From contig CAWJBB010000040.1 of assembly GCA_963840855.1 (NCBI GenBank), forward strand, positions 128,001-192,000: a stretch of 64,000 nucleotides of DNA, read 5' to 3'. The stretch comes from an uncultured delta proteobacterium. GTDB taxonomy: Bacteria > Desulfobacterota > Binatia > UBA9968. The translations under genes were made by a program, and so were the position numbers. Positions 1 to 64,000 of this stretch are shown here, piece by piece (position 1 is the first letter of the stretch; every line of letters starts with the position of its first letter). The notes under the pieces were generated by a model that had not been told where the DNA came from, made no database searches, and saw nothing but the letters and a program-made list of their open reading frames with translations.

Positions 1-25
1 TCGCCTCTATAACATATGACACCCT

Positions 26-118
26 GTTCAAGGTTCAATGGCTTCGCCTGTTCAACGTTCAATGTTCAAAGTTAAGGAGGGGACGGGTCGTTGAACCTTG
101 AACGCGGAACCTTGAACC
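26..118. repeat. Heptamer (GTTCAAN / NTTGAAC) tandem-within-inverted repeat, stem-loop
   Basis: gttcaaggttcaa...gttcaacgttcaatgttcaaagtt followed by ttgaaccttgaac...cttgaacc; the same family recurs at many later intergenic sites. Confidence 0.8.
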
Positions 119-173
119 GCTCCGGAAGCGCCTGTCTCGACCTAGTTGCCGTGCCTGGCGCGCGACGAAGATC

Positions 174-679
174 CTATTTGATGACCTTGACCTGGCCACG
201 TATCTCGCCGCCCGTCGACAGGCTCGTGTGTACGTTAGCATAAGCGGCTCCGGCCCGCATGGCGCTGAGGGCCGCGGCAAAGTCACCAGCGCTGACCTGC
301 TGGGCGCCTGTGGGCCCGATGACGTTCGCGGCTGTGATGGTCCCAGTCACGGTTCCGGTTTGAGGGCACTGAGGAGAGAGGCCGGTAGGATCAAGATTAG
401 TGGCCGTCTGGCACAGAAAGATGAGATGCCGCCGTTCACGCCGGCCTGGCCGACGTGGATATGGGCCTGTGTCACCGTCCCCTGCAACTGGATATAAAAC
501 AGGGAATAAGAGATCGAGTCCCCGATAGTGACGGCGTAAAAAGTCCCGACGGCGGCAGTCGATACGACCGGCACCTCCTCAAGCCCGGTCAGCACTGCAA
601 TGATCTGCTCGCCCCGGGCCAAGGTGGCTGTCCCCAAAAGGGTAGCCATAACCATAACCAGAATTCGTAATCGCTTCAC
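174..679 (-). CDS. Secreted CHRD-domain protein (one frameshift near 425)
   Basis: Signal peptide, LTGLEEVP and AHIH motifs in ORF 347-679; manual translation in the shifted frame continues IFLCQT...AYANVHTSLSTGGEIRGQVKVIK* (stop 174-176), the CHRD C-terminal signature. Confidence 0.85.
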
Positions 680-843
680 AGCGCACCTCCTTGTGATCCT
701 AAATTTGTAAGCCAGTTTTCCCCTCAGCGACTTTCAGTTCCTCCCCCGAGCCCCTCCACTACCAATTCACGCTCCTCCAAGTCAATCCCCAAATGGGTGT
801 TTTTCATACCCCCCTAAACGGTGAAACTACTCGGCCTAATTTA

Positions 844-1060
844 GATGATAGGAAATTGCTTTTCACGCGCCTGTTCGGAACGCAGATGAATTGCCCCGCG
901 ACCAGTAGCTTAGCCCAGCTTCGAATCCTACGCAGTTACTGGAAAGAGCGAACGAGCGCTCCGATGACCGTTTCCGGCGGAGAGTATCCGAGAAGGTAGC
1001 GTTATGTCAACTTCGGGTTGGCTTTCACATCGGGCTGGAAATTTTCTCCGCCACGGGGTA
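844..1060. repeat. Duplicated promoter/leader module A, copy 1 (copy 2 at 7196-7452)
   Basis: gatgataggaaattgcttttcacgcgcctgttcggaacgcagatgaattgcccc is identical in both copies; similarity continues to ggaaattttctccgcc.cggggta. Confidence 0.9.
981..1010 (-). promoter_or_regulatory. Putative sigma70 promoter TTGACA-N18-TACTCT
   Basis: Perfect -35 and TAnnnT -10; spacing conserved in copy 2 (7333-7362); points towards the CHRD gene. Confidence 0.55.
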
Positions 1061-1077
1061 AGGAGGAACAAAATGAA

Positions 1078-1215
1078 GCTCCTCGGAGCAAAGCTCCGAG
1101 GTATCTTTGCGAAATTCTTCGAAGCCCTTCAACCCTCCTTCGCCAAGGCTACGGAGGGTTCTCCTCACCTTGATCCTCGCAGCAAGCTGCGAGGTATTCG
1201 GCGAAGGAGAATTAA
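1078..1215. repeat. REP/PATE-like palindrome cluster
   Basis: Two related hairpins cctcggagcaaagctccgaggtat and cctcgcagcaagctgcgaggtat flank the hairpin ccctccttcgccaaggctacggaggg. Confidence 0.6.
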
Positions 1216-1268
1216 TTTGTGAAAGCAAGGGGCAGAAGCACCGAAGCGATCAAGCTAAGGAGCGTAAC

Positions 1269-1412
1269 ATGCAAAAGTTCAGCGAGCTTATGCGGGGAAA
1301 CGAACTCATCGTCGCTCCGGTGGCGCTCAATCCGATCATGGCTCGGCTCGCCGAGGAGGCGGGATTCCAAGAGGCAAATTGCTTCGAGGCAGTTAGCGCC
1401 AGCGGTACCTGA
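1269..1412 (+). pseudogene. N-terminal remnant of an isocitrate lyase/PEP mutase family gene
   Basis: RBS aaggag then MQKFSELMRGNELIVAPVALNPIMARLAEEAGF, typical of the family N-terminus; truncated after about 35 codons. Confidence 0.6.
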
Positions 1413-1682
1413 GTTGAAATCTTGACAACTCCCCGGGCGAGTTGAGCCTATTCAATGCGCCCGGGCTTATTGCGCAGGTTCCAAAGTGCTCCAGCGGTTT
1501 ATGGTTGAAATCGAGAGTGAATTAGATAAAAGAACCGGAAGAGGTGCCTGTCGTCGTGAAAGTGAACCGCATCTGGAGTTTCGTTCTAACGCCTTGCTTG
1601 CTATAGGAATTGGGGACACGCCTTCTACGCCGAGAGAGATTTTCTCTCTTGCTGAGCGTTGCGGCTAAAAAGGAGGATTGAC

Positions 1683-2831
1683 ATGGTAATCGATAGGAAA
1701 ATCACCGCGATGATCTTTTCCGCCTTGTTTTTGGTCTTGTGTTCACGGCTGGCTGGTCCGGACGTCTTTGCTGCGTCAGCGAGTTCCGCCTTGTCAAAAG
1801 CCAAGCAGGAAGCGGAATCAAAGGGCTATGTTTTCTTTACGAGTCGCGATGAGATCATCAGCAAGGCGAAAAAAGAAGCAAAGATACGCGCTCTGACCGG
1901 CGCCGGCTTGGAGGCGTCCCTGCCGCCGACAACGGAAGCCTTTAAAAAGAAATATCCCTTTATCGATCTTCAGGCACAATACGTTGGCGGCACAGACGCG
2001 TCGCAGCGGTTTCTGTTGGAAGTCAAGGCCAATGCAGCCAAAGATTGGGATATCGCGCGGGCGGCAACGGATGCTTACGGCGAATGGCTGCCCCATCTCT
2101 GGAAAGTCGATATTCTGGGGATGGCCGAGCACGGAGTATTAGACATTCCTCTGCAGATGATCGACCCAAAGAATCGTAACGTTGTCGCGTTGGCGAGCCG
2201 GTTTTCAGTTGTCGTTTACAACAAAAATCTTGTTCCTCCCGCCCAGGTTCCCAAGAGTTGGGAGGACATGTTGAAGCCGGAGTACAAGGGGAAAAAATTT
2301 GCCGCCGACATCCATCCTACAGAAGTAGCCGGATTGGTACCTGGATGGGGTTTGGAAAAGACTCTCGACTATGCGCGCAAGATCGCGGCCCAGGACCCGA
2401 TCTGGTTTCGAGCCAGCGCAGCCCGCCCCCTCACGGCCCTCGGTGCCGGAGAGATTCCCATTCTCCTTTTCGGCGCTAACTACGGGAGCGCGGTGCGGGC
2501 GCAGCGCAAGGACCCACTGGGAGTCATTCAGTATACTGCTTTGGAGCCGGTTCCAGTGAGAATTACCGTGGAGGAAGCGATTCTGGCGACATCGAAGAAT
2601 CCTCACGCTGCCCTTTTGTGGTTGGAGTTCATGGCTAGTGCCGAAGCGCAATCACTGATTGACAAACACGAGCCTCTCGTCGCCTCCGTTCATAGAAAGG
2701 GTTCTGCCGTAGAGCAGGCGCTCAGAGGGAAGAAGTTATCCGTCGTTAGTTGGGAGGACCACGAAAGGTCGCAGCAGTGGATCGCCAAACTAACCGAAGC
2801 CTACGGCTTTCCCAGAGCGGAGATGAAATAG
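1683..2831 (+). CDS. ABC transporter substrate-binding protein (Fe3+/thiamine-type SBP)
   Basis: RBS aggagg; signal peptide; FKKKYPFI, YNKNLV..PKSWEDML.PEYKGK and KNPHAALLWLEF motifs. Confidence 0.85.
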   Translation: MVIDRKITAMIFSALFLVLCSRLAGPDVFAASASSALSKAKQEAESKGYVFFTSRDEIISKAKKEAKIRALTGAGLEASLPPTTEAFKKKYPFIDLQAQYVGGTDASQRFLLEVKANAAKDWDIARAATDAYGEWLPHLWKVDILGMAEHGVLDIPLQMIDPKNRNVVALASRFSVVVYNKNLVPPAQVPKSWEDMLKPEYKGKKFAADIHPTEVAGLVPGWGLEKTLDYARKIAAQDPIWFRASAARPLTALGAGEIPILLFGANYGSAVRAQRKDPLGVIQYTALEPVPVRITVEEAILATSKNPHAALLWLEFMASAEAQSLIDKHEPLVASVHRKGSAVEQALRGKKLSVVSWEDHERSQQWIAKLTEAYGFPRAEMK

Positions 2832-2917
2832 ACGCGCCGAGCTCTCCGGCAAACCTGACTCTCGTCCTGCGCTTACCATACAGGAGAAGAACCAGAGACT
2901 GGAAGGAGGACGCTTCG

Positions 2918-3283
2918 ATGAAGGTACTTAAACCCGACGAGATTCCCGCGGAACCAGCGAATAGTCCCCTGTTCACGGGTGGTCCCGTGACCCGACAAAC
3001 GCTGCTGACGCCTGAGATGAGCAACAACTTTAATCTTGCCGTCGTCAACTTTAGTGCCGGTGCCCGGAACAAGATGCACACCCATAGCAGCGATCAAGTG
3101 CTCTTTGTCACTGCCGGCAAGGGTATCATCGCCACGGAAACGCGGCAGGAGGTCATCAGCGTGGGCGATGTCGTGCACATTACGCAGGAAGAGAAACATT
3201 GGCATGGGGCTACGCCCGATTCCTCATTCTCCCACATTGCGTTAACCGCCAAAGGAAGCACGACCACGCAGGTGGAAAAGTAA
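2918..3283 (+). CDS. Cupin domain protein
   Basis: RBS aggagg; MHTHSSDQVLFVTAGKG and GDVVHI...KHWHGA cupin motifs. Confidence 0.9.
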   Translation: MKVLKPDEIPAEPANSPLFTGGPVTRQTLLTPEMSNNFNLAVVNFSAGARNKMHTHSSDQVLFVTAGKGIIATETRQEVISVGDVVHITQEEKHWHGATPDSSFSHIALTAKGSTTTQVEK

Positions 3284-3351
3284 GTCAGCCCCGCTTGTTG
3301 CTTGTTGTCCCAAATCCTGTGCCATTTTCTCAGGCGTCATCACGGGCACCA

Positions 3352-4110
3352 TCAGCTCTTGGCCGGTTCCTCATGGACCTTGCGAAGGAGCGGCGCAGCC
3401 TCCGGTGAAACCATGAACCTGATCATCGCCCGCGCGGCATCCTGCTCTTTCGACACCGTCAGCAGCGCGACGCTATTTGGACAAGGCTTGTTCAGGAATC
3501 CGGGCACCGGCCCGACATAGTCGGTCCCCGGCGCGCCCACCATGATGTTGGTCTGCTGAATGCCGAGCTCGAAGTCGCCGCGCGCCAAGAAAAATGTGAC
3601 CGGCCCGGTGCCGCCGCCGGTGAGAACGACCTTTGGCTTCAACTGCTCGGTGAGGCCGAGCTGCGCGATCCCCTCCGCGGCGTGCCGGCCGCTGCAGCCG
3701 CGCGAATAGCCGATTGACTTCGCCGCCAGCAACGTCGCCCTGTAGGCATCGACCGTGCTGATATCGGGCTTCGGCGCGCCGGCGCGCACCGACACGCCAA
3801 GACCGGCGAGCATGTACGGCGTCACGGTGCCGGCCACGACCTTGCCCTTCTTGGCGAGGTCCTCCATCGCCTCGGGATTGCCCGTGATCAGGTCCGCGGG
3901 CCCGCTGTTGAGTCTCTGCTCGAGCGCCGCACCAACTTCCTGGAGGACCGTCACCTTGTGCCCGCTCGTGCGCGCGAACGCGGCGGCCAGTTCGTGGATC
4001 CCCACCGCACCCTGGCCGGTCAGGACGATGAGTTCAGCGGCTTGGGACATGGCTCCTGATAGTCCTATGAGGATTGTACCGATAGCGCACGACCGCGATT
4101 TCATTGTCAT
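3352..4110 (-). CDS. ModA-like (SBP_bac_11) periplasmic binding protein
   Basis: Signal peptide; GVSVRAGAPKPDIST, LLAAKSIGYS and GTDYVGPVP motifs. Confidence 0.8.
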   Translation of the reverse strand: MTMKSRSCAIGTILIGLSGAMSQAAELIVLTGQGAVGIHELAAAFARTSGHKVTVLQEVGAALEQRLNSGPADLITGNPEAMEDLAKKGKVVAGTVTPYMLAGLGVSVRAGAPKPDISTVDAYRATLLAAKSIGYSRGCSGRHAAEGIAQLGLTEQLKPKVVLTGGGTGPVTFFLARGDFELGIQQTNIMVGAPGTDYVGPVPGFLNKPCPNSVALLTVSKEQDAARAMIRFMVSPEAAPLLRKVHEEPAKS

Positions 4111-4157
4111 GGCGGCCTCCCTGATGATCTGACTTTTTTTTCATCCTAGTCGCTTTT

Positions 4158-4285
4158 CTAGATGCCGGCGGTAGATCGCTGCCCGCCCCTCGAAACCGAT
4201 GCCCGGTCGATCCGACAGCGTGATGGAGCCGTTCTCCACGCGCGCGTCGTCGGCAAAGCCGCCGGAGGCGCCGAACACGCCGCAG
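4158..4285 (-). pseudogene. C-terminal remnant of an enolase-superfamily (mandelate racemase/tartrate dehydratase-like) gene
   Basis: Manual translation GVFGASGGFADDARVENGSITLSDRPGIGFEGRAAIYRRHL*, which matches the family C-terminal P..PGIG motif. Confidence 0.55.
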
Positions 4286-4311
4286 TTCGTGCAAGGTTGG
4301 CTGCGCAGCAG

Positions 4312-6675
4312 TCAGGCCCTGGCATCGAGCTCGGTCTTTACACGCTCGCGCGTGAACGGGACTTGACGAAGACGGGCACCCGTTGCGTCGAAAACTGCGT
4401 TAGCAATGGCTGCTGCTGTAACAGTGGTGGTTGTCTCTCCCGCGCCCATGGTGCTCCCGTCAGACCGGTTGATGAGGACGGTCTCGATTTTTGGAACATT
4501 GGCGTCCAGGAACAACGATGGATAGGTTGACCAGTCGATTGAAGCCACCTTTTGGTCGTCCCACGTCACTTCCTCCAGCAGCGTCCGGCTCAAGCCATGC
4601 AGGGCGCCGCCCTCAAGCTGATTCCTTAATCCGTCGGGATTTGAAATCGGGCCGCAGTCGCTGGCAATAACGAGTCGCATTAAGGTTATCTCGCCCGTGT
4701 CTTGATTGACCTCGACTTCGGCCACCATCGCGCAGTATCCGTTGTCGCCCTCATACAGCACACACGAAACGCCCCGACCCGCAGCGACGCCGGTCCGGCG
4801 AATACCGGGCCGAGGTGACGGTCGGGTCTCCCAGTTTGCTGCCTTCGCTACGGACTTCACGACTTCGGTCAATCGAGGATCGCGCAGGTGGCGAAGGCGA
4901 TACTCGACTGGATCTGCCTTCACCAGAGTGGCGATCTCGTCCATGAACGACTCATGGGCAAAGGTGTTCTGCAGCCGTGCCGGCGAGCGCAAGGGGCCTG
5001 TCCAAAACAGCGATTTGACGTTGTGCGTGAGAACACGCTGGCTGGTCACAGCACCCGTCCCTCCGCACCGTCCGCCCACACAGCCTGTGACATACGAGGG
5101 AACTGCATTGCTGCCGTTGGAAAAGTCTGTCGGGTCCGGTGCTGGTGTTCTTGCCGCGAATGCAGCAGGCTGAAAGCCGGCCAGAAAGCCGGTGATAACG
5201 TTTCCCGGATTGTTTGTCCCCGGGCGGCCGCCTAACGTCGGAGCCCACGATTCATGATCCCAAGTGATGATTGCCCCTCCGGCATCCAGGCCTGCACGTT
5301 GGTCGATGACGAAGGCAAAGCCGTAATTCTCCCAGGCCATCTCATCTTTCCGCGTGAGCTGCACCCGCACCGGTTTGCCAATTGCCTGGGACAAAAGCGC
5401 TGCATCATAAGAAACCGTGTCCGCACCGTTGATACCGTAGCAGCCGGAACCCAGTCTGAAAATGATGCGCACATTCTCGGGTGCCAGGCCGAGAACCATT
5501 GCCATGCTGTTTTTCAGCGGGTAAACCGCCTGCGTCGCCGACCAGATCGTCGCTTTACCGTCCTTTACATCGCCAACTGCACACGAGCTGCCCACCGATC
5601 CATGCATTTGGTAAGGGTAGAGGTACGTAGCTTTCACAACTCTCGCTGCGCTCGCCAATTTTTCGTCGACATCCTTCGAGTTGACGAGAAATGTGTCTCG
5701 CGTCGGCTTCTGATTCCGCAGGTATTCGTAGAAGTCACGTTGGCGCGGCAGCCCGGTACCCGGTGTCCAGGTGACCTTCAACTTGTTTGCCGCCTGAAGG
5801 GCCTGCCACGGCTTCTCTGCGACCACCCCGACGAAATTGTTCTTGACGACCACCTTCACAATGCCCGGAACACCCCGAACGGAAGCGTCCTCAACGCCGA
5901 CCAGCGTTGCCCCGACGGCCGGCGGCCTCACAACCTGGCCGTGCAGCATACCGGGCACGCGCACATTGTGGACAAACTCGAACTGTCCGGCAGCCATTGC
6001 CGGGATCTCCTCGCGCGGCACCGGCTTTCCAAGGATCGTCCATTCACTCGGATGCTTTCGTTTCGCGCCCGGGTTAAGCGGAACGCCGAATGTTCGATCT
6101 CCGACCAATTCGGCATAGCTGGCACTCTTGGAGGGGTCTGCCTTCGCGCGGATCACACCGTCCTTCACAGCAAGACGATCGACGGGTACACCCAGCTGCG
6201 CGGATGCTCTCTGCAAGAGAGCTTCGCGAGCGGTTGCACTGGCAAGGGCCAGGTTTTTCTCGTTAAAGTTTGTCGGATGCGACTGGGCGCCGGACGTCGT
6301 TCCCTGGTCCGGAGTAAGCGCCGTGTCGCACTGAATCAATTTCACGCGATCAAACGGCACGCTAAGCTCTTCGGCGATCAACTGCTTCTGCGCGGTATAC
6401 AGTCCTTGGCCTAATTCACATTTGCCGGTGTACGCGGTCACACTGCCGTCGGCGCCAATAGCGATCCACGAATCGAGCCGACTGCTACCCGCACCATCGA
6501 GGCGCTGAGCCGCTGCCGAACCGGGCGCCATCAGTCGAGTCGTCAATCCCGCCATGCTGAAGCCGACAATCAAAGCACCAGACTTTGCGATGAACTGCCG
6601 CCGCGACATTCCGGTTTTCTCGAGCGCGATGAATGCGTCAGGCGTGAGTTCCTTCGAGACGTTCAGAGGATTCAT
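4312..6675 (-). CDS. Molybdopterin-dependent oxidoreductase large subunit (isoquinoline 1-oxidoreductase beta/nicotinate dehydrogenase-like), Tat-exported
   Basis: SRRQFI twin-arginine motif; GKCELGQG, DQGTTSG, GSGCYG, NQLEGG and GAGE motifs; ATGA overlap with the upstream 2Fe-2S gene. Confidence 0.9.
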   Translation of the reverse strand: MNPLNVSKELTPDAFIALEKTGMSRRQFIAKSGALIVGFSMAGLTTRLMAPGSAAAQRLDGAGSSRLDSWIAIGADGSVTAYTGKCELGQGLYTAQKQLIAEELSVPFDRVKLIQCDTALTPDQGTTSGAQSHPTNFNEKNLALASATAREALLQRASAQLGVPVDRLAVKDGVIRAKADPSKSASYAELVGDRTFGVPLNPGAKRKHPSEWTILGKPVPREEIPAMAAGQFEFVHNVRVPGMLHGQVVRPPAVGATLVGVEDASVRGVPGIVKVVVKNNFVGVVAEKPWQALQAANKLKVTWTPGTGLPRQRDFYEYLRNQKPTRDTFLVNSKDVDEKLASAARVVKATYLYPYQMHGSVGSSCAVGDVKDGKATIWSATQAVYPLKNSMAMVLGLAPENVRIIFRLGSGCYGINGADTVSYDAALLSQAIGKPVRVQLTRKDEMAWENYGFAFVIDQRAGLDAGGAIITWDHESWAPTLGGRPGTNNPGNVITGFLAGFQPAAFAARTPAPDPTDFSNGSNAVPSYVTGCVGGRCGGTGAVTSQRVLTHNVKSLFWTGPLRSPARLQNTFAHESFMDEIATLVKADPVEYRLRHLRDPRLTEVVKSVAKAANWETRPSPRPGIRRTGVAAGRGVSCVLYEGDNGYCAMVAEVEVNQDTGEITLMRLVIASDCGPISNPDGLRNQLEGGALHGLSRTLLEEVTWDDQKVASIDWSTYPSLFLDANVPKIETVLINRSDGSTMGAGETTTTVTAAAIANAVFDATGARLRQVPFTRERVKTELDARA

Positions 6676-7139
6676 GCTTTCACCTCCTGCGCATACCGTT
6701 TGATGGCGCGGATCATTCGCACGTGGGCGTGACAACGGCACAGCACGCCGGACATCGCGTGGCGGACTTGAGCATCCGTCGCCTTCGGGTTTCGATCCAG
6801 GAATGCTTTGGCTGTCATAATGACACCGTTGATACAGAATCCGCATTGCATGGCCTGCTCATCGATGAACGCTTTTTGAATCGGATGGGGTTTCTCGATT
6901 GTTCCGAGCCCCTCGAGTGTCGTGATTTCCGATCCCGCCACAGCAGCCACGGGCGTGATGCAAGAGCGAATCGCCTCACCCTTGACAATCACCGTGCAGG
7001 ATCCGCACTGACCGAGACCGCACCCGAACTTCGGTCCACGCAGTTCAAGATCGTCCTCGAGCACATAGAGCAGAGGAGTTGCCGGGTCCAGGTCCAGCGA
7101 GTGGCTCTGGCCATTAACTTTTAAAGTTAGAACGCTCAT
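6672..7139 (-). CDS. (2Fe-2S)-binding small subunit (IorA/CoxS family)
   Basis: CGLGQCGSC..C and QCGFC...CRC cysteine motifs. Confidence 0.95.
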   Translation of the reverse strand: MSVLTLKVNGQSHSLDLDPATPLLYVLEDDLELRGPKFGCGLGQCGSCTVIVKGEAIRSCITPVAAVAGSEITTLEGLGTIEKPHPIQKAFIDEQAMQCGFCINGVIMTAKAFLDRNPKATDAQVRHAMSGVLCRCHAHVRMIRAIKRYAQEVKA

Positions 7140-7195
7140 ATCACTCCTTTCCTCCCCAAAACCGAAGCCTGAGGCAAGCGTTACGGCGGGGTGCG

Positions 7196-7452
7196 GATGA
7201 TAGGAAATTGCTTTTCACGCGCCTGTTCGGAACGCAGATGAATTGCCCCTCGACTGGTGGCTTAGCCCAGGTTCGAAACCTAAGCAGTTACTGGCAAGAG
7301 CGAACGAACCCTCCGATGGCTGTTTTGGGCGGAGCCTATCCGACCAGGAAGCGTTATGTCAAATTCGCTCACTATGGTTAGATTCTTAAATGGCTTGACA
7401 GGCTTCGGGATGGCTTTCACACAGGGCTGGAAATTTTCTCCGCCTCGGGGTA
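7196..7452. repeat. Duplicated promoter/leader module A, copy 2, with an extra ~40-bp internal segment
   Basis: Direct repeat of 844-1060; contains TTGACA-N18-TAGGCT on the minus strand (7333-7362). Confidence 0.9.
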
Positions 7453-7531
7453 TGGACGAGCTACCGGTCGAAACCTCATATTCCAGAGGATTTTTCATGC
7501 AAGCCGACTTCCCACGAAGGGAGAATTATCA

Positions 7532-8428
7532 GTGAGACCCACCGCCGCGCTGCGCGAGATTCTTTCCGAGTCCGGTTGCACCATGTCTGTGGCGGCGCAC
7601 GACCCGCTGCTGGCGTGCCTGGTGGAGCAAGCGGGCTTCAAGTCGATCTCGATCTCGGGAAGCGCCGTTTCTGCCGCGTACCTCGGCATGCCGGACATGG
7701 GCTTCTTGAATCTCAGCGACATGGTGAGCGTGGCGCGCAGAATAGCCGCGGCGGTGAAGATCCCGATCATGGTCGATGCGGATACCGGGTACGGCAATGC
7801 GATGAGCGTGGTGAGGACCGTCCGCGAGTTGGAGCAAGCCGGCGTGGCCGGTATTATCATCGAAGACCAGATCGACTATAAGAAGTGCGGCATGATCGCG
7901 AGGAATCATCCCGTGATTCCTGCTGAAGAGCACGCCGGCAAGATTCGCGCCGCCTGTTCGGCCCGGTCGGATCCAGACTTCGTTATCGGCGCGAGGTCCG
8001 ACGCGGCCGCCGATCTGGGATTGGATGAGGCAATCAGGCGCGGATTTCTATACGCTGAGGCCGGGGCGGATCTGCTCCACATAGAGATCGCCGGTACTGC
8101 CGACGAGGTCGAGCGCATCAGGAGAGCAAACCTGCCCATCCCGTTAAAAGCAAGCATGGACGAGGGCAAGAAAATCTCGCTCATCGATCTGTCCTTCCTC
8201 GCGTCGGCCGGTTACAAGATCGCATCGTATCCGGGGCTGGTCCGTTACACGGTAGTTCGCGCAGTGCGGGAAAACCTTGCGCACCTGAGAGAGCACAAGT
8301 CCACTGTGGGGATAAGAGATCGTATGGCTAGCGCAGAAGAATACTTCGCGTCCGTAGACTTGGATCGCTACCTTGCGATGGAGGAGGACTTATTGCGACC
8401 CTTCAAGGGGCGCGAGCCATCGGGATGA
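7532..8428 (+). CDS. Isocitrate lyase/PEP mutase family lyase (methylisocitrate lyase-like)
   Basis: GMPDMG, VDADTGYGN, IEDQ...KKCG, ARSDA and YAEAGAD motifs. Confidence 0.9.
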   Translation: MRPTAALREILSESGCTMSVAAHDPLLACLVEQAGFKSISISGSAVSAAYLGMPDMGFLNLSDMVSVARRIAAAVKIPIMVDADTGYGNAMSVVRTVRELEQAGVAGIIIEDQIDYKKCGMIARNHPVIPAEEHAGKIRAACSARSDPDFVIGARSDAAADLGLDEAIRRGFLYAEAGADLLHIEIAGTADEVERIRRANLPIPLKASMDEGKKISLIDLSFLASAGYKIASYPGLVRYTVVRAVRENLAHLREHKSTVGIRDRMASAEEYFASVDLDRYLAMEEDLLRPFKGREPSG

Positions 8429-8569
8429 TCGTTGGTCGATGCTGTTCGAATTCTTCCGCGGATTCAGCGCGGCGAAGGTAACCATCTGTAGTCGCCAGAA
8501 AGAGCGAACGAACTGCCTAAAGGCACTGAATCCGACGCGTTGTGGATTTTCGGTTAAACTGAAAAATCT

Positions 8570-11500
8570 GTGACCGAGGTGCGACCAACCGTCTTCATCT
8601 CTTACGCTCGCAGCGATGACGAGCCGTTCGTCGAACGGCTGCATCGAGACCTCGAGACGGCAGGGATCGACGTTTGGTGGGACCGCGACACGATGCCGAG
8701 TCGTGGTCGTACGTTCCTGCAGGAGATTCGCGACGCCATCGAGTCGGTCGACCGGGTCATTGCCGTGATCGGTCCGGCAGCCGTCCGCTCGGACTACGTC
8801 CGCTACGAGTGGGACTACGCCCTGCTCTTCGCAAAGGGCTTGCTGCCTATCTTGCGCCTGGGCGACCACACACTGCTGCCGTCCGAGTTGAGGCCGGACG
8901 TGGGTGACGGTCTCGCCGCGGTCGATTTCGGCAAGCTGCATTCCCCTGATTTCCGTGACGGACGTCCATACGACGCCGCGCTCGCCGAGTTGGCGCGGAT
9001 CATCCGGCAGCCGGTGGCCGCCCTTGCTTCCTACGATGGAACGCCGGCCTTGCCGCCACATTGGCTTGCACGGCCCGACGATCTTCAGCGGCTGCACCAG
9101 ACCGTACTGGCCGACATCCTCCGCCCGGAAGTGATGATTGCGAAGCGGCAAACGATCGCGCTGACGGGGATGGGCGGCATGGGCAAGTCGGTGCTGGCGG
9201 CAGCATTCGCTCGCGCAATCAGCACCAGGCGTTCAATGGTGGACGGCATTGTCTGGCTCACTGCCGGCCCCGAGGCGACTAAGGACACGGTGCTCGCCAA
9301 TCTGAAGGCCGTCGGCACCACGTTCGGCGACGACGTGGCGGCATACGTCGACGAGCCGGCCGCACGCAGACATCTCGCACCGGTGTTGGCCGAGAAGGCC
9401 TGCCTGATTGTGCTCGATGACATCTGGGCGCTCGAGCAGGTGAAGTCGTTCCGCGACGTCATGGGACCGCGATGCCGACTGCTCTTCACAACGCGGGACG
9501 GCGCACTCGTCACCGCACTCGACGCCACAGAACACCGCGTCGATGCCCTCTCCGACGATCAGGCGATCGCGCTCCTTGCCGACTGGTCCGGCGAGGAACG
9601 ACAGGCACTGGGTGACGACGCCCGAGCGGTCGCCAGTCAGTGTGGGAATGTGCCGCTGGCCCTCGCCCTCTGCGGCGCGATGGCCAGAGACGGAACGCCG
9701 TGGGCAGACTTGCTGACGGAACTGCGACACGCCAACCTCGCCTTTATCGAGGGTGGTCTTCCCGACTACACGTACCCAAACGTGCTGCGCGCACTGGGCG
9801 TCAGCGTCGAGATGCTTGGCCGGGTCAATCGGGTAGCGGCAGACCTGTATCTCGACCTCGCGGTTTTCCCGAGGGCTGCGCTCGTGCCCGAAGCGGCCGT
9901 GCTGACACTCTGGTGCAGAGGGGAAAGAATTTCGGAACCAGAGGGCCGCAAGCTCCTGGGCGTGCTCGCACGCAAGGCGCTGCTGACCGCGCAGGGAAAG
10001 AGTCCCGATCGTCAGGTGTCATTCCATACGCTCCAGCAGGATTACCTGAAGTCGGCGACGCGGGATCGTATCGAAGTTCTGCACGGCAACCTTCTCGAAG
10101 GGTATCGGGAGAAATGCGCGGCCGGATGGGCCACCGGCCCCAACGACGGCTACTTCTTCCAGCGACTGCCATGGCACCTTGCGGAGGCTGGCCGCCACGA
10201 GGAACTGCGCGACCTGCCGCTTCAATACGAGTGGATCAAGGCGAAGCTGGCGGCAACCGACGCACCCGCCGTGTTAGCGGACTTCGCACTCACAACCGAT
10301 CCGGACACCGCCGTCGTCGGAGGAGCACTGTTACGCGCGGCTCATGCAATCGGGCGCGATCCCCAGCAGCTTCCGGCACAGATCGTGGGACGTCTCAGAG
10401 ATGTTGATCGCCCACGAATCACATCAATGGTCACCGCAGCACGGGACGAGCGTGGATTCAGGTGGCTCGAGCCTCTGCGCCGATCGCTTCTTCCGTCAGG
10501 GCCGTTGCTGCGAACGTTCATCGGTCACACGGACGCCATCACATCTATCGCGTTGTTTGCCGACGGGCGTCGCGCGCTGTCGGGCTCCCGCGACAAGACG
10601 CTGCGATTGTGGAACGTCGAGACGGGCGTCGAGCTGCGTCGATTCGACGGCCACTCCGATGTCGTCAATGCCGTCGCGTTGCTTCCGGACGGGCGTCGAG
10701 TCCTCACTGGTTCCGGCAAGACGCTGCGGCTGTGGGACATCGAGACCGGCGAGTGTCTTCGTACGGACACGCTGATTTCCGGCGTGCGTACGCTGAGCAT
10801 GTTACCTGACGGCCGTCGAGCTCTCGTCGCCTGCTATCTCCCGACCCCGTTCAACGAACCGGACATGTGGCTGTGGCACATGGACGTGCCCGATGTACGT
10901 CCTTTGACCACAGTACGTGAGACCTTCGCCATGGCGCCGCTACCGGACGGCCGCCGCGTGCTCTCCGCGTCCGTCCGCATGACGCTCTGGGACCTGGAGT
11001 CTGGCGAGACGCTTCAGCGCTTCGAGGGGCATCGCCTGTTTGTCAATTCGCTCGCCCTGCTATCCGACGGGCGGCGCGCCCTGTCGGCCTCGGATGATCG
11101 GACCTTGCGGATCTGGGATCTGGGCACGGGAGACGAACTGCGCCTGCTCGAGGGTCACAGGCACAACGTCGAAGCGGTCGCGTTGCTGTCCGACGACAGG
11201 CGGGCTGTCTCAGGCTCCGCGGACTTCACGCTGCGATCGTGGGACCTCGAGACTGGTCAAAGACTAAGCGTGTTGGAGAACTTCTCGTCTGTGACGGCGC
11301 TCGCGATACTTCCGGGCACGAACCGCGCCCTCTCGGGCTCGGCGGATGGCGAGCTTCGGCTCTGGGATCTCGACGTGGCCGCGATACCTCGGAGCGAGGA
11401 AGGCCACGCCGATCGCATCACAGCGCTGGCCGTTCTCCCGGATGGTCAACGTGTACTCTCCGCATCCAAGGACGGCGCACTCGCCCTCTGGAATCCCGAG

Positions 11501-12442
11501 AGCGGCGCCATGTTCCACGCCCTGGACGGACAGGACGGTGCCGTGAATGCGATCGCGGTGCTTCCGGATGGCGGTCGGGTGGTGACCGCTTCAGAAGGCG
11601 GAGCGCTCACGCTATGGGACTTGGCAAGAGGCGAAAAGCGGCGGACGTTCCGGCATAACACCGAGCCGATCATGGCGGTGGCGTTGATGCCGGATGGCCA
11701 CCAGGTGCTATCCGCTCATCTTGAACGCAGTCTCCTGATGTGGGATCTGGAAGCCGACGAAACTCTCTCACCGAAACACCTCGGCTACGTCTCTCTGTAT
11801 GTCGCGCAACTCATCGTTCTGCCGGATGGTCAGCGTGTGCTCGTGAGCGCGGGCGACTACAACATGGATTCGATCCTGGCGTATGAATACGACCTGACGC
11901 TCCGAAGCCTGTCGGAGTATCAGGTGAAGACGCTCGACAGTTATCGAAGCGATTCCCAGGGGGAGCCGGCAGTGGTCGCGATGTACCCTGACGGCCGCCA
12001 CGCCGTGTCGGGCTCCTGCGACGGGACGCTTCGGCTATGGAGTCTCGATGAGGGTACCGAGTTGCGCCGTCTGAACGCCGGCAAAAGCGTCGCGACAGCG
12101 CTGGCCATTTACGCCGACGGCCAGCGCGCTCTTGCGGGCTTCGCCAACGGGCTGGTCCAGGCATGGGATCTCGAAACCGGGGCTGAGCGGCGCCGTTTCG
12201 ACGGGCACACCGATCGGATCGGTTGCATTGCGGTGCTTCCCGATGGCAGGCACGCGATCTCGGGATCGGACGATCGGACGATGCGACTCTGGGATCTCGA
12301 GGCAGGCATCTGCCTCAGCACGTTCACAGGCGACGCGCCGATGACAGCCGTTGTCGCGATCCGAAACGACCTGTTCGTCGCCGGGTCCGCCAACGGTCGC
12401 GTCCATGTGCTCGCGTCGCGGGAACCGACATCAACACGATAG
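8570..12442 (+). CDS. TIR / NB-ARC (STAND NTPase) / Apaf-1-like helical / WD40-repeat protein
   Basis: TIR motif VFISYARSD with Glu80 in YVRYEW; Walker A GMGGMGKS; Walker B LIVLDDIW; LLFTTR; GNVPLAL; DGYFFQRLPWHL helical domain; about 14 GH...LPDGRR..SGS.D.TLRLWD repeats. Confidence 0.95.
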   Translation: MTEVRPTVFISYARSDDEPFVERLHRDLETAGIDVWWDRDTMPSRGRTFLQEIRDAIESVDRVIAVIGPAAVRSDYVRYEWDYALLFAKGLLPILRLGDHTLLPSELRPDVGDGLAAVDFGKLHSPDFRDGRPYDAALAELARIIRQPVAALASYDGTPALPPHWLARPDDLQRLHQTVLADILRPEVMIAKRQTIALTGMGGMGKSVLAAAFARAISTRRSMVDGIVWLTAGPEATKDTVLANLKAVGTTFGDDVAAYVDEPAARRHLAPVLAEKACLIVLDDIWALEQVKSFRDVMGPRCRLLFTTRDGALVTALDATEHRVDALSDDQAIALLADWSGEERQALGDDARAVASQCGNVPLALALCGAMARDGTPWADLLTELRHANLAFIEGGLPDYTYPNVLRALGVSVEMLGRVNRVAADLYLDLAVFPRAALVPEAAVLTLWCRGERISEPEGRKLLGVLARKALLTAQGKSPDRQVSFHTLQQDYLKSATRDRIEVLHGNLLEGYREKCAAGWATGPNDGYFFQRLPWHLAEAGRHEELRDLPLQYEWIKAKLAATDAPAVLADFALTTDPDTAVVGGALLRAAHAIGRDPQQLPAQIVGRLRDVDRPRITSMVTAARDERGFRWLEPLRRSLLPSGPLLRTFIGHTDAITSIALFADGRRALSGSRDKTLRLWNVETGVELRRFDGHSDVVNAVALLPDGRRVLTGSGKTLRLWDIETGECLRTDTLISGVRTLSMLPDGRRALVACYLPTPFNEPDMWLWHMDVPDVRPLTTVRETFAMAPLPDGRRVLSASVRMTLWDLESGETLQRFEGHRLFVNSLALLSDGRRALSASDDRTLRIWDLGTGDELRLLEGHRHNVEAVALLSDDRRAVSGSADFTLRSWDLETGQRLSVLENFSSVTALAILPGTNRALSGSADGELRLWDLDVAAIPRSEEGHADRITALAVLPDGQRVLSASKDGALALWNPESGAMFHALDGQDGAVNAIAVLPDGGRVVTASEGGALTLWDLARGEKRRTFRHNTEPIMAVALMPDGHQVLSAHLERSLLMWDLEADETLSPKHLGYVSLYVAQLIVLPDGQRVLVSAGDYNMDSILAYEYDLTLRSLSEYQVKTLDSYRSDSQGEPAVVAMYPDGRHAVSGSCDGTLRLWSLDEGTELRRLNAGKSVATALAIYADGQRALAGFANGLVQAWDLETGAERRRFDGHTDRIGCIAVLPDGRHAISGSDDRTMRLWDLEAGICLSTFTGDAPMTAVVAIRNDLFVAGSANGRVHVLASREPTSTR

Positions 12443-12454
12443 GCACGCTGTTGA

Positions 12455-13185
12455 CTAGTTGGACAAAGTTCTCGTTAGAATCTTCGAAACTCCGGAGGTC
12501 GAGATTCCCACTTGACGAGCGACCTCGGCAACCCCTACTCCGTAATTCTCCACGAGCCCGCGAACTATCTTCGTTCTCACCGCAGGCAACCGGCCCGACG
12601 AAACCCGCTTCGGAGTTCCGTTAGCGACACTCCGCTCTTCTTGCATTCCTCAGCCACCACACGCTCGGCGTAACGATTTCCCCTTCTCGTGCAAGTTGCC
12701 GCAGCGCTCGTGCATCCGCCTCTCTAAGAATGCGCTCCACAAATTCTCCACTCCCCAATATCCGCTCATCAGATAATTCCCGGGCTCTACGCGGTCGCTG
12801 TGATCTGACCGCAAACCATTCCCCTGCCGATCGCGCCAGTCCACCCCCTACTAACTCCGGTCGCCTCCCCAACGTAACTCCCTCGGCAACAAATTTCCGG
12901 TATGCCTCCTTCGCATCGGAAGCTCGCCTGCCAAACTGCGCCAGTACACCCTCGCAGTCTTGCCACTGCCTGGCCGGCGGGCCGAGGATCGTTCCATGCC
13001 CGCAATACGGATACTTTTCCAGTTCCTTCAAATCCTTGACCAACTCCACCCTTAACGGATTCAAGTGAATATAGCGTAAAATCTCTTCGATCCGTCTCGT
13101 CATCGAAAATCTGCCGCTTTTCAATGCCTCGAACCATCACGTGGTGCAGGGTCCCTGGACTATCGAGTCTTGCTTGCCTCGCCAT
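12455..13185 (-). mobile_element. Degenerate REP-associated tyrosine (Y1/RAYT-type) transposase with C-terminal HTH
   Basis: MARQARLDSPGTLHHVMVRGIEKRQIF..D.DRRDF joins directly (near 13080) to LRYIHLNP, so the HUH segment is deleted; GRRPELVGGGL, DERILGSGEFV and EVARQVGISTSGVSK lie in broken frames. Confidence 0.85.
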
Positions 13186-13319
13186 ATGCTCATATCTTGC
13201 TTTGTAGCGGGGCTTTGGGATTAGCAAAGTTTATGCGGCGAGATTTGACCGGTGATGCGGTGAGCTATAACTGCGGCATCGCCGGCATGGGCATGTCTTT
13301 CAGAACCGGAACAAATCGA

Positions 13320-13626
13320 TCGACACGCCATATCGACAACACGAGCACGCGCCATGCGGCTGGTGACCAAAATTGCGGCGTGGCAGACGATTCTCAAGCT
13401 GGGGCTTTTCAACCTTGCCAAGAAAGCCGGCTTCACGATTCTCGCCGATCCGACGCAATATGAGATTCCGTTTCCCCAGCTTGAAGTCATCACCAGGCGG
13501 GGGTTTCTCAAGGCGCAGCCGGATGTAGTAACCCGGTATCTACGCGCCATCGTCGAAGGTATCTACATGGTCAAGCACAACCCGGAACCGTCGATCCGCG
13601 CCTCAGCAAAATCTCAGGATCGATGA
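13320..13626 (+). pseudogene. Internal remnant of an NMT1/SsuA-type ABC substrate-binding protein
   Basis: AKKAGFTILAD...IPFP....TRRGFLKAQPDVVTRYLRAIVEGI is typical of the family; both ends are missing. Confidence 0.6.
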
Positions 13627-14228
13627 CCGGGAAGCGTTGAAGATGTCAGCCGAACATCCGGCTTCTGGCTGGTATCGATCTGACGTAAATTTTTGACGTC
13701 GCGAGCGATGATATTGCGGCTCCGCGGCGCGGCCGAACCGACCGCCGGCGTGGCCGCAGCCTCTTCTACTGTAACTGCCAAACGTACGGGTTCGAACGCA
13801 GCGTTGGCCTGACTCACGAGGAGTTCGACTCCCCAATCGCCGGCACGAGCGAAACTCAGCTGCGCAACGTAGAGACCCCGAACACCTGAGTCGTCCCCAT
13901 GTACATGTTCTGTTCCATCCGCATGGCGATGCACCAAACGCTCCTCTTTAACGTTTTTAACTGCTTGGTAAGGAACCTTGATCTCGGCCGCCAGTTTGGT
14001 TTCTCCACCGTCGATGTCATAAAGGCGCAATTTCACATCGGCGCCTTCGAGAAGCTTCCCGGCCTTTAGCAGCCCGAAGGCGAAACGATTGGCGCCGACG
14101 ACTAATTCGGCGGTGGTGATGATCGGTTGAATTTCTTCCCCGGCCGCGGCCCTGCCATCAGCTTGAATGAAGTCAGAAAAAACCAATAAGCACAAAGCGA
14201 CAATCCCGAATTGAACCCTTTGGGTCAT
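13614..14228 (-). pseudogene. Exported protein with a His-rich HRHADGTEHVH insert, probably C-terminally truncated
   Basis: Signal peptide; LVVGANRFAFGL and PAVGSAAPRS resemble the N-half of a thioredoxin-fold family; the ORF ends abruptly against the SBP remnant. Confidence 0.5.
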
Positions 14229-14318
14229 AGTCTCGCCTCCCCGGCTCCTTACTAGCGTTAGGTGGGATCGTTGGACCGATCTCCTTTGCGACCGTGGCAT
14301 TTATCAAGCACGACCCAA

Positions 14319-14801
14319 CTACGGCGCCGGCCTCGTCAATCTGACGTGGTCCTTGGAGATTACAATGATGTCCAGAAGTCTGTGGTTAACGGCCAAATCT
14401 TCGTCGTATCGCGCCTGCCAGTCATCCCGATAAAACGAGTGCACACAAAGCACGTTCAATAATTGATTTGCGCTGACGCTGGTGAGCTTTCTTAGTAGTT
14501 CCTCGGAGATCTCCGTTTGTTTAAAAAAACGGGGAGCAGCCGAATCAAAAATAATGGTGACGAACCCGCGTTTAAATTCAACCTCGATGACTTTTTCTTC
14601 TCGAACGCTGCAGAAGTACAGGCCATCATTTTCCGATTGCGACAACTTATATTGCCCGGTTCTCAAATGCTGTTCGACCCAATGTTGAGCTGTCGGTTCA
14701 GCCGAACCATGCCCCCCGAAGGGTACGGCAATGTTCAACGGCATTAGGGAAACCATTAAGAAGATTCTGCGCGGCGCCCTGGCTAACTTTGCTGCTATCA
14801 T
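14319..14801 (-). CDS. Hypothetical protein, possibly exported
   Basis: 160-aa ORF with a hydrophobic N-terminus; no recognised motif. Confidence 0.5.
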   Translation of the reverse strand: MIAAKLARAPRRIFLMVSLMPLNIAVPFGGHGSAEPTAQHWVEQHLRTGQYKLSQSENDGLYFCSVREEKVIEVEFKRGFVTIIFDSAAPRFFKQTEISEELLRKLTSVSANQLLNVLCVHSFYRDDWQARYDEDLAVNHRLLDIIVISKDHVRLTRPAP

Positions 14802-14873
14802 TTCCGTTCTCTCCCTCATGCACGGTCGGGGGAATCTCCTTGACCCCAAAGCCTTGTGACCTACAGTCTTCCT

Positions 14874-15100
14874 GGTCTCAAAGAAAAATTCCCGATGTGC
14901 TGATATCGCACGTGGTGCCGATCCCATCGTTCAATTGCACAGGCAGAGGGAGCTTGTAGCGTTCCCCCATCCGTCTCTCCTCAAAACCACCAGCTCCTCC
15001 CACAGTGCCGCGTACCATGGCAGTGATCCCCGGTTAAAACAATTGATCGAGGGATACATTCTTCTGTGCTGTTCGATATATATCGAAAGATAGGGACTGA
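14874..15100. repeat. Module B copy a: upstream region plus truncated 5' half of the PilZ gene (14874-15018)
   Basis: Near-identical to 20146-20371; contains palindrome TTCGATATATATCGAA at 15072-15087. Confidence 0.9.
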
Positions 15101-15443
15101 CGCCGGCAGTCTTCTACAAACTTTCTCGTGCAGAAAGAGTAACGACGCGCTGAATAGAAAAAAATGTCAAAATGCGAGGCGCGACCCCAGCAACTCCAAA
15201 ACGATGCGCTCAGAGCTAACGAACGTGTGTGCTAGAGAACACGGCCAAAAAAAAGAAGCGGCCCGGGCGCCTCCAGATTACCGCTCTCAGGATAAAGACG
15301 GCCTTAGGGTCGGTTGGACAGAGAGGCGGAATTCGGCAATTTACGCACGAAGAGATATTGCTGTGTGGAGCACGCGCCTACCTTTCAGCCCCGGACGCTG
15401 CCGTCAACAGCGCCGGCCGCTTTATTTTCTACCCGCTAGCTGC

Positions 15444-16382
15444 TCAAAGAACAGAGGCAGTTGTTATCAGACTATCGACGCAGCTATTATCAAAGTCCTT
15501 CGCGCCATTTTTGCCATTGAGGGTTCCTATTCGTCCATCGGCGGATGAATTGATCGTGCACTTGATTCCAGCCTCGCTGTTTTCCGAAGTGGTAGTATTG
15601 GCCGACGCGAAGATCCCTGTTCCTTTATCGGCCCCGAGTTGCACGCTGGAATTTTGGCTTACAGCAATTCCGCTCATGCCGTTACCATCGATCGCGCTGC
15701 TAGTAATGTCAGCCTGAGAAGCCCGTGCAACACTAACCCCATTAAACTTGTTGTTGCGAATCGTGTTGCCCGTTATGCGGGCATTCGAAGACCGTGACAC
15801 GCTGATTCCATTCTGCCCATTGTTTTGGATCGTGTTGGGACTGGCGGTTGTGGCTAAACCATTCAAAATTCCGATGATTGCATACGAGCTGCCGCCGATA
15901 GAAATCCCGTTAGTTTGATTGTTTTGGATCGTGTTATTGACGATCACGGCGAAGCTCGATTGGTTCACTTGGAGCCCAATCCTTCCCGTATCCTGTATAG
16001 TGTTACCGGCTATAACCGCCTGACCGCCGCGATTTACCACAATCCCGTCTCTCCCACCTGTGACTGTGAACCCCTTTATGGTGATCCCTCTTCCTCGCAC
16101 TTCGACAGTCGGGGTTGTCTTTTCTTGGCCCTGGATCGTGGCATTCCCCTGGCCGTCAAGCACGACTCGAATAATGTCCTCCGCTATAACCAGATTTTCG
16201 TTGCAGGTCCCAGTCACCGAAAGGGTGTCTCCTGGTTTGAGCTTCTTGACTGCGTTTCCGATGGTGTTTTTACCATTGCAGGTAAGCTTTACGTTTGCCG
16301 CCTCAGCGATCGATAGAGGAAGCCATAGCAACCCCAGTAAGATACTTAATTTCCTTGCTACGATACCATTTGTCCATTTCAT
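15444..16382 (-). CDS. Secreted right-handed parallel beta-helix repeat protein
   Basis: RBS aaggagg; signal peptide; repeated I.GNTIQNN..NGI.V..SS.A units. Confidence 0.9.
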   Translation of the reverse strand: MKWTNGIVARKLSILLGLLWLPLSIAEAANVKLTCNGKNTIGNAVKKLKPGDTLSVTGTCNENLVIAEDIIRVVLDGQGNATIQGQEKTTPTVEVRGRGITIKGFTVTGGRDGIVVNRGGQAVIAGNTIQDTGRIGLQVNQSSFAVIVNNTIQNNQTNGISIGGSSYAIIGILNGLATTASPNTIQNNGQNGISVSRSSNARITGNTIRNNKFNGVSVARASQADITSSAIDGNGMSGIAVSQNSSVQLGADKGTGIFASANTTTSENSEAGIKCTINSSADGRIGTLNGKNGAKDFDNSCVDSLITTASVL

Positions 16383-16412
16383 AAAGCCTCCTTTCATTTC
16401 CGTTTGTGAGTC

Positions 16413-16466
16413 CTATTTCCTGTTTAGCTCGTCATCGATGACCCGCACGAAGTTTTCGAAGGGCTT
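16413..16466 (-). pseudogene. Possible C-terminal remnant of a DsbA-family gene
   Basis: Translates KPFENFVRVIDDELNRK*, resembling the DsbA C-terminal (Q)P.E.F...ID.EL; very short. Confidence 0.35.
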
Positions 16467-16480
16467 GAGGAGAGACGGAA

Positions 16481-16592
16481 AAACCGCCAGCTCCTGCCAC
16501 TAGCATCGCGTAGATACCAGTGATCCCCAGGTGAAAACAATTCATCGGGAGATACATTTTTCTGTGCCGTTCGATATATATCGAAAGGTAGG
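16481..16592. repeat. Module B copy b, upstream of the beta-helix gene
   Basis: cagtgatcccc.ggt.aaaacaattcatcg..agatacatt..ctgtgc.gTTCGATATATATCGAAag; palindrome at 16570-16585. Confidence 0.85.
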
Positions 16593-16614
16593 TTTTCAGG
16601 ATTTCATGGGTGAA

Positions 16615-16855
16615 GCAGGGCTCGGAGATTGCACCGCGGAGACGCGTCTTTCGACAGTCTCAGGACGTGGTGAGCTTGTCGAACCATGGAGGGCGCGTCC
16701 TTCGACTAAGCTCAGGATGCGCGGCTATGAAGAACTCCGTTCGTGGTGGTCGAACCGTACGAATTCTGTACTACTGAGGTTGAGATGTCACCACGAAGCG
16801 CACGAAGGACACGAAGATTCCGAAATTATTACATTTCAATTTCTTAACTTCGTAC
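16615..16855. repeat. REP-like (cttcgac..ctcagg / tgagcttgtcgaa) and nonamer (cacgaagNN) palindromic repeat cluster
   Basis: Related to the cluster at 20406-20570. Confidence 0.6.
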
Positions 16856-17101
16856 TACTATCGCCTGTGACAATTTTGATCCTATCTGCTGGCATAATTA
16901 CGCGGACTCAATAGGCTGCTCCACCAGGAGATCAGGGGCTTCGGTGCCTTTGAGGATCTTATCCACGTACGTAGCGGCGCGGCGGTAGCACTCGACTGTG
17001 TCCGCCCCGTAGGTCATGAGCCCACGGGCATCTAAAGCTTGTGTGTTGTTTCAAGCAGCCGTCTCGATAGTTGGACTCATCCTCCTTATCCCAAGCCATG
17101 A

Positions 17102-18955
17102 CTAACGCAGCTTGATTGGGGCCTGCAATACCCACTCCCCGTTTCCACGGCGCACTTCCAGCCACAACACTTGCGACCGCGATGGCTGAATTTCGAAGTC
17201 GTACGTCTCGCCGACCGTGACGAGCTGGCGAGCCGGTCCGGGCGTAGTCTGCCCGGCCGGCAGCGTCGCGCCGTCCTTCGCCAGCGGTTTCCACGTCGTC
17301 TGCTCGACCCCGATCGACGAGGTGCGCCGTCAAGCCGACGTTGCTCGCGGTGATGTTGATAAGACGCAGGCGATTGGGCACGCCCACGCGCATGACGATG
17401 GGGGCCGGCGTGGCGCTGCCGTTCAGCGCAAACGGCTCCCGCTGGTTCTCTTGCGGGACGCCGTTCAGGCCAATGACGACGACGTGATCGGTCGCCGGAT
17501 CGTAGCGCTCGCCAGGCTCGAGGACGATGAGCGGCCCGTAGAGGCCGCCGCCCAGTTGCTCGTCTTTGTGCCAGTGCGTGTGATAAATGAACGTGCCCGC
17601 CCGCGGCGGCGTCGAACTTCGCGACGAAGGATTGTCCCGGGGGCGACCGGCGGTGCGAGATTGCCGGGCTTCCCACCCCAGCCGGGCACGCCATCGAAGT
17701 AGCTCTCAAGCTCGATGCCGTGCCAATGAATGGCCGTGGGCTCGGTCATTCGATTGACGAGGGTAATCTCGACGGGTTCGCCGCGCGTCAGTACGATCAC
17801 GGGGCCGGGAACGGGACCGGGATTGAGACGCGGGGCGTCTACGCCTTCCAGATCCATCCGGTAACCGCTCCGGTTGCCATAGCGATTGGCCTCCTCGCGC
17901 ATCACGAGGGAAAGTCGACGCGGCGGGCGCCCATCCGATGGCCGGATCGTGCTGGTCCCGGTCACGTGAATCCCGAGTACCAGTCCCCCCATCCCCGCCG
18001 CGCTGTCATCGGTCCGGTGACTCGGCATGGGCGCCGTCGCCCGGCGCATTCATGTGCATTTGTCATGTGGCAGTGAAACAACCAATTCCCTGGACGTCTC
18101 GGGCGTCCATGACATCACGAACGTCCGGGCGGAGCCAATGTATTCGGTGACCGCCGTACGTTGCTGCTCCGGGGCGAGCCGCCGTTCGACGCCGATATCG
18201 CCCGTGGCTTCGACCGTAAAGTAGAAGCCGTGCAGATGCATGGCGTGATTACCGTGTGACAGGTTGATGATGCGCCAACGCACCCGATCGCCGACTTCGT
18301 GATGAAGCTTCTCGGCGTACGGCCACGACAAGCCATTGATGGCGAACGCGTCGGCTCGGATTGACGTGGCGCGCTTTCGCGGGCGTGGCTCTCCGAAGAC
18401 CGAGATCACAAACACTCTGTCGGCCGGCGATCCCTCGCGCGGATCGACCACGATCGCGCCGCCAAGCTGGGTGTCGCGACGTTGCCGGGTGTTGACCAGT
18501 CCGGGTCCGCCGGTCGTGGCCCAATAGAAATAGGTGCCGGGAGCGTTCAACTCGAATCGGATCTCTTGCGACGCGCCGGGTGCGACCGACACCGGATCGC
18601 AGCTGCTCGGCCTCGTGCAGAGGCCGTTGACGCGCAGCGCCGACCCTAGCGAGTTCCGCAGCGTGAGCACGACGGTCGTTCCTTCGCGAACCCGGATGAG
18701 TGGTCCAGGCACGGAGAGATCAGCGCCTTCTTCACCGAACGCGGCGACTTCAATGGGCGCACCTTGCGGCCCGTCGGGACGCCAAGTGCCTGCATCGGCA
18801 TACAACCGTACATTCAGTACGTTTTCCTCGAGCCGGCCGGCCGGACGCATGTTGTCGTTAACGGCAACGGCGCCCGCCGCCGTCGAAGGCGCCATCGAGA
18901 CAAGCCACACCGTGCACCAGAGTAAGAAAGGGAGGAACATATAAAGTCCTGACAT
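17102..18955 (-). CDS. Secreted multicopper oxidase, four cupredoxin-like domains, several single-base frameshifts
   Basis: PGPLIRV; HAMHLHG; re-framed WTPERPGNWLFHCHMTMHM...GMGGLV; TAIHWHG...DGVPG; GTFIYHTHWH; AKDGATLP; GETYDFE; stop at 17102-17104. Confidence 0.85.
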
Positions 18956-19045
18956 TTTTGACGCCTCCTTTATTGATTGTCGCAACAAGATTCATAACTC
19001 CAAGCGAAGACTTTTCATTGATGCGGTTTCTCCCTAATCGCAGAA

Positions 19046-19150
19046 TTACTTGATTACCTTGTCCGCGTTCACGAGGATTGCCGGCGGAATCGGTCGGCTG
19101 TTCCACGGGAGATTTGCCCGCTTCGCGGCTTTCAGAATTTTATCCAAGGA
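19046..19150 (-). pseudogene. C-terminal remnant of an ABC_sub_bind (PF04392-type) substrate-binding gene
   Basis: DKILKAAKRANxPVEQPT...IPPAILVNADKVIK* in broken frames. Confidence 0.65.
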
Positions 19151-19331
19151 AATGGCTGATTTGTTTTCAGCCTTACGGCTAGATTTCGATCTCGGATTCC
19201 TTGATCTTCAATTTACCAAGGAACGAAATCGCAAAGTCCGTAATCGTCAGACTGAACTCACGACGAAGTCTAAAATTCGGCCAAGTTTCAAAGAAGGATG
19301 CTCAGTAATGGAGCCAAAACCATGCCGACAT

Positions 19332-19763
19332 TCAGGCGACGACCATCTTGGAGCAGGCACTTTTGAGATCGTGGAGCTTGTTGAAATAGTTAACGCTTGC
19401 CTGCTTTACGTTTTCGTCCCATTCTTCATGCGTGAGTTCCCGCAGATTTGAAGAGTTATTCAACTGTCTGAAATAACGTTCCTCCCAACCTTCTTCTTTC
19501 CCCCGGTAACGCTTTATGAAATAGAAAAACCCCTCCGGTTGAATCCGCGCTACCTCCAGAACGTAGCCGCCTTGTTTGTAGTAGGTGCTGTACGAAACTT
19601 TCCCGGTATCGCACATTCCTTGAAAGACAATCCGTGCCTCTCTTTCATAATCGGGAAGAATCGGATGAGGTCGTTCCATCGCTTCTTCTTGCGCGCTTAC
19701 TATCCAAGCGCAAAGAAGCACGACGACGATCACGAATAGAAAGTAATTAGGCTTCATACCCAT
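19332..19763 (-). CDS. Hypothetical secreted protein
   Basis: RBS ggagg; signal peptide ending VSA; no recognised family. Confidence 0.65.
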   Translation of the reverse strand: MGMKPNYFLFVIVVVLLCAWIVSAQEEAMERPHPILPDYEREARIVFQGMCDTGKVSYSTYYKQGGYVLEVARIQPEGFFYFIKRYRGKEEGWEERYFRQLNNSSNLRELTHEEWDENVKQASVNYFNKLHDLKSACSKMVVA

Positions 19764-19995
19764 GCCTCCCGTGGCCCTTCTTCAAAATGGTTCACATAAA
19801 TAACCCCAAGTATGAGACATGACGATACAATGGCCAATTGCCTTTGCTACGGAAGGCTGGACGCATTCCGGCCGCCGCACGAGGAGTCGTGAGGGCTTGA
19901 ATGTTCTTCCAGGGACACGGAGTTTTGCCCCGGCCAACCGGTCGAGATCCGAAAATTAGTCACTGGACGCCGTCCGCATTCAGTTTCTTTCGTTC

Positions 19996-20289
19996 TCAAC
20001 AAAAGACATACGACGTCAGCTCCACGGCGACACCGAATTGACCGATGCGCGGCTCCATCCGCACCACGCGCGCCTCGCACTGGAGGGTCTCGTCTTCGAA
20101 ATTTAGTAAAAGCCGGATCATGTCTCCGATCGCATATGCGCTCTCGGTCTCAAAGAAAATTCCCGATGTGCTGATATCGCACGTGGTGCCGATCCCATCG
20201 TTCAATTGCATAGGCAGAGCGAGCTTGTAGCGTTCTCCCTTCCGTCTCTCCTCAAAACCGCCAGCTCCTCCCACAGTGCCGCGTACCAT
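19996..20289 (-). CDS. Stand-alone PilZ domain protein
   Basis: RxxxR (ERRKGERY) and DxSxxG (DISTSG) c-di-GMP-binding motifs. Confidence 0.85.
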   Translation of the reverse strand: MVRGTVGGAGGFEERRKGERYKLALPMQLNDGIGTTCDISTSGIFFETESAYAIGDMIRLLLNFEDETLQCEARVVRMEPRIGQFGVAVELTSYVFC

Positions 20290-20371
20290 GGCAGTGATCC
20301 CCGGTTAAAACAATTCATCGAGGGATACATTCTTCTGTGCTGTTCGATATATATCGAAAGATAGGGACTGA
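20146..20371. repeat. Module B copy c (with the intact PilZ gene)
   Basis: Palindrome TTCGATATATATCGAA at 20343-20358. Confidence 0.9.
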
Positions 20372-20718
20372 AGAATGGAGTGATGGAGCATTGGAGTGTT
20401 GGAATGCAGGACTCGGAGATTGCACCGCTGAGACGCCCTTCGTCGTCGCTCAGGACATGCTTTGCCCTTCGATCTTACTCAGGGTGGTGAGTTTGTCGAA
20501 CCACGCCTTTGCGCGAGATATTCCGAGTTTTTGGTTGCGGCGTAGCCGCGCTGAGCCTTTGCGGCGAATACTTCTTCACAGGAAACCGGACTAACCCGGA
20601 AGGTAGGGAGATGAGGGACATATGGAATGGAGTGTTGGAGTGACTCCCTTGTTGCAAAAGATCATTAATACGTATAGTTGACTATAGAACACGTGTCCTG
20701 AAAAGGAAGCCGCAGGAG

Positions 20719-20940
20719 ATGAAAACTAAACTGACACTTACCATCGACGAGGACCTTATTCCTCAAGCCAAGCGGTACGCCGAAGCCCGAAGGGATTCTC
20801 TGTCCGGCTTGGTGGAGAAGGCGCTGCAGGATCTCACCCAAACGCAAGAGATACCTTTTTCTAAGCGTTGGCGCGGAAAATTCAAGGCGTCTCGTCGCGC
20901 GTCAACTCGCTACAAAGCTTTGTCCCGGCGTTATTTATGA
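20719..20940 (+). CDS. Ribbon-helix-helix antitoxin (DUF6364-like)
   Basis: MKTKLTLTIDEDLIPQAKRYA...SLSGLVE; ATGA overlap with the PIN gene. Confidence 0.85.
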   Translation: MKTKLTLTIDEDLIPQAKRYAEARRDSLSGLVEKALQDLTQTQEIPFSKRWRGKFKASRRASTRYKALSRRYL

Positions 20941-21368
20941 TCGTGCTCGTTGATACAGATGTCTTGATTGATGTCGCGCTGGATCGCCGCCCCTTTTCAG
21001 ATCCTGCGGGACGCCTGCTGGACGCGCTGCAAGAAAGGCGCGGCGAGGGTTATGTGGCGTGGCATTCGATTTCCAACTTTTATTACATGGTGGCTCCTAA
21101 GAAGGGCTCTCCGGGAGCCAAGGACTTCATTCGCGATTTATTGCGATTCGTGGGCATCTCACCGGCAGGAACAAGAGATGTCCTCTACGCTATACACCTT
21201 CCGATGGCCGACTTTGAGGACGCGCTGCAATGTGCCGCCGCTGTCCCCTGCCACGCTGATGTTATAGCAACCCGCAACGTTCGCGACTACCGCAAATCCC
21301 CGGTTCCCGCCCGAAACCCCCAGGCCGTTCTCACGGCACTGAAGGGACAAACACAAAACGCCGAGTGA
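20937..21368 (+). CDS. PIN domain (VapC-like) toxin
   Basis: LVDTDVLID, DFEDALQ and IATRNVRDY PIN motifs. Confidence 0.9.
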   Translation: MIVLVDTDVLIDVALDRRPFSDPAGRLLDALQERRGEGYVAWHSISNFYYMVAPKKGSPGAKDFIRDLLRFVGISPAGTRDVLYAIHLPMADFEDALQCAAAVPCHADVIATRNVRDYRKSPVPARNPQAVLTALKGQTQNAE

Positions 21369-21478
21369 TAAGGTCGTGCAGACCGCCACCGCTAAGGATC
21401 TTCGACAAAAATGGCCCCTCTGCTTGACGAGGTGGTGAGTATCAACATAGTGCACAGCACTCCAGCCGGCCGGCTCTT

Positions 21479-22117
21479 CTACACGAGTCCCTTTTCCTGG
21501 GCGTAGCGGGCGAGCTTGGTGCGGCTATCGACGCCGAGCTTCTGATAGATGTTGTGGAGATGGATCTTGACGGTTCCCTCGCTGATGAAGAGTTTCTTGC
21601 CGATCTCCATATTGCGTAGCCCGGCGGCCACCTGTTTGATGATTTCGATTTCTCTCGCCGTCAGCAACTGAGCGGCCTCGTTTCTTGCAGTCTCGCGCTG
21701 GAGCAGTTTTTCCAGGGCGCTGCTCACCGAGCGCTTTTCCAGCCACAGTTCGCCCGCGTGCACTTTCCGGATGCACTGCACGAGAAGCTTCGGCGCCAAC
21801 TCCTTGAGGACGAGGCCGCGCACGCCCAGACGGACCGCCTCGGTCAGTCCTTCTTCGTCGAGCGTAGCCGTGAGAACCACGACTCGCGTAGGCAGTTGCT
21901 CTTTTCTCATCTCCCGGAGCACCACCAGGCCGTCTTTTGCCGGCATCTGAATGTCGAGCACCAAAATGTCCGGTTGGTGCCGGCGCACCGCCTTGAGGGC
22001 CTCGTCGCCATCGAGGCAGCGCGCGACGACCTTGAGATCCTTTTCCAGGCGGAACAGATTCTCCATCGCGTCGAGGATTAAGGGATGATCGTCTGCGATA
22101 ACCAAGGTGATCGGCAT
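21479..22117 (-). CDS. NarL/LuxR-family response regulator
   Basis: ADDH and LDIQMP receiver domain; LTAREIEI...ISEGTVKIHLHNIYQKL HTH. Confidence 0.95.
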   Translation of the reverse strand: MPITLVIADDHPLILDAMENLFRLEKDLKVVARCLDGDEALKAVRRHQPDILVLDIQMPAKDGLVVLREMRKEQLPTRVVVLTATLDEEGLTEAVRLGVRGLVLKELAPKLLVQCIRKVHAGELWLEKRSVSSALEKLLQRETARNEAAQLLTAREIEIIKQVAAGLRNMEIGKKLFISEGTVKIHLHNIYQKLGVDSRTKLARYAQEKGLV

Positions 22118-22118
22118 C

Positions 22119-24833
22119 TCAGACTCGAGACGATGAAAGCGGCAAGGTCACTTCAAGCCGCGCTCCGGATTCGGAGGAATCGATGTTTAGAGCCCCTCCG
22201 AGAGCAGCGACCCGGCTTTTAATTACGACGGGACCGAGCCCCATAGAGGTGAGCGCGGCGTTATCATAGTAACCGCGGAAGGGAAAGCCGCGGCCGTTGT
22301 CGGAAACGGTTACGCATGCATTGTGATCGTCGGCTTGCAGATCCACTTGCACTACTGAGGCGTGCGAATGGCGGGCCGCGTTGACCAGCCCCTCGCGGAT
22401 GATTTGATAGATTTCGCGCGCCAGTACGGCGGGTAGCTGCCCGTCAAGTCCATCCATCTTTAGCTCCACCCGCAGGTGCCATTGCTGCTCAACCGTCTTG
22501 GCCAGCTGTTGGAGGAGGTAGCCTAATTTGAAGTCTATTTCGCCCGGGACCAAGGTGGCGCGCTTCAACTCTTCAATAAAGGAGCGGAGCTCCCGCTGTT
22601 CCCGAACGATAAGATCCTGAACCCCACGCAGTTGCTCCCTAGCCACCTCAGGATCCGCTTTGAGGCCCTGGACTGCGGCCTCGAGGTTTAGGCCGGCGAC
22701 GGCGAGAGACTGGAGCACGTTATCGTGAAGGTCACGGGCGAGGCGGGTACGTTCACGGGCGGCCGCCAGTTGTTGAAACCGCTGCAGCTCAGATTCCGCT
22801 CGTTTGCGCTCGGTGATATCGCGGGCAATCGTTGCAACAGCGGTAATTTTGCCCGTTGCATCCTTCATTGGCGATAACGTGAGAGAAACGTGAACTTGAG
22901 CTCCGCCCTTCCGCACCCGAATGGTTTCGTGCTGAGCCACGGGTTCTCCCTGTTTGATCCTCTCTCGTAGCCGAGCCGGCTCATCGAGACGGTCGGGCGG
23001 AATCAGAATAGAAATGGGACGGCCCGTGGCCTCTTCGGCGGAATAACCATAGGTGATTTCTGCGCCCTTGTTCCAGCTTGTAATAACTCCTTCCAATGTT
23101 GTGCCGATGATCGCGTCATCTGAAGACTCTACGATAGCGGCTAATTGAGTGACCGCGTCCTCCGCCCGCTTACGCTCGGTAATTTCATTTTCTAAATCGG
23201 TGTTAATGGCCTGAAGTTTGGCAGTGTGGCCGGTCAGTGTAAGGAGGAAGCCGCCCAGTAGGCCGGTAAAAAAGAGCCCTCCCGCAAGGACACTCCACGC
23301 CTGCCACCCTCGTTGAGCGATCAGATACTCTTTGGTTGGAGCGAACTGAACTATCCACTGGCGTCCGGCTATATCGAAGGACACGACTCTTTGGCGCGGT
23401 GCGGGTTGAATGCCTTCGTTCTCTTCAACTGGCAGATTCCGTGACTCGAGCTGCTTTGCGCGATGCTCATAGAGCAGACGTTTTTTTTCTCCGCCGCTGG
23501 CGTCGTAGAGACGAATTTCGATGTCCTCCACCTGCGCACCTTTTAGCGCGGTATTCATCATATCGCGAATCCGAAACGCCCCGCTCACATAACCTTGCAG
23601 ATTGAGATGCCGTTCTTGCAGGCTATTCTGGGGGCGTCCGGGTTTGTAGACAGGTAGGAAAACTACAAAACCTCCTTCGCGTTCAGTATCCTGTATCAGT
23701 GTGAGCGGATCAGTGGCTGTTGGCTGCCCCGCATCTCGCGCCCGATCTAAGGCTTCGCGTCTGGTGGGATCAGACGCCGCGTCGAAACCCAAAGCTCTTC
23801 TATTTCCTCTGACCGATTCTAAATAATAGACGGGGATATATTCGGCGCGCCGCGCTGCCCGAACCAACTGCCCCTGTTGGCTCTGTTCGGTGATCTGGAA
23901 GTTACTGAGGCCATCTTCCCGGGCAGCCTGCTCGTAGTTTGCCCGCTCCGCGTCGAGTACCCTGGGACTCCACGAGACTGCGCGAATCCCCGGATGGCGC
24001 GAGAACCAGCGCGAAACGAAAGTTTTGAACTGTTGCCGGTTAATCGGAACCGAGCTCGCATAAAGATTCTCCACTGAATGTAGGATATCGATATGGGTAT
24101 GAAAATTCTCTTGTAACTGTTGGGCCAGCTGGTCCGTGCGACGCTTGAATTCCAGCTTAATTCGATCTTGTTCCCACGCGTTTGTGTAAATAAAAAATGT
24201 GACAACCAGCATAAATGCCAGACACAGCGGCAGGGAGATTTGTCTGCCGTGTGAGAATACGGCTGGTTTGGCTGCCCAGATCAGAATCAACGGAGTAAAG
24301 GTAATGACTCCAATAGCATCGCCCACCCACCAGGTCCACCAGTGGAACAAGTAGTCGACCGACTGGATAACACCGATCAACAGCAGACTCGTCACCCCCC
24401 ATGTGGCATTCACGAGGCAGCTTACCGGGCCTCCCAGAAGCAGAAATTTGATGATATCGCGCGCCTCGACAAACGCGGTCGGATATTGCGTCAAGCGACG
24501 TATCAGGAAAGACCCTACAACGGCCTGTAGCGACGCTCCCATGCCGATACTGGCCGCTAGCGCCGTGGTATTTAGAATCGACGCGGTGCTTGTGGTATCG
24601 AGAGAAGTCCGTAGATTGATTAAAAACGACCCGAGCAAAATGCCCGGCCAGACTCGGTATCCGAACAGTAGAGTACCAGCTAAAGCAACGCCGGATGCGG
24701 GCCACACAGCCGTGGCATACCCCGGGGGGATGGCCAATAAGAGACCAAGTCTACCTACAACATAGTAGGCTGCGGCCATCGCCGCCAGCTTTGCCAGTAG
24801 CTCGGGCCAATGGCGGAAAGATGTGGCTGTCAT
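22119..24833 (-). CDS. MASE1-CHASE-PAS sensor histidine kinase (HisKA_3)
   Basis: WPASGVALA and WWVGDAIG (MASE1); ALGFDAAS..RREAL (CHASE); IVESSDDAIIG (PAS); ERTRLARDLHD, EGLVNAARH and DNGRGF. Confidence 0.95.
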   Translation of the reverse strand: MTATSFRHWPELLAKLAAMAAAYYVVGRLGLLLAIPPGYATAVWPASGVALAGTLLFGYRVWPGILLGSFLINLRTSLDTTSTASILNTTALAASIGMGASLQAVVGSFLIRRLTQYPTAFVEARDIIKFLLLGGPVSCLVNATWGVTSLLLIGVIQSVDYLFHWWTWWVGDAIGVITFTPLILIWAAKPAVFSHGRQISLPLCLAFMLVVTFFIYTNAWEQDRIKLEFKRRTDQLAQQLQENFHTHIDILHSVENLYASSVPINRQQFKTFVSRWFSRHPGIRAVSWSPRVLDAERANYEQAAREDGLSNFQITEQSQQGQLVRAARRAEYIPVYYLESVRGNRRALGFDAASDPTRREALDRARDAGQPTATDPLTLIQDTEREGGFVVFLPVYKPGRPQNSLQERHLNLQGYVSGAFRIRDMMNTALKGAQVEDIEIRLYDASGGEKKRLLYEHRAKQLESRNLPVEENEGIQPAPRQRVVSFDIAGRQWIVQFAPTKEYLIAQRGWQAWSVLAGGLFFTGLLGGFLLTLTGHTAKLQAINTDLENEITERKRAEDAVTQLAAIVESSDDAIIGTTLEGVITSWNKGAEITYGYSAEEATGRPISILIPPDRLDEPARLRERIKQGEPVAQHETIRVRKGGAQVHVSLTLSPMKDATGKITAVATIARDITERKRAESELQRFQQLAAARERTRLARDLHDNVLQSLAVAGLNLEAAVQGLKADPEVAREQLRGVQDLIVREQRELRSFIEELKRATLVPGEIDFKLGYLLQQLAKTVEQQWHLRVELKMDGLDGQLPAVLAREIYQIIREGLVNAARHSHASVVQVDLQADDHNACVTVSDNGRGFPFRGYYDNAALTSMGLGPVVIKSRVAALGGALNIDSSESGARLEVTLPLSSSRV

Positions 24834-25284
24834 CCCTGCTTTCCTGAGGTCTTACACTAATCCCTCAAAGACTTATCGTCTTGACATTCGAGGACATCCG
24901 ATTGCCCGCTGAGGCCGGTTAGAGACATCGAACCAGGATCAGGTATTGGGGTCGTCGTGCCTTGATTCTTATTCTTTGTATGTCTGGATGAAATGCTGTT
25001 CGCCTGCCGGCCAACCATATACGTCGGTAGGGACGTGCCACCTTGGAGGGTGCCACACTTCGCAGGGTGATAGGACGAAGGGATTAAATAATCGCCCATT
25101 GCTCCCATAGTAGGCTGGGAATGGCGTGTTCAGCCCCACTTTTGTTTAAATTTTTACGCTCGCACTATTGCCACAAGTGACCACTCCGTGTCAATGATCA
25201 CGCCGGTCTCCTTCTAAAATTGGGTTGGGGCGGCGCTAATGGCCGAGAGAATCGGGCTCCCGTCCTCAGCCCGACATATACCTG

Positions 25285-25511
25285 GGCAGATCCTTTCCCT
25301 CCAAAAGGAATAACTTCCATATTTTCTTCTGCCCCGCCTATCGAAATCAGAAGACTAGGAAAAGTCTTAAAAATTCGGCCGCCGCTCCAATGCCCGCAAG
25401 CTTGACGCATCCAATGCCGAAAAGTTATTGTCGATTTGATAAAAAAAGATCAACGTGACGATCAACGGACGTCTGTACGAAGAAGACGTCGAGCCGCGCC
25501 AACTGCTTGTC
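25285..25511 (+). repeat. Module C copy 1: duplicate of the coxS-like promoter and first ~25 codons (start codon lost)
   Basis: Direct repeat of 28789-29019, near-identical from agtcttaaaaattcggc to gtcgagccgcgcca. Confidence 0.9.
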
Positions 25512-25599
25512 AAATGACCAAAATCAAAAATTCAAAACCCTGCCTGTTTCAGAATTCGGCTTGGGATTGGACGCCGCACCCGTCGCGCCCGGACCCGCA

Positions 25600-25720
25600 C
25601 CGGCCACACCGCCCGTGGCGTATGCACCATCACTACGATCGAGGATCCCGGCGCGATCCGCGCGATCTTGCAGGTTCGGGGCTGGCCGCCGAGCAAAGCG
25701 CTCGGGCGTCGCCCTCAGGT
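25600..25720 (+). mobile_element. Possible C-terminal remnant of an IS91-like transposase
   Basis: TITTIEDPGAIRAIL resembles the I..IEDP..I..IL C-terminal motif; very short. Confidence 0.35.
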
Positions 25721-25926
25721 GAGCCGGCTATAGCCTATGCTCGACCGATTGGCGCTTGACCCGACGCGACGGCGTCGCAGACCGAGTGCGCGCCTGTGGG
25801 GGGCCTTCTTCGGTGCGGTTGCCCGGACTGGACCACACTTGCGCCCCATGCATGACCACGCTGCTTGATAGTCGCCGGCCGCCGCCCTGGCGATCGGGCT
25901 GGGGGTCGGGGACGCGCGCCATCTAT

Positions 25927-26535
25927 TCAGCGCGGCTGATGGGCGAGATAGTGGGCCAGGGCCCGGAGATCGTCGTCGCGTACCCGGTAGAGCGCGGCGT
26001 TCATGCTGGTATCGCTGCCTGCGCGCGTGTTGTCGCGATACGCCTTCATCGCCGCGACGAGATAATCTTCGGGCTGATTGTCGAGGCGCGGCACATGCTT
26101 CTGGCCGCGGTAGTCCGGCAGATGACAGCTTCCGCAGCCCATGTCCCGGGCGATCGCTGCGCCGCGCGCGTGTAGCGTCGGATCGGGCCGGGAGGCTCCC
26201 CGCGGCGGCGTCTGGCGCGCAAAGTACGCGCAGATGTCGGCGAAGTCTCGGTCGGTGACACCCGTGAACAGCCCCGCCATCTGAGGCACGTCGCGCAGGC
26301 CCTCACGGAACAGGAACATCTGCATCTCGAGAAACAGGTATTGCTGGCCTGCGAGGTAGGGCGTGCCGGGAAGCGGCGCGCGCTCTGGCGTGCCGTGACA
26401 GCTTTCGCAGGCGGCCGCCGTGGCCGCAGCACGTGACGCATCGGCGCTCTGGGGCTGTGCGAGCGCGTCGCCCACCGAGGACAGGACGCACAGAAAAAAA
26501 AAGGCGGGGCGGATGATGTTCATTCGCCGCGCCAT
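25927..26535 (-). CDS. Di-heme cytochrome c4/c553
   Basis: Signal peptide; CESCH and CGSCH; PYLAGQ and PRLDNQ. Confidence 0.9.
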   Translation of the reverse strand: MARRMNIIRPAFFFLCVLSSVGDALAQPQSADASRAAATAAACESCHGTPERAPLPGTPYLAGQQYLFLEMQMFLFREGLRDVPQMAGLFTGVTDRDFADICAYFARQTPPRGASRPDPTLHARGAAIARDMGCGSCHLPDYRGQKHVPRLDNQPEDYLVAAMKAYRDNTRAGSDTSMNAALYRVRDDDLRALAHYLAHQPR

Positions 26536-26549
26536 GGCCGCCCTGCCAT

Positions 26550-27821
26550 CTACTTCTTGTAGCTCACCCTGTAGATGGCGCCCACCTGCTCGTCGGCGAC
26601 GAGCAGTGAGCCGTCGGGCATCTGCAGCACGTCCACCGGCCGGCCCCAGAACTCGTTCTTCCCCTTGTCGAGGAAGCCCGTCATGAACGGCGTGATCTGC
26701 GCGTTCTTGCCGTCGGGCGTGGCCCTGACCGTGAGGACGTCGTAGCCCATCTTCTCGGTCCGATTCCACGAGCCCCGCCGTGCCACGAAGATCGCGTCAC
26801 GGTAGTCGGGCGGGAACATCGTGCCGGTGTAGAACCGCATGCCGAGCGCCGCGGTGTGCGGCCCCAGGGTGACCACGGGCAGGACGACCTTGTCGCACGG
26901 ATTGGCACTCTTGATATCCGGATCCGGCTGGCCGTTCGCGTGGCAATACGGAAACCCGAAGTTCGCGCCGATCATGGTGGCGGGCACGCGGTTCAGCTCG
27001 TCCTCGAAGCCGTCCTCGCCGGCCCAGTCCCGGCCGTTGTCGGTGAACCACAGTTCGCCCGTCTTGGGATGGAAATCGAACCCGACGCTGTTGCGCACGC
27101 CGCGCGCCACGATCTCCATTCCCGAGCCGTCGAGGTTGTAACGGCGGATCTGGCCGTGCACTTCCTTGTTGAGCTCACACACGTTGCACGGCGCGCCGAC
27201 CTGTATGTAGATCTTCTTGTCCGGCCCCAGGGCCAGGAACTTCCAGTTGTGGTGCACTTCCGTGGGTAACTTGAAGGCCTCCGTCATCTCGACCGGCGTG
27301 GGCACCTCGCCCTTGGCCAGGGCAGCCTCGATGTTGTCATAGCGGAACACGCGATGGATGGCGGCCACGTACAGGGAGCCGTTGTGGAAGAGCACCCCGT
27401 TCGGCTGGACCAGCTTCTCGGCGATGATCCGCGACGTGCGCTTGCCGTCCTTGTCCATAGTGGCGTACACACGCCCGATGGTGCGCGTGCCCTGGAAGAT
27501 CGTACCCTTGTCGCCGTGGGCCATCATGCGCGCGCCGGGGTTGCCGTGCGCCCACAGCTCGACCTGGAACCCGGCCGGCACCTGTAGGCTCTTCAGCGGT
27601 ATGTCTTCGGGCGCGGTCACCGTCATTTTGCCCGGATGCCCGGTGAGGTGTGGGTTCTTCATCCGCTCAGGGTAGTAGCCGCCCATGGCTTTCCGTCGCT
27701 CGACCTCTTCGGTGCTGGGCGGTGCCGCGGCCAGGGCGTAGGCCGTCGTCAGTCCGAGTATGACGGACGCGAGCGCGGGGACGAAGGGGTTGCGCAAGCA
27801 GCGTGGCACGAATGGTTTCAT
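26550..27821 (-). CDS. PQQ-dependent glucose/sorbosone dehydrogenase family protein
   Basis: HHNWKF, GAPCNVC, GVRNSVGFDFHP, FTDNGRD, RGSWNR and GRPVDV. Confidence 0.9.
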   Translation of the reverse strand: MKPFVPRCLRNPFVPALASVILGLTTAYALAAAPPSTEEVERRKAMGGYYPERMKNPHLTGHPGKMTVTAPEDIPLKSLQVPAGFQVELWAHGNPGARMMAHGDKGTIFQGTRTIGRVYATMDKDGKRTSRIIAEKLVQPNGVLFHNGSLYVAAIHRVFRYDNIEAALAKGEVPTPVEMTEAFKLPTEVHHNWKFLALGPDKKIYIQVGAPCNVCELNKEVHGQIRRYNLDGSGMEIVARGVRNSVGFDFHPKTGELWFTDNGRDWAGEDGFEDELNRVPATMIGANFGFPYCHANGQPDPDIKSANPCDKVVLPVVTLGPHTAALGMRFYTGTMFPPDYRDAIFVARRGSWNRTEKMGYDVLTVRATPDGKNAQITPFMTGFLDKGKNEFWGRPVDVLQMPDGSLLVADEQVGAIYRVSYKK

Positions 27822-27994
27822 TGTTTCCTCCTGCTCGTCGTCGATTCGCGGCGAGGGATTGCCCGACGCCCGGGCGCGAGGCTCACCATGATATACGCAT
27901 CAAAGCGTACACGCATCAATGGCTCTTGTCCCGGAGGGGGCAGAGCGGCGCTCGCGAGTTCGGTCACGTCTGTTCGCGCTCTTGAGCGACGAGT

Positions 27995-28730
27995 TAAGAA
28001 CGCCCCGACGTTTTGTTTCCTCAAAAACTTTCAGGACTGCCTCAGGATAAGGCTCTTTTGTCTGGTGGTCTTTCACCAGCTCGATACCCTGCATTATTCC
28101 CATGCCGCGAACGTCTCCGATGACCGGATATTTTTCTTTCAGCTCATCAAGCTTTCCGCGGAAATAATCGCCGACCACCCTACAACTCGTCCGCAGATCG
28201 TTTTCTTCGATCACCTTTAGCAGCGCGAGCCCGACAGCACAAGACACTGGATCTCCGCCAAATGTCGAGAATGTCAGTCCGGGAAATGCATCCGCAACTT
28301 CCGGCGTCGCGATCGTCCAGCCGATCGGCACGCCGTTGCCCATTCCCTTCGCCGATGTGGTGATGTCTGGCTCGACGCCATAGTGCTCGATACCGAACCA
28401 TTTGTCTCCCGTGCGTCCCCAGGGAGTTTGAACCTCGTCCGAGATGAACAGCCCACCGTGCGCCTTTGTGATCTCGTGGACGCGTTTGAAATAATCCTTC
28501 GGCGGGACGATGAATCCGCCAACGCCGAAGATCGTCTCGCTCATAAACGCAGCGATCTCGCCGGTCGTGGTGTCTTGATAAGTTCTTCAATATCATTCGC
28601 GCACGCCAGGCCGCAATTGTCCGGCGTTGCATTGAACGGGCAGCGGTAGCAGTACGGAGCATGGGCGTGTACGAATCCCGGAACCTGCGATGCGATCGGC
28701 CGCCAGGTGTGATGCCCGATCGAAGACAAC
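27995..28730 (-). pseudogene. Class III aminotransferase fragment
   Basis: PYCYRCPF, FISDEVQT, PLP Lys in SAKGMGNG and DVRGMG; both termini are missing and there are internal frameshifts. Confidence 0.8.
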
Positions 28731-28907
28731 GCAGTCGCCGACCGTCCGGCGTAAGAATGTCGCGGCACAACAACCTCGTTGTTGCTCAGGCAGATCCTTT
28801 AGCCCATCAACAGGGCAACTTTCATATTCCCTTCTGCCCTACCTATCCAAATCATATAGACGAGGGGGAGTCTTAAAAATTCGGCAGCCTCTCCGATGCG
28901 CGCAAGC

Positions 28908-28937
28908 TTGACGCATCCAATGCCGAAAAGTTATTGT
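28908..28937 (+). promoter_or_regulatory. Putative sigma70 promoter TTGACG-N18-TATTGT, probably leaderless
   Basis: Only 7 nt separate the -10 box from ATG 28945; no SD sequence. Confidence 0.5.
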
Positions 28938-28944
28938 CGATTTG

Positions 28945-29418
28945 ATGAAAAAAACGATCAGCGTGACGATCAACGGACGTCTGTACGAAGAAGACGTCGA
29001 GCCGCGCCAGCTGCTCGTCCATTTTCTGCGCGAAAATATCGGCCTGACGGGCGCCCATGTCGGCTGCGTCGTGGGCGAATGCGGCGCCTGTTCGATTCTG
29101 CTCGACGGCAAGGTGGTCAAATCTTGTTTGCAGCTCGCGGTGCAAGCCGATGGCCGGGAGATCGTCACCATCGAGGGCTTGGCCAAAGACGGCGAACTCA
29201 ATGCCGTGCAAGAAGCGTTCGTCAAAAATTACGCCTTTCAATGCGGCTACTGCACGCCGGGCATGGTCATCACCAGCCACGCGCTATTGCAAAACAATCC
29301 CAGTCCGAGCGATGAAGAGATTCGTAAAGCGCTGGCGGGCAATCTATGCATGTGCACCGGTTACGTGCAGATCGTCGATGCTGTCAAAGAAGCGGCAAAG
29401 GTAATGAAGAATGGCTAA
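28945..29418 (+). CDS. CoxS-like (2Fe-2S) subunit of a xanthine dehydrogenase-family Mo-hydroxylase
   Basis: GCVVGECGAC, QCGYCTPG and NLCMC. Confidence 0.95.
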   Translation: MKKTISVTINGRLYEEDVEPRQLLVHFLRENIGLTGAHVGCVVGECGACSILLDGKVVKSCLQLAVQADGREIVTIEGLAKDGELNAVQEAFVKNYAFQCGYCTPGMVITSHALLQNNPSPSDEEIRKALAGNLCMCTGYVQIVDAVKEAAKVMKNG

Positions 29419-31837
29419 ATTCGTAGGCAACCGCACGCGCAGCAAAGAAGGCCCGCGGCATGTTACCGGGCGCGGTCTTTTTACCGATGACTTTCAACTG
29501 CCCGGCATGCTCCAGGCGATGATGCTTAGAAGCCCCTACGCGCACGCCAGGATCGTCTCCGTCGACGTATCCGAGGCTCTGAACAATCCCAACGTCTTTG
29601 CGGTGGTCACACCCGACGACGTGAAAAAAAGCACCAGGCCGTTCAAGCCGGGACGCTACGCCGCCGGACTCAAGCGCCAGATCGACGAATACGCCGGCGC
29701 GGTCGAAAAAGTCCGCTACGTCGGCGAGCCCATCGGCGCGGTGGCGGCGCGCGACCGAGGCGCGGCGGAAGACGCCCTGGAACTGATTCAGGTCGAATAC
29801 GATCCGCTGCGCCCGGTGGTCGATGTGCGCGAGGCGATCAAGCCGTCATCGGCCACTCTCTTCGATGAGCTGGGCACAAACCTCGCGTGGAACGGCTCTT
29901 TGACCTACGGCGACATCGAGGCGGCATTTAAGTCCGCCGACCGCGTCGTTAAAGAAAATCTCAAAATCCACCGCTATAGCTCGACGCCGCTGGAGCCGTT
30001 CGTCGTCATCGCATCCTTCGATGCCGCCAGCAAGCGATTGACCGTCTGGGTTACCGCGCAGGTGCCGGAAGTGATCTACGACGGCCTGCGCGAAGCGTTG
30101 GGGCTGCAAGATATTCGCGTCATCATTCCCGATGTCGGCGGCGGCTTCGGCCAGAAGATTCACCTCATCCGCAAGTATGTCGTGCTGGTCTCACTGTTGG
30201 CGATGAAAACCGGCAGGCCGGTGAAATGGATCGAGGACCGCGGCGAGCATATGATGGCCGGCGGCCATGCCTGCGCCCAGGAGATCGAAGCGGAAGCCGC
30301 GGTGAAAGCCGACGGCACGGTGCTGGGCCTGCGCTTCAAAGAATACGACGACGTCGGCGGCTCCATCAGCACCTTGACGATTCATTTCACCAACAAGCTC
30401 AATAATCTTTCCAACACGTACCGCACGCCGGCGATCTCCATGGAAGGTTTTGCGGTGGTAACCAACAAGTGCCCGGTCATTCCTAACCGCGGCATCGGCA
30501 AACCCGGCATGTGCTACATCTGGGAGCGCATGATGGACCGCGTCGCCCAGGCCCTGAACCTCAGCCCTATAGACGTGCGGCGCAAAAATTTGATCCAGCC
30601 CGATGAGATGCCGTACCGGACCATCAGCGGCAACATTTATGACAGCGGCGATTATCCCGGACTGCTATCGACGCTCCTGGCAAAGATCGATTACGACAAA
30701 CTGAGGGAAGAACAGAAACGGGAGCGCGAAAAAGGCCGTCTCATCGGCATCGGCATCGCCGTCGGCGTCGAGCCCGGCGGGCGCAACGCTGCCCGCGACA
30801 TGGCGATCTTCCCCGAGATGAAAGAGCCGCCCGGCTCCGGCGGCGTCAATGGCGCCATCATCAAGCTGGAAAAAAACGGCACCATCGGTCTCCATCTCGG
30901 CTCGCCGAATTGCGGCCAAGCGCATGAAACCACCACTGCGCAGGTCGCCGCCGAAATCCTGGGAACAACTCCCGATCAGATCAGCACCACCATTCCCTTC
31001 GATAGCGATCTGTCGCCCTGGGGCGTAGCCGCCGCCAACAGCGGCAACAACTTTCATCTCTACGATATCGGCGCGGTGCACGGCGCCGCGACCAAACTGC
31101 GCGAGAAAGTTCTCACCCTTTCCGCCCATGTTTTGAATGCCGACGTAAAAGAACTCGTCATCGAAAACGGCGTGGTCCAGGTCCCCGGCTCCCCCGCCAA
31201 AAAAATAACCTTCGCCGAGCTTGGCCGCATCGTCTACAACAACCAGCATCTCTTGCCCGAAGGCATGGAAGCCGGTTTACACGCGACGTTCTACTACACC
31301 TTCCCGCACGCTTATCCGAACATCATTCCGGGCGCCGACCGCTTGGTCAGGGCGCAGTTTACATTTTCCGCCGGCGCTCACGCCGCGGTCGTCGAAGTGG
31401 ATAAGGCCACGGGGCAAGTTCACGTCCTGCGCTATCTGATCGTCGGCGACAACGGCACCGTCATCAACCCCGATGTGGTGAATGGGCAGGTTTACGGTTC
31501 GGCCGCCCATGGCATCGCCGTCGCCCTGGGCGAAGGTTTCATGTACAGCCCGGATGGCCAGCCATTGACGATCACGTATCTGGACTATGGCAAATGCTCG
31601 ACCGCGGAAACCCCTAGAGTCGAAGTCATTCACCAACCATCCCCATCGCCATTTACGCCGCTGGGCCAAAAGGCCGCCGGGGAAGGCGCTGCAATTCCGT
31701 CGCCGGCTGCCATCGCCAGCGCCGTGGAAGACGCGCTGAAACCCTTCGGCGTAAAAGTGTGCGAATTGCCGCTCACACCGGAAGCTGTCTGGCGGCTGGC
31801 GAACAACAATCCGGAAAAAGAGCGGAGGACGTACTAG
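29411..31837 (+). CDS. CoxL-like molybdopterin-binding subunit (not a form I CO dehydrogenase)
   Basis: LRSPYAHARI, DVGGGFGQK, YDSGDY and KAAGEG; active-site loop PNRGIGKP. Confidence 0.9.
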   Translation: MAKFVGNRTRSKEGPRHVTGRGLFTDDFQLPGMLQAMMLRSPYAHARIVSVDVSEALNNPNVFAVVTPDDVKKSTRPFKPGRYAAGLKRQIDEYAGAVEKVRYVGEPIGAVAARDRGAAEDALELIQVEYDPLRPVVDVREAIKPSSATLFDELGTNLAWNGSLTYGDIEAAFKSADRVVKENLKIHRYSSTPLEPFVVIASFDAASKRLTVWVTAQVPEVIYDGLREALGLQDIRVIIPDVGGGFGQKIHLIRKYVVLVSLLAMKTGRPVKWIEDRGEHMMAGGHACAQEIEAEAAVKADGTVLGLRFKEYDDVGGSISTLTIHFTNKLNNLSNTYRTPAISMEGFAVVTNKCPVIPNRGIGKPGMCYIWERMMDRVAQALNLSPIDVRRKNLIQPDEMPYRTISGNIYDSGDYPGLLSTLLAKIDYDKLREEQKREREKGRLIGIGIAVGVEPGGRNAARDMAIFPEMKEPPGSGGVNGAIIKLEKNGTIGLHLGSPNCGQAHETTTAQVAAEILGTTPDQISTTIPFDSDLSPWGVAAANSGNNFHLYDIGAVHGAATKLREKVLTLSAHVLNADVKELVIENGVVQVPGSPAKKITFAELGRIVYNNQHLLPEGMEAGLHATFYYTFPHAYPNIIPGADRLVRAQFTFSAGAHAAVVEVDKATGQVHVLRYLIVGDNGTVINPDVVNGQVYGSAAHGIAVALGEGFMYSPDGQPLTITYLDYGKCSTAETPRVEVIHQPSPSPFTPLGQKAAGEGAAIPSPAAIASAVEDALKPFGVKVCELPLTPEAVWRLANNNPEKERRTY

Positions 31838-31839
31838 CC

Positions 31840-32698
31840 ATGATCCCGGCAGCTTTCGAGTATTACGCGCCCCGCTCGCTCAACGACGCCGTGAGCTATC
31901 TCGCCAGTCATCGCGATGATGTAAAAATTCTCTCCGGCGGGCAGAGCCTCATGCCGCTCTTGAAAATGCGCTTGAGCAAGCCGGCCTATATCGTCGACAT
32001 CGGCAGAATTCCAGGCCTCGATACGATCACGGAAGAGGGCAACCATCTGATCATCGGCGCCCTCGTAACCCACTCCCAAATCGAATCCTCCGGTCTGCTC
32101 AAACAAAAGTGCCCGCTGCTGCCGCAGACGGCGACCACCATCGCCGACGTGCAAGTGCGCAACTGCGGCACCCTGGGCGGCAGCATCGCCCACGCCGATC
32201 CAGCCGGCGACTGGCCGGCGGCGATCCTGGCCCTCGAAGCGGAGATCAAAGTTGCCGGCCCCAGCGGCGAACGATGGGTCAAAGCCGGAGGATTTTTTTT
32301 TAGGACTGTTGATGAGCGTGCTAGAGCCGGACGAAATCGTCACGGCCATCAAAGTGCCGGTCACGGGGCGCGATAAGACCGCCTACTTGAAGGCGGCGCC
32401 GCGCTCGTCTGGATTCGCCGTGGTGGGCGTCGCCGTGCGACTGGCGTTGAACGACGCCGGAACATGCGCGCGCAGTGCCATCGGCATTACCGGCGTCACT
32501 GACAAAGCCTACCGCGCCACTCGCGTCGAACAGATGCTGGCCGGAAAGAAGCTCGACGAAAAGATCATCGAAGACGCCGCGGCGGAAGCGACCCGCAACA
32601 TCGATGTCATCGAAGACATCAACGGCTCCAGCGAGTACCGCGGCCAACTAACTCGCGTCTACGTCGCCCGGGCGATTGAGGCTGCCCTAGCAGATTAG
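31840..32698 (+). CDS. CoxM-like FAD-binding subunit (one +1 indel near 32287)
   Basis: MIPAAFEY, SGGQSLMP and QVRNCGTLGGSIAHADP; continues in ORF 32252-32698. Confidence 0.9.
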
Positions 32699-32759
32699 TC
32701 TGGGGTCTAGCGTCCAGAGTCCGGAGTTAACACCGGACCCAAGACTCTAGACCCAGGAC
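32698..32759. repeat. Heptamer-type inverted repeat between convergent genes (possible bidirectional terminator)
   Basis: gtctggggtctagcgtccagagtccgg...ccggacccaagactctagacccaggac. Confidence 0.6.
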
Positions 32760-32771
32760 CGCGGCAGCGGA

Positions 32772-33080
32772 TTACCTACTTCGGTGGCGCCGGCCGCCGA
32801 AGAACTGTGGATAAGCGTCAATCGGATAGTCAGCGTTGAAGGTGTCGATTCTGGGCTCGTCCGGGAATCTGCTTTCCGTCGAGTGAATGATCCAGCCATC
32901 CTGCTTCCAAACCCCCGCTGACCTGGCATCGCCGCCGCGCTTGATTAGCAGCTCGATGGTCCAATCGCTGACCCCGGCCTGCTTGAGCTTGATGATTTCA
33001 TCCACAGTCAGCGCCTGCGACACCGCCGGACATAGACAAGCCGCGACAATTAACGCCAAAAGAATCCCGATTGTTTTCAT
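32772..33080 (-). CDS. Small secreted hypothetical protein
   Basis: RBS ggagga; signal peptide; LTVDEIIKLKQAGVSD motif. Confidence 0.7.
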   Translation of the reverse strand: MKTIGILLALIVAACLCPAVSQALTVDEIIKLKQAGVSDWTIELLIKRGGDARSAGVWKQDGWIIHSTESRFPDEPRIDTFNADYPIDAYPQFFGGRRHRSR

Positions 33081-33220
33081 TGGTTCCTCCAGTGGATTCC
33101 TCCCGAGCGCGTCTTCGCATATCGAAAATGAAGGGCCGGCGCAAGAGGGCGCTGCTAACCATCCAAGAGCTTTTGATTGAAAGTCGGACTCTGACTTGGG
33201 ATGATGCAGTCGTTCTAACC

Positions 33221-33856
33221 ATGACGAAAAAAGTAAGACTCACGTTCGAAGAGCTAGCTGAAACCTCCTCGGTTACGCTCGGTCACTATGACGAGCACGC
33301 CGAGAGTTTTTGGCAGGGCACGAAGGATCACGACGTAAGCCAGAATCGCGCAGCGTTGTTACAGCATCTTCGCGGCGACCCGCCTTATCGCATTCTCGAC
33401 TTCGGCTGCGGGCCCGGGCGCGACTTGAAATTCTTCAAAGAAATGGGCCACGAAGCCATCGGACTCGACGGCGCGGAGCGCTTCGTCGAGCTTGCGCGCA
33501 GCCATAGCAGCTGTGAAGTTTGGCATCAAGATTTTCTTGGACTCAAATTGCCGGCGGAATATTTTGACGGGATTTTCGCCAACGCGTCACTCTTTCATGT
33601 GCCGAGCCAGGAACTGCCGCGCGTTCTGCGAGAGCTCTGGGCGTCACTGAAACCCGCGGGCGTATTGTTCAGCTCCAATCCGCGCGGTGAAAACCAGGAA
33701 GGCTGGAGCGACGCGCGCTACGGCGTATATTACGATTGGGGGCGCTGGAGTGAATTAGTGGCCGCCGCCGGGTTTACAGAAATCACTCACTACTACCGCC
33801 CGGCAGGACTACCACGCGAGCGACAGCCGTGGCTCGCATCGGTTTGGCGGAAATAA
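33221..33856 (+). CDS. Class I SAM-dependent methyltransferase
   Basis: ILDFGCGPGRD and FDGIFANASLFHVP. Confidence 0.95.
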   Translation: MTKKVRLTFEELAETSSVTLGHYDEHAESFWQGTKDHDVSQNRAALLQHLRGDPPYRILDFGCGPGRDLKFFKEMGHEAIGLDGAERFVELARSHSSCEVWHQDFLGLKLPAEYFDGIFANASLFHVPSQELPRVLRELWASLKPAGVLFSSNPRGENQEGWSDARYGVYYDWGRWSELVAAAGFTEITHYYRPAGLPRERQPWLASVWRK

Positions 33857-34194
33857 AAGTAGGCGGGAGGCGTGAGCCGCGAGGCGAGAGTAAGATAAAA
33901 AAATACAAGTTCAGCAACTTATTGGTTCTAGGCTCTTGCTCATGCCTCAAGCCTCGCGCCTCATGCCTAGTTGGCCAATTGACAGCAACCGCCACATGTA
34001 GCCTGGATGGAGCGCAGCGTAATCCAGGGGCCTCCTGGCTTCGGTTTGGCGGAAAAAAATAGGCGGGAGGCGCGAGGCACGAGCCGTGAGGCGAGAGTAA
34101 GATGCAAAAATACAAGTTCAGCAACTCATTGGTTTCTACGCTCTTGCTCATGCCTCAAGCCTCGCGCCTCATGCCTAGTTGGCCAATTGACAGC
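33839..34194. repeat. Tandem ~150-bp duplication of a heptamer palindromic element, separated by a GTAG-type REP (33998-34028)
   Basis: 33839-33986 and 34041-34194 share tcggtttggcggaaa...aggcgggaggcg...ctcatgcctcaagcctcgcgcctcatgcctagttggccaattgacagc. Confidence 0.9.
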
Positions 34195-34216
34195 CGCGCG
34201 GCGAATCAACTAAGGT
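34187..34216 (+). promoter_or_regulatory. Putative sigma70 promoter TTGACA-N18-TAAGGT for the amidohydrolase
   Basis: Consensus match upstream of RBS aggagg. Confidence 0.5.
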
Positions 34217-34262
34217 GCGGTTAGATTCCACAAACGATCCCAATTCTAAGGAGGACCCGGCG

Positions 34263-35315
34263 ATGGCTGTAGCAAGTGATCTGATTATTTCTGCAGACTC
34301 TCACGTCATGGAACCGCCCGATCTATGGAAGAAAGGCGTGCCGGAGAAATTCCGCGCCGATGCCCCGCTCTTTCCGCCTCACAAGGTCGGCGAAGGATTT
34401 CAGAAACACGCCGGCGGCTGGGACCCGCACGCCCGGATGAAAGAGATGGAAACCGACGGCCTGAGCGCCGAGGTGCTCTACCCGACCTTGATGCTCGATC
34501 TATTCGCCCTCGACGATCCGGCCATGCAAGAAGCCTGTTTCCGCGTCTACAACGACTGGCTCATCGAGTATTGCAGCGCCAACACGGACCGGCTGATTGG
34601 CATTCCGGCGATTGCTGTTTATAACATCGACACCGGCATTAAAGAGCTCGAGCGTTGCCTCAAGGCCGGCCTCAAAGGCGCAATCATCTGGCAAGCGCCG
34701 CACCCGGACCTGCCGTTTAAATCGAGCCACTACGACAAATTCTGGTCCGCTTGCGAAGATCTCGAAGCCCCGGTGAGCCTGCATATTCTCACCGGCCACA
34801 GCTACAACAAGGACAAGACCCGCAAAGGCGTCGAGCGCTATCGCGGCAGCGTCAACTTGAAACTCATGGACATCGCCAATGGGCTTTTCGAGCTGATTTT
34901 CTACGGCGTCCTGGAAAAACACCCAAAGTTGAAGGTCGTCTCGGTGGAAAACGAGAGCGGGTGGATGCCGTGGATATTCCAGCAATGGGATTACTATTAC
35001 AATCGCTTCAAGAAAGAGAACCCGCCGCCGTTTACGCGCAACCCCAGTAGCTTCATCAAAGACCAGGTTTATGCCTGCTTCTTTAACGATCATGTGTGCG
35101 GCGAAAATCTGAAACACTGGGGCCAGGACAACGTCATGTGGTCCAATGATTTTCCCCATCCGAATTCGACCTGGCCCAACTCGCTGAAAATCATCGAGCG
35201 CGATCTCGGCCACCTGCCAGCGGACGTGCAGCGCAAAGTCGTGTGCGGTAACGTCTGCCGGCTCTACGACATCGATGTCTCGAAGCTGCCACGGGTCGAG
35301 AAAAAAGCGGCGTAA
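34263..35315 (+). CDS. Amidohydrolase family protein (Amidohydro_2)
   Basis: SADSHVMEP, AEVLYPT, YNDWL, SLHIL and WSNDFPH. Confidence 0.95.
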   Translation: MAVASDLIISADSHVMEPPDLWKKGVPEKFRADAPLFPPHKVGEGFQKHAGGWDPHARMKEMETDGLSAEVLYPTLMLDLFALDDPAMQEACFRVYNDWLIEYCSANTDRLIGIPAIAVYNIDTGIKELERCLKAGLKGAIIWQAPHPDLPFKSSHYDKFWSACEDLEAPVSLHILTGHSYNKDKTRKGVERYRGSVNLKLMDIANGLFELIFYGVLEKHPKLKVVSVENESGWMPWIFQQWDYYYNRFKKENPPPFTRNPSSFIKDQVYACFFNDHVCGENLKHWGQDNVMWSNDFPHPNSTWPNSLKIIERDLGHLPADVQRKVVCGNVCRLYDIDVSKLPRVEKKAA

Positions 35316-35324
35316 CCACGACCG

Positions 35325-35395
35325 GGTTCAAGGTTTAACGTTCAAGGTTCAACGACCCATCCCCACCTTGAACGTTGAACATTGAACTTTGAACC
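35325..35395. repeat. GTTCAAN heptamer inverted repeat
   Basis: Four forward units, a spacer, then four reverse units. Confidence 0.85.
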
Positions 35396-35418
35396 ATAAT
35401 TCATCCGGGAGGTGGAAA

Positions 35419-35874
35419 GTGGCGCAGCAAATTCGACGCATCCTGTACGCGACCGATTTTTCCAAGGCATCGGCTCGAGCGCTGGATGAAGCGGTCCGTT
35501 TGGCAAAACAAAATCATGCCGAGCTCCTGGTAGTCCACGTGATCGAGCCGGTGGGCCAGTACGCCACCGGAGAAGATTTCGCCGGCGCGGAATTGTACGT
35601 GAAGATGGAAGAAGCAGCCGAGCAGGATGCGCAACGCTCCATGGAGAAGCTCATGCGCAAGCTCAAGCAAGCTAGGGTCAATGCCAAGAGCCTTCTGCTC
35701 AAGGGGCTAGCAGCCCACGAACAGATCGTAAAAGCGGCGAAAAGCCGAAAAGCGAACATGATCGTCATCGGCACCCACGGTCGCACGGGGCTGTCAAAGC
35801 TTGTCATGGGCAGCGTTGCCGGCAAGGTTGTTTCCCTGGCATCCTGCCCAGTGGTTGTTGTCCGAGGCAAATAG
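35419..35874 (+). CDS. Universal stress protein
   Basis: ILYATDFS, IVIGTHGRTGL..MGSVA and CPVVVVR. Confidence 0.95.
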   Translation: MAQQIRRILYATDFSKASARALDEAVRLAKQNHAELLVVHVIEPVGQYATGEDFAGAELYVKMEEAAEQDAQRSMEKLMRKLKQARVNAKSLLLKGLAAHEQIVKAAKSRKANMIVIGTHGRTGLSKLVMGSVAGKVVSLASCPVVVVRGK

Positions 35875-35881
35875 GCGACTG

Positions 35882-36448
35882 ATGGCAGGGGGGTATTCGC
35901 TGGAAAATTTCATCGCCGATCTGGAGCGAATCACCAGCGCCGCAGGGTCGCCGGAAACGATCGTCTCCCAGGCCAGACCTCTCCTGGCTCGACTTGTGAG
36001 CAATCCCGACTGTATCGCGCCACCGTTCAAGCAAAGGGGCGCCACGGCTTACGGACGCTACATGCTGCACCGCGCGCCGCTGTTTAACGTCAGTAGCGTC
36101 GTCTGGGGTCCGGGTGATACCGCGAAAGCGCACAACCATGACACATGGGGACTTGTCGGAGTGGTGGAAAACGAGCTGCAAGAGACGCGTTTTCGCCGGC
36201 GCGACGACGGATCGAAGGAAGGTCACGCCGAACTGGAAATCACGGGGACGAATTGTAACGCCGCGGGCATGGTGTCTACTTTACTGCCACCCGACGACGA
36301 CATCCACGAGATGCTCAACGTCTCGCAAAAAAATACGGTTGAAGTCCACGTCTACGGCAAAGACCTGGCGAACATGAAACGGCTGCGCTTCGACCCGGAG
36401 AAGAAGACGGTTAAATTCTTCGCCAGCGCAAAGTACGACAACTGCTGA
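35882..36448 (+). CDS. Cysteine dioxygenase-family thiol dioxygenase
   Basis: HNHDTWG, DIH and VHVYG (3-His triad plus Tyr). Confidence 0.85.
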   Translation: MAGGYSLENFIADLERITSAAGSPETIVSQARPLLARLVSNPDCIAPPFKQRGATAYGRYMLHRAPLFNVSSVVWGPGDTAKAHNHDTWGLVGVVENELQETRFRRRDDGSKEGHAELEITGTNCNAAGMVSTLLPPDDDIHEMLNVSQKNTVEVHVYGKDLANMKRLRFDPEKKTVKFFASAKYDNC

Positions 36449-36461
36449 CTCGTAACGCTGA

Positions 36462-36491
36462 CCCTCGCCCTCTCCCGCGCGCGGGCGAGGG
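36462..36491. terminator. GC-rich hairpin / REP-like element after the dioxygenase
   Basis: ccctcgccc-N12-gggcgaggg; no clear U-tract. Confidence 0.4.
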
Positions 36492-36623
36492 AACTAGTGA
36501 ACGGTCAACGGCATCAAGCTCGCTTCGTGTTCGAGACTCTTCGACAACCATGAACGGCAACACAAGCAGATCGTAGAACGCTGTGCCTACAGTTCACTAG
36601 ATAGTCTCTGAAAACCAAGAGTC

Positions 36624-38189
36624 TCAGTGCTTTAGCTGCAGTTCCCAATCGAGATAGCGCTGCATTGCCTCTTTATCGCCCGTGATCGAGGGCGAGACAA
36701 CAACATCATTCACTTCCGACCAGCAGGCGGTCAAGCCGTTTTCTGTCTCGTATCCCGCCGCCCGCCACGCTTTGACACCGCCCTCGAGAACAATCACGCT
36801 TGTGTAATCCATCGCCATGAGAGTTCGTGCCGCGAACACGGACTGCCGGCCGTCGGGGCATGTTATCAAGATCGGAGTATGCTTCGCCGGTAAACGGTTC
36901 GGGAGTTTTGATTCCAACCAGCCACGCGAGATCCATTTCGCGCCGGGTACATGAGCTGCTTTATAGTCGGCGCTGCCGCCGACGTCCAAAGTAGTCATGG
37001 AAGCGTAGTGCGGTAGACCGCGAATTTCCCTTGGCTTCAGTATTCTCGCCGACAGCTTCGCCCGTTCATATCCCAGCGGTTCTTTCCGGTCCGCCCCGCG
37101 CGCGAGCGCGCCTCCGCTCTCAGACCACGCCTGAATCCCACCTCGCAGCACTGACACATCGCGAAATCCCATCTGCCCGTACCAATACGCCGCCATCACA
37201 GCGCGCGCGGATCGATTGCTGACAAATATAATCTTACCGTTTCTCACGGCAATGAAATCGTCGGCGCGTTGCACAGCTTGACCGCCGGGCACAGAGATAG
37301 CTCCGACAATATGACCGCTCTCGTACTCACCCTCCGAGCGCACGTCGACGACGTAGGTAACGCCACCGGCGTTACCGGTCGAGGCATCGAGGAGTCTCTC
37401 GGGGGAAATCCAAGTGATCTTCTCTTCCGCGGCGACAAGCTGCGCGAGATCGATAGCTTTTGCGCGGCTCTCTTCCGGCGCGAGAGGCCCTGGCCGATTC
37501 GGTTTCGTCTCCAGATCAAACCCGGCCAGCACCCACCCCATAGTGCCATTGCGCAGTTCAAGAACGTTCGCCAGCCCCAGCCGCTTGAGCGCCGCCGCAC
37601 CGATGATGCTGCGCGTGCGCCCAGCGCAGTTAACGATAACTTTCGTTTCCGGCTTGCGCTTCAAAGCCTCCGCCCAAAGAACCAGATCGCCGCCGGGAAC
37701 GTTGAGCCCGCCGGGTATGCAAAAGCGTCCGTACTCTTCGGGCGTTCTGACGTCAAGGATGACGATCTCGGAGTTTGCGTCGAGCAATTGCTTCAGCTCT
37801 TCGGGCGAGATATCGGGAACAGCCTGCTCGTATTGGACCTTTTCGCCAAAGGCTTTGCTCGGCACGTTGACGCCGCTCGCGGTTGGACGCCCGTCGCGCT
37901 CCCACGCGGTAAGACCGCCATCGAGAACGGAAACATTGCTGTAGCCGAGTTCCGACAAGGTTTGTGCCGCGAGCGCGGCGCGTTCGCCGCCTTCGTCGTA
38001 GACGACCAGCGTAATGTCTCCATTGGGCACGAGCTCAGCGATACGGAACTCGATCTGGCTGCGCGGCAGCGACGTAGCGAATGAGATCTGGCGCGCGTTA
38101 TACTCGCCGCGCTCGCGCACGTCGAAAACCGCATAGAGCGAATTCGAAGCCATCAATTCCGACAATTCGCGGCAAGTGATTGATTCCAT
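36624..38189 (-). CDS. Four-domain rhodanese/sulfurtransferase
   Basis: Four DV(R)...L.GG/NG...W rhodanese units; Cys loop CAGRTRS in domain 2. Confidence 0.9.
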   Translation of the reverse strand: MESITCRELSELMASNSLYAVFDVRERGEYNARQISFATSLPRSQIEFRIAELVPNGDITLVVYDEGGERAALAAQTLSELGYSNVSVLDGGLTAWERDGRPTASGVNVPSKAFGEKVQYEQAVPDISPEELKQLLDANSEIVILDVRTPEEYGRFCIPGGLNVPGGDLVLWAEALKRKPETKVIVNCAGRTRSIIGAAALKRLGLANVLELRNGTMGWVLAGFDLETKPNRPGPLAPEESRAKAIDLAQLVAAEEKITWISPERLLDASTGNAGGVTYVVDVRSEGEYESGHIVGAISVPGGQAVQRADDFIAVRNGKIIFVSNRSARAVMAAYWYGQMGFRDVSVLRGGIQAWSESGGALARGADRKEPLGYERAKLSARILKPREIRGLPHYASMTTLDVGGSADYKAAHVPGAKWISRGWLESKLPNRLPAKHTPILITCPDGRQSVFAARTLMAMDYTSVIVLEGGVKAWRAAGYETENGLTACWSEVNDVVVSPSITGDKEAMQRYLDWELQLKH

Positions 38190-38300
38190 AATTGAACCCT
38201 TTTAACGGCACATTCCGTGGCTTGACCCAACCCGCCTTCTGCTCTACAAGTATCCTGATACCCCGGTGGGCCAAGGGAAACTTACACCACACTTCTGTGC

Positions 38301-38386
38301 GGTTCAAAGTTCAACGTTCAAGGTTCAAAGTTACGGATTGTGTTTACGCGGTTAATACGAGATTGAAATACGTTGAACATTGAACC
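38301..38386. repeat. GTTCAAN heptamer inverted repeat
   Basis: ggttcaaagttcaacgttcaaggttcaaagtt...ttgaacattgaacc. Confidence 0.8.
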
Positions 38387-38407
38387 AGTAGCCCCTCGGA
38401 GGACTCA

Positions 38408-39376
38408 ATGACAAAGCCCGACAATCGTTTTCGCGGACTCTTCATTCCCCACGTGACGCCGTTCGATGAATCCGGCGCCTTGGACTTGGAAAGCCTCGAG
38501 CGCCTGACTTCTTACCAGACGACGGTGAACGGTGTGGCCGGGCTGGTTTCCTGCGCCCGTATCGGCGAAGGTCCGGTGCTCAGCGGCGGCGAGAAGCGAC
38601 GGGTCTATGAAGTTGTCGGCAAGGTCGCGCACCAAAGCGGGCGCGTTCACATCGCCACCATCATGCCCCAATCCACCGACGAAGCGATCGAGCTGATCCG
38701 CGATCTCGAAACGCTGCCGGTGGACGCAACGATGATCTTTCCGCCGCTGCTTTTGGCCTGGGGCAAAGTGGAAAACGAGCTCAAGATCCAATTCTTCGAG
38801 GATATCACGCGCGCGACCCGATTGCCGCTGGTATTGTTCCAGATACCGGTCAGAAGTTACTGGTACGATCCGCCGACAATCTGCCGGATCGCAGAGTTGG
38901 AAAACGTTGTCGCGTTTAAGGAAGCGTCTTTCGATATCGATCTGTTCACGGAAACCATGCGTCAACTGGAGCGGCAAAATTCCACGATCCAGGTCCTGAC
39001 CGGCAATGACCGCTTCGTCGCCGAAAGTTATGAGCTAGGCTCCAGCGGCGCGCTTATCGGCGTTGCCAATGTTGCGACAGAAAATTGGGCCGCCATGGAC
39101 CACGCCGCTCAAGCGGGCGATTTCAAACGAGCCATGGCGCTGCAGAAAGAACTCGAAGCGGTCAAAGAGTTGGTTTTCAGCGAACCTATCGTCGAAGCGG
39201 TGGCTCGCATCAAGATTGTGCTGCAACATGAAGGGCTGATCAAAACCGCCAGGGTCCGCCGCCCGCAGTTAGGTATCCCTGACGCGGATAAAAAGCAATT
39301 ACTCGATAGCTACCGAGCGCTACGACTGCGCGAAGCGGAGTATTCATCAGGCGATAGAAAAAGAGCCGTGAGCTGA
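38408..39376 (+). CDS. DapA/NAL-family aldolase
   Basis: VTPFD, GEG..LS..EK, Schiff-base Lys in AFKEAS and TGND. Confidence 0.9.
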   Translation: MTKPDNRFRGLFIPHVTPFDESGALDLESLERLTSYQTTVNGVAGLVSCARIGEGPVLSGGEKRRVYEVVGKVAHQSGRVHIATIMPQSTDEAIELIRDLETLPVDATMIFPPLLLAWGKVENELKIQFFEDITRATRLPLVLFQIPVRSYWYDPPTICRIAELENVVAFKEASFDIDLFTETMRQLERQNSTIQVLTGNDRFVAESYELGSSGALIGVANVATENWAAMDHAAQAGDFKRAMALQKELEAVKELVFSEPIVEAVARIKIVLQHEGLIKTARVRRPQLGIPDADKKQLLDSYRALRLREAEYSSGDRKRAVS

Positions 39377-39436
39377 ACGCTCGTCAGCCAAAAGGCTGAG
39401 GCCCTCTAAAATACGTCGCTCACGAGTGATCTTTTC

Positions 39437-39520
39437 CGTCATGCTCGCGAAAGCGGGCATCCAGGTTGGAGCGAAAACCGTTGCCGGAATGACTGGATTC
39501 CCGCCTCCGCGGGAATGACG
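39437..39520. repeat. CGTC-type REP pair (dRS3-like)
   Basis: cgtcatgctcgcgaaagcgggcatcca...tggattcccgcctccgcgggaatgacg. Confidence 0.8.
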
Positions 39521-39675
39521 ATTCTTCCGATCGCGCAATGACAAGTGGTTTCATTCGTTCCCCGAAGAGAACAAATACGCTGGGCCAAGCGCACTCTACC
39601 CCGAAACTTCGTGTTCTTCGTGCCTTTGTGGTAATTCTTCTCTGCGTCCTTCACGTTCCTTCCGGTTAAATTTTC

Positions 39676-40965
39676 CTAGTACACCCGTTCCGCTCCCCGC
39701 CCGGGAATGACCAACGCGAACAACGCCACCGTCACGGCCAGGAGAATCATCGCGCTGAGCGCCAGCGACCAGTGAATCCCGATCAGTCCGCCGACCACAC
39801 CGACCGTCACGCCGCTGAAGGCCTTGAGTCCATTGTTCGAGGTGTTGAAAAGACCGATCAACCGTCCGCGCAGCTGGGCAGGCGCTTGAAGCTGGACCAG
39901 GGTTTGCGCCATAGAGAGAAATGCCAAATTGAGAAAACCGGCGCAGAACAAAAGCACCACCGACAATGGATAGCTGGTGGACACCGCAAAAGCGACGATG
40001 ACGACGCACCAGAGAATCGAGCAGATGGCGGCGTTTCGCGCATTCGCTCTCAACCAGCCCTTGCCTTCGAGCAGAAGACCACCGACCACCGCTCCGGCGG
40101 CACTGGCGGCCAACAGAACGGTGTAAGCCGTGTCTTGCCTATCATGTCCGAGGTCATGGGCAAACTCCGGCATCTGCGCTTGAAACGCGTTGCCGACCAG
40201 CAGCGAAGTCGCGCCACCGAGCAGAATCATGGAAAGGATCGTCGGATTGGCCGACGTCTCCCGCATGAGTTGGAAGGCGCCGCTAAAACTTAAGCGCGGC
40301 GCTCGAGCGCTTCCCGCCTCATCTCGCCCATGTCCGGTATAGGGTAAAATGAACATGAAGATGAGCGCCGGGACAAACATCAACGTATTGATAAACAGTC
40401 CCACGGGCGGTCCAAAGAGCAGCATCGTTGCGCCGCCGATCGCGGGGCCCAAAAGCACGCCTAAATGACGCGACGTGGAATTGAGCCTGACCGCGCTTTG
40501 CAGATACTCGCGCCCAACGATATCGTGGATAATCAGTTGCCCGCCCGGCCCGCCTAACACGCCCGCCATGCCGTGGATTACGAGCAAGACGCAGGCATGC
40601 CAGACTTGGATCGTGTCGGTGAAAAAGAGAATTCCCCAGGTCAAGGAAACCAGCGCATACATGAGCTGGGACGCTTGAATCACCCGGCGGCAATCATGGC
40701 GGTCGGCCAGCGCTCCGAAATACACCGCGAAGAACAAGAACGGCGTCCAGTGGCTGATCACGGCGAATCCGCCGAGAACCGGCGAGTGAAACTTTTGGAA
40801 TAATAGCCAGTAACTTATGACATGCTCAATGTTATCGCCCATGGTGGAAAACAGATGAACAATGAAGTAGCGGCGAAAGTCACGATGGCGCAGCGCCGCA
40901 AAAGCAACTTTCCTTTCAGGCTTCGATGCAGAATCGAGATGCGATGGATTAGGTTTCGCGGTCAT
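39676..40965 (-). CDS. MFS transporter (MFS_3-like), paralog 1
   Basis: FAALRHRDFR, DNIEHVISYW and GALADRHD; multiple TM helices. Confidence 0.9.
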   Translation of the reverse strand: MTAKPNPSHLDSASKPERKVAFAALRHRDFRRYFIVHLFSTMGDNIEHVISYWLLFQKFHSPVLGGFAVISHWTPFLFFAVYFGALADRHDCRRVIQASQLMYALVSLTWGILFFTDTIQVWHACVLLVIHGMAGVLGGPGGQLIIHDIVGREYLQSAVRLNSTSRHLGVLLGPAIGGATMLLFGPPVGLFINTLMFVPALIFMFILPYTGHGRDEAGSARAPRLSFSGAFQLMRETSANPTILSMILLGGATSLLVGNAFQAQMPEFAHDLGHDRQDTAYTVLLAASAAGAVVGGLLLEGKGWLRANARNAAICSILWCVVIVAFAVSTSYPLSVVLLFCAGFLNLAFLSMAQTLVQLQAPAQLRGRLIGLFNTSNNGLKAFSGVTVGVVGGLIGIHWSLALSAMILLAVTVALFALVIPGRGAERVY

Positions 40966-41079
40966 AGGTAATGATTCTCGGTGATGCTGTTTAGGCAGGA
41001 TCAATAGATTGAACGTTTTGAACGGCTTGAACTGTTTGAACCATCAGCGGTCCTTCATTCGTTCGCCTTCAGCCTTTCG

Positions 41080-42358
41080 CTAAACTGTCCGTTGACTGGG
41101 AATCATGAAGGCAAGAAGCGCCACCGTGATCGCCAGCAACACCAACGCACTCCCCGCCAGAGACCAGTGCACGCCGATCAAGCCGCCGACCACTCCCACG
41201 GTGAGCCCGCTAAAGGCCTTGAGTCCCAGGCTCGCCATCGAATACAAACCGATGACACGGCCGCGCAACTGCGGCGGCGAGCGTAATTGAACGATTGTCT
41301 GCGCCATTGAGGAGAAGGCCAGATGCAAAACGCCGGCGACAAAAAGCAAGGTCAGGGACAGCGCATAACTGGTAGAGAGCGCGAAGACTGCGATGGTCAC
41401 GCACCAAAGTATGGCGCTGATGATCGCCGTCTTGACGTTCGGGGGTAACCAACCCCGGCCCTCCAGCAAGAAACCCACCGACGACAGCGCCCGCGGCATT
41501 GGCCCCGAGTAAAGCGCTGTAGGCGAAATCGGCTTTCTCAGTTCCGAGATCATGGGCAAACTCGGGCATTGTCGCTTGAAACGCGGTGCCGACGAAAAAC
41601 GACACGCAGCCGCCCAGCGCAACCATGGTAATGATCGGCCGGTTGCCGGAGATTTCACGGATGATTTGAAAGGCGTCGCGCCAACTGACCGCTCTTCGCG
41701 CCGGCGCCGGGTCTTCACGACTATGACCGGTGTAAGGCACGGTGAGCAGCCAAATCGTCAGAGGCAAATAGATAAGCGTATTCACCACCAGTCCGGCCGC
41801 CGGACTGAGCAGCAGCATCAATCCGCCGCCCACCGCAGGGCCGAACAGAACTCCCAGTTGCCGGCTCGTCGAATTGAGACGGATGGCGCTTTGCAGTTGC
41901 TCCCGGCCGACGATGTCGTGAATTAGCAACTGACTGCCCGGTCCCCACAGGACACCCGCCATGCCATGGACTACGAGCAACACGCAGGCGTGCCAGACTT
42001 CGATCGTATCGGTCCAGAAAAGCACCGCCCACGCCGCCGAGACGCCCATGAACATGATCTGCGCAACCTGGATGACCTTGCGGCAGTCGTAACGGTCGGC
42101 CATGGCGCCGAAATATACGGAGAAGAGCAGAAACGGCGTCCAGTGACTGAGCACGGCAAAGCCGGCGAGCACCGGCGAGCGGAATTTTTCATAGAGCAGC
42201 CAGTAACTGATCACATGCTCGATATTGTCCGCCATCATGGCGAGCATCGTGGCGACGAAATAAACGCGGAAATCTTTGTGATGGAGCGCAGCGAAGGCGA
42301 TTTTTTTATCAGGGCGAGCGGAACGTTGTCGTGCTTCAGGGTTTGGCTTGGCCGTCAT
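41080..42358 (-). CDS. MFS transporter, paralog 2 (one +1 indel near 41472)
   Basis: Same motifs as paralog 1; split over ORFs 41210-42436 and 41080-41718. Confidence 0.85.
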
Positions 42359-42422
42359 GGATGTCAACGAAATGCAGGCAATTAACCCAAGACAGTAACG
42401 GATATTGGCAGGCTGCGCAAAC

Positions 42423-42671
42423 TTCCTAGCCCGCATTATTCACGAGATTACGGCCGAGGAGAAAGCCTCCGGTCGCGGCCAATGGGCCTGTACCTTGAGG
42501 AGGACGGCTGACTTAATGAGTGCGGCGATGATCGAGGAGAAACGTGAATTAGTGCCAAGCACCCCACAAGTCGGCGTAACTTTGTACTCTGTGTCCGCTC
42601 TCTACGAGATTCTCCTCGGCCTTACACCGTGTTGAAGTTTTCCGAGGTGCATGAATAATCCGGGTTAGGAA
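42423..42671. mobile_element. MITE-like element with imperfect 20-bp terminal inverted repeats
   Basis: ttcctagcccgcattattca ... tgaataatccgggttaggaa (18/20 match); no recognisable gene inside. Confidence 0.55.
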
Positions 42672-42677
42672 TTAACG

Positions 42678-44003
42678 TCATCGGCTGCGAGACTCAACGC
42701 GGGAACTTCTCATCCAAGCTCCCGTACTGCGGGTGGCAAACACGAACGCCAGAAGCGCCAGCGTCACTGCCATGAGCGCCATCGCGCTGATCGCCAACGA
42801 CCAGTGAATGCCGATGAGCGCGCCGACAAAGCCCACTGTCACGCCACTGAACGCGCGTAAGCCAAAGGCGGACATCGAAAATAAACCGATGAGCCGTCCG
42901 CGCAGGTGGATCGGCGCCTCCAGTTGCACAATCGCCTGAGCGGCCGAGTAGAATGACAAATTCAAAACGCCGGCAATAAAGAGCAGCGTGATCGATAAGA
43001 AATAACTCGTCGAAAGCGCAAACACCGCGACCACCCCGCACCACAGAATTGCGCAGATAATGGCGGTCTTGACATTGGCTTTGAGCCAACCTTTTCCTTC
43101 GAGCACGAAGCCGCCGAAAACCGCGCCCGCCGCGCTCGCCGTGAGCAACGCGCCATAGGCGAAATCCGCCTTTTCGGCGCCGAGGTCATGGGCAAAACCC
43201 GGCATTTGGGTTTGAAATGAATTGCCGACGAACAACGACGCGCTCCCGCCAAGTATGACCATGGTGATAATCGGACGGTTGTGAGCAATTTCGCGAATGA
43301 CTTTGATAACATCGTTCCAACCGATGGCGCGCTTCGGCGGCGCGCCTTCGCGCAAGTGTCCCGTATAGGGAACCACCAGCAACCATAGGGTCAACGGCAA
43401 ATAGATGAGCGCATTGGCGAGCAATCCGAAGGAGGGGCCGAGCCAAAACATCAGGCCTGCGCCCACCGCGGGCCCGAAGAGTATTCCCAACATCCGGCTC
43501 GTAGCATTGAGCCTCACCGCGCTCTGGATATGCTCCATGCCGACGATGTCGTGGATCAGAAGCTGTTCAGCGGGCGTCCACAACACTCCCGCGACCCCAT
43601 GAATCACCAGCAGAATACACGCGTGCCAAACTTGTATGGCATCGGTCCAAAACAGAAGCGCCCACGCCGCCGTCACGCCCATGTACATGATTTGCGCGGC
43701 TTGAATAACCTTTCGGCAGTCGTAGCGATCCGCGATGGCGCCAAAATAGACCGAGAATAGCAAAAATGGCGTCCAGTGACTGATGTCGGCGAACCCGGCG
43801 AGCACCGGCGACTGGAACTTTTGAAACAGCAGCCAGTAGCTGATCACATGTTCGATGTTGTCCGCCATCATCGCGAGCATGGTGGTGACGAAGAAATACC
43901 GGAAGTGGCGGTGTTGCAGCGCCGCGAAGGCGACCTTTTTTGCGGGCGTAATTGAATTCTGCGCGGCCGTGGTTGCGCCGGATGAAATTGTCGATAGAGC
44001 CAA
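42678..44003 (-). CDS. MFS transporter, paralog 3
   Basis: FAALQHRHFR and DNIEHVISYW; probable TTG start after ggag. Confidence 0.9.
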   Translation of the reverse strand: MALSTISSGATTAAQNSITPAKKVAFAALQHRHFRYFFVTTMLAMMADNIEHVISYWLLFQKFQSPVLAGFADISHWTPFLLFSVYFGAIADRYDCRKVIQAAQIMYMGVTAAWALLFWTDAIQVWHACILLVIHGVAGVLWTPAEQLLIHDIVGMEHIQSAVRLNATSRMLGILFGPAVGAGLMFWLGPSFGLLANALIYLPLTLWLLVVPYTGHLREGAPPKRAIGWNDVIKVIREIAHNRPIITMVILGGSASLFVGNSFQTQMPGFAHDLGAEKADFAYGALLTASAAGAVFGGFVLEGKGWLKANVKTAIICAILWCGVVAVFALSTSYFLSITLLFIAGVLNLSFYSAAQAIVQLEAPIHLRGRLIGLFSMSAFGLRAFSGVTVGFVGALIGIHWSLAISAMALMAVTLALLAFVFATRSTGAWMRSSRVESRSR

Positions 44004-44082
44004 TGGCGTCTCCGAATTGCGTGTAAATAGATTTGCACATAACCCGTATTCGCCGGCTTTGCAAATTATGCGATGACATTCA

Positions 44083-45607
44083 TTGTCGACAACCATATCC
44101 CTTGCTTTCCGCGCCGGCTTTTGCGACAAACCAAACGATGCGGTTCACCAACGGGGCATTTCCCTGAAATCATTTCGTAGTTCTTACACGCAACTTTTTT
44201 ACGGCTGGCGTATGGTGGGTCTCGTTTCCGCCCTCCGGGTGCTGGGCGGCGGCCTGCATAACTATGGCTTCACGGTTTTTTTCTTGCCGTTGAGCCAAGA
44301 CCTGGGCCTGAGCCGCGCCGCCACTTCCCTGGCGTTTTCTTTGGCGCGGGTCGAGGGCGCCATCGAGGGGCCATTCGTCGGCTATCTGATCGATCGCTTC
44401 GGGCCGCGGCCGATGATTCTCATCGCAGCGCTATTAACCGGAGTAGGTTACATCCTGTTCGCCTGGGTCGACAGCTACGCGTCTTTCCTGATCGTCTATC
44501 TCGGCATCATTTCGCTCTCGTTCGCGCCAGGGCTTCGTCCACGCGCCGATGGCGGTGGGCAACACCTGGTTCATCCGCTGGCGGGCGCGAGCCATGACGG
44601 TGATCAGCTCGGCGGTGCCCGTCGGCGGCATGCTGATCTCGCCCCTTTTAGGGATGGCCGTGCAAGCCTGGGGTTGGCGCTGGGGCGCGATCCTTGCCGG
44701 TACGCTTTTCTTGCTCATCGGCATCCCGCTTGGGTTAGGCGTGCGGCCTTCGCCGGAAAGCATGGGCCTTCTACCTGACGGCGATGTGCCGAAACTCAAT
44801 GCGACGAAAGACCAGGGCGATAGCAAGCGCGACGACGGCAATCCGCCTTCATCGGACCCGACCTTGCGCGAAGCGATGAAGACGTTCGTTTTCTGGCTGT
44901 TCGTGATCGGCATGACGGTGCGCGTCGGCGTCTATAGCACGATCACCGTCCATTTCGTTCCGCTCATGGTTTGGAAGGGACAAACTCAAGAATACGCGGC
45001 ATTCTTGCTCGGTGGCTTTGCGTTTTTGAATTGGGCCGCCCATTTTGTCGTCGGCTGGATCGCCGACGCGGTCAATCGTCCCAAGCTGTTGACCGGCTGC
45101 ATGGTGGTCGCAGCGGGCGGATTGCTATCGCTGATTTGGGGCCATGGAGTGTGGACGCTCTGGCTGTTTACACTTCTTTTTACCCCCATCGACGCTTCGT
45201 TTCCCATCGTGTGGGCAACCATCGGCGACTTCTTTGGCCGCAAATCCTTCGCTACCATCCGAGGAACCATGTCGTTTTTTTATGCCTGGGGCAGCGTAGT
45301 CGGACCCGTCATCGCCGGCGCGCTCTTCGATCGCGAGCAAAATTATTTTTCGACCCTCTGGGGCCTTACTACCATGATGCTCTTGGGCGCGCTCCTGACA
45401 GCGCTCTTGATCAAGCCGTGGGAAGAGAGAGGGCGCAAGCGGCGGAGACGACGTAAGAGGATCGAGTTCAAGGTTCAAGTTTCAAAGTTTCGGAAGTTAT
45501 CTGCGATCCTCGAACATCGAACGTTGAACTGGGAAGCCATACTGGCCAATCCCATCACTGGCGGGTTTCGCGTAATCGCCGCGGACCGGGATCATCACGG
45601 GCCCTAA
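44083..45607 (+). CDS. MFS transporter (OFA-like); +1 indel near 44530, start and end uncertain
   Basis: FYGWRMV, GYLIDRFGPR, WFIRWRARAM, PESMGLLPDG and DFFGRKSFATIRG. Confidence 0.8.
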
Positions 45608-46230
45608 TGCGTAGACAATTCGGGGCGCTCAAGAAAATTGTTCAAAATGCCTCGCTCGAAGTAAAGGGAGGTGGAACCGTAAATCCACTGCTCGTAAACC
45701 CCCCAGCCGCCTTCTGACCGCTTGATTTGATCCGGCTTACCCCAGGCCAGTAAAACCTGCTCTTGAGTCATTGCAATCGCGATTTTCCCATCGATGACGA
45801 GTTGGCAAATGCCGCTGGACCATCCTTTAGCCCTGATTTGTCGAGCCCGACGGTAGGAGATTATCTTGGCCTGCTGCTTACGCCTGGTGTCGGGATCAAA
45901 GTCAACGAGGACTTTTTTTCGCAGCGCCAGGTCCACCCATTCCTTCGTGATAGTGTTGCGCCGCCCGGAGGGTAGCTCGATACGGTAATACTCTGGCGAG
46001 TCGGCATCTTCATCGAGGAGAGAAAAACAATTGATGTCTTCGCCAATTTCACGTCTTATCCTGTGAAATTCGTCAAATGCGCGCGTCTTGTAAGCCTCAT
46101 TGGCTGACACAAGCCAAAGTTTTTTCAGAGGTTGATTCTTGGATTTCTGAAGGATTAACACAGTGCCGAAGGATAAAAACCCGACCAAAGCGGGTAACAA
46201 ACTGACAGATTGATCCATGATACCTCTCAC
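45604..46230 (-). CDS. Membrane-anchored hypothetical protein with a C-terminal SmpA/OmlA-like motif
   Basis: N-terminal TM; MTQEQVLLAWGKPD...EQWIYG..LYFE.G. Confidence 0.6.
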   Translation of the reverse strand: MRGIMDQSVSLLPALVGFLSFGTVLILQKSKNQPLKKLWLVSANEAYKTRAFDEFHRIRREIGEDINCFSLLDEDADSPEYYRIELPSGRRNTITKEWVDLALRKKVLVDFDPDTRRKQQAKIISYRRARQIRAKGWSSGICQLVIDGKIAIAMTQEQVLLAWGKPDQIKRSEGGWGVYEQWIYGSTSLYFERGILNNFLERPELSTH

Positions 46231-46681
46231 TTCCGCGCTTCAGCGAATGCTTTTCGCGGCTTTATTATTCAACTCGACACGCGTAAAAATGTCCTGGCCG
46301 ACAAGGCACTCAAACGCGGTTGCAAGCCATATTGGGCGCAAGTAAGCAAAAAACCGGCCTTGCCGCGGATGGCAAGTGGTGGCGCGGCAATGACGGGATT
46401 GCCATGGATAAGCGCTAACGGTGATCGGCTTGATCGTTCTTTTTTGTTCCCTAATAGACTTTATTTATCCGAAAACGTAATCGAGTATTTCGTCGCGGCC
46501 GCCGCGCGACGTAGTCGGAAATGCCGAACATTCCTACGTACCGAGCACGAGCATCAATGCCTCACGCTTGGCTTGCGCATCTTGAATTGTCAAGTTAAAG
46601 GTTCAACGTTCGGAGATGTATTCCGAAACTTTGAAACTTAAACATAGAAGTTTGAACCCGTAAGCAAACCGGCCAAGCCGA

Positions 46682-47593
46682 TCACTTGCGCGCTTGGGTG
46701 AGCCGTGGATCGAGAGCGTCGCGCAGCGCGTCGCCGAGAAGGTTGAAGCTCATCAGCGCGAAGAAGATGAAAAGACCCGGCAAAAATACTTGAAGCGGGG
46801 CGATGAATATATTGGTGGAGGCGTTGGTGAGCAGATTGCCCCAGCTCGGCGTCGGCGGCTGGATGCCGAGACCGAGAAAACTCAGTGTCGTCTCAGCGCG
46901 AATGGCTGCGCCGGCGTCCAGAGTCGCGGCGACGATGAGCGGCGCGAGAGAGTTGGGCAAGAGGTGGCGCAGCATGACGCGCCAGCGCGAGGCTCCCAGA
47001 CACTGGGCGGCCAGGACAAACTCCTGCTCGCGATAGGAGAGCACCGCACCGCGCGCCAAGCGCGCGGCATTGGTCCATTCAAGTGCCGCGAGGATTACAA
47101 TGATGTTTAACAGCCCAGGCCCGGCCACTTTTGACAGAACCAGCAGCAACACGATGCGTGGAATCGTGTAAATGGTATCGACAATGCGCATGAGAATGTT
47201 GTCGAGCGCTCCCCCCACATAACCTGCCAAAATCCCCAAAATACCGCCCAGGATCACCGTGCTGATACCGACGATTAACCCGACTGCAAGTGAAACTCGA
47301 CCGCCGTGCATAATCCTGACCCATGTGTCCCGTCCTAGTTCGTCCGTGCCAAACCAGTGGCCCGCAGTCGGACCGTGCATTCGCTCGCTCAAGGAAACCT
47401 GATCGAGTTGGTAGGGCACCAGATAAGGCCCGAAGATAACCAGGAGAAGCAGAAAGACGAAAAAGAAAAACCCGGCGTAGGCCACGCGGTGCTGCTTGAA
47501 GCGGCGCCAGATGATGCGCCAGTATCCGGATTGCTGTTCGTTTTGCACTAGATTTAATGGTCTCATGAGAATGTTAGTGGTTGCCTTCTTCAT
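46682..47593 (-). CDS. Peptide/nickel ABC permease (DppC/OppC family)
   Basis: HWFGTDELGRD, EFVLAA..LGAS..RHLLPN, LSFLGLG and GDALRDALDPR. Confidence 0.95.
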   Translation of the reverse strand: MKKATTNILMRPLNLVQNEQQSGYWRIIWRRFKQHRVAYAGFFFFVFLLLLVIFGPYLVPYQLDQVSLSERMHGPTAGHWFGTDELGRDTWVRIMHGGRVSLAVGLIVGISTVILGGILGILAGYVGGALDNILMRIVDTIYTIPRIVLLLVLSKVAGPGLLNIIVILAALEWTNAARLARGAVLSYREQEFVLAAQCLGASRWRVMLRHLLPNSLAPLIVAATLDAGAAIRAETTLSFLGLGIQPPTPSWGNLLTNASTNIFIAPLQVFLPGLFIFFALMSFNLLGDALRDALDPRLTQARK

Positions 47594-47595
47594 AT

Positions 47596-48567
47596 TCAGC
47601 TCTGATACCGGATGCGCGGGTCGAGCCAGCCATAGAGAATGTCCGCCAGCAAGTTACACGCTACTACGGTCACGGCGATAATCATCACCACGGTCATCGC
47701 CACTACGTAGTCGTTTCCCATGATCGAAGTGAAGAGCAGCCGGCCCATTCCCGGATAGGCAAAAACGGTTTCCACAACGGTGGAGCCGCCGATGACTCGC
47801 GGCATGGTGATCGCGATGATGGTGACCACCGGGATGAGGGCGTTTTTGAGCGCATGCCTGCCAATGACCGCTCGTTCGCTCAGTCCTTTGGCGCGCGCGG
47901 TGGTCAAATAATCCTGACGCAGCACTTCGAGCAGGCTCGAACGCATGAAGCGCTGGACTTGAATGATTTCAGAGGTGGCCAAAACCGTCACAGGAAGGAC
48001 CAAATGCTTGATCCAATCCACGGTGGCCTCCCAGGTTCCCGGCGCGATATCGGGATTGACGATGCCGGAGGTTGGAAACCAGCCGAGCTTGACGGAAAAG
48101 GCGATGATCATCATCAGCCCGAGCCAAAAAGCCGGGATTGAATAGGCGATGAACGTAAGCGCGGTAAGAAGGTAATCGCCGATGGAGTACTGGCGCACCG
48201 CCGAGAAAATCCCCAACAGAATCGCCACGGCCTTCCCGATAATCACTGCGATCACCGTCAGCACCAGGGTGTTCTTCAGCGCCGGCACGATAATTTCTAT
48301 GACTGGCTGGCCGTACTCCCGCGAGTAACCCGGGTTGAGCTGAATCAACTGCCAGAGCCACTTCCAGTACTGCACGTAAATAGGGTCGTCCAGGCCGTAG
48401 AGCTTGCGCAGGCGCTCATAATCTTGCGGGCGCAAATTGGGCACGTCCTCGAGCATCCGGTAGAGAGGATCACCCGGCATGAGGTAAAGCAGCAAATAAA
48501 TCAGCGCAGAAATAAAAACCAAAAGAGGAACGGTTTGCAGGAGCCGTCGTGTAACGTAAATCAGCAT
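47596..48567 (-). CDS. Peptide/nickel ABC permease (DppB/OppB family)
   Basis: MPGDP, YGLDDP, DYLTTARAKGL, HALKNAL and LDPRIR. Confidence 0.95.
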   Translation of the reverse strand: MLIYVTRRLLQTVPLLVFISALIYLLLYLMPGDPLYRMLEDVPNLRPQDYERLRKLYGLDDPIYVQYWKWLWQLIQLNPGYSREYGQPVIEIIVPALKNTLVLTVIAVIIGKAVAILLGIFSAVRQYSIGDYLLTALTFIAYSIPAFWLGLMMIIAFSVKLGWFPTSGIVNPDIAPGTWEATVDWIKHLVLPVTVLATSEIIQVQRFMRSSLLEVLRQDYLTTARAKGLSERAVIGRHALKNALIPVVTIIAITMPRVIGGSTVVETVFAYPGMGRLLFTSIMGNDYVVAMTVVMIIAVTVVACNLLADILYGWLDPRIRYQS

Positions 48568-48607
48568 AGAGAATTGACCACCGCGAACCTTAATCGAACC
48601 GCAAAAA

Positions 48608-48710
48608 GTGGTTCACAAATTCCGTCCTTGAGCTTTGAACCTTGAACTTTGAACTACTGTCAGCCGTTCGAACGACTTGAACGATTTGAACATCTTGAAC
48701 TATTGGAACG
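48608..48710. repeat. TTGAAC heptamer/nonamer repeat cluster
   Basis: ttgagctttgaaccttgaactttgaac; ttcgaacgacttgaacgatttgaacatcttgaac. Confidence 0.75.
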
Positions 48711-48719
48711 GCTGTTTTC

Positions 48720-50468
48720 TTAGTTCTTGTCCCACGCGTGCATATTCCAGGTGTTCATGTTCTGGCCGCCGGTTTCGGCGCGGGGAGTTACCCCGGTCAA
48801 TCCTTTTCTGATCGCAAGCCATTCCAACCGGTAATAAAGCGGCAGATACGGCAGATCCCGGGTGTAGAGCTTGACGAACTCCACCTGGAGATCTATCGCG
48901 CGCTCTTCGGGAATGACGGAGTTGAGTTCATCCATGATCGCGTCCGCCTGGGCATTGCGCCACAGGGAGACTGACTCGCTTGACCAGCGGTTTTCGGCGG
49001 TAGGAGTCCCTGCGCTATGGAAGCGCTCTGCCCATTCCTCAACGACGAGATTATTCCCACCCAGCATGGCCCCTGGCCAACGATTGCGGTTCTCCTCCGC
49101 ATTGAGGATTCGCTGCGGCATGTTCTTGATCTGGCAGCGTACGCCGATCTTTTTCCAGTAATCGATGATGATCGCTTGCGCCTGTTCGTCCTCCCGGCTC
49201 CCCGCCTCCGTGCGAAACTCAAACTCCATGCGCTCGCCCGCGGCGTTCGCCAACACTCCGTCGGGACCCAGCTTGAATCCCGCTTCCGCAAGAAGCTGCT
49301 TCGCCTTCTCTATGTTGAAGTCATACTTCGCAGCCGCCGCGTCGGCCCGCTTATACGCCTTGCGGAATGGCGACATCGGAAAGTGAATCGCGGGCGCGAA
49401 ACCTTTGAAGAGATTCTTCACCATACTATCACGGTCGATGGCATGGAGGAGCGCGCGCTTCACCCGGACATCATTGAAAAGCGGATTGGTCCCGCTCAAA
49501 TTCACCCAACGGAAAGTAACCGGCCGGATGCTCACCGTTCCTAACCCCTTCGCTTCCCATTGATCTTTGAGGACCATAGCCCCGTCGAAGGAAATGGTAT
49601 CGCGTAGCGCCAGGTCGACTTCCCCGGCAAGCATCGCGGAAAGGGCGGTATTACTGTCCTCCACGACCCGGTAGGTAACCCGGTCGATCTTCGGTTTTCC
49701 CATCATATAATAAGGATTGGCTTCGACTTCGATCTGCGCGCCGCCACCCCAATCCAACAGCCGGTAGGGCCCCGTGCCAACGAACTTCTGGTTCCAGAAA
49801 GCATGCCGGGTCAAGGCATTGATGTCTCCGCCGCGAAAGGCATCCTCCAGGATGTGCCTGGGCCACGCGCGAAGTTGCTGCTTCTGAATGGCGTGGGCCT
49901 CGTTATAAAGCCCCTTCCAGTGAATCACGATTGTGCGATCGTCGGGAGTCTCGATCTTCTCGATCAGGTCGGGCACGAGCCGGTCGCGCAAGGGAAATTC
50001 CGGATGTTGGTGCACCTCCCAGCCGAACTTGTAGTCGTGGGAGGTATGCGGCTTGCCGTCGTGCCACCTCAATCCGGAACGCAGGCGATAAACGGTGACC
50101 ATCGTTTTCTTTTGTTTATCGATCTTCCATGTCCCTTTCTTGACCGACGGCAGCTCCGCGGCAAGCCACGCAAAGCGTTCCATCGTCACAGGGTGTTGCC
50201 CGGCAAGTCCGGCATCGACAAGACCTGTCAACTCGGTGTCTGAACGGCCGTGGTTGGCAAACCCGGCGGTGCGCCTGCCGCCCATAATTACAATTTTTTT
50301 CTGACCGACCTGCGCCGCAGCCGACGGATTCGTCCAGGCGGAGAAGGCAAGGCTCATAGCAGCGGCGCTGGAACGTGACAAGAAGTTGCGCCTGGTGAGT
50401 AATCTATTTTTACGCTTGCCATAATTACTCTCCTTAATAGGATCCCAACTTGGATTCTCACCTTTCAA
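48720..50468 (-). CDS. Peptide ABC substrate-binding protein (SBP family 5), Tat signal
   Basis: TRRNFL; LRWHDGKP, GTGPY, RVKRALLHAIDR and LPYLPLYY. Confidence 0.9.
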   Translation of the reverse strand: MKGENPSWDPIKESNYGKRKNRLLTRRNFLSRSSAAAMSLAFSAWTNPSAAAQVGQKKIVIMGGRRTAGFANHGRSDTELTGLVDAGLAGQHPVTMERFAWLAAELPSVKKGTWKIDKQKKTMVTVYRLRSGLRWHDGKPHTSHDYKFGWEVHQHPEFPLRDRLVPDLIEKIETPDDRTIVIHWKGLYNEAHAIQKQQLRAWPRHILEDAFRGGDINALTRHAFWNQKFVGTGPYRLLDWGGGAQIEVEANPYYMMGKPKIDRVTYRVVEDSNTALSAMLAGEVDLALRDTISFDGAMVLKDQWEAKGLGTVSIRPVTFRWVNLSGTNPLFNDVRVKRALLHAIDRDSMVKNLFKGFAPAIHFPMSPFRKAYKRADAAAAKYDFNIEKAKQLLAEAGFKLGPDGVLANAAGERMEFEFRTEAGSREDEQAQAIIIDYWKKIGVRCQIKNMPQRILNAEENRNRWPGAMLGGNNLVVEEWAERFHSAGTPTAENRWSSESVSLWRNAQADAIMDELNSVIPEERAIDLQVEFVKLYTRDLPYLPLYYRLEWLAIRKGLTGVTPRAETGGQNMNTWNMHAWDKN

Positions 50469-50499
50469 ATGTTCAACAGAGCCACTTCAAGAAAATTTA

Positions 50500-50576
50500 T
50501 CGCGCCAAGACGCCAAGCACGCAAAGTAAGACATTTTCCTATCCCTAGAACTTGGCGAGCTTTGCGCCTTTGCGCG
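50500..50576. repeat. Nonamer (CGCCAAGNN) inverted repeat
   Basis: cgcgccaagacgccaagcacgcaaag...cttggcgagctttgcgcctttgcgcg. Confidence 0.8.
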
Positions 50577-50634
50577 AGTCATCTTTTTTCCGACTCTGTA
50601 ATCCGACACCTACCGAAATTTCAAATATCTTTGG

Positions 50635-52365
50635 CTAGGTCTTATCCCATTTGTGCATGTTCCAGGTGCTGGCGTTCTGTCCGCCGGTTTCCTGCCGTGG
50701 AGTAATGCCCGTCAATCCTCGCTTGGCGACGAGCACCTCCGGACCGAAATAAAGCGGATGCAGCGGCAGGTATTCGCTGAACAACTTGACAAACTCCAGC
50801 TGCAATTTTTCGGAACGCTCCGGTGTAATAATGGAGTTCAACTCGTCGAGGATGGCGTCTTTGCGCGGATCGTTCCAGCCGGAAACGTTTTCCGTGGCGT
50901 ATTTGTTCTCCGCCGTGGGGATGTTCTTGGTGTGAAATCGTTCGGCCCACTCCTCCACCGTCACGTTGTGCGTCCCGATATAAGCGCCGGGCCAGCGGTT
51001 GCGGTTTTCCGCGGCGTTGAGCAGCCGATTGGGCAGGTTCTTGATATTGGTGCGCACGCCGATTTTCTTCCAGAAATCGGCAATGACCGCTTGCGCCTGT
51101 TCATGCTCGCGCCGTCCGGCCTGGACGCGGAAGTCGAATTCCATGCGCTCGCCCTTGTCATTGACCAGCACGCCCTCTGCTCCCGGCTTCCAGCCGGCGT
51201 CGGCGAGGAGCTTCTTGGCCCGCTCGGGGTCGTATTTGTAGATGGTCGCCGTCGCCATCGCTTGCTTGTAGCTCTTGCGGATGCGCGAAAGCGAAAAATG
51301 CGAGACCAGCTTTTCGCCTTTAAAAATACTCTGAACCATCGCCTCGCGGTCGATGGCGTGCATCAAGGCGCGGCGCACGCGCACGTCGCTGAACCACGGA
51401 TTGTCCCGGCTCAAGTTGAGCCAGCTCCAGGACGCGGGGCTAATATAGACCTTCCCCTTTCCTTGTTTCTCCCACTGGTCGCGCAGAATCATGGCGCCAT
51501 CGAACGAGATCGTGCTGCGCATGCAAAAATCCACCTCGCCGGCGAGCACGGCGGCAAGGTTGGTGTTGGAGTCGTCGACGACACGGACGGTGACCCGGTC
51601 GATCTTGGGCCGTCCCAAAGCAAAGTCGTTGAACGCCTCGAGCTCCATGCGGTTCCCGGCATCCCATTCGACCACGCGATAGGGGCCGGCGCCGACGAAG
51701 GTCTTATTCCAGTTGGGCAGGTTGGCAAACGTCTTCATATCGCCGGCGTTGAAAGCGTCTTGCAGCAGGTGGCGCGGAAAAGCGCGCACATGGGTGTACT
51801 GCACGGCGTAGGCCTCGTTATAGAGATCGTTCCAGTGGATCACGATGGTGCGGTCGTCGGGCGTTTCAATCTTGGAAATCAAATCGGGCACCAGCCGATC
51901 GGGCATGGGAAATTCCGGATGTTTGGCGATCTGCCAGCCAAACTCGAAATCTTTCGACGTGTAGGGCTTGCCGTCGTGCCACTTGAGCCCGGGGCGCAGC
52001 TTGTACACGGTCACCATGGTTTTTTTCTGAAGGTCGATTTTCCAGGTTCCCTTCTTGATCGAAGGCAGCTCCTCAGCAAGTATCGGCACTCGTTCCAGCG
52101 TAACCGGATTCTGGAATACCAATCCGGCATCCGCCATGCACACATGCTCGGTGTCCCGGCGGTTGTGATAGGCGAGACTGGTGATCTGGCGCTCGGTATG
52201 AATGACGATGCGCTTCCTTGCCGGCTGCGCCGCAATCAGAAAACCTTGGGGCTGGGACATAGAACCGAAAGCAACCGCCGACGTTCCCGCCAGGCGCAGA
52301 AATTGACGCCGGGATAATGCTTTGCCGTTCGCTGTCGCTGTCTGGGTTTTCTTCTCCTTGGACAT
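50635..52365 (-). CDS. Peptide ABC substrate-binding protein (SBP family 5), Tat signal; paralog of the adjacent SBP
   Basis: SRRQFL; LKWHDGKP, GAGPY and VRRALMHAIDR; long segments shared with 48720-50468. Confidence 0.9.
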   Translation of the reverse strand: MSKEKKTQTATANGKALSRRQFLRLAGTSAVAFGSMSQPQGFLIAAQPARKRIVIHTERQITSLAYHNRRDTEHVCMADAGLVFQNPVTLERVPILAEELPSIKKGTWKIDLQKKTMVTVYKLRPGLKWHDGKPYTSKDFEFGWQIAKHPEFPMPDRLVPDLISKIETPDDRTIVIHWNDLYNEAYAVQYTHVRAFPRHLLQDAFNAGDMKTFANLPNWNKTFVGAGPYRVVEWDAGNRMELEAFNDFALGRPKIDRVTVRVVDDSNTNLAAVLAGEVDFCMRSTISFDGAMILRDQWEKQGKGKVYISPASWSWLNLSRDNPWFSDVRVRRALMHAIDREAMVQSIFKGEKLVSHFSLSRIRKSYKQAMATATIYKYDPERAKKLLADAGWKPGAEGVLVNDKGERMEFDFRVQAGRREHEQAQAVIADFWKKIGVRTNIKNLPNRLLNAAENRNRWPGAYIGTHNVTVEEWAERFHTKNIPTAENKYATENVSGWNDPRKDAILDELNSIITPERSEKLQLEFVKLFSEYLPLHPLYFGPEVLVAKRGLTGITPRQETGGQNASTWNMHKWDKT

Positions 52366-52506
52366 ACGACACCCCCTATGTGTTGCGTTCATACAATTAA
52401 GCAGAGAACGATGTCAATCCGCGCCCGATAAATCTCATTTATCCTTGATTCACAATCACACATCACTTAGGATGCGGCCAGATTTCTGGCAGGAAGGACG
52501 CAATCT

Positions 52507-53448
52507 ATGCAGAGCACGGCAGCAACCCTACCTTCCGCTATGTTGGAGACCGGGTCGGTCATTTATCAGGCGAAGCTCATCGACGTGAACGGCATAAGAA
52601 CCCGCTATTACGACGAGGGCCAGGGCGAGGTGATGTTGATGATTCACGGCTCGCGCTTCTCGCCCTGGGGCAGCGCCAATACCTGGACGCGAAACATCGG
52701 CGGCCTGTCGAAACGATTTCGCATATTGGCGCCGGACAAGCTCTGCAGCGGTATGACCGACAACCCAAAAAGCCTCGACGATTTTACCCAGCATGCCATC
52801 GTGCAGCATATCTACCAGTTCATCCAGACCCTGGGAGTCAAGTCCTTTCACGTTGTCGGCCAATCCAACGGCGGTTACACCGCGGCGCGTCTGGCGCTGG
52901 AGCATCCGGACATGTGCAAGAGCTTGGTCCTCGTCGATAGCGCGACCTTGGGTCCGCCGGTGGGCGAGATATCCGAGCGCCGCAAGAAGCTCTTTGATAA
53001 CGCCCCGGCGGACCTGCGAGAATACATTCGTTTTCACTGGGGCAAGCTTTCGGTTAACACCGATAACATAACCGATGACTATCTGGATGCCGCCTATTTC
53101 ATGGCGACTACGCCCAAAGCCCGCGAGACCCTGAGACTTCTGCAGAGCGACGGGCGCGGCGAAGAGGGGCCGAATCCGGAGGCTAACGCTAGAACTTTCC
53201 CGCGCGATAAAGCGGAGACGCACCAGTGGATCTCGGCAGGACGATTGACCATGCCCGTTCTGATCACCTGGGGAGCCGATGACCCTTCGGCGATTTTACC
53301 CATCGGCATCAAACTCTTCGAGATGATCAGGGCAAAAACCAAGCATGTCGAGATGCATATCTTTAACAACGTCGCCCATTTTCATTACCGCGAAATTCCG
53401 GACCAGTGGAACCGGGTGGTCATGAACTTCATCGAAATGAACGCCTAA
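52507..53448 (+). CDS. Alpha/beta hydrolase (meta-cleavage product hydrolase-like)
   Basis: IHG, nucleophile GQSNGG, WGADDP and terminal His (AHFH). Confidence 0.9.
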   Translation: MQSTAATLPSAMLETGSVIYQAKLIDVNGIRTRYYDEGQGEVMLMIHGSRFSPWGSANTWTRNIGGLSKRFRILAPDKLCSGMTDNPKSLDDFTQHAIVQHIYQFIQTLGVKSFHVVGQSNGGYTAARLALEHPDMCKSLVLVDSATLGPPVGEISERRKKLFDNAPADLREYIRFHWGKLSVNTDNITDDYLDAAYFMATTPKARETLRLLQSDGRGEEGPNPEANARTFPRDKAETHQWISAGRLTMPVLITWGADDPSAILPIGIKLFEMIRAKTKHVEMHIFNNVAHFHYREIPDQWNRVVMNFIEMNA

Positions 53449-53464
53449 CCGTCGAGGCAGCGCC

Positions 53465-54681
53465 ATGTCAAAAAATCCTGTAGATCCATTCCAAACAGAC
53501 GAAAACGGCAATCGTCTCTTGCCTTCTTTTTCGCTGGCCGAGCGTGACCGTCGCTACGGCCGGGTGCGCCGGTTAATGGCCGAGCGAAATCTGGACTGTC
53601 TGTTGGCCCCGGCAGCCGATGTGGGCGAGCCCCAGGCGAATTCACGGTACCTTTGCCAGATCGGCGGCGTTCAGGGAGGAGCATGGGTGATCTTTCCCAG
53701 TTCCGGCGAAGCAACAGCGATTGTTGCGTCGGAGCGTGAAAGGCGCATGTGGGTGGCCAAATCTGGCGTGGCCGCAAGATATCCGCTGGGGTAATTTCTC
53801 GGACCTGGTGCCGCAACGGCTCCGCGAGCTCAACCTAGGTAAAAGCCGTATCGGCGTCACTGGCTTGCTTCAGCAATACCGCACGCCGGAAGGAACGATC
53901 CCCTTCGAAACCTGGCGTCTCATTAGCGCGGCGCTGCCCGAGGCGACTTTTACTCCCGCCAACGACGTTTTAGAGTTTGCCCGCATCGTCAAAGGGCCGG
54001 AAGAGATCGCGGTGATCCAGCGCATCACGGATGCGAACGAAGCGGCGATCGCAAGAATGATGGAAATCGCCCGGCCCGGCATGGAAGAAGGGGAACTCTG
54101 GATCGAGATGGCAAAAGTTCTAATCAGCCATACCGCCGACTATCCCGCGCGACTTTCTCTCGGTTCTAACAATAAAACCGCTAACGCCAGCAATAGCATG
54201 GGACTTGCCATCGCGATGCAAGACGGCGGCGTGCTCTGCCAGGAAATCGACGCGCGGCTGCAAGGCTACCGCGCCCAATGCAATCATTCGATACTAATCG
54301 GCAGCAAAAACGCCGATGCTTACCGGCAGGCAACGCAACATCGCCATCGAATGTTTTCAAGGAATCGTCGCTTGGGTGAGGCCGGGCAATACCATCGGCG
54401 GTCTCATAGACGAATTCGTCCGGCTCGCCGAAGCCCGCGGCGCCAAGGGCGGCGGCGTGCTCGTCCACACCAACGGCCTCGGCGCCGACCGCCCTAGAGT
54501 AGGTCCGGGTCCGGCCGCCCACGACCGGGACATCGTCATCGAGCCGGGCTTTACATTCACAGTCAAAACGCAAATAGACTTTAAAGGCACGCCCGCCCTG
54601 GTGGGCGAACCGATCACCGTGGGCGAGTCCGGCGCCCGCCGGCTCGGCCATCGAAACTTGGCGCCATACGTGACGGGTTGA
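53465..54681 (+). CDS. M24/creatinase-fold protein (indels near 53760 and 54335)
   Basis: FSLAERDRR, ARIVKGPEEI, GYRAQ and HTNGLG.DRP spread over three consecutive frames. Confidence 0.8.
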
Positions 54682-54776
54682 GACAGGCCGGACAATTTCG
54701 AGACACCATGATTATCAGATACATATTCTGTTGAATAAAACGGAAAACAACAATATAGCGGAAAAGGAGACACCTC

Positions 54777-55482
54777 ATGTCAGTCGCTTTTGAAGACCAT
54801 TGTTGGAAAGACATTATGACACCGGAGATTCTCAAGGTTTATACGCCCTATCACCGGCAAACTTTCATCGGACAAAGACCGGCGCTGTTGGCCATCGATC
54901 TTTACAATCTCGCCTATGAAGGCGGCGCCAAAGAGCCCCATGAATTGGTCGATACCCACAAGAGTTCCTGTGGCGTTTACGCTCACAACGCGATTAAGCC
55001 GACCGAGGAGCTGTTCGCTTTGGCGCGTTCGCTGAAAATCCCGGTCTTCTACACCACCACCGAAACCCGCAAAGAAGCGAAACCCGACGCCGTTTACGCC
55101 ACCAACCGCCAGCGGGTGAAGATCGATCCCCAAGCGTTCGAGATCAAGGAAGAGTTCAAACCTCAAGTCGGCGATGTAGTCATCTTCAAGGAACGCGCCA
55201 GCGGATTTTTCGGCACGCCTCTGGTGGCCCATCTTACCCAATTGGGCATCGATAGCTTGATCGTCTGCGGCGAAAGCACCAGCGGCTGCGTGCGCGCGAG
55301 TTGCGTGGATGCGTATTCATTGGGCTACCACGTGTCCATCGTCGAAGAAACCGTCTTCGATCGAAGCATTCTTTCCCACAAGGTCAATCTCTTTGATCTG
55401 CATCACAAGTATTCGGACGTCATGACCTTGGACGAAGTGAAGGACAAGTCTCAAACAGGAACGGCCCCGAAAATCGAATTAA
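54777..55482 (+). CDS. Isochorismatase/cysteine hydrolase (maleamate amidohydrolase-like); +1 indel near 55449
   Basis: ALLAID, KERASGFFGT and GESTSGCVRAS triad; the re-framed end stops at 55480-55482. Confidence 0.85.
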
Positions 55483-55492
55483 ATATTAAACT

Positions 55493-55605
55493 CGTTCAAG
55501 CAGTTCAAAACGTTCAAGTCGTTCAAGTCGTCAGACGCACCAAAAAGAACCGCCCGAGCCGATTTGAACGATTTGAACGGAGCGAAGCGATTGAACGGTT
55601 TGAAC
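55493..55605. repeat. Nonamer GTTCAAGNC inverted repeat
   Basis: gttcaagcagttcaaaacgttcaagtcgttcaag...ttgaacgatttgaacgg...ttgaacggtttgaac. Confidence 0.8.
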
Positions 55606-55620
55606 CTCCCCGAATAAACC

Positions 55621-56421
55621 ATGCCTTACAGCAAATCGAATGGCGTTAAAATTTACTATGAAGTCTCCGGCGCCGGGTTCCCGTTCGTGATGATTCACGC
55701 CAACCCCTTCGACCACAATCTGTGGATGTACCAGATCGCCCGCTTCTCGACCTATTTCAAAATCATCGCGGTTGATATCCGCGGCTATGGCCGCTCGGAC
55801 AAACCGGAAACGCCTTTCAGCCTCAAAGATATGGCCGATGATGTCTTGGGCGTCTGCCGCGATGAAGGGATCAAGGAAGCCATCGTCGGCGGCGTCAGCG
55901 TCGGCTCGGGCATGGCCCTGCTGATGGGTCTGGATCATCCGGAATTGTGCAAGGCGTTAATTCTCGTCGGCGGCAGCAGTGGTCCCGGTGGCTCGATTGA
56001 CGATCGCATTCACGGCTACACTAAAATCGGCGTGGAAAAATATCACATCCAACATCTCAAAAAATTGGTCGCACCGGGCTTTCCTGAAACAAAACTTGGA
56101 AAATACTTGCTTAACACTTTCGTCGAACGCGACCCCTGGCTTTCCGGCGAGTCCATCGGCCAGATTTTCCGCGCCCGCGGCGGCACGGACATGACGCCTA
56201 GACTAGGCACGATGAAAGTTCCGACCCTGGTGATCAATGGCGAATATGACAATTCACTCAAGGGCGGACGGCTAACTGCGTCGCTAATTCCCGGCGCGGT
56301 GCACAAAATTCTCCCCGAAACCGGCCACGCATGCAACATCGAAGACCCGGCTGGTTTCGACGAGTTCGTTATCGAGTTCTTGACGTCCCACAATCTGATG
56401 CCGGCAAAACCGAGTCGGTAA
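55621..56421 (+). CDS. Alpha/beta hydrolase
   Basis: DIRGYGRS, GVSVGS, INGEYD and GHACNIE. Confidence 0.9.
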   Translation: MPYSKSNGVKIYYEVSGAGFPFVMIHANPFDHNLWMYQIARFSTYFKIIAVDIRGYGRSDKPETPFSLKDMADDVLGVCRDEGIKEAIVGGVSVGSGMALLMGLDHPELCKALILVGGSSGPGGSIDDRIHGYTKIGVEKYHIQHLKKLVAPGFPETKLGKYLLNTFVERDPWLSGESIGQIFRARGGTDMTPRLGTMKVPTLVINGEYDNSLKGGRLTASLIPGAVHKILPETGHACNIEDPAGFDEFVIEFLTSHNLMPAKPSR

Positions 56422-56455
56422 GCGCAAGCTTTCAACTTTGCCCTTTGCAGGAGGA

Positions 56456-57016
56456 ATGGTCATGCCAATCAACGTCGAAAAACTCAAAAGCATGACTCCT
56501 CCCAAGGGCATGGATTTTCATATCGCCAAAGTCGGCCACGTGGTATTGCAAGTGGCCGATCTCGAGCGCGCCGCCGCTTTCTACACGCAGGTGCTCGGCT
56601 TCAAAGTCTCCGACGTTTACCCCGAAGAGATGATGCCCGGCGGCATGGTGTTTTTGCGCTGCAATTCGGACCATCACTGTCTGGCCTTGGTGGGGCAAGG
56701 CGACGGACAAGCAGCGCATAGAGAGTTGCACCATCTCGCCTTCGAAGTGCCGACCCTCGCCGAAGTGCTCCGCGCCCGAGAACGGCTGCGCGCGTGCGGC
56801 GCAACAATCGACTTCGAAGGACGGCGGCGCGCGGGTTGCCAGATCGCCGTGGAGTTTCGCGACCCGGACAACCACTCTTTGGAAATTTACTGGGGCGTCG
56901 ATCAAGTGGGGAGCGATGGGCGCGTGCGGCCGTCCAACCAATGGCATGGAGTGAAATCACTCGAAGAGGCCATCGCCAATCCCGTTCCCGGACAGGACAC
57001 TCATATTCCTAAATGA
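56456..57016 (+). CDS. VOC family protein (extradiol dioxygenase-like)
   Basis: GHVVL, FLRCNSDHH, LHHLAFE and FRDPDNHSLEIY. Confidence 0.9.
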   Translation: MVMPINVEKLKSMTPPKGMDFHIAKVGHVVLQVADLERAAAFYTQVLGFKVSDVYPEEMMPGGMVFLRCNSDHHCLALVGQGDGQAAHRELHHLAFEVPTLAEVLRARERLRACGATIDFEGRRRAGCQIAVEFRDPDNHSLEIYWGVDQVGSDGRVRPSNQWHGVKSLEEAIANPVPGQDTHIPK

Positions 57017-57963
57017 ACTCCCGCGACGCTTCTCTCGAAGATATCATTCGCGCCTCGTCACGGGCACTGGTGATCGGCGTGGGCGGCGGCGGTGACGTGG
57101 TGGGCGCCTTGGCCTGCGCGCGCTTTCTCGAATTCTGCGGCTTGGAATGCGTTCTTGGCGGCCTATCGTGGGAGCGCTACGTCTACGACCCGGTTCCCGG
57201 GCCACGCAAACTGAGCGAAGTGGAAAACGTGCGCGCGCTGCACGAATATGCATGGATGGCCAACGCCGCCACGCGCACCAACACCGGCGTTTACTTTGCA
57301 GAATCGAAGATGGCCGCGGCGCGCAATACCGAAGTCTTGCTGGTAGATATCAACGGCGGCGCACCGGGCGTCGTAGCGGGATTGGAAGCCGCCATGACAG
57401 AATTCAACATCGACCTGCTCGTCGGCCTCGACGTCGGCGGCGATTCCCTCGCCCAAGGCCACGAGGCCGGCTTGCGTAGCCCGCTGGCCGATTCGGTCAT
57501 GCTGGCGGCCTTCGCCGAGATGGAAAAACGCGGCCGGCGGACATTATGGGGCGTGTTCGGCTACGGCAGCGACGGCGAGTTGACCGTCGATGAAATCGAG
57601 CTGGCGCTGAGCAAAATCGCGGCGGCCGGTGGATTACTCGGCTGTTGGTCGCTCACGCCGAAGATCGCCGCGGAGTTGGCGGAAGTCATCAAAACGGTTT
57701 CCACGGAAGCCAGCGCGATCCCTGTACGGTGCTTCCAGGGTGCGTGGGGTGAAACCAACATTCGCAGCGATCAAAGAAAGGTAAAACTCACGCCGCTGAC
57801 CGCCCTCACCTTCTTCATTGCCACAACGAAGCTCCTCGATACCCTCGCGCGGCCGGCCCGTGCCGTGCTCCACAGCTCATCCCTGGAACAGGCCAACGAC
57901 GCGCTCCATGCCATCGGCATCAAGACGGAGCTCGACCTGGAACGGGAAAAATACCAGCCATAG
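57013..57963 (+). CDS. DUF1152-like protein
   Basis: GVGGGGDV, DVGGDSLA.G.E..LRSPLAD and GYGSDGEL; ATGA overlap with the VOC gene. Confidence 0.75.
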   Translation: MNSRDASLEDIIRASSRALVIGVGGGGDVVGALACARFLEFCGLECVLGGLSWERYVYDPVPGPRKLSEVENVRALHEYAWMANAATRTNTGVYFAESKMAAARNTEVLLVDINGGAPGVVAGLEAAMTEFNIDLLVGLDVGGDSLAQGHEAGLRSPLADSVMLAAFAEMEKRGRRTLWGVFGYGSDGELTVDEIELALSKIAAAGGLLGCWSLTPKIAAELAEVIKTVSTEASAIPVRCFQGAWGETNIRSDQRKVKLTPLTALTFFIATTKLLDTLARPARAVLHSSSLEQANDALHAIGIKTELDLEREKYQP

Positions 57964-57982
57964 CCGAAAGACCAGCGCTTCG

Positions 57983-59209
57983 ATGTTGAAAAACTTACAA
58001 CGGGACCTTTTGGTCTTGATGATTTCGCGCGGTGTTCGGGCGTTCGCGTTTTCCTACCTGAGCGTAGTCTTCGCCATCTATCTCAATCAACTCGGCTACT
58101 CCACGGTTACGATCGGCCTGGTCATCTCCACCGCCTCCGCCAGCGGCGCGGTGCTGACTGCGCTGTGGGGATTTTTGTCGGACCGCTATGGACGCAAGAA
58201 TATCCTCATGCTGCTGGCCCTGCTGACAACGGTTTCCAATACCATCTACGTCTTCTTCAGCCAGCTGTATTTTATTTTTCTGGCGGTGATCATCGCCAAC
58301 GTGGGAACGGGAGGATCGGGGGGAGGCGGACAGGGCGGCGGGCCCTTCAATCCCGTCGAACAGGCTCTGTTGGCGGAGAAATGCACGCCGGAGAACCGCA
58401 ACCGGATCTTCTCCACCAACGCCTTCGTCGGTTCCGTGATGGGCTCCCTGGGCGCGTTGGTGAGCGGTCTGCCGGAGTATCTACAGCACCAGTGGAATTG
58501 GCAGCCGGTGGCGTCGTTTAAGCCACTCTTCGCCTTGACCATACTTTTTAGCATCGTTCTCTTTTTCGCCTATGCGAGCATCGACGAACATCATGTTCCT
58601 CTCAAACGGCAGAACAGGGTGCGAAAACCCATCAATCGTTTCGTCCTCAAGATCTCTCTGCTCGGCATGATCGACAATCTCGGCGCCGGCTTGATCGGTC
58701 CGCTGCTGTCTTATTGGTTCTATCTGCGCTACGGCGTGGAACTCAAGTCCCTTGGCTTGATGTTTTTTCTCTCCTACCTCTTGGCGGCGCTGTCATTTCT
58801 ATGCGCCCCGGTGTTCGCCCGTCATCTGGGCGTGGTAAAAACCATGGCCCTTTCCCACGGCGCGGCGTCGCTGATCTATTTATGTCTGCCGCTGGCGCCG
58901 ACTTTCTCCGTCGCCGCCGCGCTGACCATCCTTCGCTCTTTCCTGGCTTACATGGACAACCCTTTGCGGAACTCATTCGTCATGGGGATCGTTCGCCCGG
59001 AAGAAAGAGGCTCGGCGGCCGGCATCACTACCCTGTCGCGCCACGTGCCGGTGGCCGTCAGCCCGACGCTGTCGGCGTATATGATGCAAGCCTTCGCGTT
59101 GAACGTGCCGATCTTTTTGGGCGGCTTTTTGCAGCTCGCTCACGACGTCATTTTCTATTACCTCTTCCGCGCCGTTAAACCGCCGGAGGAACAGCCGTCG
59201 AAAGCATAG
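57983..59209 (+). CDS. MFS transporter
   Basis: GFLSDRYGRK motif A; GGGPFNPVEQ; multiple TMs. Confidence 0.9.
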   Translation: MLKNLQRDLLVLMISRGVRAFAFSYLSVVFAIYLNQLGYSTVTIGLVISTASASGAVLTALWGFLSDRYGRKNILMLLALLTTVSNTIYVFFSQLYFIFLAVIIANVGTGGSGGGGQGGGPFNPVEQALLAEKCTPENRNRIFSTNAFVGSVMGSLGALVSGLPEYLQHQWNWQPVASFKPLFALTILFSIVLFFAYASIDEHHVPLKRQNRVRKPINRFVLKISLLGMIDNLGAGLIGPLLSYWFYLRYGVELKSLGLMFFLSYLLAALSFLCAPVFARHLGVVKTMALSHGAASLIYLCLPLAPTFSVAAALTILRSFLAYMDNPLRNSFVMGIVRPEERGSAAGITTLSRHVPVAVSPTLSAYMMQAFALNVPIFLGGFLQLAHDVIFYYLFRAVKPPEEQPSKA

Positions 59210-59233
59210 CGCGGCGCCGTAAAGACAGCCACC

Positions 59234-60494
59234 ATGCTTCGCGAATTGAATCATGACGCCAAACTGCTCATGGCCTCGCGTGGGATCCGCGCCTTTGCGT
59301 TTTCCTATCTGAACGTCGTGTTCGCCATTTTTCTCGACCAGCTTGGCTACTCGACGGTCATGGTGGGGATCATCTTCTCCGTCGCCTACATCAGCAGCGC
59401 CGTCCTCACCGCCGTGTGGGGCTACTTATCCGATCGCTTCGGCCGGCGAAACATACTGATGCTGCTGGCCGTCCTGACCATCGTTTCCAACGGTATCTAT
59501 TTATTCTTCAGCGACTTGATTTTCATTTTGCTGGCCGTGGTACTCGCCAATGTCGGCTCGGGCGGCTCCGCCGGCGGAGGCCAGGGCGGCGGCCCTTTCA
59601 ACCCCGTCGAGGAAGCCTTGCTGGCGGAGAAATCCAGCCCGGAAAATCGAAATCAACTCTTCGCCGTGAACTCGTTTGTCGGCTCGGTTATGGGCTCCGT
59701 GGGCGCGCTCGCCACCGGCCTCCCGCAATATCTTCAGGAGCGCTGGGGATGGGAGCCGGTGTCGTCATACAAGCCGCTTTTCCTGCTGACGATCCTTTTC
59801 AGCGTGGCGCTGTTCTTCGTTTATCGCTGCCATCAGAGAGGAACACCAGCCGCAGAAAGCCGAAAAGAAGATCTCCAAATCCACCGGCGTCTTCGTGACC
59901 AAGATGTCCGTCTTGGCGTTTGTCGACAACTTTGGCGCCGGCCTAGCCGGGTCGCTGGTCTCCTACTGGTTCTTCCTGCGCTACGGTGTCGAGCTTAAGT
60001 CCCTCGGCGTCCTTTTCTTCGTTTCTTATTTTCTTGCCGCTCTGTCCTTCTTGAGCGCGCCGATCATCGCGCGCTATCTAGGGGTGGTGAAGACAATGGC
60101 CTTCTCCCACGGGCTGGCGTCGCTGATCTATCTCACCATCCCCCTCGCGCCGACTTTTTTTATCGCGGCAACCCTGCTCGCCATACGCTCCTACTTTGCC
60201 TACATGGACAACCCGCTGCGCTCGTCGTTTACCATGGCCATGGTGAAGTCCAGCGAGCGCGGCTCCGCCGCCGGTGTCACCAGCTTGGCCCGGGTTGTGC
60301 CTTTCGGCATCAGCCCCACCATCTCCACTTATCTGATGCAAAGCGTATCTTTGACTCTTCCCTTGTTTATCGGCGGCGGGTTACAACTGATCAACGACGT
60401 GGCGTTTTATCTGATGTTCCGCCATGTCCGTCCGCCCGAGGAACTCGGAACGGAACAGTTTAAAGTTCAAGGTTCAAAGTTCAAGGTTTTATGA
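59234..60494 (+). CDS. MFS transporter, tandem paralog (+1 indel near 59828)
   Basis: GYLSDRFGRR and GGGPFNPVEE; split over ORFs 59234-59998 and 59895-60494. Confidence 0.85.
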
Positions 60495-60543
60495 TTCGGA
60501 TTCGTTTCTATTCAGTCTGACCTTGAACCTTGAACATTGAACG
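60458..60543. repeat. GTTCAAN heptamer inverted repeat overlapping the MFS 3' end
   Basis: gtttaaagttcaaggttcaaagttcaagg...ccttgaaccttgaacattgaac. Confidence 0.8.
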
Positions 60544-60596
60544 CGCGGTATCGCACGGTGATCTTCGCTCGTGGTATAAGATGCTAAGATGACGCT

Positions 60597-60998
60597 ATGA
60601 AACGACCATCCCAGCCCACCGGCGCTGTTCCCCTATTTCAAAGACTCGCCGAACAACGCATTTTGGAAGCCCAACGCAAAGGCGAATTCGACGACTTGCC
60701 CGGCAAAGGCAAGCCGCTGGAATTGGAAGACCTGAGCTGGGTGCCGGACGATCTGCGCATCGGTTACAAGGTGCTCAAGAACGCCCGCGTCCTGCCGCCC
60801 GAAGTCGAACTGCTGAAAGATATCCACACCCTTGCGGACTTGTTAAAGCACGTCGAGGACGAAGGCGAGCGCAGCGCGCTAGCCAAGAGCATCCAGTGGA
60901 AGATGATTCACCTGGACATGCTCAAGCGGCGCTCCATGCCGCTCGGTTCCGTCAGGGAATACGGCCGGAAACTGGTCCGCAAGTTCGGCGGCAAATAA
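60597..60998 (+). CDS. DUF1992 (DnaJ-family-associated) protein
   Basis: AEQRI.EA..KGEFDDLPGKGKPL and LKNA..LPPEVEL. Confidence 0.9.
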   Translation: MKRPSQPTGAVPLFQRLAEQRILEAQRKGEFDDLPGKGKPLELEDLSWVPDDLRIGYKVLKNARVLPPEVELLKDIHTLADLLKHVEDEGERSALAKSIQWKMIHLDMLKRRSMPLGSVREYGRKLVRKFGGK

Positions 60999-61132
60999 GT
61001 CCGTCTCGACTCGCCCCCCTTTTTCTCCGCGTTATTTGTGCTTTGCCTTGGCATTTCTTCCGTGGTAGAAATCCCCTACCCTATAACCGCGGCGCCAGGG
61101 TAGCCGCGCATAATTAGAAAGGAGCAGTTTAT

Positions 61133-61642
61133 ATGGCGGACGAAAAAACTCCCATCAGAATTAAGAAAATCGGCCACGTGGTTTTCAGCGTGAAAGATAT
61201 CGAGGCCAGCACCAAGTTCTGGACCGAGATCATGGGATTCCGCGTCTCCGATCGCAACGAGCAGGGTATGGTATTTTTCCGCCATGCCACCGATCACCAC
61301 ACCATCGCGCTGGCGCCAGCCAATAAGGACGGTGAAGCTCCTCAGCACGGCCACCCCGGTTTCCATCATATCGCGTTTGAGGTGGCCACCGTGTCCGAGC
61401 TTTTCAAGATCCGGGACTTTATCCGTTCCAAAGGGCTAAAAATTATTTATGAAGGCCGGCGTGGACCGGGCGGTAACCCGGGCGTGGAATTCATCAGTCC
61501 CGACGGGTTCCAGGTGGAAGTCTACGCCGCCATGGATCAGATCGGCACCGATGGTCGCAGCCGTCCGGCGAACGAATGGAGCCGGGCCACGACGCTCGAG
61601 GAAGCCGTCAACAATCCGCTGCCCGGCACCGAGTATCACTAA
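61133..61642 (+). CDS. VOC family protein, paralog of 56456-57016
   Basis: GHVVF, FRVSD, DHH, HHIAFEV, EGRRG and LEEAVNNP. Confidence 0.9.
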   Translation: MADEKTPIRIKKIGHVVFSVKDIEASTKFWTEIMGFRVSDRNEQGMVFFRHATDHHTIALAPANKDGEAPQHGHPGFHHIAFEVATVSELFKIRDFIRSKGLKIIYEGRRGPGGNPGVEFISPDGFQVEVYAAMDQIGTDGRSRPANEWSRATTLEEAVNNPLPGTEYH

Positions 61643-61681
61643 GCCACCGCCCATCGTTCAATCCATCGGAAGCGGTGGCCA

Positions 61682-61748
61682 TAGTTTCTAGTTTCTGGTC
61701 TCTGGTTTCTAGTTGAAACAAGAAACTTGAAACTAGGAACTAGAAACT
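61682..61748. repeat. GTTTCTA heptamer inverted repeat
   Basis: tagtttctagtttctggtctctggtttct...agaaacttgaaactaggaactagaaact. Confidence 0.8.
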
Positions 61749-61765
61749 GTGAATTGAAAAGGCCA

Positions 61766-62864
61766 ATGATCTCCATCCGCCGCTTGCAAAAACGTTTCCA
61801 AGTAAGCGACGGCGTAGTCGCCGCCATTAAGTCCATCGATCTTGAAATCGCGGAAGGCGAGCTGTTCGTCATCGTCGGCGCCAGCGGTTCGGGCAAGACG
61901 ACTTTATTGCGCTGCATCGCGGGGCTGGAAACCCCGGACGGCGGTGAAATCCGCATCGCCGGAAAGGTCGTCTCATCCGATAATCCGCCTGCCTGGTTGC
62001 CGCCGCAGCAACGCAAGTTGGGAATGGTTTTTCAATCCTATGCCGTTTGGCCCCATTTGACGGTGTCGCAGAATATCGCGCTCCCTTTGGCCGAAGGATC
62101 GCAACGGGTGGCGCGCAGCGAGGTTGCCAGGCGGGTCAAAGAGGCGCTGCGCCTGGTTCAGCTTGAAGAACAGGCCGACCGCCCGGCGACGCTGTTAAGC
62201 GGCGGGCAACAACAGCGCGTCGCCCTCGCCCGCGCCGTCGCCGTAAATTCGCGCCTGCTTTTAATGGATGAGCCCCTGAGCAATCTCGACGCCCGCCTGC
62301 GCGAAGAGGTGCGCGGCAAGATCCGTGATCTGGCCAAACAGCTCGGCTCCACGGTGCTCTACGTTACCCACGACCAGGTGGAAGCCATGGCCATCGCCGA
62401 CAAAATCGCGCTGATGCAGGCCGGCGAACTCCTGCAGGTGGGCGCGCCCCAAGAGATCTATCACAAGCCCAACTGCGCCGATGTCGCGGAGTTCTTCGGT
62501 TCGGTCAATTGGTTCGACGGTGAGATCGTCGAATTGGGCATGGCGGCGTCGCCTTTGGGAAAACTGCGCGTCGAATGCTCATTACAAGCCGGGCGAGAAA
62601 ATTCTACTCGGCTTTCGCCCCGAGTGCCTGTTATTTACGAGCGGAGCAACCAACTGTGAACCCAATGTATTTGAAGCGAGGATCCGCTCGAGCACATTTC
62701 TGGGCGATCAGTTTCTTTTTACCGCCGTCGCCGGCGAGCGCCAGTTGACCGGCAAGAACCGCTCCGTGTCCGGCCAAAAAGACGGCGCCGTTACTCTGTG
62801 CGTGGCTCCCGCCGACATCATGGTGTTTCCGGCACGCGCCGCGCCCTCCATGGTCAACGCCTGA
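61766..62864 (+). CDS. ABC transporter ATP-binding protein (PotA/AfuC type); +1 indel near 62592
   Basis: GASGSGKT, LSGGQQQRVALARA, DEPLSNLD and VTHDQ; the TOBE-like tail is in a second frame. Confidence 0.9.
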
Positions 62865-62945
62865 AGCGGAGGTAGAGGTGATATTTTTAACATGGGAATG
62901 GTACTGAGCCGAATAGACCAACTTTTAACCCGGGAGGTTCAAAAT

Positions 62946-64000
62946 ATGTTGCAATTGAGAAGATCCGCGACGGCGCGGACGGTTTATTTTACGGCGGCAC
63001 TGCTGTTGGGCTTGTCTTTCATTCCTTGCTTATCGAGCGCTGCCACCCTTGGCGAAATCATCGAAGGCGCGAAAAAGGAAGGCAATCTGCGCGGCCAGTG
63101 GGGGCAGAATAGCTTCGGCGGCAGCGAGGGATTTCAGGAAATCCTTGCTGGGATGAACAAGAAATACAAACTCAATCTCAAAGGCCAGTACACGCCGGGT
63201 CCCGACATGCAGCGCCTCATGTTGCGCGTCATCCAGGAAGCGGCCGCGGGACAGCCCGCAAGCACCGATGTTTATCTGGGCAATTCTCAAGCGATCTTCG
63301 ACGGTCTCAAGGCTAATCTTTTTACGAACATGACTTTTGACAAGTTCATCGAGAACAAGCCCAAACCCGAGGGGAAATTTCAAGCCATCGCGCCGGCGGG
63401 CACCCACGTCGCTTTCGCGACCACCGTGGTGGGGATTCAATACAACTCGAGTCTGGTCAAGGGCAACGACATCCCGCGCAGGATGGCCGACGTGCTCAAC
63501 CCCAAATGGAAGGGCAAGATCGCGTCAACGCCCTACGCCGCCGGCCTCAGGGAATTCGCCACGCCGGACTTTCTGGGCCGCGAGAAGATGATCGACTACA
63601 CGAAAAAGCTGTCGAAGCAAATCGCGGGACTCATGCGCTGCGGCGAATCGGAGCGCATCACCAGCGGCGAGTTCTTGATGCTGGTTTACACCTGCGGCGG
63701 CAACGACGTAAATGTGCTCAAGCGCACCGGCGCGCCGGTGGCTCACACGGTCGTGGAAGAGGGCACAGTCCTGCACATGAGATACGCCGCCATTCCGAAA
63801 AACTCCCGCGCGCCCAACATCGGCGCGCTCTTGATCGACTATCTCCTGTCCGCGGAAGGACAAGACATGCTCTGGAAGCATGACGGCATGGACCTGCATC
63901 TGTTTCCCGGCTCCCAGACTAAACGGGAGCTCGATATTTTGCGGGCGGCCAAAGGGAAGGTCGTCACCAGCTCGCCGGAATGGCTGGCGTCCTCTAAGAA
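62946..64000 (+). CDS. ABC transporter substrate-binding protein, runs off the window end
   Basis: RBS ggagg; manual translation MLQLRRS...IIEGAKKEGNL; YNSSLV and LNPKWKGKI further downstream. Confidence 0.85.
   Translation, partial: MLQLRRSATARTVYFTAALLLGLSFIPCLSSAATLGEIIEGAKKEGNLRGQWGQNSFGGSEGFQEILAGMNKKYKLNLKGQYTPGPDMQRLMLRVIQEAAAGQPASTDVYLGNSQAIFDGLKANLFTNMTFDKFIENKPKPEGKFQAIAPAGTHVAFATTVVGIQYNSSLVKGNDIPRRMADVLNPKWKGKIASTPYAAGLREFATPDFLGREKMIDYTKKLSKQIAGLMRCGESERITSGEFLMLVYTCGGNDVNVLKRTGAPVAHTVVEEGTVLHMRYAAIPKNSRAPNIGALLIDYLLSAEGQDMLWKHDGMDLHLFPGSQTKRELDILRAAKGKVVTSSPEWLASSK

Follow-up and report, generated by a model that had tools for sequence, protein, structure and literature searches.

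An intact, horizontally acquired TIR/NB-ARC/WD40 gene of the Apaf-1-like architecture class in an uncultured UBA9968 bacterium

The stretch of DNA analysed here (64,000 nucleotides, hereafter the window) contains a gene with the layout of the apoptosome protein Apaf-1, and raises the question of what this bacterial protein is, what it may do, and whether it is still in working order. The initial annotation had read the gene as one uninterrupted open reading frame encoding a TIR domain with Glu80 kept, an NB-ARC domain with intact Walker A and B motifs, an Apaf-1-like helical linker and about 14 WD40 repeats, enough for two propellers, and had seen in it the layout of Apaf-1 with TIR replacing CARD. 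The frame runs on the forward strand from 8570 to 12442 for 1290 aa without an internal stop. We find an intact, horizontally acquired gene that combines predicted sensor, switch and killer parts in one protein. The features of the locus are:

8570..12442, + strand: whole gene, TIR / NB-ARC / WHD / HD2 / 15 WD40 blades; STAND NTPase, 1290 aa, GTG start
8591..8989, + strand: TIR domain, aa 8-140; Glu80 occupies the catalytic position (Pfam TIR_2, E 5e-22)
9143..9811, + strand: NB-ARC NTPase, NBD-HD1, aa 192-414 (Pfam NB-ARC, E 6e-24)
9812..10054, + strand: winged-helix domain (WHD), ~aa 415-495, with H486 at the Apaf-1 LHD / plant MHD position (Apaf-1 alignment)
10076..10285, + strand: Apaf-1-type helical domain HD2 (APAF1_C), ~aa 503-572 (Pfam PF17908 and Apaf-1 alignment)
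10463..11368, + strand: first WD40 propeller, 7 blades, ~aa 632-933 (29 model strands; W anchors aa 681-932)
11417..12421, + strand: second WD40 propeller, 8 blades, ~aa 950-1284 (32 model strands after the helix)
12455..13230, - strand: dead Y1 (IS200-like, C-terminal HTH) transposase remnant in three frames (tblastn of in-genome copies)

Sequence, profile and fold evidence together support the Apaf-1 layout with TIR in the place of CARD. The NB-ARC profile of Pfam gives a score of 85 bits (cut-off 23.5), and the helical linker, with aa 381-667 scanned alone, exceeds the cut-off of PF17908 (APAF1_C) with 37.4 bits against 22.8. Many Pfam WD40 families match aa 640-1290, TEP1 propeller families among them. 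The claim of two propellers stood, while the repeat count had to be revised: 13 W[DNSH] anchors at ~42-aa spacing and two degenerate blades make 15. These repeats have diverged from each other; their nucleotide identity, at a period of 126 nt, is 60-84%.

Comparison of a monomer model with Apaf-1, which the initial annotation had proposed, gave a favourable outcome for both halves of the protein. The AlphaFold model of aa 1-640 (pLDDT 88.4) has as its best match the closed, ADP-bound form of Apaf-1 (3sfz, E 6e-22, TMq 0.61, rmsd 4.3 A, 507 columns), and reaches a TMq of 0.33 with the active apoptosome; in Foldseek it also matches the plant TIR-NLRs 7dfv and 7crc (E ~1e-13) as well as 7jlv. The model of aa 621-1290 (m5ef29dc541df, pLDDT 89.5) has 29 strands before helix 314-318 and 32 after it, which we interpret as 7 + 8 blades. 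Its top TMq of 0.77 is with Apaf-1 (3j2t), compared with 0.35-0.43 for other tandem-propeller proteins, and the best Foldseek match of the propeller half by E-value is 2ymu, a 'highly repetitive propeller'. As modelled, the two C-terminal WD40 propellers, 7 + 8, are placed relative to each other as in Apaf-1. The identity of the WD40 region to Apaf-1, at 17-18%, bars a comparison of ligand surfaces between propellers that agree in blade number and mutual arrangement.

Both Walker motifs align to those of Apaf-1, with Walker A (GMGGMGKS, aa 200-207) fitting GxxxxGK[ST] and Walker B (LIVLDD, aa 279-284, containing D283/D284) fitting hhhhDD. Sensor-1 R309 lies in the TTR motif of 'LFTTRD', and the GxP-type HD1 motif 'GNVPLAL' stands opposite 'GSPLVV' of Apaf-1. 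The winged-helix stretch 'SFHTLQQDYL' stands opposite 'YLHDLQVDFL', where H486 is the His of LHD, the residue in contact with the bound nucleotide, and the Asp after it is replaced by Thr. With Walker A and B, sensor-1, GxP and the WHD His all present, the motifs place the protein among the STAND NTPases of the AP-ATPase / NB-ARC (Apaf-1) clade. The residues E80, W81, G200, G203, G205, K206, D283, W286, R309 and H486 do not vary among 57 family members sharing 37-95% identity with the query; every nucleotide-switch motif is intact and family-invariant, as is the Glu at the TIR catalytic position. Enzymatic TIR domains carry their catalytic Glu on helix alphaC. E80 aligns with the Glu of 'NYELD' in AbTIR, the closest solved TIR by sequence; in chain 7uwg (137 residues) this Glu stands at position 78. 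We take this position to be E208 of AbTIR, which holds only if the construct begins at residue 131. The accessible text of bioRxiv 10.1101/2023.05.19.541320 describes AbTIR E208A as inactive. A conserved Glu is also present in the aligned non-enzymatic TIR domains of TLRs, so E80 alone is no proof of an NADase.

The PADLOC search called for in the initial annotation did not place the protein in a described system, as no full-length defence model matched it in PADLOC or NCBIfam. Ten PADLOC models matched, nine of them partially over the TIR and one on the WD40 part (HEAT-ARM_XIII), and no Avs or bNACHT model matched at E<=0.01 (PADLOC-DB v2.0.0); in NCBIfam nothing was above cut-off. The nearest PADLOC TIRs are TIR-SAVED (4e-11), a pAgo-associated TIR (1.8e-9) and the CBASS TIR effectors, which are NAD+-depleting effectors activated by oligomerisation. 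ThsB of Thoeris was considered as an identity and rejected, given a weaker PADLOC match (E 7e-4), a score of 28.7 against 220 with NCBIfam ThcB4 and the lack of a conserved partner gene. The literature searched held no published experimental test of any family member.

By analogy, the protein is probably a stand-alone NLR-like receptor of the Apaf-1 clade, in which a ligand would trigger an oligomer, the oligomer a TIR NADase, and the NADase abortive infection; we infer the antiphage role and the NADase activity from related families. At rest it would be a closed, ADP-bound monomer with the NTPase locked by the propellers and the WHD His. The propeller pair would bind a protein ligand, most probably a phage protein that is conserved, by analogy with Avs-type STANDs, and this would release the lock, exchange ADP for ATP or dATP and let the NBD-HD1-WHD modules form a ring. 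TIR domains crowded at the hub would then make composite NADase sites, and with its NAD+ destroyed the infected cell would stop growing or die before phage release.

An unlikely alternative is that the TIR generates a signal rather than killing by NAD+ depletion, with a nucleotide messenger (a cADPR isomer or similar) activating a separate effector as in Thoeris. The available account of AbTIR gives its product as a cyclic ADPR isomer, rather than NAD+ depletion alone, the TIR scanned in isolation scores just above the Pfam ThsB_TIR cut-off (23.2 vs 21.2 bits), and the genome holds 8 further TIR_2 ORFs. Moreover, nucleotide-centric conflict genes neighbour some relatives, with RelA_SpoT-SLOG-RyR genes upstream at L004, L022 and L026, NUDIX genes also at L022 and L026, and L024 added to them by clustering. 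However, no SLOG, NUDIX, Macro or ThsA-like gene adjoins the 1290-aa gene in the window, and the NCBIfam Thoeris models are far under their cut-offs (28.7 vs 220). No conserved partner gene emerged from 80 loci, across which no neighbour cluster recurs except pieces of the gene itself; the earlier description of the gene as stand-alone is upheld by the same survey.

Relatives of the gene are sparse, with 251 in a collection of 185,579 species (one genome per species), and they occur in several archaea as well as in over 15 phyla of bacteria. A quick tree mixes the phyla, for example placing Halomonas next to an acidobacterium (100*) and Anaerolineales next to Methanoperedens (99*). One relative is carried on plasmid pREB7 (L076) and another adjoins Mu-like prophage genes (L030). 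Neighbourhoods were assessed for 23 of 39 qualifying homologue loci, in locus order: 10 have conflict-type neighbours in Pfam within three genes (TIR, STAND, CHAT, DUF4062, RelA_SpoT-SLOG-RyR, NUDIX, Cas6 or PIN), 4 further loci have mobile-element genes, and 9 have neither. At E<=1e-8, PADLOC models match 16 of 133 non-self neighbours in the family against 2 of 57 ORFs in the single window used as control, with several of the matches being generic (kinase, IstB, ArsR). The gene is split into at least two ORFs at 4 of the 23 loci (L012, L022, L036 and L038), and members are therefore often lost. One relative with 94% identity, likewise intact (1287 aa), differs from our protein, per 100 aa, by 2.5 in the TIR, 5.1 in NBD-WHD and 7.1 in WD40; this pattern fits a conserved effector with a sensor that evolves faster.

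Some relatives are found in Cyanobacteria, Chloroflexota, Myxococcota and Planctomycetota, which favours a role in non-antiviral regulated cell death or kin/self recognition, where the propellers would sense an endogenous or conspecific signal. Parallels are the AP-ATPase proposals for prokaryotes of multicellular habit and the fungal WD40 NLRs; the accessible portions of Kaur 2020 (PMC7159879) and Dyrka 2020 (bioRxiv 10.1101/2020.01.06.895854) tie AP-ATPase-type proteins to multicellular prokaryotes. We consider such a role quite doubtful, as the gene is the single NB-ARC match in the 7.1-Mb assembly, where no NACHT match was found, and was not found in any of the 40 relatives of the host searched (0/40). 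Family members also occur on plasmids and beside prophage genes, and the diverged WD40 repeats described above are unlike those of allorecognition NLRs, which shuffle and are nearly identical.

The gene is foreign to the UBA9968 host genome. Its elevated GC content, which the initial annotation had pointed out, is 64.4% against 56.2% for the genome, and of 6784 genome windows of the same size just 0.21% reach this value. It is convergent (tail-to-tail) with the Y1 remnant, the two stop codons being 12 nt apart. That this neighbour is a dead Y1 transposase was borne out only via comparison with intact copies in the same genome, and the Pfam Y1_Tnp model detected nothing at the site. In tblastn, 13078-13185 corresponds to aa 4-39 of an intact copy (E 6e-8 to 2.8e-7 with three query copies) and ~12615-13085, in another frame, to aa ~118-248 (best E 9e-14, aa 119-211); weak HTH matches cover 12455-12649. 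Residues ~40-117, including the HUH histidines, are missing, and the 3' end from 12445 is found again on contigs C67 and C2. Of the many decayed neighbours claimed, those seen here were this remnant, a multicopper-oxidase reading frame split over several ORFs in the window, and a weak NMT1-like fragment. Alternatively, the broken neighbour genes may be assembly errors in the metagenome bin. The locus is no defence island: the gene is flanked by metabolic genes, and PADLOC (E<=1e-8) matches 2 of the 57 other ORFs in the window, neither of which (33071-33853 and 61727-62656) comes within 20 kb of the gene.

These surroundings could mean that the gene is an inert passenger of a recent transfer, unexpressed or unselected and heading for decay like its neighbours. 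Its foreign composition, the dead transposase and fragmented genes next to it, the broken copies at 4 of 23 homologue loci, and the absence of a sigma-70-type promoter or terminator match at either gene end all point in this direction. Yet the 3.9-kb frame is still open next to decayed genes, all family-invariant catalytic and switch residues are retained, and the 94%-identical relative is intact too, with substitutions sparing the TIR, which makes mere carriage quite improbable in our judgement. We give very little credence to the idea of a double-propeller clamp that works as in Apaf-1 and senses, instead of a structural protein of a phage, a small misplaced host protein, which may be a periplasmic c-type cytochrome or other envelope protein made cytoplasmic by a phage or toxin breach of the membrane, and that assembles a wheel of 7- or 8-fold symmetry around a TIR NADase hub; if true, damage sensing by apoptosomes would be a prokaryotic invention older than mitochondria.

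The preferred reading, a ligand-triggered antiphage receptor with a putative TIR NADase, can be set against several known systems. Apaf-1 (3sfz, 1z6t, 3j2t), whose ligand is cytochrome c, aligns over NBD-HD1-WHD-HD2 (aa 196-573 vs Apaf-1 150-527, E 1.4e-28), and the likeness extends to APAF1_C, the closed-form fold, the tandem propeller arrangement (TMq 0.77) and the 7+8 blades, which Apaf-1's own propellers have as well. In contrast to Apaf-1, the bacterial protein has an N-terminal TIR_2 and no CARD, and its predicted output is therefore enzymatic, not caspase recruitment; its gene is prokaryotic and horizontally mobile, with WD40 parts only 17-18% identical. Plant TIR-NLRs (the RPP1, ROQ1 and WRR4A resistosomes), in which effector-induced oligomerisation activates the TIR NADase, have the same order of TIR then NB-ARC, but their sensor is LRR with a post-LRR domain instead of WD40 and they have no HD2.

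The antiphage STANDs Avs and bNACHT likewise place an effector, a STAND switch and a repeat sensor on a single polypeptide and have spread horizontally, but belong to other NTPase clades with mostly TPR-like sensors (Gao 2022 and Kibby 2023, as cited in PMC12881547; Lee 2026). TEP1, NWD1 and NWD2 combine a DUF4062 TIR-like NADase, NACHT, an Apaf-1-like helical domain and WD40, as the accessible part of bioRxiv 10.64898/2026.05.01.722283 describes. The TEP1 propeller families of Pfam match the bacterial protein, whereas TEP1 and the NWDs are eukaryotic, with NACHT rather than NB-ARC and a DUF4062 head (E 0.1 in the bacterial protein). Fungal HET-E/NWD-type NLRs and bacterial 'highly repetitive' WD40 NLRs likewise join STAND with a WD40 sensor, yet their units are 80-90% identical in the portion of Dyrka 2020 available, compared with 60-84% nucleotide identity here.

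The prokaryotic AP-ATPases, or 'bacterial orthologues of Apaf-1', with beta-propeller sensors share both clade and architecture class with the protein. Fusions of TIR to AP-ATPase are already known from the accessible text of Lee 2026 (PMC13581612), Kaur 2020 (PMC7159879), Dyrka 2020 and Leipe 2004 (as cited), and Lee et al. 2026 (PMC13581612) list 'Apaf1-like WD40 beta-propellers' as a sensor cluster among defence-associated STANDs. Since Dyrka 2020 (bioRxiv 10.1101/2020.01.06.895854), in the part available, names NB-ARC/TPR and NACHT/WD as the typical prokaryotic combinations, NB-ARC/WD40 with TIR would be less common. The architecture class, catalogued in surveys of genomes, has thus been in print for years, judging from these partly accessible sources (Leipe 2004 as cited, Kaur 2020, Dyrka 2020, Lee 2026), and the 1290-aa gene, an ordinary and well-preserved further member of it, adds little as a discovery. 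Among prokaryotic proteins, its family comes closest to the scaffold of the animal apoptosome, to which it adds the enzymatic head of plant TIR immune receptors. As a clean, intact single copy with its switch and catalytic residues kept and a confident 7+8 propeller model, the gene is a reasonable candidate for a first functional or structural study.

The gene at 8570-12442 (+) of the window reads in one frame through 1290 codons from a GTG start, uninterrupted as the initial annotation had described it. This frame is open only from four codons 5' of the GTG, and the start is sound because the TIR strand 'VFISYAR' begins at residue 8, matching the family consensus. Pfam searches recovered each of the proposed domains: TIR_2 at aa 8-140 (E 5e-22), NB-ARC at aa 192-414 (E 6e-24), a long series of WD40/propeller families over aa 640-1290, and the Apaf-1-like helical linker as APAF1_C, found in a scan restricted to aa 381-667 with a score of 37.4 bits (cut-off 22.8). 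The WD40 repeats had been estimated at about 14, a number we revise to 15 blades, made up of 13 W[DNSH] anchors at a spacing of ~42 residues plus two degenerate blades. A STAND of the MalT/AfsR transcription-regulator type was ruled out by the absence of a DNA-binding domain in the Pfam results, and fungal-type shuffling repeats were rejected because the WD40 repeats share just 60-84% nucleotide identity.

Across 57 aligned family members, whose identity to the window protein is 37-95%, the invariant residues are E80, W81, G200, G203, G205, K206, D283, W286, R309 and H486. The catalytic-position glutamate E80 and the Walker A/B motifs (G200, G203, G205, K206 and D283), all previously listed as kept in this protein, are thus fixed in the whole alignment. 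In a sequence search of solved structures, aa 196-573 pair with residues 150-527 of Apaf-1 in an alignment free of large gaps (3sfz, E 1.4e-28), a stretch spanning Walker A, Walker B, the TTR sensor-1, the GxP motif and the LHD-motif histidine, which is H486 in the window protein. Plant helper NLRs match far more weakly than Apaf-1 (8zf0, 1e-17; NRC4, 2e-9). The closest solved TIR by sequence is the Acinetobacter baumannii TIR NADase (7uwg, E 8e-6), in which E80 aligns with the glutamate of an 'NYELD' motif. This glutamate would be E208 if the 7uwg construct starts at residue 131. The E208A mutant of that enzyme is reported to be inactive (bioRxiv 10.1101/2023.05.19.541320).

The predicted fold extends the sequence match. 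An AlphaFold2 model of aa 1-640 built with the 57-member alignment (mean pLDDT 88.4, pTM 0.82) was compared with solved structures using Foldseek, and closed, ADP-bound Apaf-1 ranks first (3sfz, E 6e-22, TMq 0.61, rmsd 4.3 A over 507 columns), followed by RPP1, NRC, ZAR1, CED-4 and Dark; active apoptosome chains reach a TMq of 0.33. The model of aa 621-1290 (pLDDT 89.5, pTM 0.77) contains 29 strands, a short helix and then 32 strands, which we read as a 7-blade and an 8-blade propeller. Its best match by TM-score is again Apaf-1 (3j2t, 0.77; 3sfz, 0.57), and other tandem-propeller proteins reach 0.35-0.43, so that one propeller alone superposes. A two-copy complex prediction of the TIR domain (aa 1-150) scored 0.01, which counts neither for nor against self-association. 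From the Apaf-1 sequence match and the predicted fold, the apoptosome layout with TIR replacing CARD, as first suggested for this protein, therefore holds to the extent that prediction can establish it.

A protein search that scored 8000 candidates returned 465 matches; the top one (1287 aa) is 94% identical and the second 48%. Relatives with complete domain lists carry TIR_2, NB-ARC, APAF1_C and WD40, and many others carry NB-ARC and WD40; the few named ones come from Methanosarcina, a Methanoperedens plasmid, Argoarchaeum, Phycisphaerae and Omnitrophica. Two peptide patterns searched in a collection with a single genome per species (185,579 species) identified 251 relatives, of which 80 loci were kept. 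These include bacteria from Acidobacteriota, Planctomycetota, Verrucomicrobiota, Chloroflexota, Nitrospirota, Cyanobacteria, Bacteroidota, Omnitrophota, Myxococcota, several proteobacterial classes and others, as well as archaea from Methanosarcinaceae, Methanoperedens, Argoarchaeum and Methanospirillaceae. In a quick maximum-likelihood tree of 43 full-length rows, phyla are intermixed and cross-phylum and cross-domain pairs are strongly supported; the window protein groups weakly with Argoarchaeum and Bryobacterales sequences (SH-aLRT 81, drawn open). One homologue lies between Mu-like prophage genes (Mu-like_Pro and Portal_Mu; L030:2559-9739), and two are plasmid-borne (L076 on Acaryochloris marina pREB7; P0031 on the Methanoperedens plasmid), which points to carriage on mobile elements.

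Set against its source genome (93 contigs, 7.10 Mb, 94% complete, 8.3% contamination), the gene is foreign and accessory. The GC-richness seen at first inspection holds, with 64.4% GC in the gene versus 56.2% in the genome; GC3 is 74.7%, GC is even over the TIR, NTPase and repeat portions, and just 0.21% of 6784 equal-sized windows in the assembly are as GC-rich. The gene is the only NB-ARC match in the 93 contigs, and no NACHT match was found in this genome. Its N-terminal 640 aa had no match at E<=1e-10 in any of 40 related genomes (4 from the source organism's genus, 20 from its family and 16 from its order), a count that, like the downstream-gene absences and the 79% PEP-mutase match described below, rests partly on the unpublished genomes G009 and G015. 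TIR domains are more numerous, with eight further TIR_2 ORFs of 323-539 aa, a large set for a single bacterium:

Further TIR_2 ORFs in the source genome (contig:positions; C40 is the contig of the window)
C13:7618-7980
C57:20970-21287
C73:60328-60642
C1:86626-86901
C34:84136-84516
C30:142746-143066
C26:16658-17014
C40:51801-52028

The features flanking the gene are as follows:

Features of the window around the gene
844-1015 (C40:128844-129015): copy of a 172-nt intergenic repeat
7196-7367: 172-nt intergenic repeat
Upstream of the gene: PEP-mutase/isocitrate-lyase-family gene, 2Fe-2S subunit, molybdopterin subunit
About 12615-13085: match to Y1 transposase residues about 118-248, in a different frame from the next
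13078-13185: match to Y1 transposase residues 4-39
13264-13626 (+): 120-aa frame, possible gene fragment
16959-18988 (-): multicopper-oxidase domains divided among several ORFs
20868-21368 (+): PIN_3-domain ORF (E 7e-17)

The dead Y1 transposase noted earlier beside the gene is present as a convergent remnant 12 nt past the stop codon. It was detected solely by tblastn with the intact copies in the genome (316-329 aa, Pfam Y1_Tnp positive), the best E of the longer match being 9e-14; the intervening ~78 residues, including the HUH histidines, are missing. Pfam gave no match over the transposase-like frames of the remnant, and a genome-wide scan with the Y1_Tnp model found 15 matches, all of them at other sites. 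Contigs from all four Logan metagenome runs compared match the window from 12445 on with differing left flanks, and inside the genome only about 90 nt from this position recur (on C67 and C2); we read this shared sequence as a 3' end conserved in the transposase gene family. Among the pieces listed for the four runs, no contig bridges the gene-flank junctions, which speaks neither for nor against the joins in the metagenome contig of the window. One contig of the soil-metagenome run X1 covers 9217-12239 with 139 other letters in 3014, a relative ~95% alike. A separate 721-nt contig of X1 parts from the window 5' of 8507, with 222 initial letters that are unlike it, so the ~95%-alike allele seems to have a different upstream context.

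No empty site, with the flanking genes side by side and the gene absent, was found in the relatives searched. Close PEP-mutase orthologues (74-79%) occur only in G007, G011 and G015 (79% in the last); downstream DNA in G011 is non-syntenic and the G007 contig ends there. For the downstream YtkA-like gene, G002 alone gave a match, located where a contig ends. A search for direct or inverted repeats bounding an inserted segment found none.

The 120-aa frame that follows the transposase remnant and precedes the YtkA-like gene matches the C-terminal third alone of the NMT1/THI5-like family (E 0.0015, below cut-off) and may be another gene fragment. The multicopper-oxidase stretch, which is GC-rich (62-65%), has a TGA at 18052-18050 with an ATG directly after and the copper-site motif 'FHCH' in another frame; either the gene has decayed or the assembly is wrong here. 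GC-rich patches (0.62-0.65) lie at 3001-4500 and 17001-19000 in a region otherwise at 0.51-0.59, and the neighbourhood may have been pieced together from separate acquisitions. The PIN_3 ORF, 8.4 kb downstream of the gene, may encode a toxin-antitoxin toxin. The 172-nt repeat upstream occurs three more times on the contig of the window (82-88% identity) and has high depth in metagenome contigs; it is possibly a REP/MITE-type element, the genome having at least 10 Y1_Tnp matches above the Pfam cut-off.

The window is no defence island: PADLOC matches at E<=1e-8 occur in 2 of its 57 other ORFs, both at a distance of over 20 kb. When the 80 loci were clustered together with the window's first 24 kb (933 ORFs in all), no neighbour recurred, and the gene is therefore a one-gene module. 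The largest cluster is the gene itself (58 loci); the next, with 10 loci, we take to be WD40 pieces, judging from one member that is a WD40 ORF (L036:12798-14759).

Three genes per side were scanned in the first 23, in locus order, of 39 loci with enough flank. Conflict-type neighbours (TIR, NACHT/nSTAND/NB-ARC STANDs, DUF4062, CHAT, RelA_SpoT-SLOG-RyR, NUDIX, Cas6 and PIN) occur in 10 of the 23, mobile-element genes only (IS21 with resolvase, Mu-like prophage, PrimPol, DDE transposase) in a further four, and neither in nine; in four of the 23 the homologue is divided into two or more ORFs. PADLOC models matched 16 of 133 non-self neighbours at E<=1e-8 versus the 2 of 57 in the window as a single-window control; several are generic (Ser/Thr kinases, IstB, ArsR), and specific matches in seven loci comprise TIR effectors, TIR-TM, PDC-S07/PDC-S33, and Cas6 with an LmuA-like protein. 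This excess over a single control window is at most suggestive. The homologue of one Desulfuromonadales locus is surrounded by a dense island of death/immunity-type genes:

Island around the homologue at L002:2621-21043
DUF4062-NACHT-FGE-sulfatase protein
DUF4062-nSTAND1-FGE-sulfatase protein
CAP12/Pycsar-type TIR protein
1779-aa DUF7379-CHAT-TPR-S protein
Another TIR_2 protein

In loci of Anaerolineales and Verrucomicrobiota, a large RelA_SpoT-SLOG(LSDAT_prok)-RyR protein is encoded directly upstream of the TIR-NB-ARC-WD40 gene (L004:6149-8713, L022:959-3930, L026:1472-4947 and, by clustering, L024:51-2369). A NUDIX gene precedes it in L022 and L026, the pair matching the PADLOC candidate systems PDC-S33 and PDC-S07. 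A subset of the family may repeatedly carry the RelA_SpoT-SLOG-RyR gene, with NUDIX, as a companion in nucleotide signalling.

The analysis shows the order of the domains, switch and catalytic residues that are intact, the absence of a partner gene and the mobility, and modeling adds a predicted closed, Apaf-1-like resting fold with a propeller pair. By analogy with Apaf-1, plant TNLs and Avs proteins, a ligand would bind at the propellers, nucleotide exchange would follow, and the protein would assemble into a ring whose crowded TIR domains would form active NADase sites and deplete NAD+. Alternatively, the TIR domain could make a nucleotide second messenger. This keeps some weight, given that the closest solved TIR produces a cADPR isomer and that nucleotide-centric genes adjoin the homologues in L004, L022 and L026. 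However, we favour NAD+ depletion because no partner gene is conserved and because the best PADLOC matches of the TIR domain are TIR-SAVED, pAgo-TIR and CBASS TIR effectors, not ThsB. Differences from the 94% relative per 100 aa number 2.5 in TIR, 5.1 in NBD-WHD, 7.6 in HD2 and 7.1 in WD40, the pattern that would be expected for a conserved effector with a faster-changing sensor.

The gene belongs to an already described family, of which it is a genuine member, intact, well preserved and acquired recently. Bacterial TIR fusions to AP-ATPase domains are established (Kaur et al. 2020, PMC7159879), and TIR is frequent N-terminally in NLRs of multicellular bacteria, typical prokaryotic NLRs being NB-ARC/TPR or NACHT/WD (Dyrka et al. 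2020, bioRxiv 10.1101/2020.01.06.895854). Lee et al. 2026 (Nature, PMC13581612) built 589 STAND clades and bench-tested Avs7, Avs8, Avs10 and Avs11-21; in its main text, 'WD40' is confined to the survey section. No experimental test of a prokaryotic TIR-NB-ARC-WD40 protein was found in the literature searched, which missed most subscription papers. An analogous layout is described in a 2026 preprint for the eukaryotic proteins TEP1 and NWD1, which combine a DUF4062 TIR-like NADase, NACHT, a helical domain and WD40 (bioRxiv 10.64898/2026.05.01.722283).
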